Assembly (NCBI GenBank): GCA_947629375.1
Contig: CANRDN010000006.1
Span: forward strand, 11,605 to 75,604
Direction of reading: 5' to 3'
Origin: an uncultured Bacilli bacterium
GTDB lineage: Bacteria; Bacillota_I; Bacilli_A; RF39; UBA660
Length of the DNA stretch: 64,000 nt
This document shows positions 1 to 64,000 of the stretch, piece by piece (the first letter of the stretch is position 1; every line of letters starts with the position of its first letter). The notes under the pieces were generated by a model. That model saw nothing but the letters and a program-made list of their open reading frames with translations, was not told where the DNA came from and did no database searches. A program made the translations under genes and the position numbers.

Positions 1-861
1 AACACAAAAGAAGTATTAGTAGTAGGATTTTATAAAGTAAATAACGAATATATTGCTCAAAAAGCAGGTTTTGCTTTAGGAGATAGAATTACTAAAGTAA
101 ATGGAAAAGAAATTAGTTCAATAGAAGAATTAGTAAGTGAAATAAATAAAGCTAATGATAGCAAGGTAACGCTTTCTGTAAAAAGAGACAATATAGAAAA
201 AGATATCTCATTAAATCTTGTACTTGATAAAGATGTTTATAAGACAGGGCTATATATTAAAGATGAGATAACAGGAATTGGGACTTTGACTTATATCGAC
301 CCAGAAACTAAGATTTTTGGATCCCTTGGACACGAAATAGCAGATAGTAAAACAGGAAAACTAGTTTCAATAAACGATGGATATATATTTGAATCATCAG
401 TTACAGGTACAATAAAAAGTACTCCTACGACAACTGGTGAAAAAAGAGCAATATTTAAACAAAATATAGTCGAAGGTGACATAGTAAAAAATACTAATAA
501 AGGTATATATGGAAACTACTCTAAAGAAATAGATGAAGATAATCTAATCGATGTAGCAGAAATAGATGAAATAGAACTTGGTCCTGCTACAATCTATACC
601 GTTTTACATAATAATGAAGTAAAAGCATATAATATTAATATCTTAAATATAAATAAAGATTCCGAAACTAAAAACATCTTATTTGAGATAACAGATGATA
701 CTTTAATGGAAAAGACAAATGGTGTTATAAAAGGAATGAGTGGAAGTCCAATAGTTCAAAATAATAAAATTATTGGAGCAGTTACTCACGCAATTGTAAG
801 TGATAATACAAAAGGTTATGGCATATTTATTACATCGATGTTAGAAGAAGGAGAAAAGTAA
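1..861 (+). CDS. spoIVB: SpoIVB-type sporulation serine peptidase (S55), 5' end cut by window edge
   Basis: Frame 1 is open from base 1 (NTKEVLVVGFYKVNNEYIAQKAGFALGDRITKVNGKEISS, PDZ-like) and runs into tracked ORF 286..861. The C-terminal GMSGSPIVQNNKIIGAVTHAI matches the SpoIVB catalytic-serine region. Confidence 0.85.
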   Translation, partial: NTKEVLVVGFYKVNNEYIAQKAGFALGDRITKVNGKEISSIEELVSEINKANDSKVTLSVKRDNIEKDISLNLVLDKDVYKTGLYIKDEITGIGTLTYIDPETKIFGSLGHEIADSKTGKLVSINDGYIFESSVTGTIKSTPTTTGEKRAIFKQNIVEGDIVKNTNKGIYGNYSKEIDEDNLIDVAEIDEIELGPATIYTVLHNNEVKAYNINILNINKDSETKNILFEITDDTLMEKTNGVIKGMSGSPIVQNNKIIGAVTHAIVSDNTKGYGIFITSMLEEGEK

Positions 862-890
862 AGGGGCTTACAAAAGCTCTTTTATTTTTT
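861..890 (+). terminator. Intrinsic terminator after spoIVB
   Basis: aaggggctt-acaa-aagctcttt hairpin (about 9 bp including two G-U pairs) followed by tttatttttt. Confidence 0.55.
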
Positions 891-941
891 GACAAGTATA
901 ACTTATTGTGCTAGTATTTTAAATGAAAGAAAGGGATTAAA

Positions 942-1589
942 ATGAATAAAAAATTATTACCGAATGCTTTTATGTGGCTTTTTATAGGTCTATTAATAAC
1001 ATTTGTTGGGGGTTATGTTGTATCACTAAATCCGAGCGCTTTAGAAAATATTTTTGGTGGGATGCTTTACTTAGTATTTGGTATTGCTGAAATAGTTATT
1101 GCGTTAGTACTAGCGTTAAGAGTTGCTAAAATGAAGAAGAGCACAGCAATATGCTTATATATAATGTATACCTTCTTAACAGGACTTACCATTTCATCGA
1201 TATTTATTGCTTATGAACTATCATCAATTATGATAATTTTCCTAATAACAGCACTTCTTTTTGGAATATTTGCTCTTATTGGTAAATTTACAAAAATTGA
1301 TCTTACTAAATTTTGGGTATACTTGCTTATTGGACTCCTTGCCGTTGTAATATTAGAAGTAGTAAATGTCTTCTTGATGAGTGAAACATTAGATATGTTT
1401 ACATGTATTCTAGGAGTAGTTGTATTCATCGGTTACACTGCCTTCGATGTTCAAAGGATTGCTAAAGCAGCAGATGTAGATGGAATCGAAGAAACAAGTT
1501 TTCCAATTTACTTTGCTCTTGAATTATATATCGACTTCGTAAACATTTTTATGGATCTATTAAGGTTATTTGGAAACAGCGACGACTAG
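942..1589 (+). CDS. BAX-inhibitor-1/YccA-family integral membrane protein
   Basis: 215 aa with about 7 hydrophobic segments and a charged C-terminus. The overall pattern is typical of the BI-1/YccA/YetJ family. An upstream ttgaca-17-tagtat promoter with TGn lies at 889..917. Confidence 0.6.
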   Translation: MNKKLLPNAFMWLFIGLLITFVGGYVVSLNPSALENIFGGMLYLVFGIAEIVIALVLALRVAKMKKSTAICLYIMYTFLTGLTISSIFIAYELSSIMIIFLITALLFGIFALIGKFTKIDLTKFWVYLLIGLLAVVILEVVNVFLMSETLDMFTCILGVVVFIGYTAFDVQRIAKAADVDGIEETSFPIYFALELYIDFVNIFMDLLRLFGNSDD

Positions 1590-1611
1590 TCGTTTTTCTT
1601 TTTAAAAAAAA

Positions 1612-1638
1612 TTAGCAGTTCTTATTGACAAGTGCTAA
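1612..1638 (+). promoter_or_regulatory. CIRCE operator 1 (HrcA binding site)
   Basis: TTAGCAGTT-N9-AAGTGCTAA versus the consensus TTAGCACTC-N9-GAGTGCTAA. The spacer contains the -35 box. Confidence 0.8.
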
Positions 1639-1653
1639 ACATAAGATTATAAT
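1625..1653 (+). promoter_or_regulatory. Sigma-A promoter of the hrcA operon
   Basis: TTGACA (1625..1630), exactly 17 nt spacer, TATAAT (1648..1653). Confidence 0.8.
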
Positions 1654-1657
1654 GTAT

Positions 1658-1684
1658 TTAGCACTATGAAAAAAGGAGTGCTTA
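1658..1684 (+). promoter_or_regulatory. CIRCE operator 2 (HrcA binding site)
   Basis: TTAGCACTA-N9-GAGTGCTTA lies immediately downstream of the -10 box in the leader. Confidence 0.85.
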
Positions 1685-1697
1685 AGAGGTGATTCTA

Positions 1698-2687
1698 GTG
1701 TTAACTGATAGACAAAAAGAAATATTAAAATTAATAGTAATGGAGTATATCAAAAATGCTAAACCAGTTGGCTCTAATCTTATATGTGACATCTTAAATT
1801 GTTCAAGTGCCACAGTAAGAAGTGAAATGGCATCCCTTGAAGAATTAGGACTTCTTGAAAAAACACACACTTCAAGTGGTAGAGTTCCAAGTGAAGAAGG
1901 ATATAGATATTATGTCAATAACTTGATGAAGCCAAAAGAAATAAGTGGCGAAGATATGTTGAAACTTCAATTAATATTTTCAAATAATCAACTAGAAATA
2001 TCCGATTGTATAAAGAAAAGTTTGGAAATTGTTTCTGATATAACTAATTATACATCGGTTGTTCTTGGAACAAAGTCACACGATAACATCTTAAAAGAAA
2101 TAAATATTGTACCACTTTCTAATGATACAGTGGTCGTAGTAGTTATCACTGATAAAGGCTTTGTCGAACATAAAACCGTAAATGTTGAAGGAATAAGTCT
2201 TGAAGAAATCAAAAAAACAGTTACACTTATCAATAATATGATAATTGGAACACCAATCGATGAAGTGTCATCAAAACTTGAGTTCGAAGTAAAACCAGTT
2301 ATTGGAAGATATGTTAAAGAACACGAAAGACTTTATAATGTTTTCTACAATGTCTTTACAAACTTCACAAATAAAAGTGTCGATGTCGTAGGAAAAAGTA
2401 ATATGTTAAAACTTCCTGAATTCTCGACAGTCGATAAAGTAAGAGATGTACTTGAAAAATTAGATGATAATATCGATAATATCGTCAAAGAAGACAGTGA
2501 AAGTAAAGATATCAAGATCTACATTGGTAAAGAAACAAATATCGATGATGATATGACAGTAATAAGAACTAAGTATAAAACAGATAAAGAAGAAGGTACA
2601 ATAGCTATTGTCGGACCTAAAAGAATGGAATATGATCGTGTTGTTAACCTTCTAGAATATATCAAAGAAAATATTGAAAAGAAATAG
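1698..2687 (+). CDS. hrcA: Heat-inducible transcription repressor HrcA
   Basis: MLTDRQKEILKLIV...GSNLI...SSATVRSEMASLEELGLLEKTHTSSGRVPSEEGYRYYV is close to Bacillus HrcA. I prefer GTG 1698 (RBS aagagg 8 nt upstream) over the tracked GTG 1689. Confidence 0.9.
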   Translation: MLTDRQKEILKLIVMEYIKNAKPVGSNLICDILNCSSATVRSEMASLEELGLLEKTHTSSGRVPSEEGYRYYVNNLMKPKEISGEDMLKLQLIFSNNQLEISDCIKKSLEIVSDITNYTSVVLGTKSHDNILKEINIVPLSNDTVVVVVITDKGFVEHKTVNVEGISLEEIKKTVTLINNMIIGTPIDEVSSKLEFEVKPVIGRYVKEHERLYNVFYNVFTNFTNKSVDVVGKSNMLKLPEFSTVDKVRDVLEKLDDNIDNIVKEDSESKDIKIYIGKETNIDDDMTVIRTKYKTDKEEGTIAIVGPKRMEYDRVVNLLEYIKENIEKK

Positions 2688-2695
2688 GAGAAAAT

Positions 2696-3274
2696 ATGAA
2701 GTTTAAGAAAGGAAAAGAGGAAATGAATAATGAAAATAGCGTTCCTAATACTGATGTTCCAGTTAATAATAGCGAACCTAGTAGTGATCAAGGATCTAGT
2801 AAAACTACTAGTGAAGATGAATTAAATAAATTAAAAAATAACATAATAGATTTAGAAAATAAATTAAAATACCAACAAGCAGAACTTGTAAATTATCGAA
2901 AAAGAAAAGATGAAGAAACAGCAAACTTACTTAAATTTGCTAATCAAGATTTAATTCTTGAACTTATCCCAATCGCTGATAATTTTGAAAGAGCAATAAA
3001 GCTTGATGACAACAATCTAGAAGATGAACTATCAAAGTTCTTATCTGGATTCAAAATGATTTATTCTCATTTGACCGAGACACTTAAAAAATATGGTGTT
3101 GAAGAAATAGAGACAGTTGGATGCGAGTTTAATCCAAACATCCACGAAGCACTTATGACTGCTCACGATGAAACAAAACCAAATGAGCAAGTAGTTGAAT
3201 GCCTTCTTAAAGGATATACTTTAAAAGGTAAAGTTATAAGAGCTGCAAAAGTAATAGTAAATAAATTAGATTAA
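2696..3274 (+). CDS. grpE: Nucleotide exchange factor GrpE
   Basis: Sits between hrcA and dnaK. Shows coiled-coil LKYQQAELVNYRKRKDEE and the GrpE C-terminal domain (LLKGYTLKGKVIRAAKV). Confidence 0.9.
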   Translation: MKFKKGKEEMNNENSVPNTDVPVNNSEPSSDQGSSKTTSEDELNKLKNNIIDLENKLKYQQAELVNYRKRKDEETANLLKFANQDLILELIPIADNFERAIKLDDNNLEDELSKFLSGFKMIYSHLTETLKKYGVEEIETVGCEFNPNIHEALMTAHDETKPNEQVVECLLKGYTLKGKVIRAAKVIVNKLD

Positions 3275-3281
3275 TATTTGA

Positions 3282-5135
<1,854 letters not shown>

Positions 5136-5140
5136 AAAAA

Positions 5141-5165
5141 AGAAGTTCTAGGAAACTAGAACTTC
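5141..5165 (+). other. Stable hairpin between dnaK and pepF without a 3' U-tract
   Basis: agaagttctag-gaaa-ctagaacttc (10-11 bp stem, GAAA loop). It is preceded by A8 and not followed by T's on the plus strand. Confidence 0.6.
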
Positions 5166-5187
5166 ACTGCTATTAAAGGAGAAAATT

Positions 5188-7017
5188 ATGGGTAAGACAA
5201 AAAATAGAGATGAAGTAGCAAATAAATATAAATGGGATTTAACTGCAATATATAAGACTAATCAAGACTTTTTAGATGAAATTAAAAGTGTCGAAGAAGA
5301 AATAAAAGATTTATCTAAATATAAAGATATGATGATTACTTCTGCCAAAAACTTATATGAAGCAACAACAAGTATGTTTAATGTTTCAAGAAAGATTGAA
5401 AAAATATATACTTATGCCAGCTTGAAATATAATGAAGATATAAGTAATTCTCTATCTATTGAATTACTAGATAAAGCAGAAAATTTAGATATCTTATTTA
5501 ATCAAACTACTTCTTTCTATGACCCAACATTACTTAGTTTAGAGTATAGTGATATTGAAAAAATGTACAAAGAATATCCAAAGTTACTAGAGTATCAAAG
5601 ATACTTTGAAAAAAGTTTTAGATATAAACCTTATATGCTTAGTGAAGAAAAAGAAAAACTAATAAGTGACTTATCTAAAACATATGCCGATAATGAGACT
5701 ATTTTCAGTTCTTTGACGGACTCTGATATCGATTTTGGAACGATTAAAGATGAACACAATAAGAAAGTAATTCTTACTAACACAAACTATACAACGTATG
5801 TAAAATCAAGTGATAGAAGAGTAAGAAAAGATGCTTTCCTAACACTTTATAGAACTTATGGAAGATATAAAACAACACTATCGAGACTTCTAGAAGGCGA
5901 AGTAAAACAGACGGCTACCTTCAATAAAATAAGAGGTTATAAATCAAGTTTAGATAGCGCAATGTACAAAGATGAGCTTGATACTAAAGTATTTGATTCT
6001 CTAATACAAAGTGTAAGTGAAGGATTAGACCCACTATTTAGATATTACAAAATAAAAAAAGAAATACTTGGGGTAGATGAGTTACATATCTATGATACAT
6101 ATGCTGATATTATTAAGGACTATGATAAAAAGTATTCTTTAGATGATGCTAAAAAGTTAATTAAAGAAACTTTACAAGTTTTTGGTAAAGACTATGTAGA
6201 AACAATAGATAAAGCTTTTAACGAGCACTGGATTGATTTCTTACCTAATAAAGGTAAAACAGGTGGTGCTTTCTCTGGCGGATGCTATGACACATATCCT
6301 TACATTTTAACTAACTTCCAACAAGAGTTTAACGATGTTTCAACTTTAATCCACGAGTTAGGTCACTCAATGCACAGTTATTACTCTAGAAACAATAACC
6401 CATATCAGTACGCAAATTATTCTATTTTAGTAGCAGAAGTTGCATCGACAGTAAATGAATTGTTACTTGCAAAACACGTCTTAAAAACGTCAAATGACCC
6501 TAAAGAAAAGTTATATATTCTAGATAGATTAATGAGTCTATTTAAAGGAACAATATATCGCCAAACGATGTATGAAGAGTTTGAAAGATTCTTATTCGAA
6601 AAAGTAGAAAAAGAAGAAACTTTGACATCTGACGTTTTATGTGATAAATTTTATGAGTTGAATAAAAAATATTTTGGTAAAGATGTTGTACTCGATGATG
6701 AGATAAGATACGAATGGGGTAGGATGCCTCACTTGTATTACAACTTCTATATGTATAAATATGCAACTGGATTATCTTGTGCTTGCCAGATAGTAGAACA
6801 AATTCTAAGCAACAAAGAAAATGCTGTTTCTAACTATTTAGAATTCTTAAAAACGGGATCTACAATGGCACCTAATGAAGAGTTAAAAATAAATGGTGTA
6901 GATTTAACAAAGAAATCTGTCTGTGACAGTGCAATCAAGATGTTTAGTGAATTCGTAACAGAATTTGAAAAAACATACAAAGAATATAAAAAGAGTAGTG
7001 GTGAGGTAAATGGATAA
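5188..7017 (+). CDS. pepF: Oligoendopeptidase F (M3B metallopeptidase)
   Basis: 609 aa with the HELGH zinc motif ([14 protein letters not shown]) and PepF-like length and N-terminal pattern (KWDLTAIY). Confidence 0.85.
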
Positions 7018-8125
7018 AAAAGATTATTATGATGTGCTTGGCGTAGATAAAAGTGCATCTGATGCTGAAATTAAAAGTGCTTATAGAAAACTTGCAAAAC
7101 AGTATCACCCAGATATTAATAAAGAAGAAGGAGCAGAAGCTAAGTTTAAGGAAATTCAAGAAGCTTACGATGTTTTAGGTGATGAAAACAAGCGTCGTCA
7201 GTATGATCAATTTGGTCACGCTGCCTTCGATCAAAGCTCAGCGGGTGCTTATGGTGGTGCCGGTGGTTTTGGAGGATTCGATGCTTCAGGATTCGACTTT
7301 GGAGATATATTCGATAATATCTTTGGAGGAGGTTTTGGAGGATTCCAAGGAGGCTCAGCAAGATCTAGAGCTCAAGCTGGCGAAGACCGTTTAATGCGTA
7401 TAAGACTATCCTTTGAAGAAGCAGTCTTCGGATGTGAAAAAGATATTAAACTAGAAGTAAACGAAAAATGTGACGAATGTAATGGTAAAGGTGGAACAGG
7501 AGAAGAGACTTGTTCTGAATGTCACGGAAGTGGTACTGTAACAAAAGAGCAAAGAACTCTATTCGGAACATTTATGTCTAAGACTACTTGTAACAAGTGT
7601 GGAGGAAGAGGTAAAACCTACAAAAATAGATGTTCTTATTGTGGTGGAACTGGTAGAATTATTTCTAAAAAGACAATTACGGTGTCAATTCCAAAAGGTG
7701 TAGATACAGGTAATAGATTAAGAATTTCAGGAAAAGGTGAAGCTGGTATAAACGGTGGACCTAATGGAGACTTATATCTAGAGTTTGTCGTAGATAAACA
7801 CGAGTTTTATGAAAGGGACGGAGATGATATATATCTAAAAGTTCCAATCAATATAACGGAAGCAGTATTAGGTACGAAAAAAGAAATACCAACACTATTT
7901 GGTAATGTTAAACTAACTATCCCTGAAGGAACAAATACCGGTGATAAGCAAAGAATCAAAGGAAAAGGTATCAATAAAGGAGATATGTATGTAATAATGG
8001 ATGTTAGGGTTCCTAAAAAGATTTCAAGAGATCAAAAGAAACTATTTGAAGAACTTGAAGATACGGAACTAGATGATTCTACAATAAAAGATTTTGATAA
8101 CTTTACAATTAGAAATGATAGATAA
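7010..8125 (+). CDS. dnaJ: Co-chaperone DnaJ
   Basis: J domain with HPD (YHPDINK), a G/F-rich linker, and four CxxCxGxG motifs ([32 protein letters not shown]). The start overlaps the pepF stop by 8 nt. Confidence 0.95.
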
Positions 8126-8147
8126 ACTTTTTGTTTATCTTTTTTTC
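8121..8147 (+). terminator. Intrinsic terminator after dnaJ
   Basis: gataaac-ttttt-gtttatc followed by T7, overlapping the stop codon. Confidence 0.7.
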
Positions 8148-8179
8148 TTAAACATTTATAATAAAGATATGGTGATAGA

Positions 8180-8605
8180 ATGAAGTATTTTACAAAAGAA
8201 CTATATAGAATAATGGATAGAGGTACAAAGTTTACTCCCGAAGAACAAGAATTAATAATAAACGCCTCAAAAGAAAGAATAAAACAAAGATATGATTTTC
8301 CAACTAATAAAGAAAATTTTCAAAATTTAAAAGTAAAAGAATTTAAAAGAATATTTAATAATTATGTCTTAATATTCGACGATAAAAAAAATGAAAGACA
8401 TATAAAATCTCTTACATTCTTTAACACATCTATTATAAAAGAAGATATGGATATTACAAATGCCTATTGGATATTTGATGAAATCTATAAAAGCAAGAAA
8501 CAGTATGAACAACACATCTTATTTAAAAAAGATGATGATTTAATAGATTTGATTCTTTTATGTGACAAGGCATCAATTACATACAAAAAGGACTTTACTA
8601 AGTAA
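8180..8605 (+). CDS. Hypothetical protein, possibly DUF4085-like
   Basis: 141 aa. The N-terminal MKYFTKELY resembles, from memory, the DUF4085 start. Not verified. Confidence 0.4.
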   Translation: MKYFTKELYRIMDRGTKFTPEEQELIINASKERIKQRYDFPTNKENFQNLKVKEFKRIFNNYVLIFDDKKNERHIKSLTFFNTSIIKEDMDITNAYWIFDEIYKSKKQYEQHILFKKDDDLIDLILLCDKASITYKKDFTK

Positions 8606-8611
8606 AGCCCT
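8590..8611 (-). terminator. Terminator hairpin, copy A (duplicated with the pseudogene)
   Basis: Minus strand gggctttacttagtaaagtcc followed by ttttt. This is the same hairpin as at 8896..8916, and it overlaps the 3' end of ORF 8180..8605. Confidence 0.55.
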
Positions 8612-8625
8612 TATTATTTTCTATT

Positions 8626-8850
8626 TTATCTAGTAGCATAACGAGTTGGTATTTTATTATCTTTTAAAGTAAATACTGCAGACAGGATTGTTAAAATCAT
8701 TGCAATGAATCCAAGTACTAGACTAAACAAAACTACAATTATACTATAATGTGGTAGAATTATTATTTCAGATAAAAGATAAACAGTGTGACCAATAAGT
8801 TCTAGAATATTTCCAGTTGGATTTATTCCAACAACAAAGTAAGGCAGGTG
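8626..8850 (-). pseudogene. 5'-truncated paralogue of the adjacent small membrane protein gene
   Basis: The reverse translation ...GINPTGNILELIGHTVYLLSEIIILPHYSIIVVLFSLVLGFIAMILTILSAVFTLKDNKIPTRYATR* aligns with the C-terminus of ORF 8933..9322 (..KLTGNILGIIGHAIYFLF..MILTILSAVFTLKDNKMPTHH..). There is no start codon, and an in-frame stop lies upstream. Confidence 0.75.
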
Positions 8851-8890
8851 TTAACCTAAAACATATATGATAAGATAAAATTACTAAATA

Positions 8891-8916
8891 AAAAAAGCTT
8901 TACTAAGTAAAGCCTT
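8891..8916 (-). terminator. Terminator hairpin, copy B, after ORF 8933..9322
   Basis: Minus strand ggctttacttagtaaagc followed by T7. Confidence 0.65.
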
Positions 8917-8932
8917 TAAATTGCTAAACAAA

Positions 8933-9322
8933 TTATTCTTTAGCAGTACTATGATGTGTTGGCATCTTATTATCTTTTAATGTAAATACTGCAGATAAGA
9001 TTGTTAAAATCATAGCAACCCATCCGAATGCTGCACCAAATAAGAAATAAATAGCGTGTCCAATAATTCCAAGAATGTTTCCAGTTAGTTTCATTCCTGC
9101 TTTTTTAGATTGAACAAGACCAACAATGTGTAATACTACACATACAGCTGCAAATCCTAACATTACATATCCAAATACTTGAGCACCTGTAAGTTCAACA
9201 TCGCCATTTGAAACTACATCATTAACAGCAGCACCTACAATAATAAATATTGCAAGAAAATACATTACTGAAGCAATGATATCAAGTATACCAGCAGCTT
9301 TATTAATTCCTAATCCTTTCAT
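8933..9322 (-). CDS. Small integral membrane protein (4 predicted TM), unknown function
   Basis: 129 aa, very hydrophobic, with an RBS (aaaggagtgaaaaaaataaaATG). A decayed copy lies next to it. Confidence 0.65.
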   Translation of the reverse strand: MKGLGINKAAGILDIIASVMYFLAIFIIVGAAVNDVVSNGDVELTGAQVFGYVMLGFAAVCVVLHIVGLVQSKKAGMKLTGNILGIIGHAIYFLFGAAFGWVAMILTILSAVFTLKDNKMPTHHSTAKE

Positions 9323-9501
9323 TTTATTTTTTTCACTCCTTTCAAACTACATATCTAAGATATGATAACCTTATTTTACCATATATATAAATATATATTC
9401 AATATCAAAATTCAACAAATTTAGTGTCTATTAGGAAAAAAATGATATTATGTTGCAATCCTAAAAGAAAAATATGTTATATAATATTAGTAGGTGATGT
9501 T

Positions 9502-10398
9502 ATGGAAAATGATATTGAAGACTATAAAAATTACCTAATGTTTGAAAGAAGAATGGCTAAAAATACTACTAACTCTTATATAAGAGATTTAGAAGGATAT
9601 AAAGATTTTCTTGAAAAAGAAAGAAAAGTAAACAGTATTAAAGATATATCTAAAAAAGATATAGAAAGTTATTTAGAGTACTTAAATAAAAACAATTATA
9701 CGACTACTTCTTTAGCTAGGAAATTAACAGCAATTAAAAACTTTCATAAATATTTACTTGCAACAAATAAATTAGATGTCGATTTGGCTCTTACAATTGA
9801 AAGACCTAAATTAAGAAAGAGCCTTCCTAATGTTTTAACAGTAGAAGAAGTAGATAAGCTTTTAGATATTAAAACTGAAAGCCCATTTGACTATCGTAAT
9901 AAAGCTATGTTAGAATTACTTTATGGCACTGGACTTAGAATATCTGAAATGCTCGATTTAAAACTTGGTGATATTGACTTTGAAAACTGCATTTTAAGGT
10001 GCTTTGGTAAAGGTAGTAAAGAAAGAATTGTTCCAATAGGAGAATACATTATAGATTCCTTAAACAAATATTTAGAAAATGGAAGAAATAAACTTATTAA
10101 TCCTAAAAAAGTTAGTGACTATTTATTCCTAAATAAATTTGGAGGAAGAATAACAAGATTTAGTTTCTTTAAAATACTTAAGAAATTATTACAAGAAAAA
10201 GGAATTAAAAAAGATGTATCACCTCACAGTCTTCGTCATAGTTTTGCAACGCATATGCTTGAAAATGGTGCCGATTTAAGAAGTATTCAAGAACTTTTAG
10301 GTCATAGTGATATTGCTACAACAAGAATATATACTCATATAACAAATAAAAAAGTTGAAAATGATTATATTGAGTATCATCCAAGAAGTAAAAAATAG
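9502..10398 (+). CDS. xerD: Tyrosine recombinase XerD
   Basis: GLRISE...HSLRHSFATHMLENGADLRSIQELLGHSDIATTRIYTH catalytic region. xerD-deoB adjacency matches B. subtilis. ATG 9502 (RBS taggtga) is preferred over the tracked GTG 9424. Confidence 0.85.
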   Translation: MENDIEDYKNYLMFERRMAKNTTNSYIRDLEGYKDFLEKERKVNSIKDISKKDIESYLEYLNKNNYTTTSLARKLTAIKNFHKYLLATNKLDVDLALTIERPKLRKSLPNVLTVEEVDKLLDIKTESPFDYRNKAMLELLYGTGLRISEMLDLKLGDIDFENCILRCFGKGSKERIVPIGEYIIDSLNKYLENGRNKLINPKKVSDYLFLNKFGGRITRFSFFKILKKLLQEKGIKKDVSPHSLRHSFATHMLENGADLRSIQELLGHSDIATTRIYTHITNKKVENDYIEYHPRSKK

Positions 10399-10410
10399 GA
10401 GTGTTTATTA

Positions 10411-11577
10411 ATGTTTAAAAGAATATTTTTAATAGTATTAGATTCGTTAGGAGTAGGGGAAGCACTAGATGCTAATGTCTATAATGATACAGGTGCTAAT
10501 ACCCTAAAGCATATAACAGAAAATTATGATTTATTTATTCCTAATTTAGAAAAACTAGGTTTTTTAAATACACTTAATATGAGTGATAAAGAAGATGTAG
10601 ATGCTTATTATACGATTGCCAAACCAACTAATGTTGGAAAAGATAGCTTAACATCTCATTATGAATTAGTAGGTATTAAAAGTACTACTCCCTTTAAAGT
10701 ATTTAGTGAAAGAGCTTTTCCAATCGAACTTTTAGCTAAAATAGAAGAAGTAACTGGTAAAAGAGTTATCGGTAATAAAGTTATTAATGGAGAAAAGATA
10801 ATAAATGAATTAGGAGAAAGACATTTATCTTATGGAAGTTTAATTATATACACATCAAGTGATTCAACTCTTCAAGTAGCAGCTCACGAAGATGTTATAC
10901 CAATTCCTAAACTATATCAATACTGTGAGAAGATAAGACAGATTACCCTTGATGATCAATATCGTGTGGCAAGAGTTATTGCAAGACCATTTAACGGTAA
11001 ACCTGGTAAATTCAAGTTTACTCAAGATAGATGTGACTATGCAGTTAAACCACCTAAAAGAAGCGTTTTAAACTCCCTTAAAGATAAAGACTTAAGTGTT
11101 ATTTCAATAGGTAAAATAAATGATATTTTCGATGGAGAAGGTATTACTAAAATAGTTAAATCATCAAATAATAATATGGATACTATAACAAAGTTAACTG
11201 ACATTATGGGTAAGAATTTTAATGGATTATGCTTTGCTAATTTAAATGATTTTGATGCTTTATATGGACACAATAGAGATGTAGAAGGATACGCTAAAGC
11301 AATTGAAGAATTAGATGTAGAAATACCTTTAATTTTAAATAAACTTGAAAATGACGACCTTTTAATAATTACAGCCGATCACGGAAATGATCCAACTTTC
11401 CCTGGTAACTCACACACTAGAGAAAATGTTCCAGTAATTATTTATTCAAGACGCTTTAAAGAACCTAAAAAATTAGAACCTTTGAAGACAATGGCTGATA
11501 TTGGTGCTACTATTGCAGATAATTTTGAAGTAGATAAACCAGAAATTGGAGAAAGTTTCTTAAATAAATTGAAGTAG
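10411..11577 (+). CDS. deoB: Phosphopentomutase
   Basis: FLIVLDSLGVGE N-terminus, ITADHGNDPT and HTRENVP motifs, 388 aa. Confidence 0.9.
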   Translation: MFKRIFLIVLDSLGVGEALDANVYNDTGANTLKHITENYDLFIPNLEKLGFLNTLNMSDKEDVDAYYTIAKPTNVGKDSLTSHYELVGIKSTTPFKVFSERAFPIELLAKIEEVTGKRVIGNKVINGEKIINELGERHLSYGSLIIYTSSDSTLQVAAHEDVIPIPKLYQYCEKIRQITLDDQYRVARVIARPFNGKPGKFKFTQDRCDYAVKPPKRSVLNSLKDKDLSVISIGKINDIFDGEGITKIVKSSNNNMDTITKLTDIMGKNFNGLCFANLNDFDALYGHNRDVEGYAKAIEELDVEIPLILNKLENDDLLIITADHGNDPTFPGNSHTRENVPVIIYSRRFKEPKKLEPLKTMADIGATIADNFEVDKPEIGESFLNKLK

Positions 11578-11578
11578 G

Positions 11579-11603
11579 AGAGGGGAGATGCCCTCTTTTC
11601 TTT
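11579..11603 (+). terminator. Intrinsic terminator after deoB
   Basis: agaggg-gagatg-ccctct followed by tttctttat. Confidence 0.55.
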
Positions 11604-11642
11604 ATCTAGAATGAATGATACAATAATAGAGGAGATGATAAG

Positions 11643-12836
11643 ATGTATTCCTATATTTTACTTATATTATTGAATATCTTATTTATAAGTTATATAAATA
11701 AAAAGAATGATGCTAATAATTTATATACTAAAGAAAAAAATAGTTTTTATAAAAGAAAAATTAAACTACTTGCAAGAATAATTAATATTTTTAATATCTT
11801 ATTAGGTCTTTTTAGTTATGTTATTCTAATACTTGATAAAGGTAAGATTAATATCATTGACTTAGTGTTATTTATTATAAGTGTTTTAACTTATACAATT
11901 ATTGAATTAAATAGAAAAGTTAAAGATAAAAGATTTAAACTTATAGATATGAAGTTATTTGAATTAAAAGATATATTATATGTAACTATTCCAATGGTAA
12001 TATTATTATCCGGTCGAATTTCTTATTTAAATGACCAATATAAGCTTGTTTTATATATATTAATGTCTTTATTCATATTGATAGGTTTTTACCCTGTTTT
12101 AAGCTTATTATTGGCTAATAGAAGGTATACTTGTTATACTGCTTCAGAAGAAGATTATTTTAAGGATATTAAATTCTATAAAAAGGTTCAAATAAGTAAT
12201 TTTATAAATTATTTAATCTATATTGCAGCATTTATAATGTTTGTCTTTATAAGAATACCTTATATTTATATCTTTTATATCGTTGTAGCACTGATTTTAT
12301 TTCTAGTAATTATAAAGAAAGCTAAGAAAATAAGAATAATAAGCGATAAAATTTATAAATCTATTACTTTAGCTCACGAATATCCTGGAATTAAGTTTGC
12401 TTTTGATTATACAAAAGATTTATTCTTTTTAAAGAAGTTAACATTAATACTTATATATTTCATCATTTCCCTACTTTCAATTTATTCAGTGGGGGAGAGT
12501 GCTTTCTTACTAGTATCCCTTATAGGATATTTTCTCCTACTCTATGTAGTAATTGAAGATAAGGTATACTTAATAAGGTATATTGAATCATTAAATGAAA
12601 AGTTAATTGATAAAAAGATATATACGATCAAAGAAAATAAAAAAGTATCTTATATAGATACAATTAAAATATTTAATATTAATATTTATCGTTTAGTAAT
12701 TGAAGATAATATTATTTATAAATCAAATTTAATTTTATTTGATCCAGAGTTATTAGAAAAAGAGATAGTTATCTATATAAATAAATCTAATCTAGATGAT
12801 TATATAATAATAGATACAATGTTATATGAAGAGTAG
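11643..12836 (+). CDS. Multi-pass membrane protein, unknown function
   Basis: 397-aa ORF rich in I/L/K/Y/N, with several hydrophobic helices and a soluble C-terminal part. No family recognised. Confidence 0.5.
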   Translation: MYSYILLILLNILFISYINKKNDANNLYTKEKNSFYKRKIKLLARIINIFNILLGLFSYVILILDKGKINIIDLVLFIISVLTYTIIELNRKVKDKRFKLIDMKLFELKDILYVTIPMVILLSGRISYLNDQYKLVLYILMSLFILIGFYPVLSLLLANRRYTCYTASEEDYFKDIKFYKKVQISNFINYLIYIAAFIMFVFIRIPYIYIFYIVVALILFLVIIKKAKKIRIISDKIYKSITLAHEYPGIKFAFDYTKDLFFLKKLTLILIYFIISLLSIYSVGESAFLLVSLIGYFLLLYVVIEDKVYLIRYIESLNEKLIDKKIYTIKENKKVSYIDTIKIFNINIYRLVIEDNIIYKSNLILFDPELLEKEIVIYINKSNLDDYIIIDTMLYEE

Positions 12837-13393
12837 TAATTGATATAATTATTACTTTTTATTTTTAATATTATTCAAGGCAACATAACTTTAATTATAG
12901 GAAGTCGGATGTTTTCTATAAAAAGCTTAATAGTTGTTCATTTTAATACCTTTTTAATATAACATATACTTTATTATATTTGTATACTATATCAATTATA
13001 TATACATAATTATATGTTATATATATTTATTTTAAAATTATATTTTAAATTTATTTTATTATTTAATTTTATTATCATCTATTACTTATAGATTATTTTT
13101 TTAAATAACCTGATGGATAATCCATCATCAAATATTTAAATACACTTAAAATACTTCTATTCTACCCCTTCTAAAGCAAATAAAATAATAGGGGAGTTAA
13201 ACATATTTTTTGGGGGTATATATACTAATTTATCTATTTATTATTAATTCTTATATTAATTAATTTATTAAAGAAAAATTACCATATATAATTCAAGTAA
13301 TATAAAATATTTCAATAATTAAGTATAAATATATAAAGTAATTATTGATATATAAATTTTATGATATATAACATATTATACATACATCTAAAA

Positions 13394-13450
13394 TAGGGAA
13401 GTCCCCTTCCCTAACCTTTTATATTCAAGAAAAAAACAGGGTAACCTGTT
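13394..13450 (-). terminator. Two hairpins downstream of the HTH gene
   Basis: Minus strand acagg-ttac-cctgt followed by T7 at the stop codon, then tagggaag-ggga-cttcccta followed by ttttag. Confidence 0.5.
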
Positions 13451-14225
13451 ATACTTTTCTTGTTTGTCTTGATTGAATTTCTGCTATTTTTTCAAGTACT
13501 TCTTTAGCATTGTCTTCATTTATTTCAGTGTATCCTAATTCTCTTAATGCTTGTACTTTAGCAGTATTTAACTCTTGAGTTCTAGATAATTTCTCTTCAT
13601 TCTTATGTTCAATATCTTGAACAAATCTCTTGTGAGCTTCAGCAAGTTTAACTTTAGAAGCACCACCATTGTTGTAAAGAGTTAATCCAGAGAATAAGAT
13701 ACCTTCAAAGATAAATTGTTGATCTTGATTAAATAGGAACTCATTTGGATTCGTAAATCCCATAGATTTAGAAACATATGCAAGAATATATTTAAGATCT
13801 TTATTTGTCTCCATAGATTGTAAAAAATGATATAGATAAGTGTATGCAAAGAAAGTATCTTTTGACTTATCTTCTGCTAATTTATCTTTTAATAAATTAA
13901 TAATGTCCGATAAAAGTTCTTGTTCTTTCTTACTAAATCCTTTTAAATCAGTTAGTATTTCTTTATCGGAGCTATCCTTTACACCATCATTAAGACGAGA
14001 TTCGACATCCATTATGTAATTACTATCTACTGGAAGATTTGCAAGTTCTTCTTCACCTTTAATATTTAATAATCCTAAAAGTCTAGTTGACTTTTCTTTT
14101 GGCCAATCTCTAATACTATTCATTGCTAAATAGTTATATAACATTTGTCTTGATACACCAAGATACTTAGCTAATCTTACTTTGGAAATCCCTAATTCAT
14201 TTAATATTTCATTTAATCTATCCAT
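13449..14225 (-). CDS. Helix-turn-helix (XRE-like) DNA-binding protein with uncharacterised C-terminal domain
   Basis: N-terminal LNELGISKVRLAKYLGVSRQMLYNYL HTH. ATG 14225 lies behind the RBS ttggaggtt; the tracked TTG start 14240 is inside that RBS. Confidence 0.7.
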   Translation of the reverse strand: MDRLNEILNELGISKVRLAKYLGVSRQMLYNYLAMNSIRDWPKEKSTRLLGLLNIKGEEELANLPVDSNYIMDVESRLNDGVKDSSDKEILTDLKGFSKKEQELLSDIINLLKDKLAEDKSKDTFFAYTYLYHFLQSMETNKDLKYILAYVSKSMGFTNPNEFLFNQDQQFIFEGILFSGLTLYNNGGASKVKLAEAHKRFVQDIEHKNEEKLSRTQELNTAKVQALRELGYTEINEDNAKEVLEKIAEIQSRQTRKV

Positions 14226-14252
14226 TGAAATAACCTCCAACCTTATAACTTT

Positions 14253-14288
14253 ATTTTATCAAAACTGTTTACATTGTCAAGTGTAAAC
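14253..14288 (-). promoter_or_regulatory. Promoter with overlapping palindromic operator candidate
   Basis: Minus strand TTGACA (14275..14280), 16 nt spacer, TGaTAAAAT (-10 at 14253..14258). The inverted repeat GTTTACA-N8-TGTAAAC (14267..14288) brackets the -35 box. Confidence 0.5.
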
Positions 14289-14327
14289 TAAAAAATATAT
14301 TTAATGTTATACCTTGACAAAGATTAC

Positions 14328-15434
14328 TTATAGTAAATACCAAAGTTTTTTACCATCTTTTCTTACTTCTTTAATAAGTCCTCCACCGATACATTTATCT
14401 TCAAAGTAGAAGACACACGCTTGTCCAGGTGTTACGGCTTTAACACCGTCATATTCAACTAAAACATTGCCATTATCTAAATAAGTTAATTTAACTGGAT
14501 ATTCAGTCGCACGATATCTAAATTTTGCTGTACACATAGTAGGTCTTAATTCGCAATTGAAATTAACATCTTCAACTTCACAACTTGTAGAAATTAAATA
14601 ATCATTATCTTCTTTAAAAGAAACATATAGGACATTTTTCTCTAAGTTCTTTCCTACAACGAATAATCTATCCTTATTACCACCAATATCTAGTCCTTTT
14701 CTTTGACCGATAGTGTAGTACATAAGACCATTATGCTCCCCTACTTTCTTATTTGTATCTATATCGATTACATCACCAGGTTGGCTTGGTAAATAATTAC
14801 TTAAAAACTCCTTAAAGTGTCTTTCACCGATAAAACAAATACCAGTAGAATCCTTTTTATGAGCCGTTATTAAATTGTTTTCTTCAGCTATTTTTCTTAC
14901 CTCTGTTTTATCTATATCTCCAAGAGGAAATAAAACATTTTGTAACTGTTCTTTACTTAACTGACACAAAAAATAAGTTTGATCTTTATTACTATCTTTA
15001 GCTTTCTTTAAATATCCATCTTCCATTTTAGCATAGTGACCTGTTGCAATATAGTCTGCTCCTAGTCTTTTAGCTTCTTTAGCAAATAAATCAAATTTAA
15101 TATATTTATTACACATAATATCAGGGTTAGGCGTTCTTCCTTTTTTTAATTCATCAAGAAAATATTCAAAAACATAATCCCAATATTCTTTAACAAAATC
15201 AATTCTATGAAGAGGAATACCTAACTTTTTACAAACTTCAACCGCATCATTATAATCTTGTTCTTGAGGACAGATATTATTATTTAAATTAGGATTACCC
15301 ATAATATCGTTATTTATAGATGAATCCCAGTTTCTCATAAATAAGCCTTCAACTTCGTAACCTTGCTTCATAAGAAGAATTGCTGCCACTGAAGAATCAA
15401 CTCCTCCACTCATTCCAATAATAACTTTACTCAT
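14328..15434 (-). CDS. mnmA: tRNA 2-thiouridine(34) synthase MnmA
   Basis: PP-loop GMSGGVDSS, TGHYA, and a full-length match to the MnmA pattern. ATG 15434 with RBS ttggtga is preferred. Confidence 0.92.
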   Translation of the reverse strand: MSKVIIGMSGGVDSSVAAILLMKQGYEVEGLFMRNWDSSINNDIMGNPNLNNNICPQEQDYNDAVEVCKKLGIPLHRIDFVKEYWDYVFEYFLDELKKGRTPNPDIMCNKYIKFDLFAKEAKRLGADYIATGHYAKMEDGYLKKAKDSNKDQTYFLCQLSKEQLQNVLFPLGDIDKTEVRKIAEENNLITAHKKDSTGICFIGERHFKEFLSNYLPSQPGDVIDIDTNKKVGEHNGLMYYTIGQRKGLDIGGNKDRLFVVGKNLEKNVLYVSFKEDNDYLISTSCEVEDVNFNCELRPTMCTAKFRYRATEYPVKLTYLDNGNVLVEYDGVKAVTPGQACVFYFEDKCIGGGLIKEVRKDGKKLWYLL

Positions 15435-15470
15435 TAAAATCACCAAGGTAATTATACTACATAATTATAA

Positions 15471-16076
15471 TTAATAAAAGAAATTAATGAGATAACCTAC
15501 TACAAAAGATTCATATAAAGATATAAATAAAGTAGTAACTAAACAAATTAATAAAATCTTTAAATATCTATTCATCGATTCTCTAAAATTAATTGGTCTT
15601 TTTAAAAAGAAATTTCTAAATATTTTAAAAGAAAATGATAAAGCATAAAAAGTAATTAAAAGAAGGACTATAAGATATAAAACCTTATGAGGAAATAACT
15701 CGATTACGGAAAGCAGTGCTCCTTTAAATCCAAAAGAAGAGAAAATACTAGATAATGAAAAACCAAATAGAAAATATTTAAATAAAAACATCAAAATAAT
15801 TATAGGAATACCTATTATTGAGATACCTAATATCCAGATAATTATAATATAAAGATAGTTATTAAAGAGATTTTTAAAGAATATGGAAAGAGAAACTCCA
15901 ACATTATCTATGTAATTAGTAAGTGTTTCTTTTATTAAATTAAGGCTTTCTTTATTTATCATAAAGATAAATAGAATACCAAAAATAAATGCTAGAAATG
16001 CTAGTCCAATTAATACTAAATATAAAAATTTTTGTCTACTATTATTACTTTTATTAATAAATATTCTTCTTTTCAT
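15471..16076 (-). CDS. spoIIM: Stage II sporulation protein M
   Basis: IIWILGISIIGIPIIILMFLFKYFLFGFS..., ELFPHKVLYLIVLL and LYESFV align with B. subtilis SpoIIM (LMWILGISVIGLPLILIMLFLKG..., LPQNLFLIP..., LFEAYL). Confidence 0.8.
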   Translation of the reverse strand: MKRRIFINKSNNSRQKFLYLVLIGLAFLAFIFGILFIFMINKESLNLIKETLTNYIDNVGVSLSIFFKNLFNNYLYIIIIWILGISIIGIPIIILMFLFKYFLFGFSLSSIFSSFGFKGALLSVIELFPHKVLYLIVLLLITFYALSFSFKIFRNFFLKRPINFRESMNRYLKILLICLVTTLFISLYESFVVGYLINFFY

Positions 16077-16175
16077 TCTATCACCACTACAATATATTAC
16101 TCTATAAAATAATTTATTCTAAAAACATAGACATTTATTTAATTTTTTTATATAATTGTTGATGAGGTGAATAAA

Positions 16176-16277
16176 ATGAGTCAAAAAACAATTAAGATTG
16201 TGTCTGCTATATTAGCAGGTGTTATGATATTCACATTAGTTGCTGGTTGGGTTTTAATGTTACAAGGACAAGGGTAA
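16176..16277 (+). CDS. 33-aa single-TM micro-protein (below ORF-track cutoff)
   Basis: RBS gatgaggtga 6 nt before ATG; peptide MSQKTIKIVSAILAGVMIFTLVAGWVLMLQGQG. tataat at 16151..16156 upstream and its own terminator downstream. Confidence 0.5.
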   Translation: MSQKTIKIVSAILAGVMIFTLVAGWVLMLQGQG

Positions 16278-16293
16278 AAAGAATAAAAGAATA

Positions 16294-16333
16294 AAGGGAG
16301 TTAAAGTTAATAGTTATTAATTCCTTTTTGTTT
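16294..16333 (+). terminator. Intrinsic terminator after the 33-aa ORF
   Basis: aagggagttaa ... ttaattccttt stem (one G-U pair) followed by ttttgttt. Confidence 0.55.
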
Positions 16334-16354
16334 GGAATTTTATAGAGGTGTTTT

Positions 16355-17221
16355 ATGAGAATAGCAGAAATTAAAGAAAGAATTGAAAATATTTATGGAG
16401 AAAGTAAAAAAGATAATGAACCAGTCTTCTATTTGAGTGATTATACAGTAGATGAGAATGGTAAGATTATTGTAAATGAGTTATTAGCACTCGATAATAA
16501 TATGTCTAATATCGATATATCTAATAATTTAATTTTAACTGATAGACTTGGTAATGTCTTATTAAATCAAAGATCTGACTGTTTCGAGTATCGTTATACA
16601 ATTCTTAAAGTTGATAACGATGAAATATTAATCGATAAAAGAAAAAGAGTAAATAATTTAGAATTACCTAAAAATAGCGAAAGTGTTACTCTATATCAAT
16701 ATAAAGATGGAAAACTAGAAAGTATCGATGAACTTAAGGATAATAATACAGAAAGAATAGTAAGTACTATCTGGCCTTGCAAAGATAAAAAGATTGTTAT
16801 TGTTAAATCTAAAAAGAACGATAAAGATAATGCATATTTATATTCTTTAGAAGAAAAAAAAATAATCTCCCCTACTTTCTCATCACTTGAAGTTGTAAGT
16901 GATACTGATGGAAAGTTATTAAGGTTCACTGATTATGCTGAATCAAACGAAAAACTTGATGGTAATAAGCTTGAATCAGAGATAATTGGATATATCACTG
17001 TAGATGGTGTACTTAAAAATACATTGTATGATGGTAGAACTAATGAGATAAAGACAGTTGAACTTGATACACATCCTAATTTTATGCAGTATAAAGCTTT
17101 TAAAAACTACTTAAGTAATGCTTTAGACTTGGATATTGAAAAAGAAAATAGAAGAAGATTTAATAAGAGTTTAACACTTAGAAATTTTGAATATAATATT
17201 AAAAGAAATAATAATAAATAA
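16355..17221 (+). CDS. Hypothetical soluble protein
   Basis: 288-aa ORF with RBS-like agaggtg upstream. No recognisable motif. Confidence 0.5.
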   Translation: MRIAEIKERIENIYGESKKDNEPVFYLSDYTVDENGKIIVNELLALDNNMSNIDISNNLILTDRLGNVLLNQRSDCFEYRYTILKVDNDEILIDKRKRVNNLELPKNSESVTLYQYKDGKLESIDELKDNNTERIVSTIWPCKDKKIVIVKSKKNDKDNAYLYSLEEKKIISPTFSSLEVVSDTDGKLLRFTDYAESNEKLDGNKLESEIIGYITVDGVLKNTLYDGRTNEIKTVELDTHPNFMQYKAFKNYLSNALDLDIEKENRRRFNKSLTLRNFEYNIKRNNNK

Positions 17222-17251
17222 AGTATTTTCATAATATGTCTTAGGTGGCAT

Positions 17252-18547
17252 ATGAAAGATACTTTTTTTAAATCAGCATTAATTCTCCTTATTGGAGGAG
17301 CCTTAACTAAAATGTTAGGGATGCTTATTAAAATAATAATGACAAGAATTGTAGGAATAGATGGTGTAAGTATTTATATGCTAGTGTTTCCTACTTTTTC
17401 TTTATTTATGACAATTGCAGAACTGGGGTTTCCAACAGCAATTTCCAAGCTTATTTCAGAAGAGACTCACAATAATAAAAATTTAATATTATCGATTATT
17501 CCTCTTTCATTAATATTTAATATTATTCTAATGGTTGTTGTTATAACAATGAGTCCTGTAATCACTCATTTTATAAATGATCCAAGAGCATTGTATCCCA
17601 TTATGTCTATTGCTTTAGTCTTACCTTTTGACTCGTTATCATCGATATTAAGAGGGTATTTCTTTGGTAAGCAGAAAATGATTCCTCATATACTTTCTCT
17701 TATAACAGAACAAATAATAAGGCTATTATTTATCTTACTTATTGTACCTTCCCTACTTTCTAAAGGAATTGTCGTAACTGTATCATCTTTAATTGGAATA
17801 AATATGCTTAGTGAGTTTATCTCTACTCTTGTCTTATTACTATTTATAAAGAATAAAAAGATAAGTAAAGAAGAACTTAAATTAAATAAAAAAGAAATAA
17901 AGAATGTTTTATCTATTTCTATTCCTACTACTCTATCGCGATTAATCGGCTCTATTTCTTATTTCTTTGAACCAATTATTATTACGACAACATTAATTAA
18001 TCAAGGTTATTTATCCTCTTTTGTTATAAAAGAATATGGAATAATAGAGGGCTTTGTCTTACCACTTCTTTTAATACCTTCATTTTTAACAAATGCCTTA
18101 AGTGGTGCTCTTATACCTGATATATCCAAAAGATTCGTTAAAAGGGATTTATTGGCCATTAAAAGAAGAATCAAGCAAGTAATAAAGTTAACTTTAATAA
18201 TTGGGATAGTATCTTTAAGTATAATTTATCTAAATCCAAGTTACTTTTTAAAATTAATATACAAAATTGATGAAGGAAGTAACTATTTAAAAGTCCTTGC
18301 TCCTTTCTTTATTATCTTATATATTCAAAATCCCCTTGAAAATATTTTACAAGCTATCAATAAATCTAAAAGTGTAATGCTTAATAATATTATCGGAACT
18401 TTAACAAAACTTTTATCTATCTTTATCTTTAGTTTCTTTAAGATTGGGCTTTATAACTTAATTATCGGTATTATTTTAAGTATTTTAATTACTACTTATC
18501 TACATTATAGAGCAATAAAAAAGGAGCTTAATGCTTCGCTTGTTTGA
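17252..18547 (+). CDS. spoVB: Stage V sporulation protein B / MurJ-type (MOP) flippase
   Basis: The N-terminus FFKSALILLIGGALTKMLGMLIKIIMTRIVGIDGVSIYMLVFPTF...GFPTAISKLISE...LRGYFFGKQKM aligns closely with B. subtilis SpoVB. At 431 aa it is shorter than the 518-aa Bacillus protein. Confidence 0.8.
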   Translation: MKDTFFKSALILLIGGALTKMLGMLIKIIMTRIVGIDGVSIYMLVFPTFSLFMTIAELGFPTAISKLISEETHNNKNLILSIIPLSLIFNIILMVVVITMSPVITHFINDPRALYPIMSIALVLPFDSLSSILRGYFFGKQKMIPHILSLITEQIIRLLFILLIVPSLLSKGIVVTVSSLIGINMLSEFISTLVLLLFIKNKKISKEELKLNKKEIKNVLSISIPTTLSRLIGSISYFFEPIIITTTLINQGYLSSFVIKEYGIIEGFVLPLLLIPSFLTNALSGALIPDISKRFVKRDLLAIKRRIKQVIKLTLIIGIVSLSIIYLNPSYFLKLIYKIDEGSNYLKVLAPFFIILYIQNPLENILQAINKSKSVMLNNIIGTLTKLLSIFIFSFFKIGLYNLIIGIILSILITTYLHYRAIKKELNASLV

Positions 18548-19070
18548 TTAAGAACTTAATGCTTTTAGTATCGAATCTATCAGCATTATTCATTGTAAAT
18601 CTACTTAATGGATAGTTCTCAGTATATGAATCATTTAAAAGATCTAGATTTTCGGCAATTAATCTATATTTTTCTAGTTCTTCTTGTTTCTTTTCTAATT
18701 TTTTCTTTTTTTCATTTGCTATAGAATCCATTAAAATAAAACCTAAAGAAACTGCTAAAGATGCAATAGATAGTTTTTTGTTGTTAAGTACAACAAAAGC
18801 ACCTGATGCAATAACAGAACCAAAAGATAATAGTAAAGAAGTATTGATAGCAAGATTAGTTATACTCATTTTTTTATTTAAATTCGTTTCTCTTTTAGGA
18901 TCTAAGACTTGTGTTTTCATTTTGTTTTCTAATTCTTCAATAAGTTCAACACTATAGTCTTTTAATTTATAAGTTGAATCTGCATAATTTACTTTAACCT
19001 TATCACCGACAAATGTATATCCTGTTATAAAGTTTGATTTATCTGAAATTTTAGTCGTAATATCATTCAT
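18528..19070 (-). CDS. Hypothetical membrane protein
   Basis: 180 aa with two central hydrophobic helices and a coiled-coil KKKKLEKKQEELEKY. Its 3' end overlaps the spoVB 3' end by 20 nt (convergent). Confidence 0.5.
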   Translation of the reverse strand: MNDITTKISDKSNFITGYTFVGDKVKVNYADSTYKLKDYSVELIEELENKMKTQVLDPKRETNLNKKMSITNLAINTSLLLSFGSVIASGAFVVLNNKKLSIASLAVSLGFILMDSIANEKKKKLEKKQEELEKYRLIAENLDLLNDSYTENYPLSRFTMNNADRFDTKSIKFLIKQAKH

Positions 19071-19082
19071 AGTAATTTCTCC

Positions 19083-19784
19083 TTATTTTATTGTATATTT
19101 TTTAACAGTTTCTTTATCTTTCTTTGTTACTCGATAAGAATCACAAATTTTAGATATTGTTTTATTTTGAACATCTTTACTTAATTTTTTCTCTTTTAAA
19201 AGTGCAAGTGTATCTTCTCTAAATTTAATAAAACAGATAGATAAAAGCCAGGCAATGGCCATATTTACATAGTAGTAATCAGAGTCTTTTAACGATATAG
19301 AAAGAATATCTTTTATATGGTCACTATCGACATAATAATTAAGAAGAATAACATACCCTACTCTTACATAAAATTCTCTACTATCTAGAATTAATCCATA
19401 ACAAACATCAGAAAAATCTTCTTTTTTCATTATTTTAAAATTAGAAACTGGAGAATCACATAAAGCCCAACAATCTATTTTAGGTAAATATTTATAAAAG
19501 TACTCTAAAAACTCATTAGGTTCTTCGATGTACCCAAGAAGTAATCCTTCAATTAATATTTCTTCATAATAAGTGCTTTTTGGAATATCTAAGAAGTCTT
19601 TATAATCTGTTTTACTTATATCTTTAGCAATTACTCTTAAAATAGGTATTTTTATTCCTAATACTTTATACTTAGTATTTATTATTTTCTCATTAAATGC
19701 TTTAGTTTTCTCATCCTTAAGTCCTTCTAAATATTTAAGAAATTTATTATATGTTTCAAGATTCCATTTAACCTTAATCTTCAT
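19083..19784 (-). CDS. DNA alkylation repair (AlkD-like HEAT-repeat) family protein
   Basis: 233 aa. Length and the IDCWALCDS region resemble, from memory, the DNA_alkylation family. Confidence 0.5.
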   Translation of the reverse strand: MKIKVKWNLETYNKFLKYLEGLKDEKTKAFNEKIINTKYKVLGIKIPILRVIAKDISKTDYKDFLDIPKSTYYEEILIEGLLLGYIEEPNEFLEYFYKYLPKIDCWALCDSPVSNFKIMKKEDFSDVCYGLILDSREFYVRVGYVILLNYYVDSDHIKDILSISLKDSDYYYVNMAIAWLLSICFIKFREDTLALLKEKKLSKDVQNKTISKICDSYRVTKKDKETVKKYTIK

Positions 19785-21063
19785 TATCTATTTCTCCAAA
19801 GATATATGGATATTCAACATTAATTAATGTTACTTCTTTAAAAGTAGAACTTGGAATTGTTCCAATAACTTTAACACTTAAATAGTTAGTAGTATGTCCA
19901 TAAGAATAGCCATCCTTACTTGTCTCAAATAATACTTCAAGTTTTTTACCTAAGAATTTTCTCATATAGTCAATTTCAAGTTTCTGAGATAATAGAAGTA
20001 ATTTATCAGTATGTTCTTTCTTTAAGTAATCAGGTATTTGTGCAAGTCTACTAGATGGAGTATCTTTTCTTACTGAATAAGGGAAAACGTGCAATTTAGA
20101 GAAGTTTATTTCTTTAACATTTTCAATTACTTTCTTAAATTCTTCATCTGTTTCTCCAGGGTGTCCTGTAATTATATCCGTTGTAATTGAAACATCTTTA
20201 CTTATTTCTCTTATTTTCTTTATTTTTTCCTTAAAGTATTCGATATCATATTTACGATTCATTAGTTTAAGAACTTTATCACTTCCACTTTGTATAGGAA
20301 TATGAAAGTGATTTACGATTACTTTATTGTTTTTGATTATTTCTAGTACTTCATCAGTTAGTTCAGTAACTTCAATAGATGAGATTCTAAGTCTTTTTAA
20401 GCCTTCAATCTTAACAAGTTCTCTTAGCAATGTAGCAAAATTTATTCCTAGATCTACTCCATAATTACCCGTATGAATTCCAGTAAGAATTATTTCTTTA
20501 TATCCATTTTTTACAAGTGTTTCGACTTCTTTTACGGCAACATCCAACTTTTTACTACGACATTTACCACGAACTTTAGGAATTATGCAGTAACTGCAAA
20601 AGTTTTCACATCCGTCTTGAACTTTGACGAATGCTCTAGTTCTTGTGTTATATTTATCAAGATACATATCTTCAAATGAAGAATCAAAGTCATCATATAA
20701 TCTATTAATTTTGTTGTGAGACTCTAAAAAGTCCTTAATTAAATCGACAACGATACTTTTATCTTTATTACCAATTACGATATCTATTTCAGGTAATATT
20801 TCACTTATATTATCTTTTTCATATTCTACAAAGCATCCCATAGCAACGATACAGGCTTCTTTATTTAATTTTCTAGCGTGTCTTATCATCTTTCTACTTT
20901 TAGAATCAGATGTATTTGTAACGGTACAAGTATTTATAATATAAACATCGTTAACAGCATCAAAATCATTTATTTCGAATCCTGCTTCTTTTAATTTGTT
21001 TATTACATATTCACTTTCATATGTATTTACTTTACAACCTAAAGTATAAATACCAACTTTCAT
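19774..21063 (-). CDS. mtaB: tRNA N6-threonylcarbamoyladenosine methylthiotransferase MtaB (YqeV)
   Basis: MTTase N-terminus (VGIYTLGCKVN) and radical-SAM CENFCSYC. ATG 21063 lies behind the RBS aagaggtga. Confidence 0.88.
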   Translation of the reverse strand: MKVGIYTLGCKVNTYESEYVINKLKEAGFEINDFDAVNDVYIINTCTVTNTSDSKSRKMIRHARKLNKEACIVAMGCFVEYEKDNISEILPEIDIVIGNKDKSIVVDLIKDFLESHNKINRLYDDFDSSFEDMYLDKYNTRTRAFVKVQDGCENFCSYCIIPKVRGKCRSKKLDVAVKEVETLVKNGYKEIILTGIHTGNYGVDLGINFATLLRELVKIEGLKRLRISSIEVTELTDEVLEIIKNNKVIVNHFHIPIQSGSDKVLKLMNRKYDIEYFKEKIKKIREISKDVSITTDIITGHPGETDEEFKKVIENVKEINFSKLHVFPYSVRKDTPSSRLAQIPDYLKKEHTDKLLLLSQKLEIDYMRKFLGKKLEVLFETSKDGYSYGHTTNYLSVKVIGTIPSSTFKEVTLINVEYPYIFGEIDNED

Positions 21064-21091
21064 AATCTTCACCTCTTAAAAAGAAAAAGAA

Positions 21092-22144
21092 CTATTGTAA
21101 GTTCTTTCTTAAATCTTTTAATGTTTTTAAGAATTCATTTGTCTTTCTTATTTCATCATTTAATTTTTCTAAATTAGCTGTATTTTCAAGTACTAATTCT
21201 CTATCTGTTTCAGTTTTTGTTTTCCCATATACAGGAGAGATAAAAGGACTAGTTTGAAATTTTTTATTATCAGCAATTTTAGGTAATTCTTCGACTCTTT
21301 TCATCTCAAATTCAACTTTTGCAGTTTGTTTTGTAGGAACTTCAATTTTTTGTGATTCGGAATATAATTTTTCTAATTCTTGAATACTTATTATAGCGTC
21401 TTTTTCATCGACATAATTATCCATTTCTTCATCAGTGTATCCAAACTTTTCAGCTTTTTCTAGTTCATCATAACTAATTATTGCTGTTTCTTCATCCGAT
21501 GGATAATCATCAAATAATGGTACTTCCTGTTCTTCTTTTGTATCCTCTATCTTTTCGATAGGTGGTACTTCAACAAATTTATTTTCTTTTGTTTCTGTAA
21601 CCACTTTAGGTGGAAGTATTTTATCTCTTGCTTTATCAAGTAATTCCTCTTTATTAATGGTAGGTGTAACGCTTGCAGTAACATTAGGAGTAATATTAGG
21701 ACTTACAATCTTGATTTCTTTAGTCTTTTCTAAGTCCTGTTCCTCTTTTTCACCTTTATCATCGTTCGCTTTTTTCTCTAGTTCTATATTCAAAGCAAGA
21801 AGTCTACTTTTTTCTTCCTCTTCCTGTCTTAATTTTTCTCTTAATCTAGCAAGTTCCATCTGAGCTTTTGTTTTTTCTAATTCTTGATCTTCTTCGACAT
21901 ATTTAATATCGGAACTTTCTTTTATATTTAGTTTTACTTCCTCTTTAGGAGGTTCTACTTTTTCTTCTACTGGTTCTACTTCTTTGACAAATTCTTCGGC
22001 AAATTCAAAATCTTTCTTTTTCTTCTTGTTGCTATTATATATTTCAATAAATATTGCTATAGCAAGAACGAGTGCAACTACACCCATAATGACACATAAT
22101 AAAACTAAATTGTCGGAATATAAACTGTCAAAAAGTTCGTTCAT
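21092..22144 (-). CDS. Membrane-anchored E/K-rich coiled-coil protein, unknown function
   Basis: N-terminal TM (LVLLCVIMGVVALVLAIAIFI) followed by long E/K/P-rich low-complexity sequence. ATG 22144 lies behind the RBS gaggtga. Confidence 0.55.
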   Translation of the reverse strand: MNELFDSLYSDNLVLLCVIMGVVALVLAIAIFIEIYNSNKKKKKDFEFAEEFVKEVEPVEEKVEPPKEEVKLNIKESSDIKYVEEDQELEKTKAQMELARLREKLRQEEEEKSRLLALNIELEKKANDDKGEKEEQDLEKTKEIKIVSPNITPNVTASVTPTINKEELLDKARDKILPPKVVTETKENKFVEVPPIEKIEDTKEEQEVPLFDDYPSDEETAIISYDELEKAEKFGYTDEEMDNYVDEKDAIISIQELEKLYSESQKIEVPTKQTAKVEFEMKRVEELPKIADNKKFQTSPFISPVYGKTKTETDRELVLENTANLEKLNDEIRKTNEFLKTLKDLRKNLQ

Positions 22145-22149
22145 TAGTA

Positions 22150-22860
22150 TCACCTCATAAATTCATAGTTAATAGAAGATAAAATAAATGAAGATGCTGT
22201 CTCAGTTCTTAGGACATTACTTCCAAAAGTAATTGAAACAAATCCATTATCTATAAGTAATTTCTCTTCATTTTCTGTAAATCCACCTTCAGGCCCTATT
22301 ACAAATAATATTGTATCACTAATCTTAGTGTTTGATAAGACACTTTTAATAGATTTTGCTTTTTCGTTTACAGAACATAGAAATTTATGGTCATATGAAA
22401 GATTAATTAAATCTTTAATATCAAGTACTTTTTCAAGTTTTGGAATATCACATCTTTTTGATTGTTCACTTGCTTCTTTAAGAATTTTATTCCATCTTAG
22501 AATCTTTTTGTTATCGTCTTTATCTCTTTTAATTATCGATCTAGAAGTACTTATTGGAATTATTTCAGATACTCCTAGTTCACACGATTTTTGTAAGATA
22601 TAATCCATCTTTTGTTCTTTAACTAGACTTTGAGCAATAATAACATTTGGAATAGTTTTCTCTTTGTTTTCTTGTTTTTCAAGGACGCGACAAGTAACTG
22701 GTGATAGTGACTCTATTTCACCGATATAAAGTTCATTTTGGTACACAAGTTCTACCTTATCTTTTAAGTTCATCCTCATAACTTTAGTTATATGATAGTT
22801 ATCTTCATCACTCAATGTAATTATGTCATCTTCTTTATTTTTAACAAAATATCTCTGCAT
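22150..22860 (-). CDS. rsmE: 16S rRNA (uracil1498-N3)-methyltransferase RsmE (YqeU)
   Basis: MQRYF start, PUA-like N-terminus, and a SPOUT C-terminus with VIGPEGGFTENE. Confidence 0.88.
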   Translation of the reverse strand: MQRYFVKNKEDDIITLSDEDNYHITKVMRMNLKDKVELVYQNELYIGEIESLSPVTCRVLEKQENKEKTIPNVIIAQSLVKEQKMDYILQKSCELGVSEIIPISTSRSIIKRDKDDNKKILRWNKILKEASEQSKRCDIPKLEKVLDIKDLINLSYDHKFLCSVNEKAKSIKSVLSNTKISDTILFVIGPEGGFTENEEKLLIDNGFVSITFGSNVLRTETASSFILSSINYEFMR

Positions 22861-22861
22861 A

Positions 22862-23737
22862 TTAACCTCTTATATATTTTTCTACTTCATCGATTGTTTT
22901 ATTAAAGTCCTGATAGTTGGTTTCAAACCATTTTATAGTTGGAAATTGATGTTTAAAGAAAGTATACTGTCTTTTAGCAAGGTGCCTTGAATTCTGTTTT
23001 ATTAATGATATTGCTTCCTCGAGTGTAATTTTATTATCAAAATAGTCATATAACTCTTTATAACCGATACCTGTTTCTATTGCTTTTGATCTTATATTTT
23101 TATCGTAGAAAGCCTTTACTTCGTCAATAAGACCATCATCGATCATTTTATCTACTCTTTTATTAATTATATCATAAAGATTTTCTCTATTAGTTGTAAG
23201 ACCAATTATCGTAAAGTTATAAAGTGGTTTAGAGTTGTTTTCAACTTGAGAGTTATTCTCATATTTATTAAGAAATCTCACTAATCTTTTACGATTGTTT
23301 AAGTGAATATCACAAGATGGGTCAATACTTTTACATTTTTTTAGAAGTTCTTCGTTAGTTAAATCGTCATAATCAAGTTTGATCTCTTCACTTTCTAACT
23401 TGTAGTCATAAAGAGCTGCTCTTATGTATAATCCACTTCCCCCAACTAAAATAGGAACTTTATTTTTATCTTCTATTTCTTTTATCTTAGCTCGACAATC
23501 TTTTTGATAGTCGTAAATCGTATACATCTTTAATACATCTACAATATCAAAGAGATGATGAGGTACACCTTCTTTTTCTTCTTCCTTTATTTTAGCAGTA
23601 CCAATATTTAAATCTTTATAAAACTGCATTGAGTCAGCATTAATTATTTCTCCATCTAATCTTTTGGCAAGTTCGACACTAAGTTTAGTCTTTCCAACAC
23701 CAGTTGGTCCTGCTATGACAATAATATTTTTTGACAT
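22862..23737 (-). CDS. miaA: tRNA dimethylallyltransferase MiaA
   Basis: P-loop IAGPTGVGKT, VGGSGLY, and an RQ.T.F-like AKRQYTFFK. Confidence 0.92.
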   Translation of the reverse strand: MSKNIIVIAGPTGVGKTKLSVELAKRLDGEIINADSMQFYKDLNIGTAKIKEEEKEGVPHHLFDIVDVLKMYTIYDYQKDCRAKIKEIEDKNKVPILVGGSGLYIRAALYDYKLESEEIKLDYDDLTNEELLKKCKSIDPSCDIHLNNRKRLVRFLNKYENNSQVENNSKPLYNFTIIGLTTNRENLYDIINKRVDKMIDDGLIDEVKAFYDKNIRSKAIETGIGYKELYDYFDNKITLEEAISLIKQNSRHLAKRQYTFFKHQFPTIKWFETNYQDFNKTIDEVEKYIRG

Positions 23738-23789
23738 AATATCACCAAGACTTATTATACCTTATAAAAAAATAAATAGCAAAAAAGAG

Positions 23790-25550
23790 TTAATCTTTAA
23801 CTCTTTTGAACATCTTCTCCATTTCATAGAATGAATAACTTATAATTGTTGGTCTTCCGTGAGGACAAGTAAATGGATTCTTTACTGTTCTAATACGCTC
23901 TAGTAAATCTTCCATATCTTCTTTAGAAATTACATCGTGGGCTCTTATTGAAGCCTTACAAGCAACTCCTGCTGCTACTCTATCGATAAACTTTTCATTA
24001 TCAAAGTCTTCACTTGTTATAATAATATCTATTATCTTTTTAATACAATCTTCAGCTTTTGCAGGTGGTAACCAATATGGATGACTTCTTATAACTACTG
24101 TATTTATTCCGAATTCTTCGATTACAAAACCCATATTAGTTAGAATATCGAAGTGTTCTTTTAAGATAATAAAGTCTTTATTTGTCATCTCTATTTTAAT
24201 CGGTACCAATAAATCGATTGCTGTATTATCGTGCTTTGATAACTTATCTAAGAACTTTTCATAATTGATTCGCTCTGCTGCTGCGTGCTGATCAATTAAG
24301 TACATACCATCTTCATTTTCTGCAATGATATAGGTTGCATCCACGACTCCTACTGGATACATCTTTTTAATCCTATTGGTGTCTACTTCTTCTTTTCCCT
24401 CATTATAGACTACTTCTTGGTCACTAACTGCTACATTATCATCTAAATCAAGTCGTAATTCGACATTTTCTTCTTTTGTCTCTTTGACTTCTAAAGGTTT
24501 AGATTCATTGTCACTATGATAGTCATATTCAACTTCTTCATAGTGATGTTCGATATTAGGAACAAGGTTAATTGACTCCAACTTCTCTTTAATTGCACTC
24601 GTAATTAACTCTTTTAAAGTATCCATCTTAGAAAACTTTATATCCATCTTGGTAGGATGAACATTGACATCGATTAAAATTGGATCGACACTTATATCTA
24701 AAACAATTATAGGAACTTTACCTTCAGGAATGTAAGTGTGATATGCGTCAAGTATCACTCTATTTATCTCCTGATTTTTAATAGCTCTTCCGTTTACTAA
24801 AATATTTATATTAGATTTAGCGCTTCTTGCACACTCAGGATATGAAATATAACCACTTAATTCATAATCGTCGTTGGATTTATTAATCTCTATCATCTTT
24901 TTAGTTAATTCAATTCCATAGACATTTCCGATTACTTTTAATAAGTTACCATCTCCCGTCGTATTAAGAAGGACTTTCTCGTTATTAGTAAGAACAAATC
25001 TAATACCTGGAAAAGATAAAGCCATTTTATTTACATACTCACAAATATTAGCAAGTTCCGTATATAAATTTCTTAAATATTTTAATCTTACTGGTGTATT
25101 ATAGAAAAGATTTTTAACTGTAATCTTTGTACCTTTTTTTAAATCACTATTTAGAACATCTTTTATTTCTCCACCATCAATTATTACTTCAGTCCCTTTC
25201 TCTCCATTACAAGTTTTTAAATCTACAAGGCTAACTGCTGCGATAGATGGAAGAGCTTCACCTCTAAAACCTAAACTGTCGACATAAAATAAATCTTCTA
25301 AACTTTTAATTTTACTTGTAGCGTGACGAGAAAAAGCAAGGACAGCATCATCTCTGTCCATACCTATTCCATCATCAATTACGGTAATTTCCTTAACGCC
25401 ACTATCTATCAAGTTAATTTTAATTTCTTTTGCTTTTGCATCAATCGAATTCTCAACTAATTCTTTAACAACATTCATACATCTTTCGACTACTTCTCCT
25501 GCTGCTATCTTATTAGCTAAGTTTTCACTCATTACCTCTATTTTTCCCAT
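23790..25550 (-). CDS. mutL: DNA mismatch repair endonuclease MutL
   Basis: IAAGEVVER, GFRGEAL, the DQHAAAERINYE endonuclease motif, and CPHGRP. Confidence 0.95.
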   Translation of the reverse strand: MGKIEVMSENLANKIAAGEVVERCMNVVKELVENSIDAKAKEIKINLIDSGVKEITVIDDGIGMDRDDAVLAFSRHATSKIKSLEDLFYVDSLGFRGEALPSIAAVSLVDLKTCNGEKGTEVIIDGGEIKDVLNSDLKKGTKITVKNLFYNTPVRLKYLRNLYTELANICEYVNKMALSFPGIRFVLTNNEKVLLNTTGDGNLLKVIGNVYGIELTKKMIEINKSNDDYELSGYISYPECARSAKSNINILVNGRAIKNQEINRVILDAYHTYIPEGKVPIIVLDISVDPILIDVNVHPTKMDIKFSKMDTLKELITSAIKEKLESINLVPNIEHHYEEVEYDYHSDNESKPLEVKETKEENVELRLDLDDNVAVSDQEVVYNEGKEEVDTNRIKKMYPVGVVDATYIIAENEDGMYLIDQHAAAERINYEKFLDKLSKHDNTAIDLLVPIKIEMTNKDFIILKEHFDILTNMGFVIEEFGINTVVIRSHPYWLPPAKAEDCIKKIIDIIITSEDFDNEKFIDRVAAGVACKASIRAHDVISKEDMEDLLERIRTVKNPFTCPHGRPTIISYSFYEMEKMFKRVKD

Positions 25551-25555
25551 ATCAA

Positions 25556-26017
25556 TTACTCATCAATTTCATAATAAGTTTTATTTAAAGGATCTACCTC
25601 ATACTTGTAAACAGAATCAGTTAAAGTATTAGTAACTGTTACAGTATACTTATTATTTGCATTTAATTCAGCAGCAAATGAGAAATTATCACTATTGAAA
25701 TGTGGTTTAACGATATCGATAGCGTCTTGTTTACTCATTCCATATGCTGTTTCTATATCTTTATCAGTTACTGTTGGTCCATTGTTTTCATTTTCATCTT
25801 TCTTACTTTCTTTGTCACTTTTTCCATTACCAGTTAATAAAAAGACAACTAAAACAATTATTAAAACTACAACTACTGCTCCTGCTATAAGCATAGTACT
25901 GTTAACTTTTTGTGTCTTCTTTGGCTTTGGTTTTGCTGATGTAGTATTAACCGTTATTGGTTGTTTAACTACAGGTTTTGTACCTTTTCCTTCTTTTACA
26001 ATCTTTTTATTCTCCAT
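25556..26017 (-). CDS. Membrane-anchored hypothetical protein
   Basis: 153 aa with a single TM (MLIAGAVVVVLIIVLVVFLL) after a K/P-rich N-terminus, and a small extracytoplasmic domain. Confidence 0.5.
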   Translation of the reverse strand: MENKKIVKEGKGTKPVVKQPITVNTTSAKPKPKKTQKVNSTMLIAGAVVVVLIIVLVVFLLTGNGKSDKESKKDENENNGPTVTDKDIETAYGMSKQDAIDIVKPHFNSDNFSFAAELNANNKYTVTVTNTLTDSVYKYEVDPLNKTYYEIDE

Positions 26018-26071
26018 TTCACATCTACCTTTCTATTTTAAATTATACAATATTAAGTTTTAAATGTAAAT

Positions 26072-27862
26072 TTAAGATTCGATTTTTTTTAAATATTCAA
26101 CCAAATTGTCAGCAACTTGTTTAGAAAGAATCTTATCTAGTTCTTCTTTATCAGCTTCCTTTATCTTTTTAAGAGATCCATATTTCTTTAAAAGTTCTTT
26201 TTTCCTTACTTCACCAATTCCTTCGACGAGGTCAAGTAAACTTGAAAGCATTCCGTGAGATTTGATAGTTCTATGATATGTTATAGCAAAGTTATGCACT
26301 TCATCTTGGATTCTTGTTAAGAAGAGGAATAAATTGCTTTTTGGGTCGATATCAATTACTGATAAATCGGAATCAATTATTTCTCTTGTTCTATGTTTAT
26401 CATCCTTTTTAAGTCCGATTACTTTGATTTTAAGTCCTAAAGAATCAATTATTTCTTTGGCAACACTTACTTGTAGTTCACCACCATCGACAATAACTAA
26501 ATCAGGTTTTTCTAGGTTATCCATAAGTACTCTAAAGTAGCGACGATAAATAACTTCTTTCATCGCTGCCAAATCATCTTTAACATCGGTACTTATTTTA
26601 AATTTACGATACAAGTCTTTCCTTGGAAGAAAGTCATCAAATACTACCATACCTGCCACATAAAAAGTACCAAACAAGTGTGAGTTATCGAAAGTTTCAA
26701 TACGATGAACTGGCATCTTCAATGCTTTTTCTAAGTCCTTTAAGGCATTTAGTCTTGCTGAATCATCACGCTTTAGTGTCGACATCTTTTCTTCAAGAGC
26801 CATTTTAGCATTCGAACAAGCAAGATTAATTAAGTTTTTAATATCTCCTTTTTTAGGGATAGATACTTTAGTAGATAAATAATTAGATAAGATATCACTA
26901 TCGATATTTTCTGTAACCATTATCTCTTTAGGAATAATCTGCCCTTTTTCATAATATTTAATAATATATTCAAGGAGTGATTCATCGACATCTCCTACAT
27001 AGTTGATAATCTCAGAATGATGTCCGAAAAGAATACCTTCTCTTATGTAAAACACTTGAATAGATAAGTAATTCTTTTCTTGATAGTAACCAAATAAATC
27101 AAAGTTACAATCTCTATTTAAAACGATTCTTTGTTTTGCTAAAGTAATTTTTATATCTTCAAGCATATTTTTAAGCTCTAATGCCTTTTCATAGTTCATC
27201 TGTTCACTTGCTTTTACCATATCACTTTCAAGTCTTTTAGCAATTATTTCTTTATTACCATTTAAAAATGAGATAATTTCTTGTTTCATTTTTTCAAGTT
27301 CTTCTTTATTTACATTGTCCATTTTGCAGTATCCAAGACATTCTCCAATATGATAATAAAGACAGACGTCTTTCCCAAGATGCGTACATTTCCTTAAGGG
27401 ATAAACTCTATTTATTACATTAACGGTCTTTCTTGCTGCAGTTACATTTGGGTAAGGACCAAAAAACTTACTTTTATTTCTTTTCTTTTTCCTTTTTATA
27501 TTTCTTACGACATTAAGTGTTGGATAAACATCATCAGTTAATTCGATATATGGATAACTCTTATCATCTTTAAGTAAAATATTATATTTAGGATCATATT
27601 TCTTTATTAAAGTTATCTCTAAAATTAAGGACTCTAATTCACTATTGGTAACGATGTATTCAAAATCGACGATATCGTTTACAAGCATTAAGGTCTTACC
27701 TGTAACAGTTCTTGTAAAGTAACTTTTAAGTCTTCTTCTTAGATTTTTAGCTTTTCCAACATAGATTATAATACCATCTTTATTTTTCATTTGATAACTT
27801 CCAGGAAGTTCTGGTACTAAAGAAAGTTTTTCTTTGATATGTTTTTTTATCTCTTCTGTCAT
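26072..27862 (-). CDS. uvrC: Excinuclease ABC subunit C
   Basis: GIY-YIG (GIIIYVGKAKNLRRR), UVR domain, and a C-terminal (HhH)2 (GIGEVRKKELLKKYGSL). Confidence 0.95.
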   Translation of the reverse strand: MTEEIKKHIKEKLSLVPELPGSYQMKNKDGIIIYVGKAKNLRRRLKSYFTRTVTGKTLMLVNDIVDFEYIVTNSELESLILEITLIKKYDPKYNILLKDDKSYPYIELTDDVYPTLNVVRNIKRKKKRNKSKFFGPYPNVTAARKTVNVINRVYPLRKCTHLGKDVCLYYHIGECLGYCKMDNVNKEELEKMKQEIISFLNGNKEIIAKRLESDMVKASEQMNYEKALELKNMLEDIKITLAKQRIVLNRDCNFDLFGYYQEKNYLSIQVFYIREGILFGHHSEIINYVGDVDESLLEYIIKYYEKGQIIPKEIMVTENIDSDILSNYLSTKVSIPKKGDIKNLINLACSNAKMALEEKMSTLKRDDSARLNALKDLEKALKMPVHRIETFDNSHLFGTFYVAGMVVFDDFLPRKDLYRKFKISTDVKDDLAAMKEVIYRRYFRVLMDNLEKPDLVIVDGGELQVSVAKEIIDSLGLKIKVIGLKKDDKHRTREIIDSDLSVIDIDPKSNLFLFLTRIQDEVHNFAITYHRTIKSHGMLSSLLDLVEGIGEVRKKELLKKYGSLKKIKEADKEELDKILSKQVADNLVEYLKKIES

Positions 27863-27991
27863 ATTATCACATCCAACACTTTAATATTATGTCTCAATAA
27901 TTTGTGCTTATTATACCATTTATAATCAAAGATGTAAAATCCATTTCTTTTAAATTTTATAAAAATATTATATAATTACTTTGGTGATTTT

Positions 27992-28558
27992 ATGAAATCA
28001 ATTAAAGAAAATATATCTCATAGATTAATAGTTAATAAATCGGAATTTATCTGTGAACTTATAAAGATAGATGATTATAATAAAATACTTGAAGAACTTA
28101 CTAATGTTAAAGAAAAGTATAAAGATGCCTCTCACTATTGCTATGCTTATATTATCGATGATAAAAGAAAATCAAGTGACGATAAAGAACCAGGTGGTAC
28201 TGCTGGAGTTCCTATTATGGATACTTTAAATAAAAATGATCTAAATTATGTGCTATGTGTCGTTGTAAGATACTTTGGAGGAATTAAGCTTGGGGCTGGA
28301 GGACTATCTCGAGCTTATAGAAAAGTTGTAAGTGATTGTATTAAAGAAGCAAGTCTCTGTGATTTAATTAAAGGTTACGAAGTAGTTATAAAAGTACCTT
28401 ACGAAAAGCAAAAAGATATCGAATACTTAATAAAAGATAATTACAAGAAAGAATATCAAGAAGATGTTAAATATACAATATGGTGTACAAAAGAAGAATT
28501 AGATAAATTAAAAAACTTTAACATTATATCGCAAAATGAAAAAATAATAGAAAAATAA
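27992..28558 (+). CDS. yigZ: IMPACT/YigZ family protein
   Basis: EPGGTAGVPIMDTL and VVRYFGGIKLGAGGLSRAY signatures. Confidence 0.8.
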   Translation: MKSIKENISHRLIVNKSEFICELIKIDDYNKILEELTNVKEKYKDASHYCYAYIIDDKRKSSDDKEPGGTAGVPIMDTLNKNDLNYVLCVVVRYFGGIKLGAGGLSRAYRKVVSDCIKEASLCDLIKGYEVVIKVPYEKQKDIEYLIKDNYKKEYQEDVKYTIWCTKEELDKLKNFNIISQNEKIIEK

Positions 28559-28576
28559 AAGAACTCTTTTTGAGTT

Positions 28577-29065
28577 CTATTTTATTTCAGAATCATCTTT
28601 AACCCAGTCATCTTCGTTAGTACTATTAATGATTACTTGTGGTACCTTTTCTACATCTAATGTTTTACTATTAACTTTAATATAGAAGTTGAATGGCTCT
28701 CCAGTTGCTCCAAGTAAGTATTTGTTTTCACATAAATTATCGCAATCTAATGTACCGTCAATACATAAAGCATTATAATTTACAATAGCGTAGTAATAGT
28801 CTTTTTCACTCTTATAATAACCAATCTTTTGTAATTTAACTACTTCAAAATCATCTAAGTTATCTAAATCAAAATAATCTTTTGTTTTAAATTTAGACTC
28901 TATTTTTTTTACTAATTTCTTCTGTGTATCATTAAACACTACTTTATTTTCATCACCTGTCGAACTATTTTTTTTATCATCTTCAGTTTTAAAGTAGAAG
29001 AAAGCAGCTGCTACAACTATAACGACAACAAGAAGAAATATAACTATAAAACTTTTATTTTTCAT
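28577..29065 (-). CDS. Membrane-anchored hypothetical protein
   Basis: 162 aa with an N-terminal signal-anchor (FIVIFLLVVVIVVAAAFFY) and a Cys-containing extracytoplasmic domain. Confidence 0.5.
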   Translation of the reverse strand: MKNKSFIVIFLLVVVIVVAAAFFYFKTEDDKKNSSTGDENKVVFNDTQKKLVKKIESKFKTKDYFDLDNLDDFEVVKLQKIGYYKSEKDYYYAIVNYNALCIDGTLDCDNLCENKYLLGATGEPFNFYIKVNSKTLDVEKVPQVIINSTNEDDWVKDDSEIK

Positions 29066-29070
29066 ACCCT

Positions 29071-29790
29071 TTAATCCTCATACTTTCCTAATATTTCATT
29101 AACTTTATCTTTATCTATTTTTAATTTACCTGCATCCATAAGTTTTTGAACATAGCCAACTCGAATTACTTTGTGTTCTAGTAATACATCAAGACAAGCT
29201 AAGTTAAATTCTTCGTGATCTTTATTGTTTTTAAATTCATCTTTAAGTTCGATTATCTCATCAATTGCCTTATTAGTATTCTTAGTAACATTACCAATTA
29301 TTGGACTATTTTCATATAAATAATTTTTTACTTTAGATTCTCTTACAATATCTAAATTTAATATTGGAAGAGATAAGACAATTATCATAATTAAAGTAAT
29401 TATTAATCCTTCAAATAGACCTATTATAAAACCTCCAATTTTTGATGGTATTTCAAGAATAAATGTCATCTTAAGGCCTAATTCAACCAAATTAGAAATA
29501 TGTACTAGTAAAGTATATAATCCCATAAATGCAATAAAGACAATTAAGAAAGCTATTAACTGGTAGAGAACAACATTTAAGATTGTTGCTCCAGCAAAAC
29601 TTCCTCCAAATTCAAAGAATGGTAAATTAAGGCTTAACCACTCTGCAATCGGATCTTTTAACAGATAAGAAATTGTAAAGACAAGAGCAATACCAGCAAA
29701 AGATACAAAGCTTCTAATGAGTCCTCTATGCATTCCTGAAACCCCACAGAACAATATTGTCAAAATAACAATTACATCAATAATATTCAT
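29071..29790 (-). CDS. cvpA: CvpA-family membrane protein
   Basis: MNIIDVIVILTILFCGVSGMHRGLIRSFVSFAGIALVF is a typical CvpA N-terminus. Four TM segments plus a soluble tail. Confidence 0.7.
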   Translation of the reverse strand: MNIIDVIVILTILFCGVSGMHRGLIRSFVSFAGIALVFTISYLLKDPIAEWLSLNLPFFEFGGSFAGATILNVVLYQLIAFLIVFIAFMGLYTLLVHISNLVELGLKMTFILEIPSKIGGFIIGLFEGLIITLIMIIVLSLPILNLDIVRESKVKNYLYENSPIIGNVTKNTNKAIDEIIELKDEFKNNKDHEEFNLACLDVLLEHKVIRVGYVQKLMDAGKLKIDKDKVNEILGKYED

Positions 29791-29838
29791 AACTCACCTA
29801 CTTTATTTTATTATAACTTAAGGAAGATATTATTTCAA

Positions 29839-32382
29839 TTACTTATCAATATTCTGTTTTAATTCATATAGAATGTTTAAGGCTTCAATTGGTGTTATTT
29901 CAAGAGGATTTATCTTTTTTAATTTATCTACAATTACATCTTCATTTTTATCATCTTCTGAGAAATCTAAAGGTAATTCAATTTGTTTAAAGTTATTCTC
30001 TTTTTTATTCTTTGTTTCATAAAAACTTAAAATCTCGTTAGCTCTATCTATTACTTCCTTAGGAAGATGAGCAAGACTTGCAACGTGAATTCCATAGCTT
30101 CTATCGACTGCTCCGTTTTTTACTTTATGTAAGAAAGTAATCTTTCCCTCTTCTTCTACAGCGCTTACGTGGACATTTTTAAGTTTCTTTAAATCGTGAG
30201 AAAGTGTTGTAAGTTCGTGATAGTGAGTTGAAAACATCGTCTTAGCGTTAATGTTATTATGAACATATTCAAGAATTGCTTGTGCAAGACTCATTCCGTC
30301 ATATGTAGCAGTACCTCTTCCTAATTCGTCAAATAAAATTAAGCTTCTATTAGTTGCTTCTCTTATCGCGTTGTTAGCTTCTTTCATTTCGACCATAAAA
30401 GTTGAATCTCCACTTACTAAATCATCACTTGCTCCAATTCTTGTAAAAATCTTATCAAATATTGGAATTGTACAGCTTTTAGCCGGAACAAAAGATCCAA
30501 TCTGAGCCATTATTATAATTATAGCAAGAGTCCTCATATAAGTTGATTTACCAGCCATATTAGGTCCTGTTATTAGTAAGACATCTGTATCTTCATCCAT
30601 TACTATATCGTTAGGTACAAACTCATCTTTAATGACTTTTTCAACTACCGGATGTCTTGCATCTTTAATATCTATTTTTCTTTTATCAATTAAGACTGGT
30701 CTTATAAAGTTATTTTCTTCACTTACTGTTGCAAAGGAAGTTAACATATCGATAAGAGCAATAGTCTTCGATGTTTCTTGAAGTTTATCGATATATGTTT
30801 TAACTTTATCTCTTATATCCATAAATAATTTGTATTCAAGATTGATAATTTTTTCTTCGGCTCCTAAAATTATGTTTTCTTTTTCTTTTAATAGAGGTGT
30901 TATAAATCTTTCACAGTTAACAAGAGTCTGTTTTCTTTCATAACCAAATTCTGGTTTAATAAGAGGTATATTTCCTTTACTTACTTCGATGAAGTAACCA
31001 AATACTTTGTTGTAACCAAGTTTAAGATTCTTAATACCAGTTCTTTCTCTTTCTTCTTGTTCAATTTTTAAAATAAAGTCCTTAGAGCCACTACTTATGT
31101 CCTTTAATTCATCCAATTCACTACTGTAACCTTTCTTAATAATTCCCCCTTCTTTAATAGAAATAGGAGGTTCTTCATTAATTGATGTTTCAAGTAGTTC
31201 GTATAACTCTTCAAAAGTATCAATAGACTTGTAGAAGTTTATTTCTTTAAGAATATTCTTTATTTGAGGTAATACCTTTAGACTTCTTTTAAGTTGCAAT
31301 AAGTCACGGGCATTCAAGTTACCATAACTTACTCTTCCAGATAGTCTTTCTAGGTCATATACTTCATTTAACGCTGTAATTAGATCATTTTTCAAAATAA
31401 ACTCAGTAAGTAGTGTTTCTACAGTCGTATATCTTCTTTCTATTTCTTCTTTGTTTGTTAAAGGATTTTCAATATTATATTTTAAAAGACGACTTCCCAT
31501 AGCTGTTTTCGTTTTATCAAGTAACCATAATAGTGAGTATGTTCTTTCTTTAAGTCTCAATGTCTCTGTAAGCTCTAGATTTCTTTTAGTATGATTATCG
31601 AAAAGTAAAAACTCATCTAGGTTTACGATACTTGCTTTTTGTAAGTGAGACATATCTCCTTTTTTTGTATCTAAAATGTAGGAAAGTAAATGATTAACTA
31701 CCGTAGTCATTCTTATATCTTTTAAGTCTTCTGTAATATATTTATAGTCATCTTCTTTATAGATATCATCTCTTATCGTTGTAAGTATTCCATAGTTGTT
31801 TTTTAAAATATAGATTATTTCTCTATCGACTTTATCGTTTACAATTACTTCTTTGATGTTTCGATTAATTATTTCTCTTACTACTTTATCTTTGTCGTGA
31901 TCAAGCATTAAAACATAGAAGTATCCCGTTGTGATATCTGCGTAACTTATTCCATAAGAGTATTCAAAATCATAGATATTTCCAATATAGTTAGAATCTT
32001 TTTCTGAAAGTGTATTATCAATTATGGTTCCCTTAGTTACTACTTGAATTACATCTCTATCGACCATTCCTTTGGTTTCTTTAGGATCCTGTAGCTGTTC
32101 ACATATAGCAACTTTATAACCTTTGTCTACTAGTTTTTCAAGGTACTGAAGATAGGCGTGATGTGGAATACCACACATTGGAACTCTTTCGTCAAGCCCT
32201 GCATTTCTTCCTGTAAGAGCAAGTTCAAGTTCACGAGAACATAATATTGCATCTTCAAAAAACATCTCATAGAAGTCCCCAAGACGATAGAAAATAATCG
32301 TATCATTATATTTTTCTTTTATTTCAAGATATTTTGCCATCATTGGACTTATTTTTGTTAAATCAACTTCACTACGCTTCAT
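29839..32382 (-). CDS. mutS: DNA mismatch repair protein MutS
   Basis: MMAKYLEIK.., Walker A GPNMAGKST, STFMVEM, DELGRGT; 847 aa. Confidence 0.97.
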   Translation of the reverse strand: MKRSEVDLTKISPMMAKYLEIKEKYNDTIIFYRLGDFYEMFFEDAILCSRELELALTGRNAGLDERVPMCGIPHHAYLQYLEKLVDKGYKVAICEQLQDPKETKGMVDRDVIQVVTKGTIIDNTLSEKDSNYIGNIYDFEYSYGISYADITTGYFYVLMLDHDKDKVVREIINRNIKEVIVNDKVDREIIYILKNNYGILTTIRDDIYKEDDYKYITEDLKDIRMTTVVNHLLSYILDTKKGDMSHLQKASIVNLDEFLLFDNHTKRNLELTETLRLKERTYSLLWLLDKTKTAMGSRLLKYNIENPLTNKEEIERRYTTVETLLTEFILKNDLITALNEVYDLERLSGRVSYGNLNARDLLQLKRSLKVLPQIKNILKEINFYKSIDTFEELYELLETSINEEPPISIKEGGIIKKGYSSELDELKDISSGSKDFILKIEQEERERTGIKNLKLGYNKVFGYFIEVSKGNIPLIKPEFGYERKQTLVNCERFITPLLKEKENIILGAEEKIINLEYKLFMDIRDKVKTYIDKLQETSKTIALIDMLTSFATVSEENNFIRPVLIDKRKIDIKDARHPVVEKVIKDEFVPNDIVMDEDTDVLLITGPNMAGKSTYMRTLAIIIIMAQIGSFVPAKSCTIPIFDKIFTRIGASDDLVSGDSTFMVEMKEANNAIREATNRSLILFDELGRGTATYDGMSLAQAILEYVHNNINAKTMFSTHYHELTTLSHDLKKLKNVHVSAVEEEGKITFLHKVKNGAVDRSYGIHVASLAHLPKEVIDRANEILSFYETKNKKENNFKQIELPLDFSEDDKNEDVIVDKLKKINPLEITPIEALNILYELKQNIDK

Positions 32383-32451
32383 TTTTTCACCTACAAAATT
32401 TCTTTTTACTCGTAAGATTTATTATAACATAATGCGTTAAAAAAAGAAGGA

Positions 32452-33900
32452 TTAATTTCCTTCTTCTAAGTTAAATATTTCTCTTAATTCTGAAAGACTA
32501 TCAGATATTAAATTTCTATTTTCTTCAGTTTTATCACTAGCCATCAATGTCTCTAGATGAGCAACTTTCTTAATTTCAGAATGAATCTTATCTATTTCTT
32601 GTTGATATGTTTCACTCTTTTCTTTATCATAGAATAACTTTTTAGAGAAACCAGCATCTAGACAGAACTTATCATAATCTATTTTAAAGAATTGACACTC
32701 GTTCTTTATTCTAATTCTAAAAGCCTTTTCTATAGCTCTATCCTTTAATATTAATGTTTGAGTTAAGTTTCTCATACCGCTCATAATTGTAGAAACTTTA
32801 ATATTAATTGAGTGATTTTCATTAAGTTTTAAAGTTATTTCTTCATCGCCAGGTTTTAAGAATAATCTTTGATTTAAGATTTCTTTTATATTCAAAGATA
32901 ATTTTTCTTTAACATAATTTCTTAGTCTAAATAGGTCTTCGCTATTAGCAAGCATAAAGAATTCTTTTTTTGTTTTAACACTTTTATCTACAAGTTTATC
33001 TACTTCTTTTTCTGTAATATAAGTACATAGATAATCAAGAACATTCATTCTTCCATCTTTATAAGATACCAAGATATTCATATGTCTCATTATATAGTCA
33101 TAGATAACACTGTCGACTGATTTAAAGAAGATTAAACTTCTTTCTCTTAAGTACTGATAAGTATTGTAATAATCTTTACTTCTTATAGAGATTAAATCAT
33201 TAATACGACCAGATAATAAATCCATATCATCGAAAAAATATGTATAATTCTCTTTCTTTAAAATATTTAGAATTGTTTCGTTTTTTCTAAAGTTTTCAAT
33301 CGTCGTATAAAAAGATACTGAAATTTTTTCACCATATTCATTGTATTTAATATAGTATGGTAATTCTTGTGATATGCACTCATTAATATAAGTCTTTAAT
33401 ATTTTATATAATTTTGAAGCATCTATATTTACTGATAATACAGTATTATATGTAACATTCTTTTTTACATTTAAATCTGAATAAATTATTACTTTATGAT
33501 TGAAATCATCGAATAAATCAGAAAAGTATTTATTTATTTTAGAATCTGTTAAAACCTGTTCAAGTTCAGTGTATGTTTTAATACTATCAAGTTCTCTAAC
33601 GCTCTTAATTACATCATAGATATCATAATCATACTCTTTTTCTTCGATTAAAGTTCTTAATTCTTCCTCTGGAATACTTAATATCTTCTTTTTCCAAATT
33701 GACCACATAACAAGACAAAATGTCTTCTTATCTTCAACATCGTAATAAATTTCTTCTTTTACTTTATCTTTGTTTGTTACTTGGGTATAAAAATCTTCAT
33801 AATCACGAGAAGTAGAATATATATTAAGTAACTTATTCCACTTTGCTCTATCGTCCATTGGATTTTCAATTCGAAAGTATAAATCCTTTAATTCATCCAT
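32452..33900 (-). CDS. Hypothetical cytosolic protein (482 aa)
   Basis: Long ORF with no TM segment and no motif I can assign. Confidence 0.5.
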   Translation of the reverse strand: MDELKDLYFRIENPMDDRAKWNKLLNIYSTSRDYEDFYTQVTNKDKVKEEIYYDVEDKKTFCLVMWSIWKKKILSIPEEELRTLIEEKEYDYDIYDVIKSVRELDSIKTYTELEQVLTDSKINKYFSDLFDDFNHKVIIYSDLNVKKNVTYNTVLSVNIDASKLYKILKTYINECISQELPYYIKYNEYGEKISVSFYTTIENFRKNETILNILKKENYTYFFDDMDLLSGRINDLISIRSKDYYNTYQYLRERSLIFFKSVDSVIYDYIMRHMNILVSYKDGRMNVLDYLCTYITEKEVDKLVDKSVKTKKEFFMLANSEDLFRLRNYVKEKLSLNIKEILNQRLFLKPGDEEITLKLNENHSINIKVSTIMSGMRNLTQTLILKDRAIEKAFRIRIKNECQFFKIDYDKFCLDAGFSKKLFYDKEKSETYQQEIDKIHSEIKKVAHLETLMASDKTEENRNLISDSLSELREIFNLEEGN

Positions 33901-33966
33901 ATTCTATTCCCCTTCTTATTATAAATATATAATATCATTTCTCCATTTATAAATCAATTATTCTTT

Positions 33967-35025
33967 TTATTTTTTATAATTTTTTAAATAATTTATTGCG
34001 TCATCAAAAGAATCTATTTTAACAATTTCGATATCGTATCCTCTATCTTTTTTTATTTTTATAGCTTCTTCGTAGTTTTCACCACTCGGTACGAAAAATA
34101 TGTCAGCATCATCACTTTCAGCACCAGTTAGTTTGTATTTAACGCCACCAATTTGTTCAAGACTTCCATCAAGATTTATTCCACCCGTTCCAGCAATTTT
34201 TAAGCCATTAGTTAGATCTTCTTCGATTAAAGAATCGTAAATTGCAAGTGTTGTCATAAGTCCAGCACTTGATCCACTTTCTGATGGAGCAAACTTAAAA
34301 GTAATATTAGGAGTTACATCTAAATCATAAATTGTGACGAAAGATAACCCAATAACTCTAGCATTATTTTCTTCATTTACTTTAACATTGGTAGTATATG
34401 TTTGTTCTCCTCTTTTAAATTTAAGTTTTACGGTATCGTTTCCTGCTTTTTTCAAGATTACTTCTCTTAACGTATTTACATCTTCAATTGTTGTATCATC
34501 AGCTTCTAATAAGATATCGCCAATCTTTATTTCTTTATCACTATCTAAAACATCAAAAAGAGCATATACATAAATTTTCTTTCCATTTTCTACTATTTCT
34601 TTACCAGCTCTTGAGTATGCAAGAAGAACTGCTGTTTGATTAGCATTTGTAAGACTTAATTGATCTCTTATAGCAATTTGCTCTATGTCTTCTTTTTCAC
34701 TTATCTGATAACTTTCTACTTTTTCTCTTTCCCAATCAGGAACTATGTAAGATAAAAGATAAGTTAAAACATTTCCTTTAATTTCATTGACATAAGAAAG
34801 ATTATAACTTCCCTCTTGCTTATATCCATCTTCTACTTCGAATCTATCAGATAAATCTGTAATACCACCTGATACAAAAACATAATATGGTAAAGGATAG
34901 TTTATGATTAGAATAAAAATTATAAAGAAGATTAAAGTCTTATAATTTTCTCTTATAAACCATAAAAATTTCTCAAATATACTTGTTTTATTATTAATTT
35001 TTTTCTCATTTTTTTCTTTAGTCAT
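33967..35025 (-). CDS. YlbL/SepM-like PDZ plus Lon-protease-domain (S16) membrane protein
   Basis: N-terminal TM, a PDZ-like IGDILLEADDTTI, and a Lon C-terminal catalytic region PSESGSSAGLMTTLAIYD ... GTGGINLDG. Confidence 0.75.
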   Translation of the reverse strand: MTKEKNEKKINNKTSIFEKFLWFIRENYKTLIFFIIFILIINYPLPYYVFVSGGITDLSDRFEVEDGYKQEGSYNLSYVNEIKGNVLTYLLSYIVPDWEREKVESYQISEKEDIEQIAIRDQLSLTNANQTAVLLAYSRAGKEIVENGKKIYVYALFDVLDSDKEIKIGDILLEADDTTIEDVNTLREVILKKAGNDTVKLKFKRGEQTYTTNVKVNEENNARVIGLSFVTIYDLDVTPNITFKFAPSESGSSAGLMTTLAIYDSLIEEDLTNGLKIAGTGGINLDGSLEQIGGVKYKLTGAESDDADIFFVPSGENYEEAIKIKKDRGYDIEIVKIDSFDDAINYLKNYKK

Positions 35026-35057
35026 AAATTCACTCCTTAATAATTATATCAGAAAGA

Positions 35058-36011
35058 TTGAAACATATGAAAAATAATTTATTATTTTTTTTAGTAAATA
35101 TTATCTTATTTTATCTTTTTATTTTTATATTTCTTTATTCTAGTAATGTTAAAGAAAATATTTTGTATGCTTTTGATGTATGGACTAATACTTTAATACC
35201 TAGTATCTTTCCATTTATTATTATATCAAATTTATTAATTAATTATGGCTTTATTGATATATTAAGTCTTTTTTTAGGTCGCTTTGTAGAGTTTATCTTT
35301 AATCTTCCTAAAGAAGCAACATACGCGGTCATCATTTCTTTTTTTACAGGATTCCCAACAGGAAGTAAATATGTAAGAGACTTACTCGACAAAGGAATGA
35401 TATCAAAAGAGGATGCGAACCACTTAATAATGTTTACTAATTACTCTAATCCTCTTTTTGTGGTGTCCGGTATTGGCGAAGGAATGCTCAAAAGTAAAAC
35501 GCTTGGAATAATAATTTTGATAATGCATATTATTTCAGGTTTACTTGTCGGTTTTATCTTTAAAAAGAAAAGAAAAGTAGTAAATTATAAATCTAATAAA
35601 AGATACCAAGAGAGCTTTATAAAAGTCTTAACAGAATCCATCAATAATGGTTTTAGAATTCTTATAAATATGCTAGGTATTATTATTTTCTTTTTAATTG
35701 TAATCTCTATAATCGATAAACTTCTACCTAATAATATTATAACAGCAATTCTTAAAGGAATCATAGAAATTACGATAGGAATAAATAATATTGCTAGAAT
35801 GAACATAAATATTACTTTGAAAGCATCTCTTATTGGTTTTATTATCTCTTTTAGTGGAATAAGCGTTCATTTCCAAACAAAAAGCATAATAGAAAATTCG
35901 CAAATTAAGTATAAGAATTATTTAATTGCTAGAATTTTTCACGCTATATTATGCTTCTCTTTAACATATTTATCTATTAGTTTGTTAAATAAGTTTTACT
36001 TACTTCAATAA
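35058..36011 (+). CDS. ylbJ: YlbJ-like sporulation integral membrane protein (nucleoside-recognition domain)
   Basis: 317-aa polytopic protein; VWTNTLIPSIFPFIIISNLL and FTGFPTGSKY resemble YlbJ. The start could be ATG 35067 instead of TTG 35058. Confidence 0.55.
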   Translation: MKHMKNNLLFFLVNIILFYLFIFIFLYSSNVKENILYAFDVWTNTLIPSIFPFIIISNLLINYGFIDILSLFLGRFVEFIFNLPKEATYAVIISFFTGFPTGSKYVRDLLDKGMISKEDANHLIMFTNYSNPLFVVSGIGEGMLKSKTLGIIILIMHIISGLLVGFIFKKKRKVVNYKSNKRYQESFIKVLTESINNGFRILINMLGIIIFFLIVISIIDKLLPNNIITAILKGIIEITIGINNIARMNINITLKASLIGFIISFSGISVHFQTKSIIENSQIKYKNYLIARIFHAILCFSLTYLSISLLNKFYLLQ

Positions 36012-37104
36012 CAGGTCTTAAAGCGTAAGTTGAATCGACGAATGTATCAGTAAGAGTTCTTGATGATCCATTTACAAACCATACTTTCTTTCCTTTACTG
36101 CTTTCATCTGAAACAAGTTTTTCGGACATCGTCCAGTAGTTGCTACTTACAAGCCAATCTGGTGCTCGTGATAGGCTTACTGCTGGAGCATCAATTCCTC
36201 TATATTTTGGACAAGTTGCTATTATATAACCTACTTCTTCTGATGATATTAATCTAACAGTATTTACATTGGTCCAAGTATAGTATATAGCATTTACATA
36301 ACTTTTAATTGAACTTGAATCAAAAACATTACCTGCGTTTCTTACTGAATTAAACTGAACGGCATTAAGTACTAAAGAAGAATCATAACTATCATCGTAA
36401 AGCAATACCGCATTACCATTATAACCATTGGTATTTTGAATAACTCTAAAGTACTTTTGGGTTGTGGCGTTAAGTTGAACTCCTACTCTATCTCCAATAT
36501 TATAAGCTTTATATGGTGCTGCCGTAGTATTTAAATTTTGTGAACCAACGGCAACAATGGAAATATCCATATCTGTTTCCAAGTCGACGTGAGCTAAGCT
36601 TACACGAATTTTATAAAGTGGTGTATTTGTCTCTAATCCATCTGATACGCTTGTAGATTCAAGCATAAAATCACTTCTTACGATTACATTTGCTGCATCA
36701 GGTATTTCATATTTTCTACCACCATAAGATATGTATGGAATTGTATAGAAGAAGTCATCAAAAGAACCATCATCATTTTCAAATCTATCTACTTTTGAAT
36801 CTTGCTTTACTTCAAAATTCTTAGTAGTTCCATTATCAAATCTTAATGTAATACATTTAGCAATTCTATTTCCATTGGAAGGATTTGTACAATAATCGAT
36901 GGAATTAAGTCCAAGTCTTTGAATATCTTGTTCGATATCAATCATCAATAGTGATTTAAAATCAAGTAATTGAGTTTCGATAGATGTATCCATCTGCTTA
37001 TCACGATAGTTAAGTACTACTGCAAATAAAGATATAGCAAGGATACTTGTAAAGACGAAACTAACTATTAATTCTACAACAGTAAATCCCTTTTTATTTA
37101 ACAC
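35977..37104 (-). CDS. Large prepilin-type N-terminal domain protein (pseudopilin/minor pilin-like, 375 aa)
   Basis: MLNKKG|FTVVELIVSFVFTSILAISLF is a class III signal with G-1, F+1 and E+5, followed by a large globular C-terminal region. Its 3' end overlaps the ylbJ 3' end by 35 nt. Confidence 0.7.
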   Translation of the reverse strand: MLNKKGFTVVELIVSFVFTSILAISLFAVVLNYRDKQMDTSIETQLLDFKSLLMIDIEQDIQRLGLNSIDYCTNPSNGNRIAKCITLRFDNGTTKNFEVKQDSKVDRFENDDGSFDDFFYTIPYISYGGRKYEIPDAANVIVRSDFMLESTSVSDGLETNTPLYKIRVSLAHVDLETDMDISIVAVGSQNLNTTAAPYKAYNIGDRVGVQLNATTQKYFRVIQNTNGYNGNAVLLYDDSYDSSLVLNAVQFNSVRNAGNVFDSSSIKSYVNAIYYTWTNVNTVRLISSEEVGYIIATCPKYRGIDAPAVSLSRAPDWLVSSNYWTMSEKLVSDESSKGKKVWFVNGSSRTLTDTFVDSTYALRPVIEVSKTYLTN

Positions 37105-37646
37105 GTTGCACCTCCTGGAGCTCCATCAAGTAGTAACTCGATATTGACAACTCTTCCATCGTTAAAGGAAATTATTAATCTTCTTTCATAATTATATTGA
37201 GTTGGAGATAATCCCGTATTGTTATATCTTTGCATCTGTTCAATATATTCACGAAGAGCTCTATTAAATCCTTTACTTCTCTTTACAAAATCATCACTTA
37301 TAACATAATTAGTAATAATAATTTTAGAGACATCTAAGTAATCTCTCGATAAAAGTTTCCTACAATAATTGACATTAGAAACATAAAGACAAATATCTGT
37401 TCCTTCAAACAAATAATAACCTTCTGATGGTAATGTAACTAAATTAGTAACTCTCTGTTCATCACTTTTTAAAATCATTTTTCTGATCATATGAGCATCA
37501 TAAATGCTTTCGATAGAATCATAGTTTCTTACTTTTTCGTATTCACCTACTAAAGGTAAAATGTTAGCAACCATAAAGGTAAAAAGGCCTAATACAAAGA
37601 CAGAAACAACAATTGATTCTACTAAGACAAACCCCTTATTGTTCAT
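37098..37646 (-). CDS. Prepilin-type N-terminal domain protein (pseudopilin-like, 182 aa)
   Basis: MNNKG|FVLVESIVVSVFVLGLFTF with E+5. Overlaps the downstream pilin gene by 7 nt. Confidence 0.7.
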   Translation of the reverse strand: MNNKGFVLVESIVVSVFVLGLFTFMVANILPLVGEYEKVRNYDSIESIYDAHMIRKMILKSDEQRVTNLVTLPSEGYYLFEGTDICLYVSNVNYCRKLLSRDYLDVSKIIITNYVISDDFVKRSKGFNRALREYIEQMQRYNNTGLSPTQYNYERRLIISFNDGRVVNIELLLDGAPGGATC

Positions 37647-37777
37647 AGAACACCTCTTTCTAATGTATATATCATATTAATTATATAATAAATTATAAAT
37701 AAGTTCCACTAAAATTTAAAAATTAAATTGATTTACTTTTCTTATTTATAAGGAATTTTCTAAAAAGTAATTTTTTA

Positions 37778-37806
37778 TTGACTAAAACATACGTTTGAAT
37801 TATAAT
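37778..37806 (+). promoter_or_regulatory. Sigma-A promoter in front of the tnpB remnant
   Basis: TTGACT (37778..37783), 17 nt spacer, TATAAT (37801..37806); RBS tagggggt before ATG 37829. Confidence 0.6.
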
Positions 37807-37828
37807 GTAATTGTTAGGGGGTAATAAA

Positions 37829-38264
37829 ATGTTAATTAATAAAGCATATGTATTTAGATTATATCCAACAGAAGAACAAAAAGAATTAATTAATAAGTGT
37901 ATTGGTTGTAGTCGATTTGTCTATAATTACTATTTAAATAAAAAAGAATTGATGTATAAAAATAATGAAATATTAACTTTAAACGATATGAAAAAAGATA
38001 TACCCTTTTTATCAAAAGAAAAAGAATGGTTAAAGGAAGTAGATAGTTCTTGTTTAAGAACATCACTAGATGATTTAGATAGATACATATTATCCAAGTA
38101 GTCAGATATGTAGTATATGTGGAAATAGAAAGAAAGAACTAAAAGATTTAAGAATAAGAAGTTTCGTATGCGAAGAATGTAAAAATGAGATGGATAGAGA
38201 TATAAATGCAAGTATAAATATATTAACAGAAGGAATTAGAAAATATATAGGACAAATGGTTTAA
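37829..38264 (+). pseudogene. tnpB: tnpB (IS605 OrfB / RNA-guided nuclease) with large internal deletion and frameshift
   Basis: The N-terminus MLINKAYVFRLYPTEEQKELINKCIGCSRFVYNYYL...EVDSSCLRTSLDDLD matches the OrfB N-terminal HTH region. At about 38080 the frame shifts into ..DTYYPSSQICSICGNRKKELKDLRIRSFVCEECKNEMDRDINASINIL.., which is the zinc finger plus RuvC-III. The roughly 250-aa middle portion carrying RuvC-I/II is absent. Confidence 0.8.
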
Positions 38265-38390
38265 AAATAAATAAAAAAATATAGGTACGGTAGCGACTAT
38301 CGGAAATTGGTCTCTGGAGGGTAGAGTTATCCTATGAAGGAGAAAAACCAAACTGTGAAGTTTGGATGTGATTTATTTATAAATCACTTT
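38265..38390 (+). ncRNA. omega-RNA-like scaffold / right-end structured region of the IS remnant
   Basis: Locally GC-richer ggtacggtagcgactatcggaaattggtctctggag... (reads GTVATIGNWSLE, resembling the GT.G.AG..ACGE pseudo-translation often seen 3' of tnpB). Hairpin ccaaact-gtga-agtttgg at 38348..38365 and a 9-bp hairpin gtgatttat..ataaatcac at 38368..38387. Confidence 0.4.
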
Positions 38391-38460
38391 GTTCTATTGA
38401 TTAAAGAAAAAAGTTATTATATAATATTAGTGTTATTATAGAAAATAAGGGGCAGATGAT

Positions 38461-39987
38461 ATGATAGAATATGATTTTGTAAATACGCCAATAGTAGATA
38501 TTGTTAATAGGATTATTATTTATGCTTCTCAACACAAAGCGAGCGATATTCACTTTGACCCAAGAGAAGATTGTATGATGATTCGTATGAGAATGGATGG
38601 TCGACTAAATGACCACGCTAAAGTACCTAAAATGTATGAAAAAAACTTAGCTACCAGAGTTAAATTAATTTCAAAGATGAATATTACTGAGTCTCGTGTT
38701 CCTCAAGATGGTGCAATTAAGGGTATAATTGATGGTAGAGAACTAGATATGCGTGTATCCGCACTACCTACTAACGAAGGAGAAAAGATAGTTGTCCGTC
38801 TACTTGACTATAGCCAAAGTTTGGATGGAATTGATACTTTAGGTTTTTCTGCTAGCAATATGAAAAAAATTGATAGATTACTTGAAATACCAAACGGAAT
38901 TATCCTTGTAACAGGTGCTACTGGTACAGGTAAATCAACAACTACTTACTCTATGCTTTCAGCCTTAAATACTGAAGATAGAAATATAATTACAGTTGAG
39001 GACCCAGTCGAAATGAATATCGAAGGAATTAACCAAGTTCAAGTAAACTCTGAAATTGGTCTTACATTTGCTAATGTTTTAAGATCTATCTTAAGACAAG
39101 ACCCCGATGTTATTCTTATCGGAGAAATTCGTGATAGTGAAACAGCTCAAATAGCAGTTCGTGCTGCCATCACAGGACACTTAGTATTATCAACAATCCA
39201 CACAAACAGTGCCTTAAATACTATCGAGCGTCTTTTGGATATGGATGTTGAAAGATACCTACTATCTACTGCTTTAAATGGAATCGTTTCACAGAAACTA
39301 GCAAGAACTCTTTGCCCAAAATGTAAAAAGAAAAGACCTACTACTAACTATGAGAAGGAAATCTTTAGTCAAATACTTGGACAAGATGTAAAAGAAGTTT
39401 ATGAACCAGTTGGTTGTGATGATTGTAATAGAGGTTATCGTGGAAGAATTGCTCTTCACGAAGTACTATTCTTAACAGATGCTATTCGTGAACTTATAAA
39501 TGATGAAAACACTGATAAAGAGAAATTGAGACAAGCCGTTTATGATGGTGATACTACTACCCTATTACAAGATGGTCTTCAAAAAGTTGTAGAAGGACTT
39601 ACAACATTTAAGGAAGTATATAGAGCTGTTGATATCGACTTCGACCTTGAAAGAAAGATTAGAAAAGAAATTCGTGCTAAAGAGAAAGAAAAAGGTAAGA
39701 AAGAAAATCTTGAAGTTATCGACTTTAATGATGAAGAAAATGAAAATGTTAAAATCTCTGAAAAAGAAATCAAGAGAATTAAAGATAGAGCTAAAAAAGA
39801 TGCTGAAAAGAAATATCGTAAGAAACCTGCTATTAAGGATAACGATTTAATCGATGCTTTTGAAGGATTAGAACAAACAGAAGAAGATAATAAAGACGGC
39901 AAGAAAAAAGAAGATAACAAAGATAAAGCAAAAGAAACTAAGGAAGAAGCTAAAGAAGATAAAGATAATAAAGAAAAGAAAAAATAG
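38461..39987 (+). CDS. Type II/IV secretion-family ATPase (PilB/GspE/ComGA-like) with K/E-rich C-terminal extension
   Basis: Walker A GATGTGKSTT, the Asp/His boxes (ITVEDPVE, LRQDPDVILIGEIRD, GHLVLSTIHTN), and the tetracysteine CPKC...CDDC. The last roughly 110 aa are low-complexity K/E/D. Confidence 0.85.
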   Translation: MIEYDFVNTPIVDIVNRIIIYASQHKASDIHFDPREDCMMIRMRMDGRLNDHAKVPKMYEKNLATRVKLISKMNITESRVPQDGAIKGIIDGRELDMRVSALPTNEGEKIVVRLLDYSQSLDGIDTLGFSASNMKKIDRLLEIPNGIILVTGATGTGKSTTTYSMLSALNTEDRNIITVEDPVEMNIEGINQVQVNSEIGLTFANVLRSILRQDPDVILIGEIRDSETAQIAVRAAITGHLVLSTIHTNSALNTIERLLDMDVERYLLSTALNGIVSQKLARTLCPKCKKKRPTTNYEKEIFSQILGQDVKEVYEPVGCDDCNRGYRGRIALHEVLFLTDAIRELINDENTDKEKLRQAVYDGDTTTLLQDGLQKVVEGLTTFKEVYRAVDIDFDLERKIRKEIRAKEKEKGKKENLEVIDFNDEENENVKISEKEIKRIKDRAKKDAEKKYRKKPAIKDNDLIDAFEGLEQTEEDNKDGKKKEDNKDKAKETKEEAKEDKDNKEKKK

Positions 39988-40009
39988 CAAACAAATTGCT
40001 ATTTTTTTA
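39984..40009 (+). terminator. Intrinsic terminator after the ATPase gene
   Basis: atagcaa-acaaa-ttgctat followed by T7, overlapping the TAG stop. Confidence 0.7.
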
Positions 40010-40032
40010 TGTTTTAATTATTGATTGATTTA

Positions 40033-40512
40033 TTAGAAATCTCTTTCTTTAAATGAATCAAGAATCTTTCCTGTGTAAGCATCTATGTAATATTCATATT
40101 CGTAGTTACCATAATCGAAAGATACTTCATAAACAAGAGTACTATATCTTGCTTTGTATTCAAGATCATAATCTAAATCGTATATCTTATCTTGCGTTAC
40201 ATTTAGATTTTTAAGTGCTACTTGTAATGCTTGTTGTTGTGTTATGCGACTATTTGGTGTCGTAGAAGGATTATCCTCTCCTGTTCCAGTTCCAGGATCA
40301 TTTACGAAATCATCATCCAAATCAGTAGAATATCTTCCACCATATTTGTAAGCATCTTCAGCTAAATCATCGTACTTATCGTCTAAGTTTTCATATGCTA
40401 CAAGTAAAAACACTAGACCTACTGATAAGCATACAACCATTACAGCTAAACCACATAACCAAAGTTTTAATTTAGTATCTTGTTTTTCTTCTTTATTTTT
40501 ACTTTCTTTCAT
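40033..40512 (-). CDS. Membrane-anchored PepSY-domain protein
   Basis: One TM (LWLCGLAVMVVCLSVGLVFLLVA). The C-terminal ITQQQALQVALKNLNV...YEVSFDYGNYEYEYYIDAYTGKILD fits the PepSY pattern. Confidence 0.65.
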   Translation of the reverse strand: MKESKNKEEKQDTKLKLWLCGLAVMVVCLSVGLVFLLVAYENLDDKYDDLAEDAYKYGGRYSTDLDDDFVNDPGTGTGEDNPSTTPNSRITQQQALQVALKNLNVTQDKIYDLDYDLEYKARYSTLVYEVSFDYGNYEYEYYIDAYTGKILDSFKERDF

Positions 40513-40560
40513 ATTTCTCCTTCCCTTTTCTATTCAACTGGAAAACCAGTTAAACCAAAA

Positions 40561-41232
40561 TTATTTTAAAATTATATCGTATATTTCGTCATTTATATCT
40601 TCAATTGATCTTAATTTATTATCTTTAATACACTCAATTTTTGTCCAGTTATAAAGTTCTGCTAATTCGACATAAGCTCTTTCAGCCTTTTGTAAGTGTT
40701 CTGGACTTTTTTCGTGTTCATCTAAGAATTCACGATTTTTTTCCAACTCTTTAGTAAAGTCATATGGGACGTGTAAGAATATTGTTTTGTCTGGTTTAGG
40801 TAATTCTAAAAGCCAATACTCTAACTTATCTATCCATTGATACATATAAAATCTTTCGTCTTTATCTTCTATCTTACAACCTTGATGAGCAAGATTACTT
40901 GTTACATATCTATCAAGAATTACATAATAGCCTTGATTAACATAATCGATAACTTTAGAAATATTATACTTTCTATCTGCTGCATAATAAAGGCAGGCAA
41001 TTTTAGGATCAAGATTTACAGCACTATCGAAGAAACTTTCACAAATTTCAGGCTTACCTAGATAGGCTCCCCCTACTATCTTTCCTGTTGGTGTATCATA
41101 GCAAGGAAAACTTAAAGAAATACATTTATGTCCATCTTTATTAAGTCTTTCAACTAGTAGTTTTGATTGAGTAGCTTTTCCAGAACAATCTGTTCCTTCA
41201 ATAACAATTATTTTACCTTTGTTTTCATCCAT
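40561..41232 (-). CDS. Thymidylate-kinase-family protein (eukaryote/archaeal-like Tmk)
   Basis: P-loop IVIEGTDCSGKATQ, LSFPCYDTPTGK, and DRYVTSNLAHQG resemble human-type TMPK (IVLEGVDRAGKSTQ, RFPERST.., DRYAFSG). Confidence 0.6.
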   Translation of the reverse strand: MDENKGKIIVIEGTDCSGKATQSKLLVERLNKDGHKCISLSFPCYDTPTGKIVGGAYLGKPEICESFFDSAVNLDPKIACLYYAADRKYNISKVIDYVNQGYYVILDRYVTSNLAHQGCKIEDKDERFYMYQWIDKLEYWLLELPKPDKTIFLHVPYDFTKELEKNREFLDEHEKSPEHLQKAERAYVELAELYNWTKIECIKDNKLRSIEDINDEIYDIILK

Positions 41233-41250
41233 AACAATACCTCTTTCTTA

Positions 41251-41856
41251 TTAGTTTTTTGATTCATCTATTACATTACTATTTTCATCAAAATCAAGAT
41301 TTATAAACCTTCTACTTGCTAAATAATCACACATATGAACAAACTTCTCCATAGGAAGTCTTGGAATAGGAAGAACAACATCACTATAAGGATTTGTGTT
41401 CCAAGGTCCCATATGACTTGCAACAGCACTTGCTACTTTTTCAATATCTTCTTCATTCATCTTCAAATTGTCTTTATTTTCTTTAACATAATTGCTTGCA
41501 AGAAGAGGATGATCAAACCTTGTATACTTTTCTTTCTCTCCTTTACCATATTTTAAACCATCGTGAATTAATAAAGCAATAATTATTAAATCTTTATCTC
41601 TATCAGTATATGGTTTACCAATAATGGGGTTAGATAGCATCTCGTAAGCAAACTTACAAGCTGATTTAACGTGCCTTGTTAGACCTTGTTCTCCTTGAGC
41701 ATATTTAGGATGATACTTACCTGTACTTGATGCATCTACTACGAAAAAGTAGTCAGGAAGATTTCCTACTAAATACTTAGCATCACTTCTTAAATCGTCA
41801 TCTTTTATATATAAAAATTCATTTACAAATACTTTAATTTTCTCTTCACTAGTCAT
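41251..41856 (-). CDS. HD-domain phosphohydrolase-family protein
   Basis: H...HD pattern (TRHVKS.. / LLIHDGLKYG). ATG 41856 lies behind ggagg. Overlaps the hemW stop by 8 nt. Confidence 0.6.
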   Translation of the reverse strand: MTSEEKIKVFVNEFLYIKDDDLRSDAKYLVGNLPDYFFVVDASSTGKYHPKYAQGEQGLTRHVKSACKFAYEMLSNPIIGKPYTDRDKDLIIIALLIHDGLKYGKGEKEKYTRFDHPLLASNYVKENKDNLKMNEEDIEKVASAVASHMGPWNTNPYSDVVLPIPRLPMEKFVHMCDYLASRRFINLDFDENSNVIDESKN

Positions 41857-42946
41857 TACTGCCTCCAATAAAATTAACTAATATCGAATTAGAAACATAC
41901 AGCATATCTTTAGGAATATAGATATTTTCTCCATCATCAATCAGCATTTTATTTTTTACTAAATCTATTATATCAAAGTTATCTTCAATAGAGGAAGAAA
42001 ATTTATCTTTAAAATGCTTTTTGCTTATTCCTTTTATTTTTCTTAAACCTAAAATAAGTTCATTTTCCATATCGATTCTTTTGGATATTTTCTCTTCTTC
42101 GTGTTTATAAATACCTTCGTTATACATATTGATACTTTTAATATTGGTGTATCTAAAATCATCAATGTAACCGGATGCTGAAAGTCCAAAGCCATAATAT
42201 CTTTCGTTGTTCCAGTACACAAGGTTATGAGCTGATTCATAGTGTGGAAGAGAAAAATTACTTATTTCATAATGATTATAGCCATACTTTTCTAATATCT
42301 CTATTATATTATAATACATATCTCTTTCTAAAGTTTCATCGATTGGTTTAACTTTATCAACATATAGTTTTGTATGTTCTTCAATAATTAATGAATAAAT
42401 AGAAATATGTTGGGGTTTTAAGTTAATAACAAAAGATAAATCACTTTCTACATCAGATAAGGTTTCACCTTGAAAAGCATACATCAAATCTAAATTTATA
42501 TTACTAAAATATCTTTTTAAAAGAGTAATTTTTTCCTCGACATCTTCTTTATAATTATATCTATTTAAAAACTTCATATATTTAGGGTTTACTGTTTCTA
42601 TTCCTACACTTACCCTATTTACTTTGTTTTCTTTTAATAACTCAAGTTTTTCTTTATTTATATCAGAGACATTCATTTCGAAAGTAAATTCATAAGATGG
42701 GGATAGATTAAAGATTTTAATTATTTTGAAAAGTTTTTCTAAGTTCTCGATACTTAAAGCACTAGGTGTTCCTCCACCAATATAGATTGTCTCTATTTCT
42801 TCATTTTTATATCTTTCTTTTATTTCTTTTTCTAAGTTATCAAGATAAAGACTTGCACATTTCTCGTTATAAAGAATCTTACAAAAGTCACAATAAGAAC
42901 AGATGGATTTACAAAAAGGGATATGAATATAAACGCTTTTTGGCAT
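41849..42946 (-). CDS. hemW: Radical-SAM heme chaperone HemW (HemN-like)
   Basis: YIHIPFCKSICSYCDFC (CxxxCxxC) and GGGTPS. lepA-hemW adjacency matches Bacillus. Confidence 0.88.
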   Translation of the reverse strand: MPKSVYIHIPFCKSICSYCDFCKILYNEKCASLYLDNLEKEIKERYKNEEIETIYIGGGTPSALSIENLEKLFKIIKIFNLSPSYEFTFEMNVSDINKEKLELLKENKVNRVSVGIETVNPKYMKFLNRYNYKEDVEEKITLLKRYFSNINLDLMYAFQGETLSDVESDLSFVINLKPQHISIYSLIIEEHTKLYVDKVKPIDETLERDMYYNIIEILEKYGYNHYEISNFSLPHYESAHNLVYWNNERYYGFGLSASGYIDDFRYTNIKSINMYNEGIYKHEEEKISKRIDMENELILGLRKIKGISKKHFKDKFSSSIEDNFDIIDLVKNKMLIDDGENIYIPKDMLYVSNSILVNFIGGSND

Positions 42947-42947
42947 C

Positions 42948-44750
42948 TTAGTCCTCACTATCCATCGATAAGACGCTCATAAATGCTTCTTGTGGTAGTT
43001 CGACACTTCCTACTTGTTTCATTCTTTTCTTACCTTCTTTTTGCTTTTCAAGTAATTTTCTCTTACGAGTTATGTCTCCTCCGTAACACTTAGCAAGAAC
43101 ATCTTTTCTTAAGGCTTTAACTGTTTCTCTTGCAATGACGTGATTTCCGATACTTGCTTGAATAGGTACTTCAAATAATTGTCTTGGAATTGATTTTCTT
43201 AAAGACTGTACGACGCATCTTCCACGAGTGTAAGCAAAATCTTTATGAACGATTACTGATAAGGCATCGATTATTTCCCCATTTAATAAGATATCCATCT
43301 TTACAAGGTCACTTGGTTTATAACCGATCATTTCATAATCAAAAGAAGCATAACCCTTAGTAAATGATTTTAGTTTATCAAAGAAGTCATAGACGATTTC
43401 CGAAAGTGGCAATTCATAGTGAATGTTCACTCTTGTTGGGTCAATATAATCCATACTTACATAGATTCCACGCTTATTTTGACATAGTTCCATTATCGGT
43501 CCGATGTACTCACTCGGAGTAAATATACTTGTTCTAATATAAGGTTCTCTTATTTCTTTTAAAACTGTTTTATCAGGCATCTTAGTTGGTGCATCTACTA
43601 GTATTTTATCGCCGTTAGTAAGTATTGCTTCGTATACTACTGAAGGTGCAGTAGTAATTAAATCGATATTGAACTCTCTTGTGACACGCTCCTTAATAAT
43701 ATCCATATGTAATAAACCAAGGAAACCACAACGGAATCCAAAACCTAAAGCTGTCGATGTTTCTGGTTCAAAAACTAATGAAGCATCATTTAATTGTAAT
43801 TTTGCTAAAGCGTCTCTTAAATCTTCGAATTTAGAAGACTCAATTGGGTATAGTCCACAAAAGACCATTGATTTCATTGGTTTATATCCAGGAAGTGGTG
43901 ACTTTGCTTCATCTTTGGCAAGAGTTATGGTATCACCTACTTTGACATCGCTGATACTTTTAATACTTGCTGAAATAAAGCCTACTTCGCCAGCAGTTAA
44001 AGTCGTTTTCTTAACTTCTTTAGGAGTGTTTATTAAAAGTTCTACTACTTCGTAAGTTGCCCCTGTCTCCATCATTTTAATGGTATCACCAACTTTTAGA
44101 GTTCCATTAAATATACGAGTTGATATAACGACACCACGATATGGGTCAAAGATACTATCAAAAATCAAAGCTTGAAGTGGTGCTTTCTCATCACCAGTTG
44201 GTGATGGGATTTTCTCGACGATTCTATTTAATAACTCTTCGATACCTACACCTGTTTTTGCGCTTGTAAGCACTATTTCGTCATCGTCGAAACCAATTAA
44301 GTCGATAAGTTCTTTTTTAACTTTTTCAATATCGGCATTAGGTAAATCGATCTTGTTAATAACTGGGATAATCGTCAAATTGTTATCAAGAGCAAGATAT
44401 AGGTTAGCAAGTGTTTGAGCTTCTATCCCTTGAGCAGCATCGACAACTAAAATTGCACCTTCACACGAAGCAAGACTTCTTGATACTTCATAGGAAAAGT
44501 CGACGTGACCTGGAGTGTCAATCAAGTTAAGAAGGTATTCTTCACCCTTATAGTAATACTTTAAAGATGCTGTATTAAGTTTTATTGTTATACCACGCTC
44601 TCTTTCGATATCCATACTATCTAAAAGCTGAGCTTTGGCTTCTCTTTCACTGACGGCGTGCGTTTTTTCTAGAATTCTATCAGCAAGTGTACTCTTACCG
44701 TGATCGATATGTGCAATTATCGAAAAATTTCTTATGTGACTTTTATCCAT
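42948..44750 (-). CDS. lepA: Translation elongation factor 4 (LepA)
   Basis: [28 protein letters not shown], and the LepA C-terminal domain. ATG 44750 lies behind agggtga. Confidence 0.97.
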
Positions 44751-44816
44751 TGTTATCACCCTTTTTTCTATCAATATTATAATATCTTCCCAGTAAAAAG
44801 AAAAGAAAAAGAGTAC

Positions 44817-46226
44817 TTACTTTTCCTTAAAATAATCTAAAATAACATCGTAATCGTTGTAGTCTAAATATTTATCTTCTATTGCCATATAATTATCTCT
44901 TCCTTTACCAGCGATAAGTACAAAATCATTTTCTTTGGCTATCGATAAAGCTTTTCTAATGGCTTCTTTTCTATCTATTATTCTCTCATAATTTGTTTTT
45001 TCACTGGCACTTACTAAATCATCGATAATTTTATTAGGATCCTCGTATCTTGGGTCATCCATCGTAAAAATTACATAATCGGAGTTATCAAGAACTACTT
45101 TTCCCATATCTTTTCTTTTTTCTTTTTCTCTTCCACCAGCACTACCCGTAACAGTTATTATTCTACCCTTTTTTACTTTGTTTAAGAATTTATAGACTTT
45201 TTCTAAAGCATCAGTAGTATGCGCATAATCAAGAATAACTTTGTAATTGTTAAAATCTAGAACTTCGAATCTTCCTTTAGGAACAGTAAGGTTTTTAACT
45301 CTTGCAAGTAAATAATCAAGATCAAAATTAAGAGCCAGTAAAGAAAGTAAGGCAGCACATAAATTGTAGGCATTGAATTCTCCAAGAAGTGGTGATGTAA
45401 AAGAATACTTTTTTTCTTTATATTTAACTAAAATATCAGTCTTATCTATATATTCGTCTATTTTTAATATTTGCAAGTCACTTTTATTTTTACCATAAGT
45501 TAAAACTTTTCCCTTAGCAACACTTAAAAAATCAGTATAATATTTATCATCTATATTTAAAATCGAAAATCCATCACTTCGAACATTTTTTACTAATTCT
45601 TTTTTACTTTCTATATAATTAGTTATCGTTTTATGGACGTTTAAATGGTCTTCCGTGACATTAGTAACTATTCCAACTTTAAATTTTAAATCTCTAAGTC
45701 TATTTCTTAAAAAAGCTTCACTACTTGCTTCAATACTAGCATATCTACAATTGTTTTGGACAAATTTATCAAAATATTTATATAGTTTATCAGCATCAGG
45801 TGTCGTATTTCTTAGTTTTTCTTCGAAGTTTTCAAAAGCCACTCCATTAGTACCAATATAGCCACAAATGTCGTTTCCAAGAAGTTCTTGGATTATAGTT
45901 GCAACCGTTGTTTTGCCATTTGTTCCTGTAGTTGCAATTAAAGTAAGTTTGGAATCTGGATAGTCGTAAAATTTCTTTGCAAGACGCACTAGTTCGGTGT
46001 TAGGGTTATCGACATATACGACTGGAACACTTTTTATAATATTTTTATTTGTAACTATTGCAGAAGCCCCATTTTCTATTGCTTCATCGATAAAGTCATT
46101 TCGATCTTTATTTACACCAGAAACACAGACAAAGATATCATTTTTTTCGACTTCTTTAGAATTTATCTTAATATCCTTTATCATTATATGGGGATAATTA
46201 GCATATAACTCACTTAACTTTTTCAT
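44817..46226 (-). CDS. murE: UDP-N-acetylmuramoyl-L-alanyl-D-glutamate ligase MurE
   Basis: TGTNGKTT, Mur ligase middle and C-terminal domains, and TMDDPRYEDP at the DNPR position. Confidence 0.88.
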   Translation of the reverse strand: MKKLSELYANYPHIMIKDIKINSKEVEKNDIFVCVSGVNKDRNDFIDEAIENGASAIVTNKNIIKSVPVVYVDNPNTELVRLAKKFYDYPDSKLTLIATTGTNGKTTVATIIQELLGNDICGYIGTNGVAFENFEEKLRNTTPDADKLYKYFDKFVQNNCRYASIEASSEAFLRNRLRDLKFKVGIVTNVTEDHLNVHKTITNYIESKKELVKNVRSDGFSILNIDDKYYTDFLSVAKGKVLTYGKNKSDLQILKIDEYIDKTDILVKYKEKKYSFTSPLLGEFNAYNLCAALLSLLALNFDLDYLLARVKNLTVPKGRFEVLDFNNYKVILDYAHTTDALEKVYKFLNKVKKGRIITVTGSAGGREKEKRKDMGKVVLDNSDYVIFTMDDPRYEDPNKIIDDLVSASEKTNYERIIDRKEAIRKALSIAKENDFVLIAGKGRDNYMAIEDKYLDYNDYDVILDYFKEK

Positions 46227-46246
46227 ATTACCTCCACTTATTAAAT

Positions 46247-46275
46247 ATGAAAAAAAGTATCAAAGTGATACTTTT
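46247..46275 (-). terminator. Intrinsic terminator after recO
   Basis: Minus strand aagtatc-acttt-gatactt followed by T8, overlapping the stop codon. Confidence 0.65.
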
Positions 46276-47041
46276 ACATTATTGATTCCATCTTGTTAAG
46301 TGTTGCAATTTTTTTCTTTATATTAAAGTAAATTCCTGTGTGATCATCATAATAATTATCGATAAATGCTTCAACATCTTCTATTTCTTCTCCGACATCT
46401 AAATTTTTAATCTTATCGATATCGACATAGTAAAGCATTCTTATTAATTTTAAAGCCTTAGGATTTACCATTTTTTCATCAGTATAGCAATTTTTACAAA
46501 TAAAGCCAAAACTTTTAGAGTCCATCGTTACAATATCGGTACTTCCACAGTTAGAACAAGAATCAAGACTTGGTAAAACTCCTAAAAAGTTTAGATACTT
46601 TAACATTACAATATCAAGTATTACTTTAGGTTTTATTCCTTCATCAATTTTAGATAGAGACGATAAAAGTATTTCATAAATTAGTTTTATTTCATCGTTA
46701 TCTATCTGCTTTTGAGATAAAACTTGTAGAGTTAAATCGACAATTACAAAAGCATACATTTTCTTAGCTAAATCTTTGTAATCCATTATTATATTTTTAT
46801 ATATTTTAATAATATCGGTACCTATTAAAGTAGATAAGCCATCTTCTTTATATGAAATATCAAAGTTTGCTAGTATCAGTTTAGAACTTGCTTCCCTTAA
46901 AGGGCTTTTAGGTCTTTTACATCCTTTAGAGAGAACACTTATTACACCTAAATCTTCAGTAAATATTTTTAATATTTTACTTGTTTCACTATAATTTTGT
47001 TCCCCCACTACTATTCCCTTTGTTTTTACTAGTTTCATCAT
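46274..47041 (-). CDS. recO: DNA repair protein RecO
   Basis: OB-fold N-terminus (KTKGIVVGEQNYSETSKILKIFT) and a zinc motif CSNCGS...CKNC. Sits downstream of era. ATG 47041/47038 is preferred over TTG 47053. Confidence 0.8.
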   Translation of the reverse strand: MMKLVKTKGIVVGEQNYSETSKILKIFTEDLGVISVLSKGCKRPKSPLREASSKLILANFDISYKEDGLSTLIGTDIIKIYKNIIMDYKDLAKKMYAFVIVDLTLQVLSQKQIDNDEIKLIYEILLSSLSKIDEGIKPKVILDIVMLKYLNFLGVLPSLDSCSNCGSTDIVTMDSKSFGFICKNCYTDEKMVNPKALKLIRMLYYVDIDKIKNLDVGEEIEDVEAFIDNYYDDHTGIYFNIKKKIATLNKMESIM

Positions 47042-47123
47042 TAACACTTCCAAGTTCTTTAATAAGTAAATAATATTTAATATTACCTGTCTTTTTAAAT
47101 AGTTCCCATAATAAATCTTCCAT
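46989..47123 (-). CDS. yqzL: YqzL-family small protein (44 aa, below ORF-track cutoff)
   Basis: RBS ggtgagagta directly before ATG; peptide MEDLLWELFKKTGNIKYYLLIKELGSVNDETSKNKGNSSGGTKL. It has the W..F..TG.I..YLL.KE pattern and the era-yqzL-recO position of Bacillus YqzL. Confidence 0.6.
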   Translation of the reverse strand: MEDLLWELFKKTGNIKYYLLIKELGSVNDETSKNKGNSSGGTKL

Positions 47124-47156
47124 TACTCTCACCATTATTATAATGATGCGAAATAA

Positions 47157-48041
47157 TTAATTTAATTCATAAAAACCAAATTCTTTTAAATATTTTTCTT
47201 TTTCACGCCAATCTTCGATTACTTTGACATATGTCTTAAGGTTTACTTTCTTACCTAAAAATTCTTCAATATCACTTCTTGCGTATATTCCAACCTTTTT
47301 AAGCATTTGACCATTCTTACCAATTATTATTTTCTTTAAGTTTTCTCTATCGACAATTATTAATACTCCAATATCGATATAGTTTTCTAATTCTTCAAAT
47401 GATTCGACAACGCAAGTAACGGTATGAGGAACTTCATCTTTAGTAAATCTTAATAATTTTTCTCTTACTACTTCGGCAATATAAAAGTCTCTACTTATAT
47501 TTGTAATAGTCTCAGGATCATACAAAATTCCTTCACGAGGCAAATACTTTTTAATTGTCGTAATAAGATCTGTAATATTGTCATTTTTTAAAGAAGAAAC
47601 TGGTATTATTTCACTAAAGTCATATAACTCACTATATTTAGTAATAAGACTTAATAAATTTCTTTTATCGATTAAATCTATTTTATTTAAGATAAGTAAA
47701 ACTGGTTTCTTTAAGTCTTTAATTTTATCGAGAACAAATTTATCACCTTTACCAAATTCTTTAGTGACATCGACTAAAAAGAGAATGATATCCACTTCAT
47801 CGATTATGTGATATGATTCATTATTCATAACACTTCCAAGCTTATTTACCGGCTTATGAATTCCTGGTGTGTCGATAAAGACGATTTGAGAGTCTAAATC
47901 GTTATAAATTCCTTCGATGATATTTCTAGTTGTTCCTGAAACATCGGATGTTATAGCTAGCTTTCTTTCAAGTAGTGTATTTAAAAGCGTACTTTTCCCA
48001 ACATTAGGTCTTCCTACTATACTTACAAAGCCACTTTTCAT
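47157..48041 (-). CDS. era: GTPase Era
   Basis: GRPNVGKST, DTPG, NKID, and a C-terminal KH domain (VIIGKNGQMLKKVG). Confidence 0.95.
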   Translation of the reverse strand: MKSGFVSIVGRPNVGKSTLLNTLLERKLAITSDVSGTTRNIIEGIYNDLDSQIVFIDTPGIHKPVNKLGSVMNNESYHIIDEVDIILFLVDVTKEFGKGDKFVLDKIKDLKKPVLLILNKIDLIDKRNLLSLITKYSELYDFSEIIPVSSLKNDNITDLITTIKKYLPREGILYDPETITNISRDFYIAEVVREKLLRFTKDEVPHTVTCVVESFEELENYIDIGVLIIVDRENLKKIIIGKNGQMLKKVGIYARSDIEEFLGKKVNLKTYVKVIEDWREKEKYLKEFGFYELN

Positions 48042-48427
48042 TATGAAAGATCCTCACTATCAAAAGGATATGGGCAAAGTTCTCCAACAGTATAAGTAAG
48101 AGTCTCTCCTTTAGGATTCATACAAGTAACTTCCATATCTTTATCGAAGAACTCTAGAAAAACTTGACGACAAATAAAACAAGGCATTCCAATCTTGTCA
48201 TTATCGCACATTACATACAAGTGACTAAAATCGTGCTTTTTGTAACCGTTGGAAACTGCTGATACGATAGCACTTCTTTCAGCACAGATTGTGGCTCCGT
48301 ATGATGCGTTTTCAACATTTACTCCTTTAAATTCTGTATTATCTTTACATACCAGTATTGCTGCAACTCGATATTTTGAATAAGGTGCATAGCTATTGTT
48401 TAATAAATTTATTAATTTTTCTTTCAT
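48041..48427 (-). CDS. cdd: Cytidine deaminase
   Basis: CAERSAI and PCFICRQ zinc motifs. ATG 48427 lies behind ggaggt. The stop overlaps the era start. Confidence 0.88.
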   Translation of the reverse strand: MKEKLINLLNNSYAPYSKYRVAAILVCKDNTEFKGVNVENASYGATICAERSAIVSAVSNGYKKHDFSHLYVMCDNDKIGMPCFICRQVFLEFFDKDMEVTCMNPKGETLTYTVGELCPYPFDSEDLS

Positions 48428-48438
48428 ATTTACCTCCA

Positions 48439-49521
48439 TTATTTTTTGTGTTGTCCATAGGGAAGTCTATCGCCGTACTCGAAGTCTACAAGTCCGGTAT
48501 CTTGTAGATGTTCGATAGCTGCGTCTATATAATTTCTATCAAAGTCCATCTTACTTATTTCTCTATTTGCATAACTTTTTAGTGGCTCGTGGTTAAAGTT
48601 ATTTGAAGTATCTTGTCCAAAAAGAAGATAATCCTTTGAAAACTTTGTTGTCTTCAAAGCTTGTTCCATTCTTCCTTCGCTTCTTGTTATCGCTCTTGTG
48701 TTATCAATATTATAAAGCAATCCATCAAGATTTATTACATTCCAAGCGTGATCTCCTACTCTAACACTTCTTACATTTAAATTAAGATAAGGATTGTTAC
48801 ATAGAAGCGTTGTAACAGCTGCAAAAGTTCGACAGACTCCAAAGTTATTAAATAGTGCTGTTTTAGGATTACTTATATCTTGTTCTGTTGCTTGATATGG
48901 CAAAGAGTCTAAATCATTAAGGACAAAGGCTTCATCTTTAACATAACTATCCTTTTTGCCATCGATATATTGAAAATATTTCTGAAGATAATTAGACACC
49001 AAAATAACTTTTTCGGTATCAGTTAAATTAGGTTCAAATTCTCTTATCATCGATGCTAATCTTTTAACTTCACTAATAAGTTCTCTGTCATATGTAGTAA
49101 TTATTCCTTGATCACTTTTGGGGTCTCCTAAAGCATCTGTATAATCAGAAACATTTACTGAATCATTAAACTTTACTCCCCACATAACATAACTAGGTGG
49201 AATAATTAAATTATCAAACTGTGTTACATCGATATATGACCTATCTTTTTGCTCTTGGTCATCAATTAGATATATAGGAACTTTTTTATTGTTTTTCTTA
49301 AAAACTTCATTTACCATAAGGGCACTTTCATAATCTCGACATTTTATAAAGTCAGGATCATCAAGTAACAAAATAGTCTTAATAAAAGTCCCAAGATCCT
49401 TTTCTATCGTTTCTTTATCACAGTATACGCCATTACAAGAATTTCTTATCTCTTGATCATTCATTTGATAAAGTTCTTTTAATTCGTATGGCTTTTTTTC
49501 ATTTAATATTTTTAAGGCCAT
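48439..49521 (-). CDS. Transglutaminase-like (papain-fold) domain protein
   Basis: Candidate Cys-His-Asp triad in FGVCRTFAAV ... GDHAWNVINL ... YNIDNT; 360 aa. Confidence 0.55.
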   Translation of the reverse strand: MALKILNEKKPYELKELYQMNDQEIRNSCNGVYCDKETIEKDLGTFIKTILLLDDPDFIKCRDYESALMVNEVFKKNNKKVPIYLIDDQEQKDRSYIDVTQFDNLIIPPSYVMWGVKFNDSVNVSDYTDALGDPKSDQGIITTYDRELISEVKRLASMIREFEPNLTDTEKVILVSNYLQKYFQYIDGKKDSYVKDEAFVLNDLDSLPYQATEQDISNPKTALFNNFGVCRTFAAVTTLLCNNPYLNLNVRSVRVGDHAWNVINLDGLLYNIDNTRAITRSEGRMEQALKTTKFSKDYLLFGQDTSNNFNHEPLKSYANREISKMDFDRNYIDAAIEHLQDTGLVDFEYGDRLPYGQHKK

Positions 49522-49531
49522 TTAAACCTCC

Positions 49532-49948
49532 TTAGAAAAGTGCAATTATTTTGGGAATAAAGATTAATAATCCCGTTACAAAGGAGAATATTGCTGCTAA
49601 AAGAACACCACCTGCTGCTACATCTTTACTTATTTTAGCAATCGGATGAATATTTGGCATAGCAAGGTTTACTGCTTCCTCAATTGCCGTATTAATAAGT
49701 TCTAAAGACATAACTAGACCGATACACATTACAACAGCAACCCATTCCATTAGTGATATTTTAAATACAAAACCACTAATAATTACCAAAATAGCAATTA
49801 CTAAATCAATTTTTAAGTTTCTTGTTGTTTTAAAGCCATAGAATAATCCCTCAAAAGCATATTTAAAGCTACTAAATATATTCTTACTTTTATACTTTTT
49901 TCTATCTTTCGATGCCATATCTAGAAAGTACCTCCTCTTGTTTACCAA
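49532..49948 (-). CDS. dgkA: Diacylglycerol/undecaprenol kinase DgkA
   Basis: 3-TM protein with FKYAFEGL and LELINTAIEEAV motifs, in the ybeY-dgkA-cdd order. The start may be ATG 49918. Confidence 0.8.
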   Translation of the reverse strand: MVNKRRYFLDMASKDRKKYKSKNIFSSFKYAFEGLFYGFKTTRNLKIDLVIAILVIISGFVFKISLMEWVAVVMCIGLVMSLELINTAIEEAVNLAMPNIHPIAKISKDVAAGGVLLAAIFSFVTGLLIFIPKIIALF

Positions 49949-50345
49949 ACATTACTTTTTCATCTTCTTTAGTCATATGATCATACCCTAAAAGATGAAG
50001 AAGTCCGTGAAGTGCAAGGAAATAAAGTTCTCTTTTAAAAGAATGACCATACTCTAAACTTTGACTTTTAACTTTATCTAAAGAAATATAAATATCACCA
50101 AGTATTCTTATATCGCTTCTATTAAATGTCTTATCATCTTCTAACGCAAAGCTTATGACATCAGTTGGTCTATCGATTCCACGATACTCTTTATTTATCT
50201 CGTGTATCTTTTCATTATCGACAATAATTACATTAAACATAACATTATCAAGTTTTTCATCTTCACAAACTTTATATAAAAAATCTTTTAAAGAATCTAA
50301 TTCTTCTATTTCTTCATCAACTAAACTAACTACTTCTATCTGCAT
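49902..50345 (-). CDS. ybeY: rRNA maturation endoribonuclease YbeY
   Basis: HGLLHLLGYDH zinc motif. ATG 50345 lies behind taggagga; the tracked N-terminal extension was rejected. Confidence 0.9.
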   Translation of the reverse strand: MQIEVVSLVDEEIEELDSLKDFLYKVCEDEKLDNVMFNVIIVDNEKIHEINKEYRGIDRPTDVISFALEDDKTFNRSDIRILGDIYISLDKVKSQSLEYGHSFKRELYFLALHGLLHLLGYDHMTKEDEKVMFGKQEEVLSRYGIER

Positions 50346-50353
50346 ATATCCTC

Positions 50354-50968
50354 CTACATAAGTAACATAACAATTAAAGTTATAAATAAACCTAAAAGTA
50401 TTATAAGAATTGTATTTAAAAACCAAGTTGCCTTTAAAAACTTAGGAAGCTTTTCATATACTTTATCTAAAACTAAATATATTAGAAATCCAAATAAGCC
50501 CCCTAAAACATTTAATAATATATCATCGACATCGAATACTCGTCCAATATATAACTGAGTTACTTCGATGGAAATAGATGCTAAAAGGACTAAGAACATA
50601 TTTAAAAAGATATTCTTTCCCGAAAAGTATCTACCAACAAAATAACCATATGGCAAGAATAAGACGACATTACCAACTACATTTTTAATAAATAAAGGAC
50701 TATAGAACTCATATCTCATTATTTCTTTAAAAGGTACAAAGTTACTTCCGACAGATGCTGATGCATCAGTAGTTGTTACAGCTTGGAATAAAGATAAAAC
50801 ATAAAAGGCAAAGAAAAATAGTAAAATCTCTTTATATATAACAATCTTGACTCTATTTTTGTAGATAAATGATATTCTAAAAGAAATTAAAATAATCATC
50901 GAAACAAAAACCATCGGCCAAGTTATTTCCATTAATGATTTAAAATTACCATAAAGCGATTCAATCAT
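50354..50968 (-). CDS. VanZ-family membrane protein
   Basis: EVTQLYIGRVFDVDDILLNVLGGLFGF is a typical VanZ C-terminal motif; polytopic. Confidence 0.65.
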   Translation of the reverse strand: MIESLYGNFKSLMEITWPMVFVSMIILISFRISFIYKNRVKIVIYKEILLFFFAFYVLSLFQAVTTTDASASVGSNFVPFKEIMRYEFYSPLFIKNVVGNVVLFLPYGYFVGRYFSGKNIFLNMFLVLLASISIEVTQLYIGRVFDVDDILLNVLGGLFGFLIYLVLDKVYEKLPKFLKATWFLNTILIILLGLFITLIVMLLM

Positions 50969-50972
50969 TTAA

Positions 50973-52121
50973 TCACATTCCTTCATTTATTGTGTAATAC
51001 TTGTAACTAGCTATATTTTCGTAAACTTTGAAAAATACCTCTACATTAATTGTACTATTATTTAGCGTCGTTTTCAATTTTTTTTGGGATATAATATACT
51101 CATTTTCTTTTAATCTTTCTTCTATTTTTGCTCGTGCTATTCTTAAACAATCATTTTCATTTGTTATTAGGTTTACACTGTCATTAACATATAGTTCTTT
51201 TTTTAAGTCGATATTAATAGAAAACAAGCCAAAAAGGTCACTATAAAGATTAGTCCTTTCTATTTCACTATTTTTATAACTTTCATCAAGAAGATTAATA
51301 TCTTTATTTAAAAATGAAATATTTATTACTTTTTTATTATTTCCGGTATACTTTTTTTCATAATAATTTATTGGTAATTCTACTTTTACTTTATACCATA
51401 CTTCGGCGTATATATCACCATCTGCAGATACATTATCTTTAATATCTTCGCCTTTATGTATTTCACCACTTATTATTATGTCACCAGTATTTACATAATC
51501 ATTGATTTTTTTAATTATTTCCCCATCACTTGCTTCTATTTTTTTAATAATTCCAGGCTTTTTTGCAACAATATGTCGAATACTTTCTTCTTTTTCTAAA
51601 TCATTTATAATTCTTTTTTCAATTCTAACTGTATATTTAGTCCCACTTCTTTCTATTTCTAACCATTCGATATCATTTTTATTTGAATTCAATATCTCTT
51701 CTTTTATTTTTTCGATTTCGTTATAAGATTTAACTAAATGAAACTTTTCAATATGATATTTTTTAAATTCGTTTTGAATTATCTCTCTTATTTTCGGGTC
51801 ATCGTGAGCTATTTCAATAGAAAAGATAAAATTACTTAGGAAAATTACAAGAAAAAAAGAGAGTAAAGAAGAAAAAAGAAATAGTAAGTTTTTCTTTATT
51901 TCTTCTTTTATATAGATAAGTCCATATACTCTTTCAATGTTTATCTCGTAACTAGTCTTTATATTTAGAATTTTCTTATAGTTTTCTTCATCTACTTTAA
52001 CATAAAAATAATTATCAAAGATTTCTATTTTACTTAAAGAAATATTTAAATTATAAAGAAGTTTAATAAATCTTCGAATGTTTTTACCACTAATTTTTAA
52101 TTTATAGTAATTCTTAAGCAT
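50973..52121 (-). CDS. yqfD: Sporulation protein YqfD
   Basis: About 380 aa with a central TM, in the conserved position after yqfC. ATG 52121 lies behind aggtga. Confidence 0.7.
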   Translation of the reverse strand: MLKNYYKLKISGKNIRRFIKLLYNLNISLSKIEIFDNYFYVKVDEENYKKILNIKTSYEINIERVYGLIYIKEEIKKNLLFLFSSLLSFFLVIFLSNFIFSIEIAHDDPKIREIIQNEFKKYHIEKFHLVKSYNEIEKIKEEILNSNKNDIEWLEIERSGTKYTVRIEKRIINDLEKEESIRHIVAKKPGIIKKIEASDGEIIKKINDYVNTGDIIISGEIHKGEDIKDNVSADGDIYAEVWYKVKVELPINYYEKKYTGNNKKVINISFLNKDINLLDESYKNSEIERTNLYSDLFGLFSINIDLKKELYVNDSVNLITNENDCLRIARAKIEERLKENEYIISQKKLKTTLNNSTINVEVFFKVYENIASYKYYTINEGM

Positions 52122-52359
52122 AGAGATCACCTAAATCAATTGTTGTAAATTTACCTGATAACAATATTTCATTATCTAAGAGTTTTTTAATTATTATCTT
52201 ATCTCCTTTGATAATTATTCTTTTATCAAGATAAGTAACAACAACTTTATTTTCTTCTAGTATTGGTACATCAGTAAAGTTATTAATATTTATAAAGTTA
52301 TCCCATATATTTATCGAAAATTCATCATTTTTTACATATCTATTAAGGCTTTTTAACAT
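52114..52359 (-). CDS. yqfC: Sporulation protein YqfC
   Basis: 81 aa with a pattern ...IIIKGDKIIIKKLLDNEILLSGKFTTI like Bacillus YqfC, in the yqeY-yqfC-yqfD order. Confidence 0.65.
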   Translation of the reverse strand: MLKSLNRYVKNDEFSINIWDNFININNFTDVPILEENKVVVTYLDKRIIIKGDKIIIKKLLDNEILLSGKFTTIDLGDLYA

Positions 52360-52391
52360 ATTGTCACCTAATATATAATATAATCTTTAAA

Positions 52392-52415
52392 TAAAAAAAA
52401 GAACTTAATGTTCTT
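52392..52415 (-). terminator. Intrinsic terminator after yqeY
   Basis: Minus strand aagaac-attaa-gttctt followed by T8. Confidence 0.65.
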
Positions 52416-52859
52416 CTATAGGTTACTTAATTTTTCTTTTATTAGAGAGCTAACTCCTTTCATATCAGCTTTTCCTTTTACTAATGGTGTTAACTCTTTC
52501 ATTATTAATCCCATATCTTTTTCGCTTTTAGGATTAACTTTTTTAAATACTTCATCGATTGTTTTATCTAGTTCTTCCTTAGAAAGTTGTGCAGGTAAAT
52601 ATGTTTGTAATAAATTTATTTCTTCCAACGTTTTATCAATTAAATCTTGTCTTTTTCCTTTTTCAAATTCGACAATTGATTCTTTTCTTGTTTTAATTCC
52701 ACGAGATAGAACAGCAATCATTAATTCATCGTTTACTTCAACACCTTTATTGATGTGCTCTAAATCAGCATCTCCTTTAATTCCTCTTAATGTTTGAAGC
52801 TTTAAGGTGTTTTTCTCTTTCATAGCACTTACTATATCTTGTTTTATTTTATCGTACAT
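52416..52859 (-). CDS. yqeY: GatB/YqeY-domain protein
   Basis: IKQDIVSAMKEKN..LQTLRGIK...YLP.QLS.EEL is typical of YqeY. Sits next to rpsU. An extended -10 tgatataat lies upstream. Confidence 0.85.
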   Translation of the reverse strand: MYDKIKQDIVSAMKEKNTLKLQTLRGIKGDADLEHINKGVEVNDELMIAVLSRGIKTRKESIVEFEKGKRQDLIDKTLEEINLLQTYLPAQLSKEELDKTIDEVFKKVNPKSEKDMGLIMKELTPLVKGKADMKGVSSLIKEKLSNL

Positions 52860-52895
52860 AATATCATCTCCATTTCCATTATATCAAAAGTAAAA

Positions 52896-52917
52896 GAAAA
52901 AGACTAGTAACTAGTCT
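52896..52917 (-). terminator. Hairpin/terminator at the rpsU stop
   Basis: Minus strand agactag-tta-ctagtct followed by ttttctttt. Confidence 0.55.
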
Positions 52918-53111
52918 CTATTTTGTCTATTTCTCTTTTGAGCGTTCTTGATTCCAGCTTTTTTAGCTTCTCTACGCTTATCACCAGGTTTTACTGCAAA
53001 TTCTCTTTTCTTGCATTCAGAAGGGACAGATTCTCTTGCCAATTTTTGTTTTAATCTTCTCAAAGCTAGATCTAAGTTACCATTTTTTACGGCTACTTGT
53101 ACTTGTGCCAT
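52911..53111 (-). CDS. rpsU: 30S ribosomal protein S21
   Basis: MAQVQVAVKNGNLDLALRRLKQKLARESVPSECKKREFAVKPGDKRREAKK fits S21. The RBS ggaaggagggg precedes ATG 53111; the tracked extension to 53174 was rejected. Confidence 0.9.
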   Translation of the reverse strand: MAQVQVAVKNGNLDLALRRLKQKLARESVPSECKKREFAVKPGDKRREAKKAGIKNAQKRNRQNRD

Positions 53112-53342
53112 TGTTCTCCCCTCCTTCCGGTACTCACTAACCAAAATTATAGCATAGTAACTACTACAATTCAAGAAAATTCTACATTTTTTAGCATTTT
53201 TTGAAGTTTTTTGGTCATTTTATTACAGATTTATCATTACTATTTTTTTCAATTATTAAAATATTTCGGTTAACTACTTGTAAAAATATATAAATTATAA
53301 TACAATGTATTTGTCAAGGAAACTTGAATAAAATAAAAAAGA

Positions 53343-53376
53343 GGAACATTTGAATTCGCAAGTGAATGTCACCCTC
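53343..53376. repeat. Inverted-repeat arm 1 (3' arm of the peptide mRNA)
   Basis: ggaacatttga-attcgcaa-gtgaatgtcaccctc pairs with 53535..53561 as 11 bp plus 15 bp with an 8-nt bulge. Confidence 0.85.
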
Positions 53377-53390
53377 TAAAAAATGGGTTG

Positions 53391-53420
53391 GGCACTCTGC
53401 TGATGAGTGTCTATTTTTTT
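53391..53420 (+). terminator. Canonical intrinsic terminator, plus strand
   Basis: ggcactc-tgctgat-gagtgtc, then ta, then T7. Confidence 0.75.
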
Positions 53421-53503
53421 ATAGCTAGTACCAATAAGGTAGAGAGTAATAAAATTATAGAAATAAGTCTTAAAACTTTCAAAATAAAAGTCTTAATCTT
53501 CAT
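53411..53503 (-). CDS. 30-aa hydrophobic peptide (type I toxin-like), below ORF-track cutoff
   Basis: The strong SD aagggaggt lies 7 nt before ATG. The peptide is MKIKTFILKVLRLISIILLLSTLLVLAIKK, one TM helix with a KK C-terminus. Confidence 0.5.
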   Translation of the reverse strand: MKIKTFILKVLRLISIILLLSTLLVLAIKK

Positions 53504-53534
53504 TAATATCTACCTCCCTTCTTTTTCAAGATTG

Positions 53535-53561
53535 GAGGGTGACACTCACATCAAATGTTCC
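53535..53561. repeat. Inverted-repeat arm 2 (5' end of the peptide mRNA)
   Basis: gagggtgacactcac-a-tcaaatgttcc is the reverse complement of arm 1, apart from the bulge and one G-U pair. Confidence 0.85.
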
Positions 53562-53568
53562 AATAGAT

Positions 53569-53600
53569 ATTATATACCGTAGATAAGCTCATAGTAACAA
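53569..53600 (-). promoter_or_regulatory. Promoter of the peptide mRNA
   Basis: Minus strand ttgtta-18-tatata, overlapping tataat at 53569..53574. The predicted start falls at about 53561, the first base of the inverted-repeat arm. Confidence 0.45.
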
Positions 53601-53693
53601 AGCCAGTTAAAAACAAAGAAACTATGTTACAAAACAAACATATTGACAAAATAAAGGATGGAATATATTCTTTAGTTGGAAGGAAATCAAAAA

Positions 53694-53774
53694 ATGTTAA
53701 AAAAAATCAAGAAACTATTACAAAAGATAAAAGACAGAATCCAAATATGGTGGGGTGGAGATATAGATCCTTAA
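53694..53774 (+). CDS. Possible 26-aa cationic amphipathic micro-ORF
   Basis: ttgaca (53643..53648)-17-tattct, ggaagg 10 nt before ATG; peptide MLKKIKKLLQKIKDRIQIWWGGDIDP. The stop lies inside a terminator hairpin. Confidence 0.25.
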   Translation: MLKKIKKLLQKIKDRIQIWWGGDIDP

Positions 53775-53790
53775 AAAGGATCTTTTTATT
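53765..53790 (+). terminator. Intrinsic terminator, plus strand
   Basis: agatcctt-aaa-aaggatct followed by ttttatttt. Confidence 0.7.
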
Positions 53791-53796
53791 TTCGCC

Positions 53797-53822
53797 AAAA
53801 AAAGAAACTCTTTAACGAGTTC
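53797..53822 (-). terminator. Intrinsic terminator after rnj
   Basis: Minus strand gaactc-gttaaa-gagtt(t)c followed by T7. Confidence 0.6.
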
Positions 53823-53830
53823 ACTTCTTC

Positions 53831-55483
53831 TTATACTTCCTGTATAACTGTGATAATCATAGGTTTACATTCAGTTTCTTTATAAAAGTATTTTCCTAAT
53901 CTATCTCTTACATCATTCTTTATTTTTGTATAATCAACTTTTTTGCTGTCTTCCTCGATATTACTTTTAATAACTTCAAGACATAACTCTTCTGTTTCTT
54001 TTATTAAATCGGCACTTTCTTTAACATAGACAAATCCTCTTGTTAAAATTTCTGGTCCAGCAAGAATCTCTTTAGTATTTTTATTTAAAGTACAACTTAT
54101 TATTACTATTCCATTTTCACCAAGCATCTCACGATCTTTTAAAACAAGTTCACCGATATCACCTTGACTTTTACCATCAATTAAAATTTCATCAACTGGG
54201 ATATGCTCTAAATCTTCTGTTAATTTACCATCGACAAAAGTAGCTACATCTCCATTTTGCTTCAAAATAATATTTTCTTTAGGTATTCCAAGGCGCTCTG
54301 CAATTTCCGCATTTTTAACTTGGTGACGATACTCACCTTTAACTGGGAAATAATATTTAGGATTCATTAAATTTATCATAAGCATCAAATCTTCTCTTGA
54401 TGAATGATGTAATAAATGCTTTTTAGCATCCAAACTTATGGCATTTACATCTTTTTTAGCTATTTCATCCATTATAAGAGCTGTACGCTTTTCGATACCT
54501 TCATATGGTGGCTCAGTTATAAAGATTGTATCTGTATCTTTTAATTTAACATATTTATCAAAACCTCTTAAGATTCTTTCAAGATTCATATAAGGTTTTT
54601 CTTTTTCATCAGAAATTAATATTACTACATTCTTATCATTTATATTGGTAAGGTCCCCTATTCTTGTTTTATCGAAAGTAATGTAACCCTCATCGATTGA
54701 TTTGTTGATAATATTTTGTAGGTTTTTACCCATTATAACGACATTTCTTTTAGTCTTAGAAACTTCATTTAATATTTCTTGAACTCTATAGATGTGGGCG
54801 GTCATAATTGTACAGATAATTCTATTTTCATTTTTAGCAAGTACATCACGAATAAATCCAGTTACACGGTTATTAGGACTCGTGTGTCCTTCCTTTTCAG
54901 CATAAATTGACTCGGAAAGCAAACATAAGACACCTTGTTTTCCAACATACGCAAGTTTTCCAATATCTGTCTTGTAGTTTCCCATCATTGTCGAATCAAA
55001 AACGAAGTCACCTGTATAGACGATGGCACCATCCTCTGTATATAAAACATAGCAAACAGAATCAGGAATCGAATGCGTTACACTGATAGGGAAAACAACT
55101 AAATCACCGAAAGTAAGCTTAGAATGAGGTCTAATTTCTTTTAAGTTAGTTGCAGTTACACCACTTTCTTGTAAGTCTTCTTTTAAAATATTCATCGTAA
55201 ACTTAGTAGCATACACAGGTAAGTCTGGCATATCAAATAAGATATCTGCCATTGCACCCATATTACTATCGTGACCGTGTGTTAAAAATATACCTTTTAT
55301 TTTGTTTTTATTATTTTTTATATAACTATAATCCGGTAAGATATAATCTACTCCTAACATTTTGTCAGTCGCATATTTAAGTCCTGCATCGAAAATAAAA
55401 ATATTTTCATCTACATTAACAACATACATATTTTTACCGGTTTCGTTTAGTCCACCTAAACTAAAAATTTTTATTTTACTCAA
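53831..55483 (-). CDS. rnj: Ribonuclease J family protein with substituted metal ligands (J2-like)
   Basis: Aligns along its full length with B. subtilis RNase J1 (ALGGLGEIGKN / SLGGLNETGKN, THSIPDS, TGDF.FD, GVLCLLS, GEYR). However HGHEDH is HGHDSN here, and PIHGEYR is PVKGEYR. Confidence 0.85.
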   Translation of the reverse strand: MSKIKIFSLGGLNETGKNMYVVNVDENIFIFDAGLKYATDKMLGVDYILPDYSYIKNNKNKIKGIFLTHGHDSNMGAMADILFDMPDLPVYATKFTMNILKEDLQESGVTATNLKEIRPHSKLTFGDLVVFPISVTHSIPDSVCYVLYTEDGAIVYTGDFVFDSTMMGNYKTDIGKLAYVGKQGVLCLLSESIYAEKEGHTSPNNRVTGFIRDVLAKNENRIICTIMTAHIYRVQEILNEVSKTKRNVVIMGKNLQNIINKSIDEGYITFDKTRIGDLTNINDKNVVILISDEKEKPYMNLERILRGFDKYVKLKDTDTIFITEPPYEGIEKRTALIMDEIAKKDVNAISLDAKKHLLHHSSREDLMLMINLMNPKYYFPVKGEYRHQVKNAEIAERLGIPKENIILKQNGDVATFVDGKLTEDLEHIPVDEILIDGKSQGDIGELVLKDREMLGENGIVIISCTLNKNTKEILAGPEILTRGFVYVKESADLIKETEELCLEVIKSNIEEDSKKVDYTKIKNDVRDRLGKYFYKETECKPMIITVIQEV

Positions 55484-55524
55484 AATAAATCTCCTTTCTT
55501 TTTATTTATTAAGAAAATACTAAC

Positions 55525-55590
55525 TGATTATACCAAAATAGATTGAAAAAAACAAGTCACCAAATATAGTGCTTGTCAATATTATGTTAA
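55525..55590 (-). promoter_or_regulatory. rnc terminator followed by rnj promoter
   Basis: Minus strand caagcac-tatatttg-gtgacttg followed by T7, then the extended -10 tggtataat and the RBS aaaggag before rnj. Confidence 0.5.
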
Positions 55591-55594
55591 TTTT

Positions 55595-56260
55595 CTAAAC
55601 CGAAAGTTTCTTTAAAGCATCTTTAGCAGCTTCCTGTTCTGCTTCTTTTTTACTTCCAGCACAGCCTCTTCCATAAAGGATATCATCAATTCTTACTTCG
55701 ACTGTAAAAGTCTTATTGTGAGCAGGTCCTTGTTCATCTACTACTTCATACATAAGACTTCTCTGTTCTGTTTGAACAAATTCCTGTAGGGCACTTTTAT
55801 AATCGCTAAAGAATGTTACTTTAGGATCTTCTATATAAGGAACTGTTACATTAAGTATTACTCTTTTAACTGTAGCAAAGCCTAAATCTAAGTATATTGC
55901 CCCCATTAAAGCTTCAAAAATATCTGCCATAATAACTTTTTTGTATCTTCCACCATCGATTTCTTCACCGTGACCAACCTTAATATATTTACTTAAATTT
56001 AGTCCAATAGAATACTCGTATAAAGCATTTTCACAGACATAGCTTGCTCTTAACTTTGTCATATCGCCTTCTTTAACATTCAAATTGTTAAATAGATAGT
56101 CACTCATTACAAGTTCAAGTACAGCATCCCCTAAAAATTCTAGTCTTTCATAGTCATTTTTTAAATGATTTTCATTGACATATGAAGAATGTTGAAAAGC
56201 AGTTGTATAATATTTTAAATCTTTTGGTTTTATTTTTAATAATTCAAAAAGTTCTTCCAT
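55595..56260 (-). CDS. rnc: Ribonuclease III
   Basis: ERLEFLGDAVLEL signature and a C-terminal dsRBD (GPAHNKTF...GSKKEAEQEAAK). Confidence 0.95.
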   Translation of the reverse strand: MEELFELLKIKPKDLKYYTTAFQHSSYVNENHLKNDYERLEFLGDAVLELVMSDYLFNNLNVKEGDMTKLRASYVCENALYEYSIGLNLSKYIKVGHGEEIDGGRYKKVIMADIFEALMGAIYLDLGFATVKRVILNVTVPYIEDPKVTFFSDYKSALQEFVQTEQRSLMYEVVDEQGPAHNKTFTVEVRIDDILYGRGCAGSKKEAEQEAAKDALKKLSV

Positions 56261-56366
56261 AATATCACCAAAATAAGTATATCAAAATTTATTCTTTAAT
56301 TAAATATGTTTTTAAAATATTGATTAAATACATAAAAAATAGTAAAATAAAAGTGGTCGTGATGAT

Positions 56367-56600
56367 ATGAAAGTATTAGTAAGAATTATTAAATTATATC
56401 AAAATACTCCTCTATCATCCCATAACTCTTGTAGATTTCAACCAACTTGTTCTAATTATGCGATTGAAGCGATAAATGAATATGGAAATCTTAAAGGAAG
56501 TTATTTAGCATTTAAAAGAATTATAAGGTGTAATCCATTTAATAAAAAATATGGATATGATCCTGTACCATTAAAGGAGAAAAAGAATGAAAAGATTTAA
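56367..56600 (+). CDS. yidD: Membrane protein insertion efficiency factor YidD
   Basis: [32 protein letters not shown]. Confidence 0.88.
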
Positions 56601-57459
56601 ATTATTATTGATACCAATTTTAGCACTTTTATTATTTACTGGATGTGATGTTATTAAAGTAGACAATATGGAAGATATAGATATTATTACTACAAGTTAC
56701 CCACTTGAGTATATTATTAAAACTTTGTATGGTGAACATTCCCTTGTTAAGTCAATATTCCCAGATGGCGTTGACACTTATACTTATGAACTTAACGAAG
56801 TAGCTTTGAAAAACTACAGTAAAGAAGATTTATTTGTCTATGTTAGTTACGGAAGAGATAAAGATTTAGCAGTAAACCTACTTAATAAAAATAACGATTT
56901 ATTAATAATTGATGGAAGTCTTGGAATGAAACCTGACTATATTGATGAATTATGGTTGAACCCTTCTAACTTACTTATGGTTGCACTAAATGTTAAAAAA
57001 GGATTAAGTGAATATATAAATAATAGCTATTTAATTAAAGAAATAGATGAAAAGTATGAAGATTTAAAACTAAAATTATCTTTACTAGATGCTGAAATAA
57101 AGTTAACTGCCGAAAACTCAACAAGTAATACGATTGTTACATCAACAAAATCACTAAACTTCTTAAAGAAATATGGTTTTAATGTAATATCTCTAGATGA
57201 TGATAACACTGCTCTTGAAAAAACAGTAAAAGAAGTTACTGAAATGATTGAAGATGGTTCAATTAAATATGTATACTCACTTGAAAATGGAAACAAAAAT
57301 GAAACAGTTGCCCTACTTCTTGAAAATAATAAAAACTTAACCGAAATAAAATTAAAAAGACTTGATAGTATTACAGATGAAGAAAGAAATAATGGTGACG
57401 ATTACTTTAGTTTAATGGAATATAACCTTGAACAAATAAAGAAAGAAACTTATAAATAA
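56587..57459 (+). CDS. ZnuA/PsaA-fold (cluster A-I) solute-binding lipoprotein homologue, probably degenerate
   Basis: Lipobox [23 protein letters not shown] resembles VVTTFYPLY... of metal SBPs. The DPHxYEP motif reads DTYTYEL. No ABC permease or ATPase gene is nearby. Confidence 0.5.
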
Positions 57460-57463
57460 AAAG

Positions 57464-57487
57464 AAATAGACACTAAGTCTATTTTTT
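57464..57487. terminator. Bidirectional terminator between convergent genes
   Basis: aaatagac-actaa-gtctattt, flanked by an A-run and a T-run. Confidence 0.7.
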
Positions 57488-57868
57488 CTATGCCAAATTA
57501 AACTCTTTAGCTAATGTTATACCTTGATTCTTGTCAGGCAAATAAAAGTTTTTTATAATTCTATAAGTTCCTTTTGGTAATCTTCCATAAAGATATATAA
57601 AGTTTATTTCTATTTCTTCTTTATTATTTGGTGGAAGATGAAATAGTGGTAAAGTAAAGGCTCCTTCTATATTTATTTTGTACCACTCATCTTCTTTTTT
57701 TATTTCTATTTCGTAGGGTGTCCCATATTCTAAAACACTATCAGTATTGTTAGATAAAATAATAGTTGCACCTTCACTATTTAAGGTACCTTCTTTAATT
57801 TCCATAGTAACGCTAGGATAATCTAACACTTCTACTTTAGATACTTCCCCTATTTTTAACTTTTCCAT
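57488..57868 (-). CDS. Hypothetical small beta-rich protein
   Basis: 126-aa ORF with RBS aggagga upstream. No firm family assignment. Confidence 0.5.
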   Translation of the reverse strand: MEKLKIGEVSKVEVLDYPSVTMEIKEGTLNSEGATIILSNNTDSVLEYGTPYEIEIKKEDEWYKINIEGAFTLPLFHLPPNNKEEIEINFIYLYGRLPKGTYRIIKNFYLPDKNQGITLAKEFNLA

Positions 57869-57898
57869 AGTTCCTCCTAATCTTTATTCTATTATAAA

Positions 57899-58474
57899 TT
57901 ACTTCTTAATAATATAAAATATCGAATTATAGTAAAAAGCAAGAAATGTCTTATCAATAGAGCAATTATTTCTTTTTAAAGTCTTATAAAGCCAGGTGAA
58001 ATCCTTTTTTAAATTAAATAAATTATTTTCTTCTAGAGTACCATCAATTATTATAGGGACAAACTTTTTATCGATACTTTTGTAATAAAACACTAAGTTT
58101 CCATCTTGTAAGATGCCACATAAATTCTTATTTAGATTAAATATTTTCTTACTTTTTAAATCGTGAAGTAATTTCGATAAACTGTATTTATTTCTTATCA
58201 AATTTTTAAAATTGATACTTCCATCGATAACAATTATTGAGCTATCAGAGTCACTTACAAAATAGATAGAATAAATAATTAAAATAAGACAAAAGATAAT
58301 CATCAAAAAGACATAAATCCTATCATTACTTGTTAAATATAATAAACTTACCAAGATAAATAAAAAGAAAATCGAAACATTAAAATAATCTTTAAAGTCA
58401 AATCTTCTTATAAAAACTTTTAATAAAGCACATAACATAATTACAAATAAAAGTCTAAATATCAAAATAATCAC
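57899..58474 (-). CDS. Membrane protein, possibly DUF421/YetF-like
   Basis: Hydrophobic N-terminal half followed by IVIDGSINFKNL...SKLLHDLKSKKI...ILQDGNLVFY, which resembles the YetF-family C-terminal domain from memory. Confidence 0.4.
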   Translation of the reverse strand: MIILIFRLLFVIMLCALLKVFIRRFDFKDYFNVSIFFLFILVSLLYLTSNDRIYVFLMIIFCLILIIYSIYFVSDSDSSIIVIDGSINFKNLIRNKYSLSKLLHDLKSKKIFNLNKNLCGILQDGNLVFYYKSIDKKFVPIIIDGTLEENNLFNLKKDFTWLYKTLKRNNCSIDKTFLAFYYNSIFYIIKK

Positions 58475-58529
58475 CTAATATATATTGATATTTATAATAA
58501 TTAAATATTCAATGCATATATTTTAACAG

Positions 58530-58904
58530 GTGAAGAAAATGAAATATTTAAAAGTTTATCTTATAGCAATGTTAATTATTATCGTTGGAACAATTATACT
58601 TGGGAGTTTATCGTATGCTAATATAATTAGTGAAAATATATTCAATATTTTAAAGTCTTTAACAGTGTTTTTAAGTTCTTTTCTAGGTGGATATACTCTT
58701 GGTGGTAAAGCAAGTGAAAAAGGATACTTGGAAGGTGTAAAAATTGGAAGTTTTATCTCTTTAACTTTTCTAATAATTGGATTTCTTCTTTATCGAAAAT
58801 TTAGACTGCAAAAGTTTATTTTATCTCTTTTAATATTATTAGTATCTGTTCTAGGAAGTATCATTGGAATAAATAAAAAGAAAGAAAAAAATAAAAACCA
58901 TTAA
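58530..58904 (+). CDS. Small polytopic membrane protein (possibly TIGR04086-like)
   Basis: 124 aa with four hydrophobic segments and a K-rich tail. The start may be ATG 58539. Confidence 0.4.
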   Translation: MKKMKYLKVYLIAMLIIIVGTIILGSLSYANIISENIFNILKSLTVFLSSFLGGYTLGGKASEKGYLEGVKIGSFISLTFLIIGFLLYRKFRLQKFILSLLILLVSVLGSIIGINKKKEKNKNH

Positions 58905-58911
58905 AAAGTTT

Positions 58912-59589
58912 TTATTTTTCTTTATAATCTTTAAAAGTATACTTAGAAACAATCTCATCTTCATCAATAACAGTACCATTGTCGTATGTAATCTTTGTCG
59001 TATACTGAATAGTTGTATCACTATCCATTTCTTTTTCTAAATCATCAATTACATAAGTAATATAAATACTATTGTCTTTTACTTCAATTGAATTTTGGTA
59101 CTTATCTTTGATAACTGGGTCATTTATTCTATACATTTCGTTATCTAAACTAGTGCTTGTTAGACTAGATAAGATACTGCTATCTTGATCTACAATATAA
59201 AAATCTTGATGATCTTTATATATAACTTTGACCAGTAAAACATCATCTAAAACAGCGTATTCGATATTTTCATACTGAGTAACTTCAATAATAGCAATCT
59301 CGTTAAAAGTAAGTAGAATTCCAGCATCAGTATTTTCAATATCTAAATAATTTTTTTGATCATCTATAAAAATATTAGTCTTTCTATTTTTAAATTTAGA
59401 AAATTCAATATCTTTTTTCTTTTCTTCTTTTTCATCTTGAGCTGGTTCTTCTTCAACAGAGTTATTCATTTCTTTTCTTGCTTGTTCCCTATAATAATCA
59501 TTTACTAGAATAACTAGAACACCCATTATAACTGCAGTAATAAGTCCTAAAACTATTTTTACAACAATGTTTTCTTGAAATTTCTTCAT
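58912..59589 (-). CDS. Membrane-anchored hypothetical protein
   Basis: 225 aa with an N-terminal TM (IVVKIVLGLITAVIMGVLVILV), an acidic linker and a globular domain. Confidence 0.5.
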   Translation of the reverse strand: MKKFQENIVVKIVLGLITAVIMGVLVILVNDYYREQARKEMNNSVEEEPAQDEKEEKKKDIEFSKFKNRKTNIFIDDQKNYLDIENTDAGILLTFNEIAIIEVTQYENIEYAVLDDVLLVKVIYKDHQDFYIVDQDSSILSSLTSTSLDNEMYRINDPVIKDKYQNSIEVKDNSIYITYVIDDLEKEMDSDTTIQYTTKITYDNGTVIDEDEIVSKYTFKDYKEK

Positions 59590-59849
59590 CTACTGCTCCA
59601 AACATTTTTGTTTATATTCTTTTAATGCTTTAGCAATTTGATCAGGGCAAGATGTTTCTTTAGTATGACACCTAATACCTTCTAGTAAAGATATTACTTC
59701 ATCGACATCTCTATCTTGGCATAATTTAGCAATGCCCTTTAAATTACCATTACATCCATTAGTAACAGATAAACTTTTTATTTTGTTATCTTCTATTTCA
59801 TATTCAATCAAAGTTGAACAAACTCCCTTAGGATAATACACACCTTTCA

Positions 59850-59850
<1 letters not shown>
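59590..59850 (-). CDS. TSCPD-domain small protein (TIGR03905 family)
   Basis: 86 aa; CSTLIEYEI...GCNGNLKGIAKL...ETSCPDQIAKAL. Confidence 0.7.
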
Positions 59851-62283
<2,433 letters not shown>

Positions 62284-62289
62284 AGAAAA

Positions 62290-62318
62290 AGATGCTCAAT
62301 GCATCTATTTTTTTTCTT
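62290..62318. terminator. Bidirectional terminator
   Basis: agatgc-tcaat-gcatct followed by T8, with an A-run upstream. Overlaps the plsC stop. Confidence 0.65.
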
Positions 62319-62916
62319 TTGTTCCACCTTTTTTCATAAGTTTTCCTATCTCTTTAGCCAATTTTTTATTAGCTTCTTCTAGGGTCATATTGCCTACTTT
62401 AAAAGGCTTTCCTATATAATATACTAAATTTTTACTTCTAAACTTATAGTCACCACTAATTCCTACTGGCACTAGATAAGCATCGGTTTTTTGGGCCATT
62501 GAAACAGCTCCAAACTTAAATGGTAGTAAGAAAGCATCTGTTTTATTTCTTGTTCCTTCAGGGAAAAGCCCAATTGCACCATTATCGTATAAAACATCCA
62601 AAGCTTTATTTTTTGCTTCGTCATCGTGAATACTTCTATCGACACTAATACAACCAGCCATCTTAAAAAACCAAGCGTGTTTACCATCAAAATATTCTTT
62701 TTTTGCCATATAATGAATTACTCTTTTAGTAGAAACAATCATAGCACATTGATCCATTACGTGCTTATGATTGGCAGTTATTAAAATTGGACCTTCTTTA
62801 GGTATATTTTCCTTACCATATATTTTAGGATTATACCAAAACTTAAAGATTGGCCCTAAAAAAATTTTAAAAAATTTGTATCCTCTTTCTGGAAGTTTTT
62901 CTTTTGTTTTGCCCAT
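62305..62916 (-). CDS. 1-acyl-sn-glycerol-3-phosphate acyltransferase family protein
   Basis: HX4D motif NHKHVMDQ and FPEGTRNK. Confidence 0.8.
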   Translation of the reverse strand: MGKTKEKLPERGYKFFKIFLGPIFKFWYNPKIYGKENIPKEGPILITANHKHVMDQCAMIVSTKRVIHYMAKKEYFDGKHAWFFKMAGCISVDRSIHDDEAKNKALDVLYDNGAIGLFPEGTRNKTDAFLLPFKFGAVSMAQKTDAYLVPVGISGDYKFRSKNLVYYIGKPFKVGNMTLEEANKKLAKEIGKLMKKGGTKEKK

Positions 62917-64000
62917 TACTTTTTGTTTTCCTCCTCTTCTTCTGCTAGTTTTTTAAAGTCTACTTTACCTATTAAAGTTTTTGGTAAAGATTTTCTAAAT
63001 TCGTATTCATAGGGTAAAGAATAATGAGAAAGATTCTTTTCACAAAGTTCTTTAATGCTCTTTTTTAAACTTGAAGATTCTTGATAACCATTCTTTAAGA
63101 CAATTATAGCTTTAGCTACTTGAACTTTATATTTGTGAGGTATTCCAATAACTGTACATTTCATAACAGCTTCGTGAGATTCAATTATGTTTTCTATTTG
63201 TTGTGGATATACATTGTAACCAGAAGATATTATCATTCTTTTTAATCTACTTTGATAGAATATTATTCCATCGTCTCTTATGTAACCCATATCTCCTGTA
63301 TGTAACCATAACTTTTTATCTTTATGAATTTGTAAGACATCATTTGTTTCTTTTTCGTTATTGTAATATCCCATCATTACTGTAGGTCCATTGATACAAA
63401 TTTCTCCGATTTCACCATTTGGTACTTCTTCTTGAGTGTTTTGTCTTACTATTTTAAAAGTATTACCTGGGAAAGGTATTCCAATACTTCCAAGGACATT
63501 GTGTTCGCCATAAGCAAGACAAGTGGCTGCTACTGCTTCAGTAAGTCCATATCCTTGCATTACTTGAACTTCGCACTTGTGATTAAGTAAGAATTCATTT
63601 ACCCTTTGACCTAGAGCTTCAGTAAGACAGTCTCCTCCACTTACAACATATTTTAGATTTGACAAGTCAAGTTTCTTATTATTAGTATTTAATAAAGCTT
63701 CAAATAAAGTTGGAACGCCAACAATTACACTTGGATTGTTCTTCTTAATTAATTTATCGAAATGTCTTGAATCAAATTGAGGAATTAAATCGACACACGA
63801 ACCAATATGTAGAACTGAGTGGATTGATACACCTAGTCCAAAGCCGTGGAATACAGGCATTATGGCAAGAATTTTATCGTTTGGTTCTAGCTTATTAAAG
63901 ATTATTTTTACTTGTTCAGCAAGAGCATTAAAGTTACCATTTGATAGAACTATTCCTTTAGGAGTACCCGTCGTACCACCACTATGAAGCATTACAGCAG
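62916..64000 (-). CDS. AMP-dependent acyl-CoA/acyl-ACP synthetase (fatty-acid ligase), 5' end beyond window
   Basis: The frame stays open to base 64000 (..AVMLHSGGTTGTPKG AMP-binding motif). Also shows GYGLTE and HTGDMG. The stop overlaps the acyltransferase start by 1 nt. Confidence 0.8.
   Translation of the reverse strand, partial: AVMLHSGGTTGTPKGIVLSNGNFNALAEQVKIIFNKLEPNDKILAIMPVFHGFGLGVSIHSVLHIGSCVDLIPQFDSRHFDKLIKKNNPSVIVGVPTLFEALLNTNNKKLDLSNLKYVVSGGDCLTEALGQRVNEFLLNHKCEVQVMQGYGLTEAVAATCLAYGEHNVLGSIGIPFPGNTFKIVRQNTQEEVPNGEIGEICINGPTVMMGYYNNEKETNDVLQIHKDKKLWLHTGDMGYIRDDGIIFYQSRLKRMIISSGYNVYPQQIENIIESHEAVMKCTVIGIPHKYKVQVAKAIIVLKNGYQESSSLKKSIKELCEKNLSHYSLPYEYEFRKSLPKTLIGKVDFKKLAEEEEENKK

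What the first reader, a model, noticed from the sequence alone, without database searches (positions are those of the whole stretch)
53335..53600. Type I toxin-antitoxin-like module between rpsU and rnj: 30-aa hydrophobic peptide, 5'/3' fold-back mRNA and a convergent antisense RNA
The rpsU-rnj spacer is about 650 bp and contains no conserved tracked ORF.

Seen directly on the minus strand:
- A promoter-like ttgtta-18-tatata(at) whose predicted start coincides with ggaacatttgatgtgagtgtcaccctc.
- Then a strong SD (aagggaggt) 7 nt before an ATG that opens MKIKTFILKVLRLISIILLLSTLLVLAIKK, one TM helix with a lysine-capped end.
- About 40 nt after the stop codon, gagggtgacattcac[ttgcgaat]tcaaatgttcc, which pairs with the 5' end over 15 + 11 bp. 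It is followed by ttttttatttt.

Seen directly on the plus strand:
- A textbook intrinsic terminator (ggcactc-7 nt-gagtgtc-ta-T7) sits antisense to the peptide stop codon and 3' UTR.
- No plus-strand gene precedes it. This is what would be expected if a roughly 75-nt antisense RNA is made from about 53343.

Several type I TA systems share these traits: a tiny hydrophobic peptide, long-range 5'/3' pairing (the hok fold-back principle) and a 3'-overlapping convergent antisense RNA (B. subtilis txpA/RatA, bsrG/SR4). The 5' arm also contains CCUCC, which could alternatively pair with the SD GGAGG. I do not recognise the peptide as a member of a named toxin family.
Basis: partly seen in the sequence, partly recalled or inferred. 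Interest (0 to 1): 0.8.

Follow-up and report, generated by a model that had tools for sequence, protein, structure and literature searches.

The report
New type I toxin-antitoxin-like cassette family
The rnj-rpsU spacer holds one copy of a roughly 325-bp cassette found in well over 100 gut-metagenome contigs; it encodes a conserved 30-residue membrane peptide on an mRNA whose two ends pair, opposed by a conserved antisense RNA, which is the anatomy of a type I toxin-antitoxin system from a family that appears undescribed.

Summary

**Family.** The cassette is window 53276-53601. It is one member of a family with at least 140 copies on metagenome contigs of about 26% G+C, many from gut samples. 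Copies sit in unrelated genomic contexts, often in tandem arrays of 2-4 or next to tRNA genes.

**Conserved features across copies:**
- A 30-codon ORF, intact in 66 of 69 clean copies. dN/dS is about 0.23 and variation is concentrated at third codon positions.
- Pairing between the 5' and 3' ends of the mRNA, kept by compensatory changes.
- A CCUCC motif next to the 5' arm that is predicted to occlude the SD.
- A hairpin immediately after the stop codon.
- An antisense promoter beyond the mRNA's 3' end (TTGAAA-17-TGnTATTAT), better conserved than the sense promoter.

The final two Lys codons are AAA in 87 of 88 cases. That fits selection for the U-tract of the antisense terminator.

**Location.** The closest relatives have an empty rnj-rpsU spacer of about 110 bp, so the cassette sits in accessory DNA at a variable hotspot.

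**Known families.** Pfam, NCBIfam, PADLOC, PHROGs, Rfam and a full-text search for the sequences gave no match.

**Limits.** Toxicity and both transcripts are untested.

**Correction.** The antisense RNA is predicted at about 108 nt (53313-53420), not about 75 nt.

**Verdict.** This is a new member of a known kind (type I TA).

The parts
53276..53601 (.). Conserved cassette unit, from the sense -35 to the antisense -35
   Evidence: Column identity among 81 unique copies rises above the AT-rich background (about 0.45-0.5) only between -40 and +285 relative to the 5' arm start. The window's flanks on either side are not shared with other copies.
53569..53600 (-). Sense promoter: TTGTTA (53600-53595) and TATAAT (53574-53569)
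   Evidence: Read from the sequence. In the family the -10 is TATAAT in 50 of 69 copies, ends 6-7 nt before GGAACA, and the -35 is mostly TTGTTT with a 17-nt spacer. In the window the spacer is 18-20 nt, so this copy's promoter is weaker than consensus and was not listed by the scan.
53535..53561 (-). 5' arm of the mRNA (GGAACAUUUGA-U-GUGAGUGUCACCCUC); predicted 5' end at 53561
   Evidence: Present in MFE and centroid. The first 21 nt are identical in over 120 metagenome stretches. Terminal helix probability is 0.98 averaged over 59 family mRNAs.
53534..53539 (-). Anti-SD CCCUCC at the inner end of the 5' arm
   Evidence: CCUCC:GGAGG forms a standard pair in 90% of cells in alignment A3. It is the predicted SD partner at 0.67 of pairing probability in free mRNAs and 0.87 when the 3' UTR is masked.
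53512..53520 (-). Shine-Dalgarno AAGGGAGGU, 8 nt before the ATG
   Evidence: Read from the sequence. GGAGG is nearly invariant in the family.
53411..53503 (-). 30-codon ORF plus stop: MKIKTFILKVLRLISIILLLSTLLVLAIKK
   Evidence: Listed. Homologues at 87-90% identity were found among 1.84 billion proteins. 66 of 69 clean copies have 30 codons. dN/dS is about 0.23 and third positions are the most variable.
53389..53420 (+). Hairpin abutting the stop codon plus T7: intrinsic terminator of the antisense RNA. The T-run is templated by the Ile-Lys-Lys-stop codons.
   Evidence: Found by the terminator scan. The hairpin is conserved and covaries (UA 15 / AU 10 at one pair). Lys codons 29-30 are AAA in 87 of 88 cases against 118 of 168 elsewhere in the ORF, p = 1e-9. 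The stem shows no strand preference in stability.
53343..53376 (-). 3' arm (GAGGGUGACAUUCAC-UUGCGAAU-UCAAAUGUUCC)
   Evidence: In the family its columns pair with the 5' arm in 97-99% of cells, with covariation at 10/244, 22/222 and 23/221. An arm pairs better with its own partner than with a permuted one: -33.4 against -31.25 +/- 0.28 kcal/mol, 0 of 500 permutations as low.
53330..53342 (-). UC + UUUUUUAUUUU: 3' end of the mRNA. The CCUC just before the U-run can pair locally with GAGG of the 3' arm.
   Evidence: Read from the sequence. In the family the last 50 nt fold locally at a mean of -7.5 kcal/mol, with the stem ending at the U-run.
53278..53306 (+). Antisense promoter TTGTAA-17-TACAAT
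   Evidence: Found by the scan. In the family the -35 is TTGAAA or TTGACA, the spacer is 17 nt in 57 of 69, TG sits at -15/-14 in 64 of 69, the -10 is TATTAT in 42 of 69, and the -10 end lies a fixed 36-39 nt before the complement of the arm. The site lies beyond the mRNA's U-run.
53313..53420 (+). Predicted antisense RNA of about 108 nt: 5' hairpin UCAAG-GAAA-CUUGA (53314-53327), A-rich linker, complement of the 3' arm, terminator
   Evidence: Fold is -26.4 kcal/mol, z = -2.75. The 5' hairpin has compensatory variants in the family (TGAAG/CTTCA 20, GCAAG/CTTGC, TCAAG/CTTGA, TGAGA/TCTCA). The start site is inferred from the promoter position and is not measured.
53200..53828 (.). Segment absent from the closest relatives: accessory DNA in the rnj-rpsU hotspot
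   Evidence: Relatives with 93% and 91% identical RNase J have a spacer of about 110 bp (L013, L015). Others carry a 330-aa ORF (L014) or unrelated ORFs of 94 or 96 aa (L001-L010).

Best explanation
This is one copy of a self-contained cassette of about 325 bp that has the anatomy of a type I toxin-antitoxin module. It belongs to a family that appears undescribed, found on low-G+C metagenome contigs, many of them from gut samples.

**Shown by sequence and comparison**
- A weak sigma-70-type promoter starts an mRNA of about 230 nt at GGAACA (53561).
- The mRNA encodes a 30-residue peptide that is under purifying selection. The peptide has a Lys-rich N-terminus, a hydrophobic helix and a C-terminal KK.
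- The first 21-27 nt of the mRNA pair with the last nucleotides before the U-run. This pairing is kept by compensatory changes.
- A conserved CCUCC at the inner end of the 5' arm is complementary to the SD.
- A convergent promoter of extended -10 type lies beyond the mRNA's 3' end and is better conserved than the sense promoter.
- That promoter would drive an RNA of about 108 nt, beginning with a GNRA-capped hairpin and ending at a hairpin plus U-tract that overlaps the last codons.

**Inferred mechanism**
1. During transcription CCUCC captures the SD, so the nascent mRNA is not translated.
2. A local 3' hairpin (GAGG...CCUC) followed by the U-run terminates transcription.
3. The 5' and 3' arms then zip together (about -33 kcal/mol). 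This buries the 5' end and should stabilise a translationally silent mRNA pool.
4. The antisense RNA is fully complementary to the whole 3' UTR, including the 3' arm. It pairs with the mRNA to form a duplex of about 100 bp.
5. That duplex strips the 5' end of its protection, keeps the SD closed, and probably offers an RNase III substrate. The mRNA is degraded without being translated.
6. If the antisense RNA falls short, some mRNA is translated and the membrane peptide arrests growth.

Toxicity, both transcripts and the nuclease steps are inferred, not shown.
For: **Anatomy in the window:**

**Family size and spread**
- Three homologous peptides at 87-90% identity were recovered from 1.84 billion proteins.

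**Coding**
- 66 of 69 clean copies have exactly 30 codons.
- Entropy by codon position is 0.56 / 0.45 / 0.86.
- dN/dS is about 0.23.

**Fold-back helix**
- RNAalifold recovers it, with AU19 / GC12 / GU4 at one pair and GC13 / AU8 / GU3 / UA2 at another.
- 96.2% of cells pair, against 35-52% when partners are slid.
- No shuffle of 500 reaches the observed covariation score or the observed count of double changes.
- An arm pairs better with its own partner than with a permuted one, 0 of 500.
- Divergent paralogs that were not selected through the 21-mer keep the helix through many compensatory changes.

**SD occlusion:** P(SD unpaired) is 0.14 in the free mRNA and 0.05 with the 3' UTR masked; the partner is CCUCC.

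**Antisense RNA**
- The promoter is conserved at a fixed distance, outside the mRNA, with TG in 64 of 69 copies.
- The 5' hairpin has compensatory variants.
- The last two Lys codons are AAA in 87 of 88 cases against 70% elsewhere, p = 1e-9.

**Accessory nature**
- The site is empty in the closest relatives.
- Contexts are unrelated, tandem arrays occur, and decayed copies exist with ORF deletions, a frameshift or a premature stop.

**Match to known anatomy**
- The arrangement matches Gram-positive type I TA families, in which the antisense RNA lies on the 3' side and partly overlaps the mRNA.
- SD/anti-SD pairs and 5'-3' long-distance interactions are recognised key determinants (PMC8594479).
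- The peptide fits the type I toxin profile of under 60 aa, one transmembrane segment and charged C-terminal residues (PMC6563280).
Against: - No experiment or transcriptome was available. Toxicity, both start sites, both 3' ends and any nuclease cleavage are inferred.
- The 5' arm (21 nt) was the search key, so its invariance in the main set is by construction. Only its partner columns, positions 10 and 22 onward, and the 23 copies found by nhmmer are free tests.
- The sequences are related to one another, so shuffle-based significance overstates independence.
- The hairpin after the stop codon is equally stable on both strands.
- The window's own promoters are weaker than consensus: the sense spacer is 18-20 nt and the antisense promoter has no TG.
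- In the window copy the SD is predicted to pair with ORF and 3' UTR segments, not with CCUCC, unless the 3' UTR is masked.
- No copy was found on viral contigs, phage records or plasmid records, unlike many type I TA systems.
Confidence: 0.7

Rival explanations
1. It is a non-toxic small membrane protein gene under cis-antisense control. The cassette encodes a 30-residue membrane peptide with a physiological role, for example modulating a transporter or sensor, and the antisense RNA and fold-back only tune its expression. There is no addiction or growth-arrest function.
For: - All the comparative evidence shows only that the peptide and both RNAs are under selection, not that the peptide is toxic.
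- No copy is on phage or plasmid records.
- No match to any toxin model.
Against: - The cassette is accessory: it is absent from relatives whose RNase J is 91-93% identical.
- It is multi-copy, occurs in tandem arrays, and sits in unrelated contexts.
- It decays by ORF deletion, frameshift or premature stop.
- The SD is predicted closed in nearly all copies, and the antisense promoter is stronger than the sense promoter. Together these are the hallmarks of type I TA systems and are unusual for a housekeeping small protein (PMC8594479, PMC6563280).
Confidence: 0.2
2. It is a miniature inverted-repeat mobile element, or a purely structural repeat. The two arms are terminal inverted repeats of a non-autonomous transposable element, and the ORF is incidental.
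For: - Many dispersed copies exist, with inverted arms of 26 bp.
- The window copy is an insertion relative to an empty site.
- Copies frequently lie next to tRNA genes.
Against: - The ORF has a fixed length of 30 codons, with dN/dS of about 0.23 and variation concentrated at third positions.
- Conservation extends 40 nt and 65 nt beyond the arms to two promoters, so the arms are not termini.
- The arms covary like RNA helices, including G-U pairs.
- The window's extra DNA is about 630 bp, and its flanks are unrelated to other copies.
- Target-site duplications were not examined: the unit boundaries are not sharp enough to test for them.
Confidence: 0.04
3. It is a secreted or antimicrobial peptide (bacteriocin-like) gene with antisense regulation.
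For: The product is a short cationic-hydrophobic peptide. Gut small ORFs with antimicrobial activity are known (PMC12821620; title and abstract only were seen).
Against: - The peptide has no leader or cleavage motif.
- Where called genes were listed (L017-L019 and the window neighbourhood), none was recognisably an immunity, transporter or modification gene, and the contexts differ between copies. Neighbouring genes of the other copies were not annotated.
- The tightly closed SD and the overlapping antisense RNA fit prevention of expression better than production for export.
Confidence: 0.04

Closest known systems
Bacillus subtilis type I TA systems with a 3'-overlapping antitoxin (TxpA/RatA, BsrG/SR4, BsrE/SR5, YonT/SR6)
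   Same: - Convergent genes.
- The antisense RNA lies on the 3' side of the toxin mRNA and overlaps its 3' UTR and the end of the ORF (organisation as summarised in PMC8594479).
- The toxin is small and hydrophobic with a charged C-terminus.
- A long duplex suggests degradation.
- From my own knowledge: SR4 binding at the 3' end also tightens SD occlusion, much as the model here predicts.
   Different: - No sequence similarity: Pfam, NCBIfam and Rfam give nothing.
- This peptide has 30 residues and a Lys-rich N-terminus.
- The mRNA closes end to end through a covarying helix of 21-27 bp.
- It is not on prophage-like DNA: 0 hits in 2.9 million viral contigs and in the phage records.
Enterococcus faecalis par (Fst / RNA I - RNA II)
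   Same: - A Gram-positive system with convergent transcripts.
- The SD is sequestered by a 5' structure.
- From my own knowledge (Shokeen et al. 2009): an intramolecular 'upstream helix' between the 5' end and a region near the 3' end stabilises the toxin mRNA.
   Different: - In par the two RNAs share one bidirectional terminator and interact through 5' direct repeats outside the overlap (PMC8594479).
- Here the antisense terminator lies inside the mRNA, just after the stop codon, and the interaction region is the overlap itself.
- The peptide does not match Fst models.
hok/Sok (fold-back inhibition) and Helicobacter pylori AapA/IsoA
   Same: A long-distance 5'-3' interaction closes the full-length toxin mRNA and is coupled to SD occlusion (PMC8594479). 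AapA1 also has 30 residues.
   Different: [quoted passage not shown]
- In them the 3' element itself occludes the SD, and 3' trimming activates the mRNA.
- Here the anti-SD lies in the 5' arm and the antisense RNA targets the 3' arm.
- There is no mok-like leader ORF and no homology.
Clostridioides difficile type I TA systems (CD2517.1-RCd8, CD2907.1-RCd9, CD0956.2-RCd10 and prophage homologues)
   Same: - Firmicute systems with convergent, overlapping toxin and antitoxin genes.
- A long complementary region suggests degradation.
- Toxins of 30-56 aa with a hydrophobic segment and a Lys-rich C-terminus.
- Originally unannotated (PMC6563280).
   Different: - Those systems are associated with CRISPR arrays and prophages.
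- Their toxins have the hydrophobic part N-terminal and a long charged tail.
- No end-to-end fold-back is described in the text I read.
- I did not compare the sequences directly.

Membership tests
Type I toxin-antitoxin systems (the class) | Small hydrophobic protein (under 60 aa, one transmembrane segment, charged end) that is toxic when expressed | tested here: inconclusive
   Size, hydrophobic core and the KK terminus are conserved and under purifying selection. Toxicity cannot be tested with these tools.
Type I toxin-antitoxin systems (the class) | A non-coding antisense RNA is made from the locus | tested here: inconclusive
   There is a conserved extended -10 promoter outside the mRNA, a conserved 5' hairpin, and a terminator whose U-tract is under synonymous-site constraint. 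No transcript data were available.
Type I toxin-antitoxin systems (the class) | The antisense RNA base-pairs with the toxin mRNA | tested here: met
   The predicted RNA (53313-53420, +) is encoded opposite the mRNA's 3' UTR and last codons (53420-53330, -). It is therefore perfectly complementary over about 90 nt.
Type I toxin-antitoxin systems (the class) | Intrinsic translational silencing of the toxin mRNA (SD/anti-SD pair, 5'-3' long-distance interaction) | tested here: met
   Mean P(SD unpaired) is 0.14. The CCUCC:GGAGG helix pairs in 90% of cells. Terminal helix probability is 0.98 with covariation. These are predictions, not structure probing.
Named toxin families with profile models (Fst/Ldr, Hok/Gef, TisB, Ibs and others in Pfam-A and NCBIfam) | Peptide matches the family's profile | tested here: not met
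   Six family peptides gave no hit better than E = 0.13, and none to a toxin model. PADLOC and PHROGs gave nothing meaningful.
Rfam antitoxin and toxin-mRNA families (for example RatA, Sok, Sib, par RNA II, SprA1as) | RNA matches the covariance model | tested here: not met
   No relevant match even at E <= 10 over 52800-54000. Nothing reaches gathering score anywhere in the window.
hok/Sok | Antisense RNA at the 5' side, an overlapping leader ORF (mok), and activation by 3' trimming | tested here: not met
   The antisense promoter and terminator are on the 3' side. No overlapping upstream ORF is conserved. Processing is not testable.
MITE / non-autonomous transposon | Conservation ends at the terminal inverted repeats, target-site duplications are present, and there is no selected ORF | tested here: not met
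   Conservation extends to promoters beyond both arms. The ORF is under purifying selection. Target-site duplications were not examined.

The most novel reading that the evidence does not exclude
The cassette may be a three-state RNA device built on a single pairing code. One CCUC(C) motif in the 5' arm and a second CCUC just before the U-run compete for two G-rich partners, the SD (GGAGG) and the GAGG of the 3' arm.

On this reading the same few nucleotides would carry out, in order:
1. co-transcriptional silencing of translation;
2. intrinsic termination by the local GAGG...CCUC hairpin;
3. end-to-end closure of the mRNA, which hides its 5' end.

The antisense RNA carries a near-copy of the 5' arm. 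It would act by displacing that arm from the 3' arm.

If this is right, the cassette would be a compact, portable design not described for any type I TA family. It would also be the main such system of an uncultured low-G+C gut lineage.
Probability: 0.3. Interest if true: 0.65.

Novelty: new member of a known kind. Interest (0 to 1): 0.55.

Why it matters
**Discovery gap.** Type I TA systems are hard to find because the toxins are tiny and unannotated and the antitoxins are RNAs. Known Firmicute families come mostly from cultured Bacillus, Enterococcus, Staphylococcus and C. difficile. This family comes from uncultured organisms of about 26% G+C, many of them in gut samples. It is abundant there: at least 120 stretches in one capped scan. 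Gene callers mostly miss it; the window peptide is not on record as a called gene.

**Experimental value.** The many natural variants already show which nucleotides covary. That gives a ready-made mutational map for testing how end-to-end mRNA closure, SD occlusion and a 3'-overlapping antisense RNA cooperate in a Gram-positive setting.

**Annotation.** The cassette marks the rnj-rpsU spacer and the regions downstream of tRNA genes as variable hotspots. It also explains an otherwise 'empty' 700-bp spacer.

Tried and rejected
- **Tool length limits.** The search for homologous proteins and the search for related loci refuse a 30-aa query.
- **Wasted scan.** I spent the single genome-contig scan on a pattern that fixed the window's own variable dinucleotide (GTCACCCTC). 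It returned only a chance hit in a Methanomicrobia MAG. The source species and its genome-wide copy number therefore remain unknown.
- **Viral, phage and plasmid searches.** Viral contigs (two patterns), phage records and plasmid records all gave nothing.
- **Source organism.** The taxonomy look-up rejected the name 'CAG:710'. The only name obtained is 'Clostridium sp. CAG:710', for an RNase J that is 83% identical.
- **Strand bias of the post-stop hairpin.** I expected it to be more stable on the antisense strand. It is not: 24 copies favour sense and 21 favour antisense, so I dropped that argument.
- **tRNA read-through.** I considered that the antisense RNA might be read-through from the adjacent tRNA genes. 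A terminator hairpin plus T-run for the tRNA is embedded in the antisense promoter, so read-through is not the main source.
- **Fold-back helix as the only terminator.** I considered this too. A local 3' hairpin (mean -7.5 kcal/mol) also abuts the U-run, so the fold-back helix need not be the terminator.
- **Excluded metagenome hits.** Four hits (L030, L059, L075, L101) are unrelated GC-richer sequences that share only the 21-mer. I excluded them.
Full report
**1. Observation**

Reading 52900-54000 on both strands and listing ORFs confirms each element.

- **Promoter.** The minus strand carries TTGTTA (53600-53595) and TATATAAT (53576-53569).
- **5' arm.** GGAACAUUUGAUGUGAGUGUCACCCUC follows at 53561-53535.
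- **SD and ORF.** AAGGGAGGU (53520-53512) lies 8 nt before the ATG at 53503. The ORF has 30 codons and ends at 53411: MKIKTFILKVLRLISIILLLSTLLVLAIKK.
- **Hairpin.** One hairpin abuts the stop codon.
- **3' arm.** GAGGGUGACAUUCAC-UUGCGAAU-UCAAAUGUUCC occupies 53376-53343, followed by UC and UUUUUUAUUUU.

The RNA from 53561 to 53325 folds at -69.7 kcal/mol. The 11 + 15 bp terminal helix is in both MFE and centroid, with z = -6.66 and 0 of 200 shuffles folding as well.

On the plus strand the scan finds a terminator at 53389-53413 followed by T7, and a promoter-like TTGTAA-17-TACAAT at 53278-53306.

Rfam has nothing relevant. There is no second copy in the window.

**2. The spacer is accessory DNA**

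- Contigs that encode the identical S21 protein but are only about 85% identical in DNA carry a different rnj-rpsU spacer, with unrelated ORFs of 94 or 96 aa (L001-L010).
- Relatives whose RNase J is 93% and 91% identical have a spacer of only about 110 bp: the rnj terminator directly followed by the rpsU promoter (L013, L015).
- Another relative carries a 330-aa ORF at this site (L014).

Window positions ~53200-53828 are therefore an insert in a variable hotspot. A contig identical to the window ends at 53312, right at the edge of the module.

The lineage includes 'Clostridium sp. CAG:710', whose RNase J is 83% identical.

**3. A family**

The peptide is not on record as a called gene. An exhaustive phmmer search of 1.84 billion proteins nevertheless returned three hits at 87-90% identity over all 30 residues.

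Their contigs (L017-L019) hold the whole module in unrelated contexts, twice in tandem in L017.

The 21-nt start of the 5' arm was invariant among those copies. Phage and plasmid records have none.

A DNA profile of the mRNA finds 145 hits in the held loci, two of which are the window and its identical copy L011. Eighteen loci have 2-4 copies, and 23 copies lack the exact 21-mer.

Median G+C of the loci is 26%. Of 125 copies, 35 lie within 300 bp of a tRNA gene. In 32 of those 35 the tRNA gene is on the module's 3' side and on the opposite strand.

**4. Boundaries**

Among 81 unique copies, identity exceeds the AT-rich background only from -40 to +285 relative to the 5' arm start. That corresponds to window 53601-53276, running from the sense -35 to the antisense -35.

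The window's own flanks are not shared with any other copy.

**5. The ORF is a gene**

- Of 69 clean unique copies, 66 have exactly 30 codons.
- Entropy per codon position is 0.56 / 0.45 / 0.86.
- Mean dN is 0.20 and mean dS is 0.87, a ratio of about 0.23.
- Invariant or nearly invariant residues include M1, K2, K9, L18, L20 and K29.
- Subtypes exist, for example MKKRVYVIKLLRYICIILSLLTLLVLVIKK and MKKRTFIIKVLRLIAIILLLLTLLVIAIKI. Divergent paralogs encode peptides of 27-31 residues.
- Some copies are decayed by ORF deletion (L124, L046), a frameshift (L068) or a premature stop (L123).

**6. The fold-back is selected**

- RNAalifold on 35 diverse mRNAs recovers the terminal helix. Covarying pairs are 10/244 (AU19, GC12, GU4), 22/222 (GC13, AU8, GU3, UA2) and 23/221.
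- For the helix set, 96.2% of cells pair, against 35-52% when partners are slid by 1-3 columns.
- The covariation score is 0.139 against 0.096 for shuffles, and cells changed on both sides number 35 against 16. Both are reached by 0 of 500 shuffles.
- A table of 5' variants against 3' variants shows matched classes: CAC/GUG, CAU/AUG, CUA/UAG, CAA/UUG.
- Own-partner duplexes average -33.4 kcal/mol against -31.25 +/- 0.28 for permuted partners, 0 of 500.
- Paralogs that were not selected through the 21-mer have extensively different arms that still pair end to end.

Caveats:
- Positions 1-21, except position 10, were fixed by the search pattern in the main set.
- The sequences are related to one another.

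**7. SD occlusion**

CCUCC at the inner end of the 5' arm pairs with GGAGG in 90% of cells.

In ensemble folds of 59 mRNAs the terminal helix has probability 0.98, and the SD is unpaired with probability 0.14. The SD's partner is CCUCC for 0.67 of pairing probability.

Masking the 3' UTR, as an antisense duplex would do, lowers P(SD unpaired) to 0.05 and raises the CCUCC share to 0.87 (Wilcoxon p = 1e-8).

The window copy is atypical. Its 3' arm pairs right through CCCUC, so its SD is predicted to pair with ORF and 3' UTR segments until the 3' UTR is masked.

**8. The antisense RNA**

- **Promoter.** Beyond the mRNA's U-run lies a promoter that is better conserved than the sense promoter.
  - The -35 is TTGAAA or TTGACA.
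  - The spacer is 17 nt in 57 of 69 copies.
  - TG sits at -15/-14 in 64 of 69.
  - The -10 is TATTAT in 42 of 69.
  - The -10 ends 36-39 nt before the complement of the arm.
- **5' hairpin.** About 7 nt downstream of the -10 comes a 5-bp hairpin with a GAAA loop on this strand. It has compensatory variants.
- **Terminator.** The RNA would end at the hairpin that abuts the stop codon. Its U-tract is templated by the Ile-Lys-Lys-stop codons.
- **Synonymous constraint.** Those two Lys codons are AAA in 87 of 88 cases, against 118 of 168 elsewhere in the ORF (p = 1e-9). Protein coding cannot explain a constraint at synonymous sites.
- **Window copy.** The RNA is predicted at 53313-53420 (108 nt) and folds at -26.4 kcal/mol, z = -2.75.
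- **Strand preference.** The stem itself shows none.

**9. Mechanism**

See Best explanation for the full scheme, with shown and inferred steps marked. In outline:
- CCUCC silences translation.
- A local 3' hairpin (mean -7.5 kcal/mol, abutting the U-run) terminates transcription.
- The two ends then zip together.
- The antisense RNA pairs with the whole 3' UTR.

**10. Comparison with known systems**

The organisation matches Gram-positive type I TA families, in which the antisense RNA lies on the 3' side and partly overlaps the mRNA. It also uses the recognised determinants: SD/anti-SD pairing, terminal stem-loops and a 5'-3' long-distance interaction (PMC8594479). The peptide fits the type I toxin profile (PMC6563280).

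Membership of any named family fails. Pfam, NCBIfam, PADLOC, PHROGs and Rfam give nothing. A full-text search for the peptide and arm sequences finds no paper.

**11. Verdict**

The cassette is a new family within a known class. Toxicity and transcription remain to be shown.

Noticed in passing
window 53643-53792 (+): A second small unit lies in the same insert, convergent with rnj. It has a promoter-like TTGACA-17-TATTCT (53643-53671), a possible SD, and an ATG at 53694 that opens MLKKIKKLLQKIKDRIQIWWGGDIDP (26 aa, cationic and amphipathic, stop at 53774). A terminator at 53765-53783 plus a T-run overlaps the stop codon. No homologue was found next to other cassette copies.
   Followed up: partly
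window 53112-53830 compared with L001-L016: The rnj-rpsU spacer is a hypervariable hotspot in this lineage. It is empty (about 110 bp) in L013 and L015, holds a 330-aa ORF in L014, and holds two unrelated ORFs of 94 and 96 aa in L001-L010. In L007, WXG100-like genes replace rnj upstream of rpsU.
   Followed up: partly
L018, L020, L031, L040, L043, L055, L067, L073 and others (3' side of the cassette): 28% of copies sit 15-50 bp downstream of a tRNA gene (Leu, Arg, Ala, Thr), in the orientation of the antisense RNA. The tRNA's terminator hairpin and T-run are embedded in the antisense promoter: the -35 lies in the loop or 3' stem, and the T-run forms the spacer.
   Followed up: partly
L099 1889-2792; L130; L074; L112; L076; L017: There are tandem arrays of 2-4 cassette copies with a period of about 340-375 bp. 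They often mix divergent peptide subtypes, and some copies are partial.
   Followed up: partly
L035, L058 (and L120): In these copies the hairpin-to-3'-arm region or the antisense promoter is deleted or replaced by an adjacent tRNA gene. Two of them (L035, L058) carry polar substitutions in the hydrophobic core (I17N, R12H), which might mean the toxin was inactivated after the antitoxin was lost. L099 also has N17 with a complete module, so the link is unproven.
   Followed up: no
L011 (identical to window 58483-53312): An independent assembly of the same sequence breaks at 53312, exactly at the outer edge of the cassette. That would fit a repeat or strain variation starting there in the source organism.
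   Followed up: no
window 1-64000: No Rfam family reaches its gathering score anywhere in the 64-kb window: no tRNA, rRNA, riboswitch or leader.
   Followed up: no
L018 and L138 (ORF end): One extra A in the terminal A-run (A8 instead of A7) shifts the stop codon and extends the peptide by 4-6 residues (…KKIDTL…). The homopolymer that forms the antisense U-tract is therefore also a slippage-prone site in the ORF.
   Followed up: no
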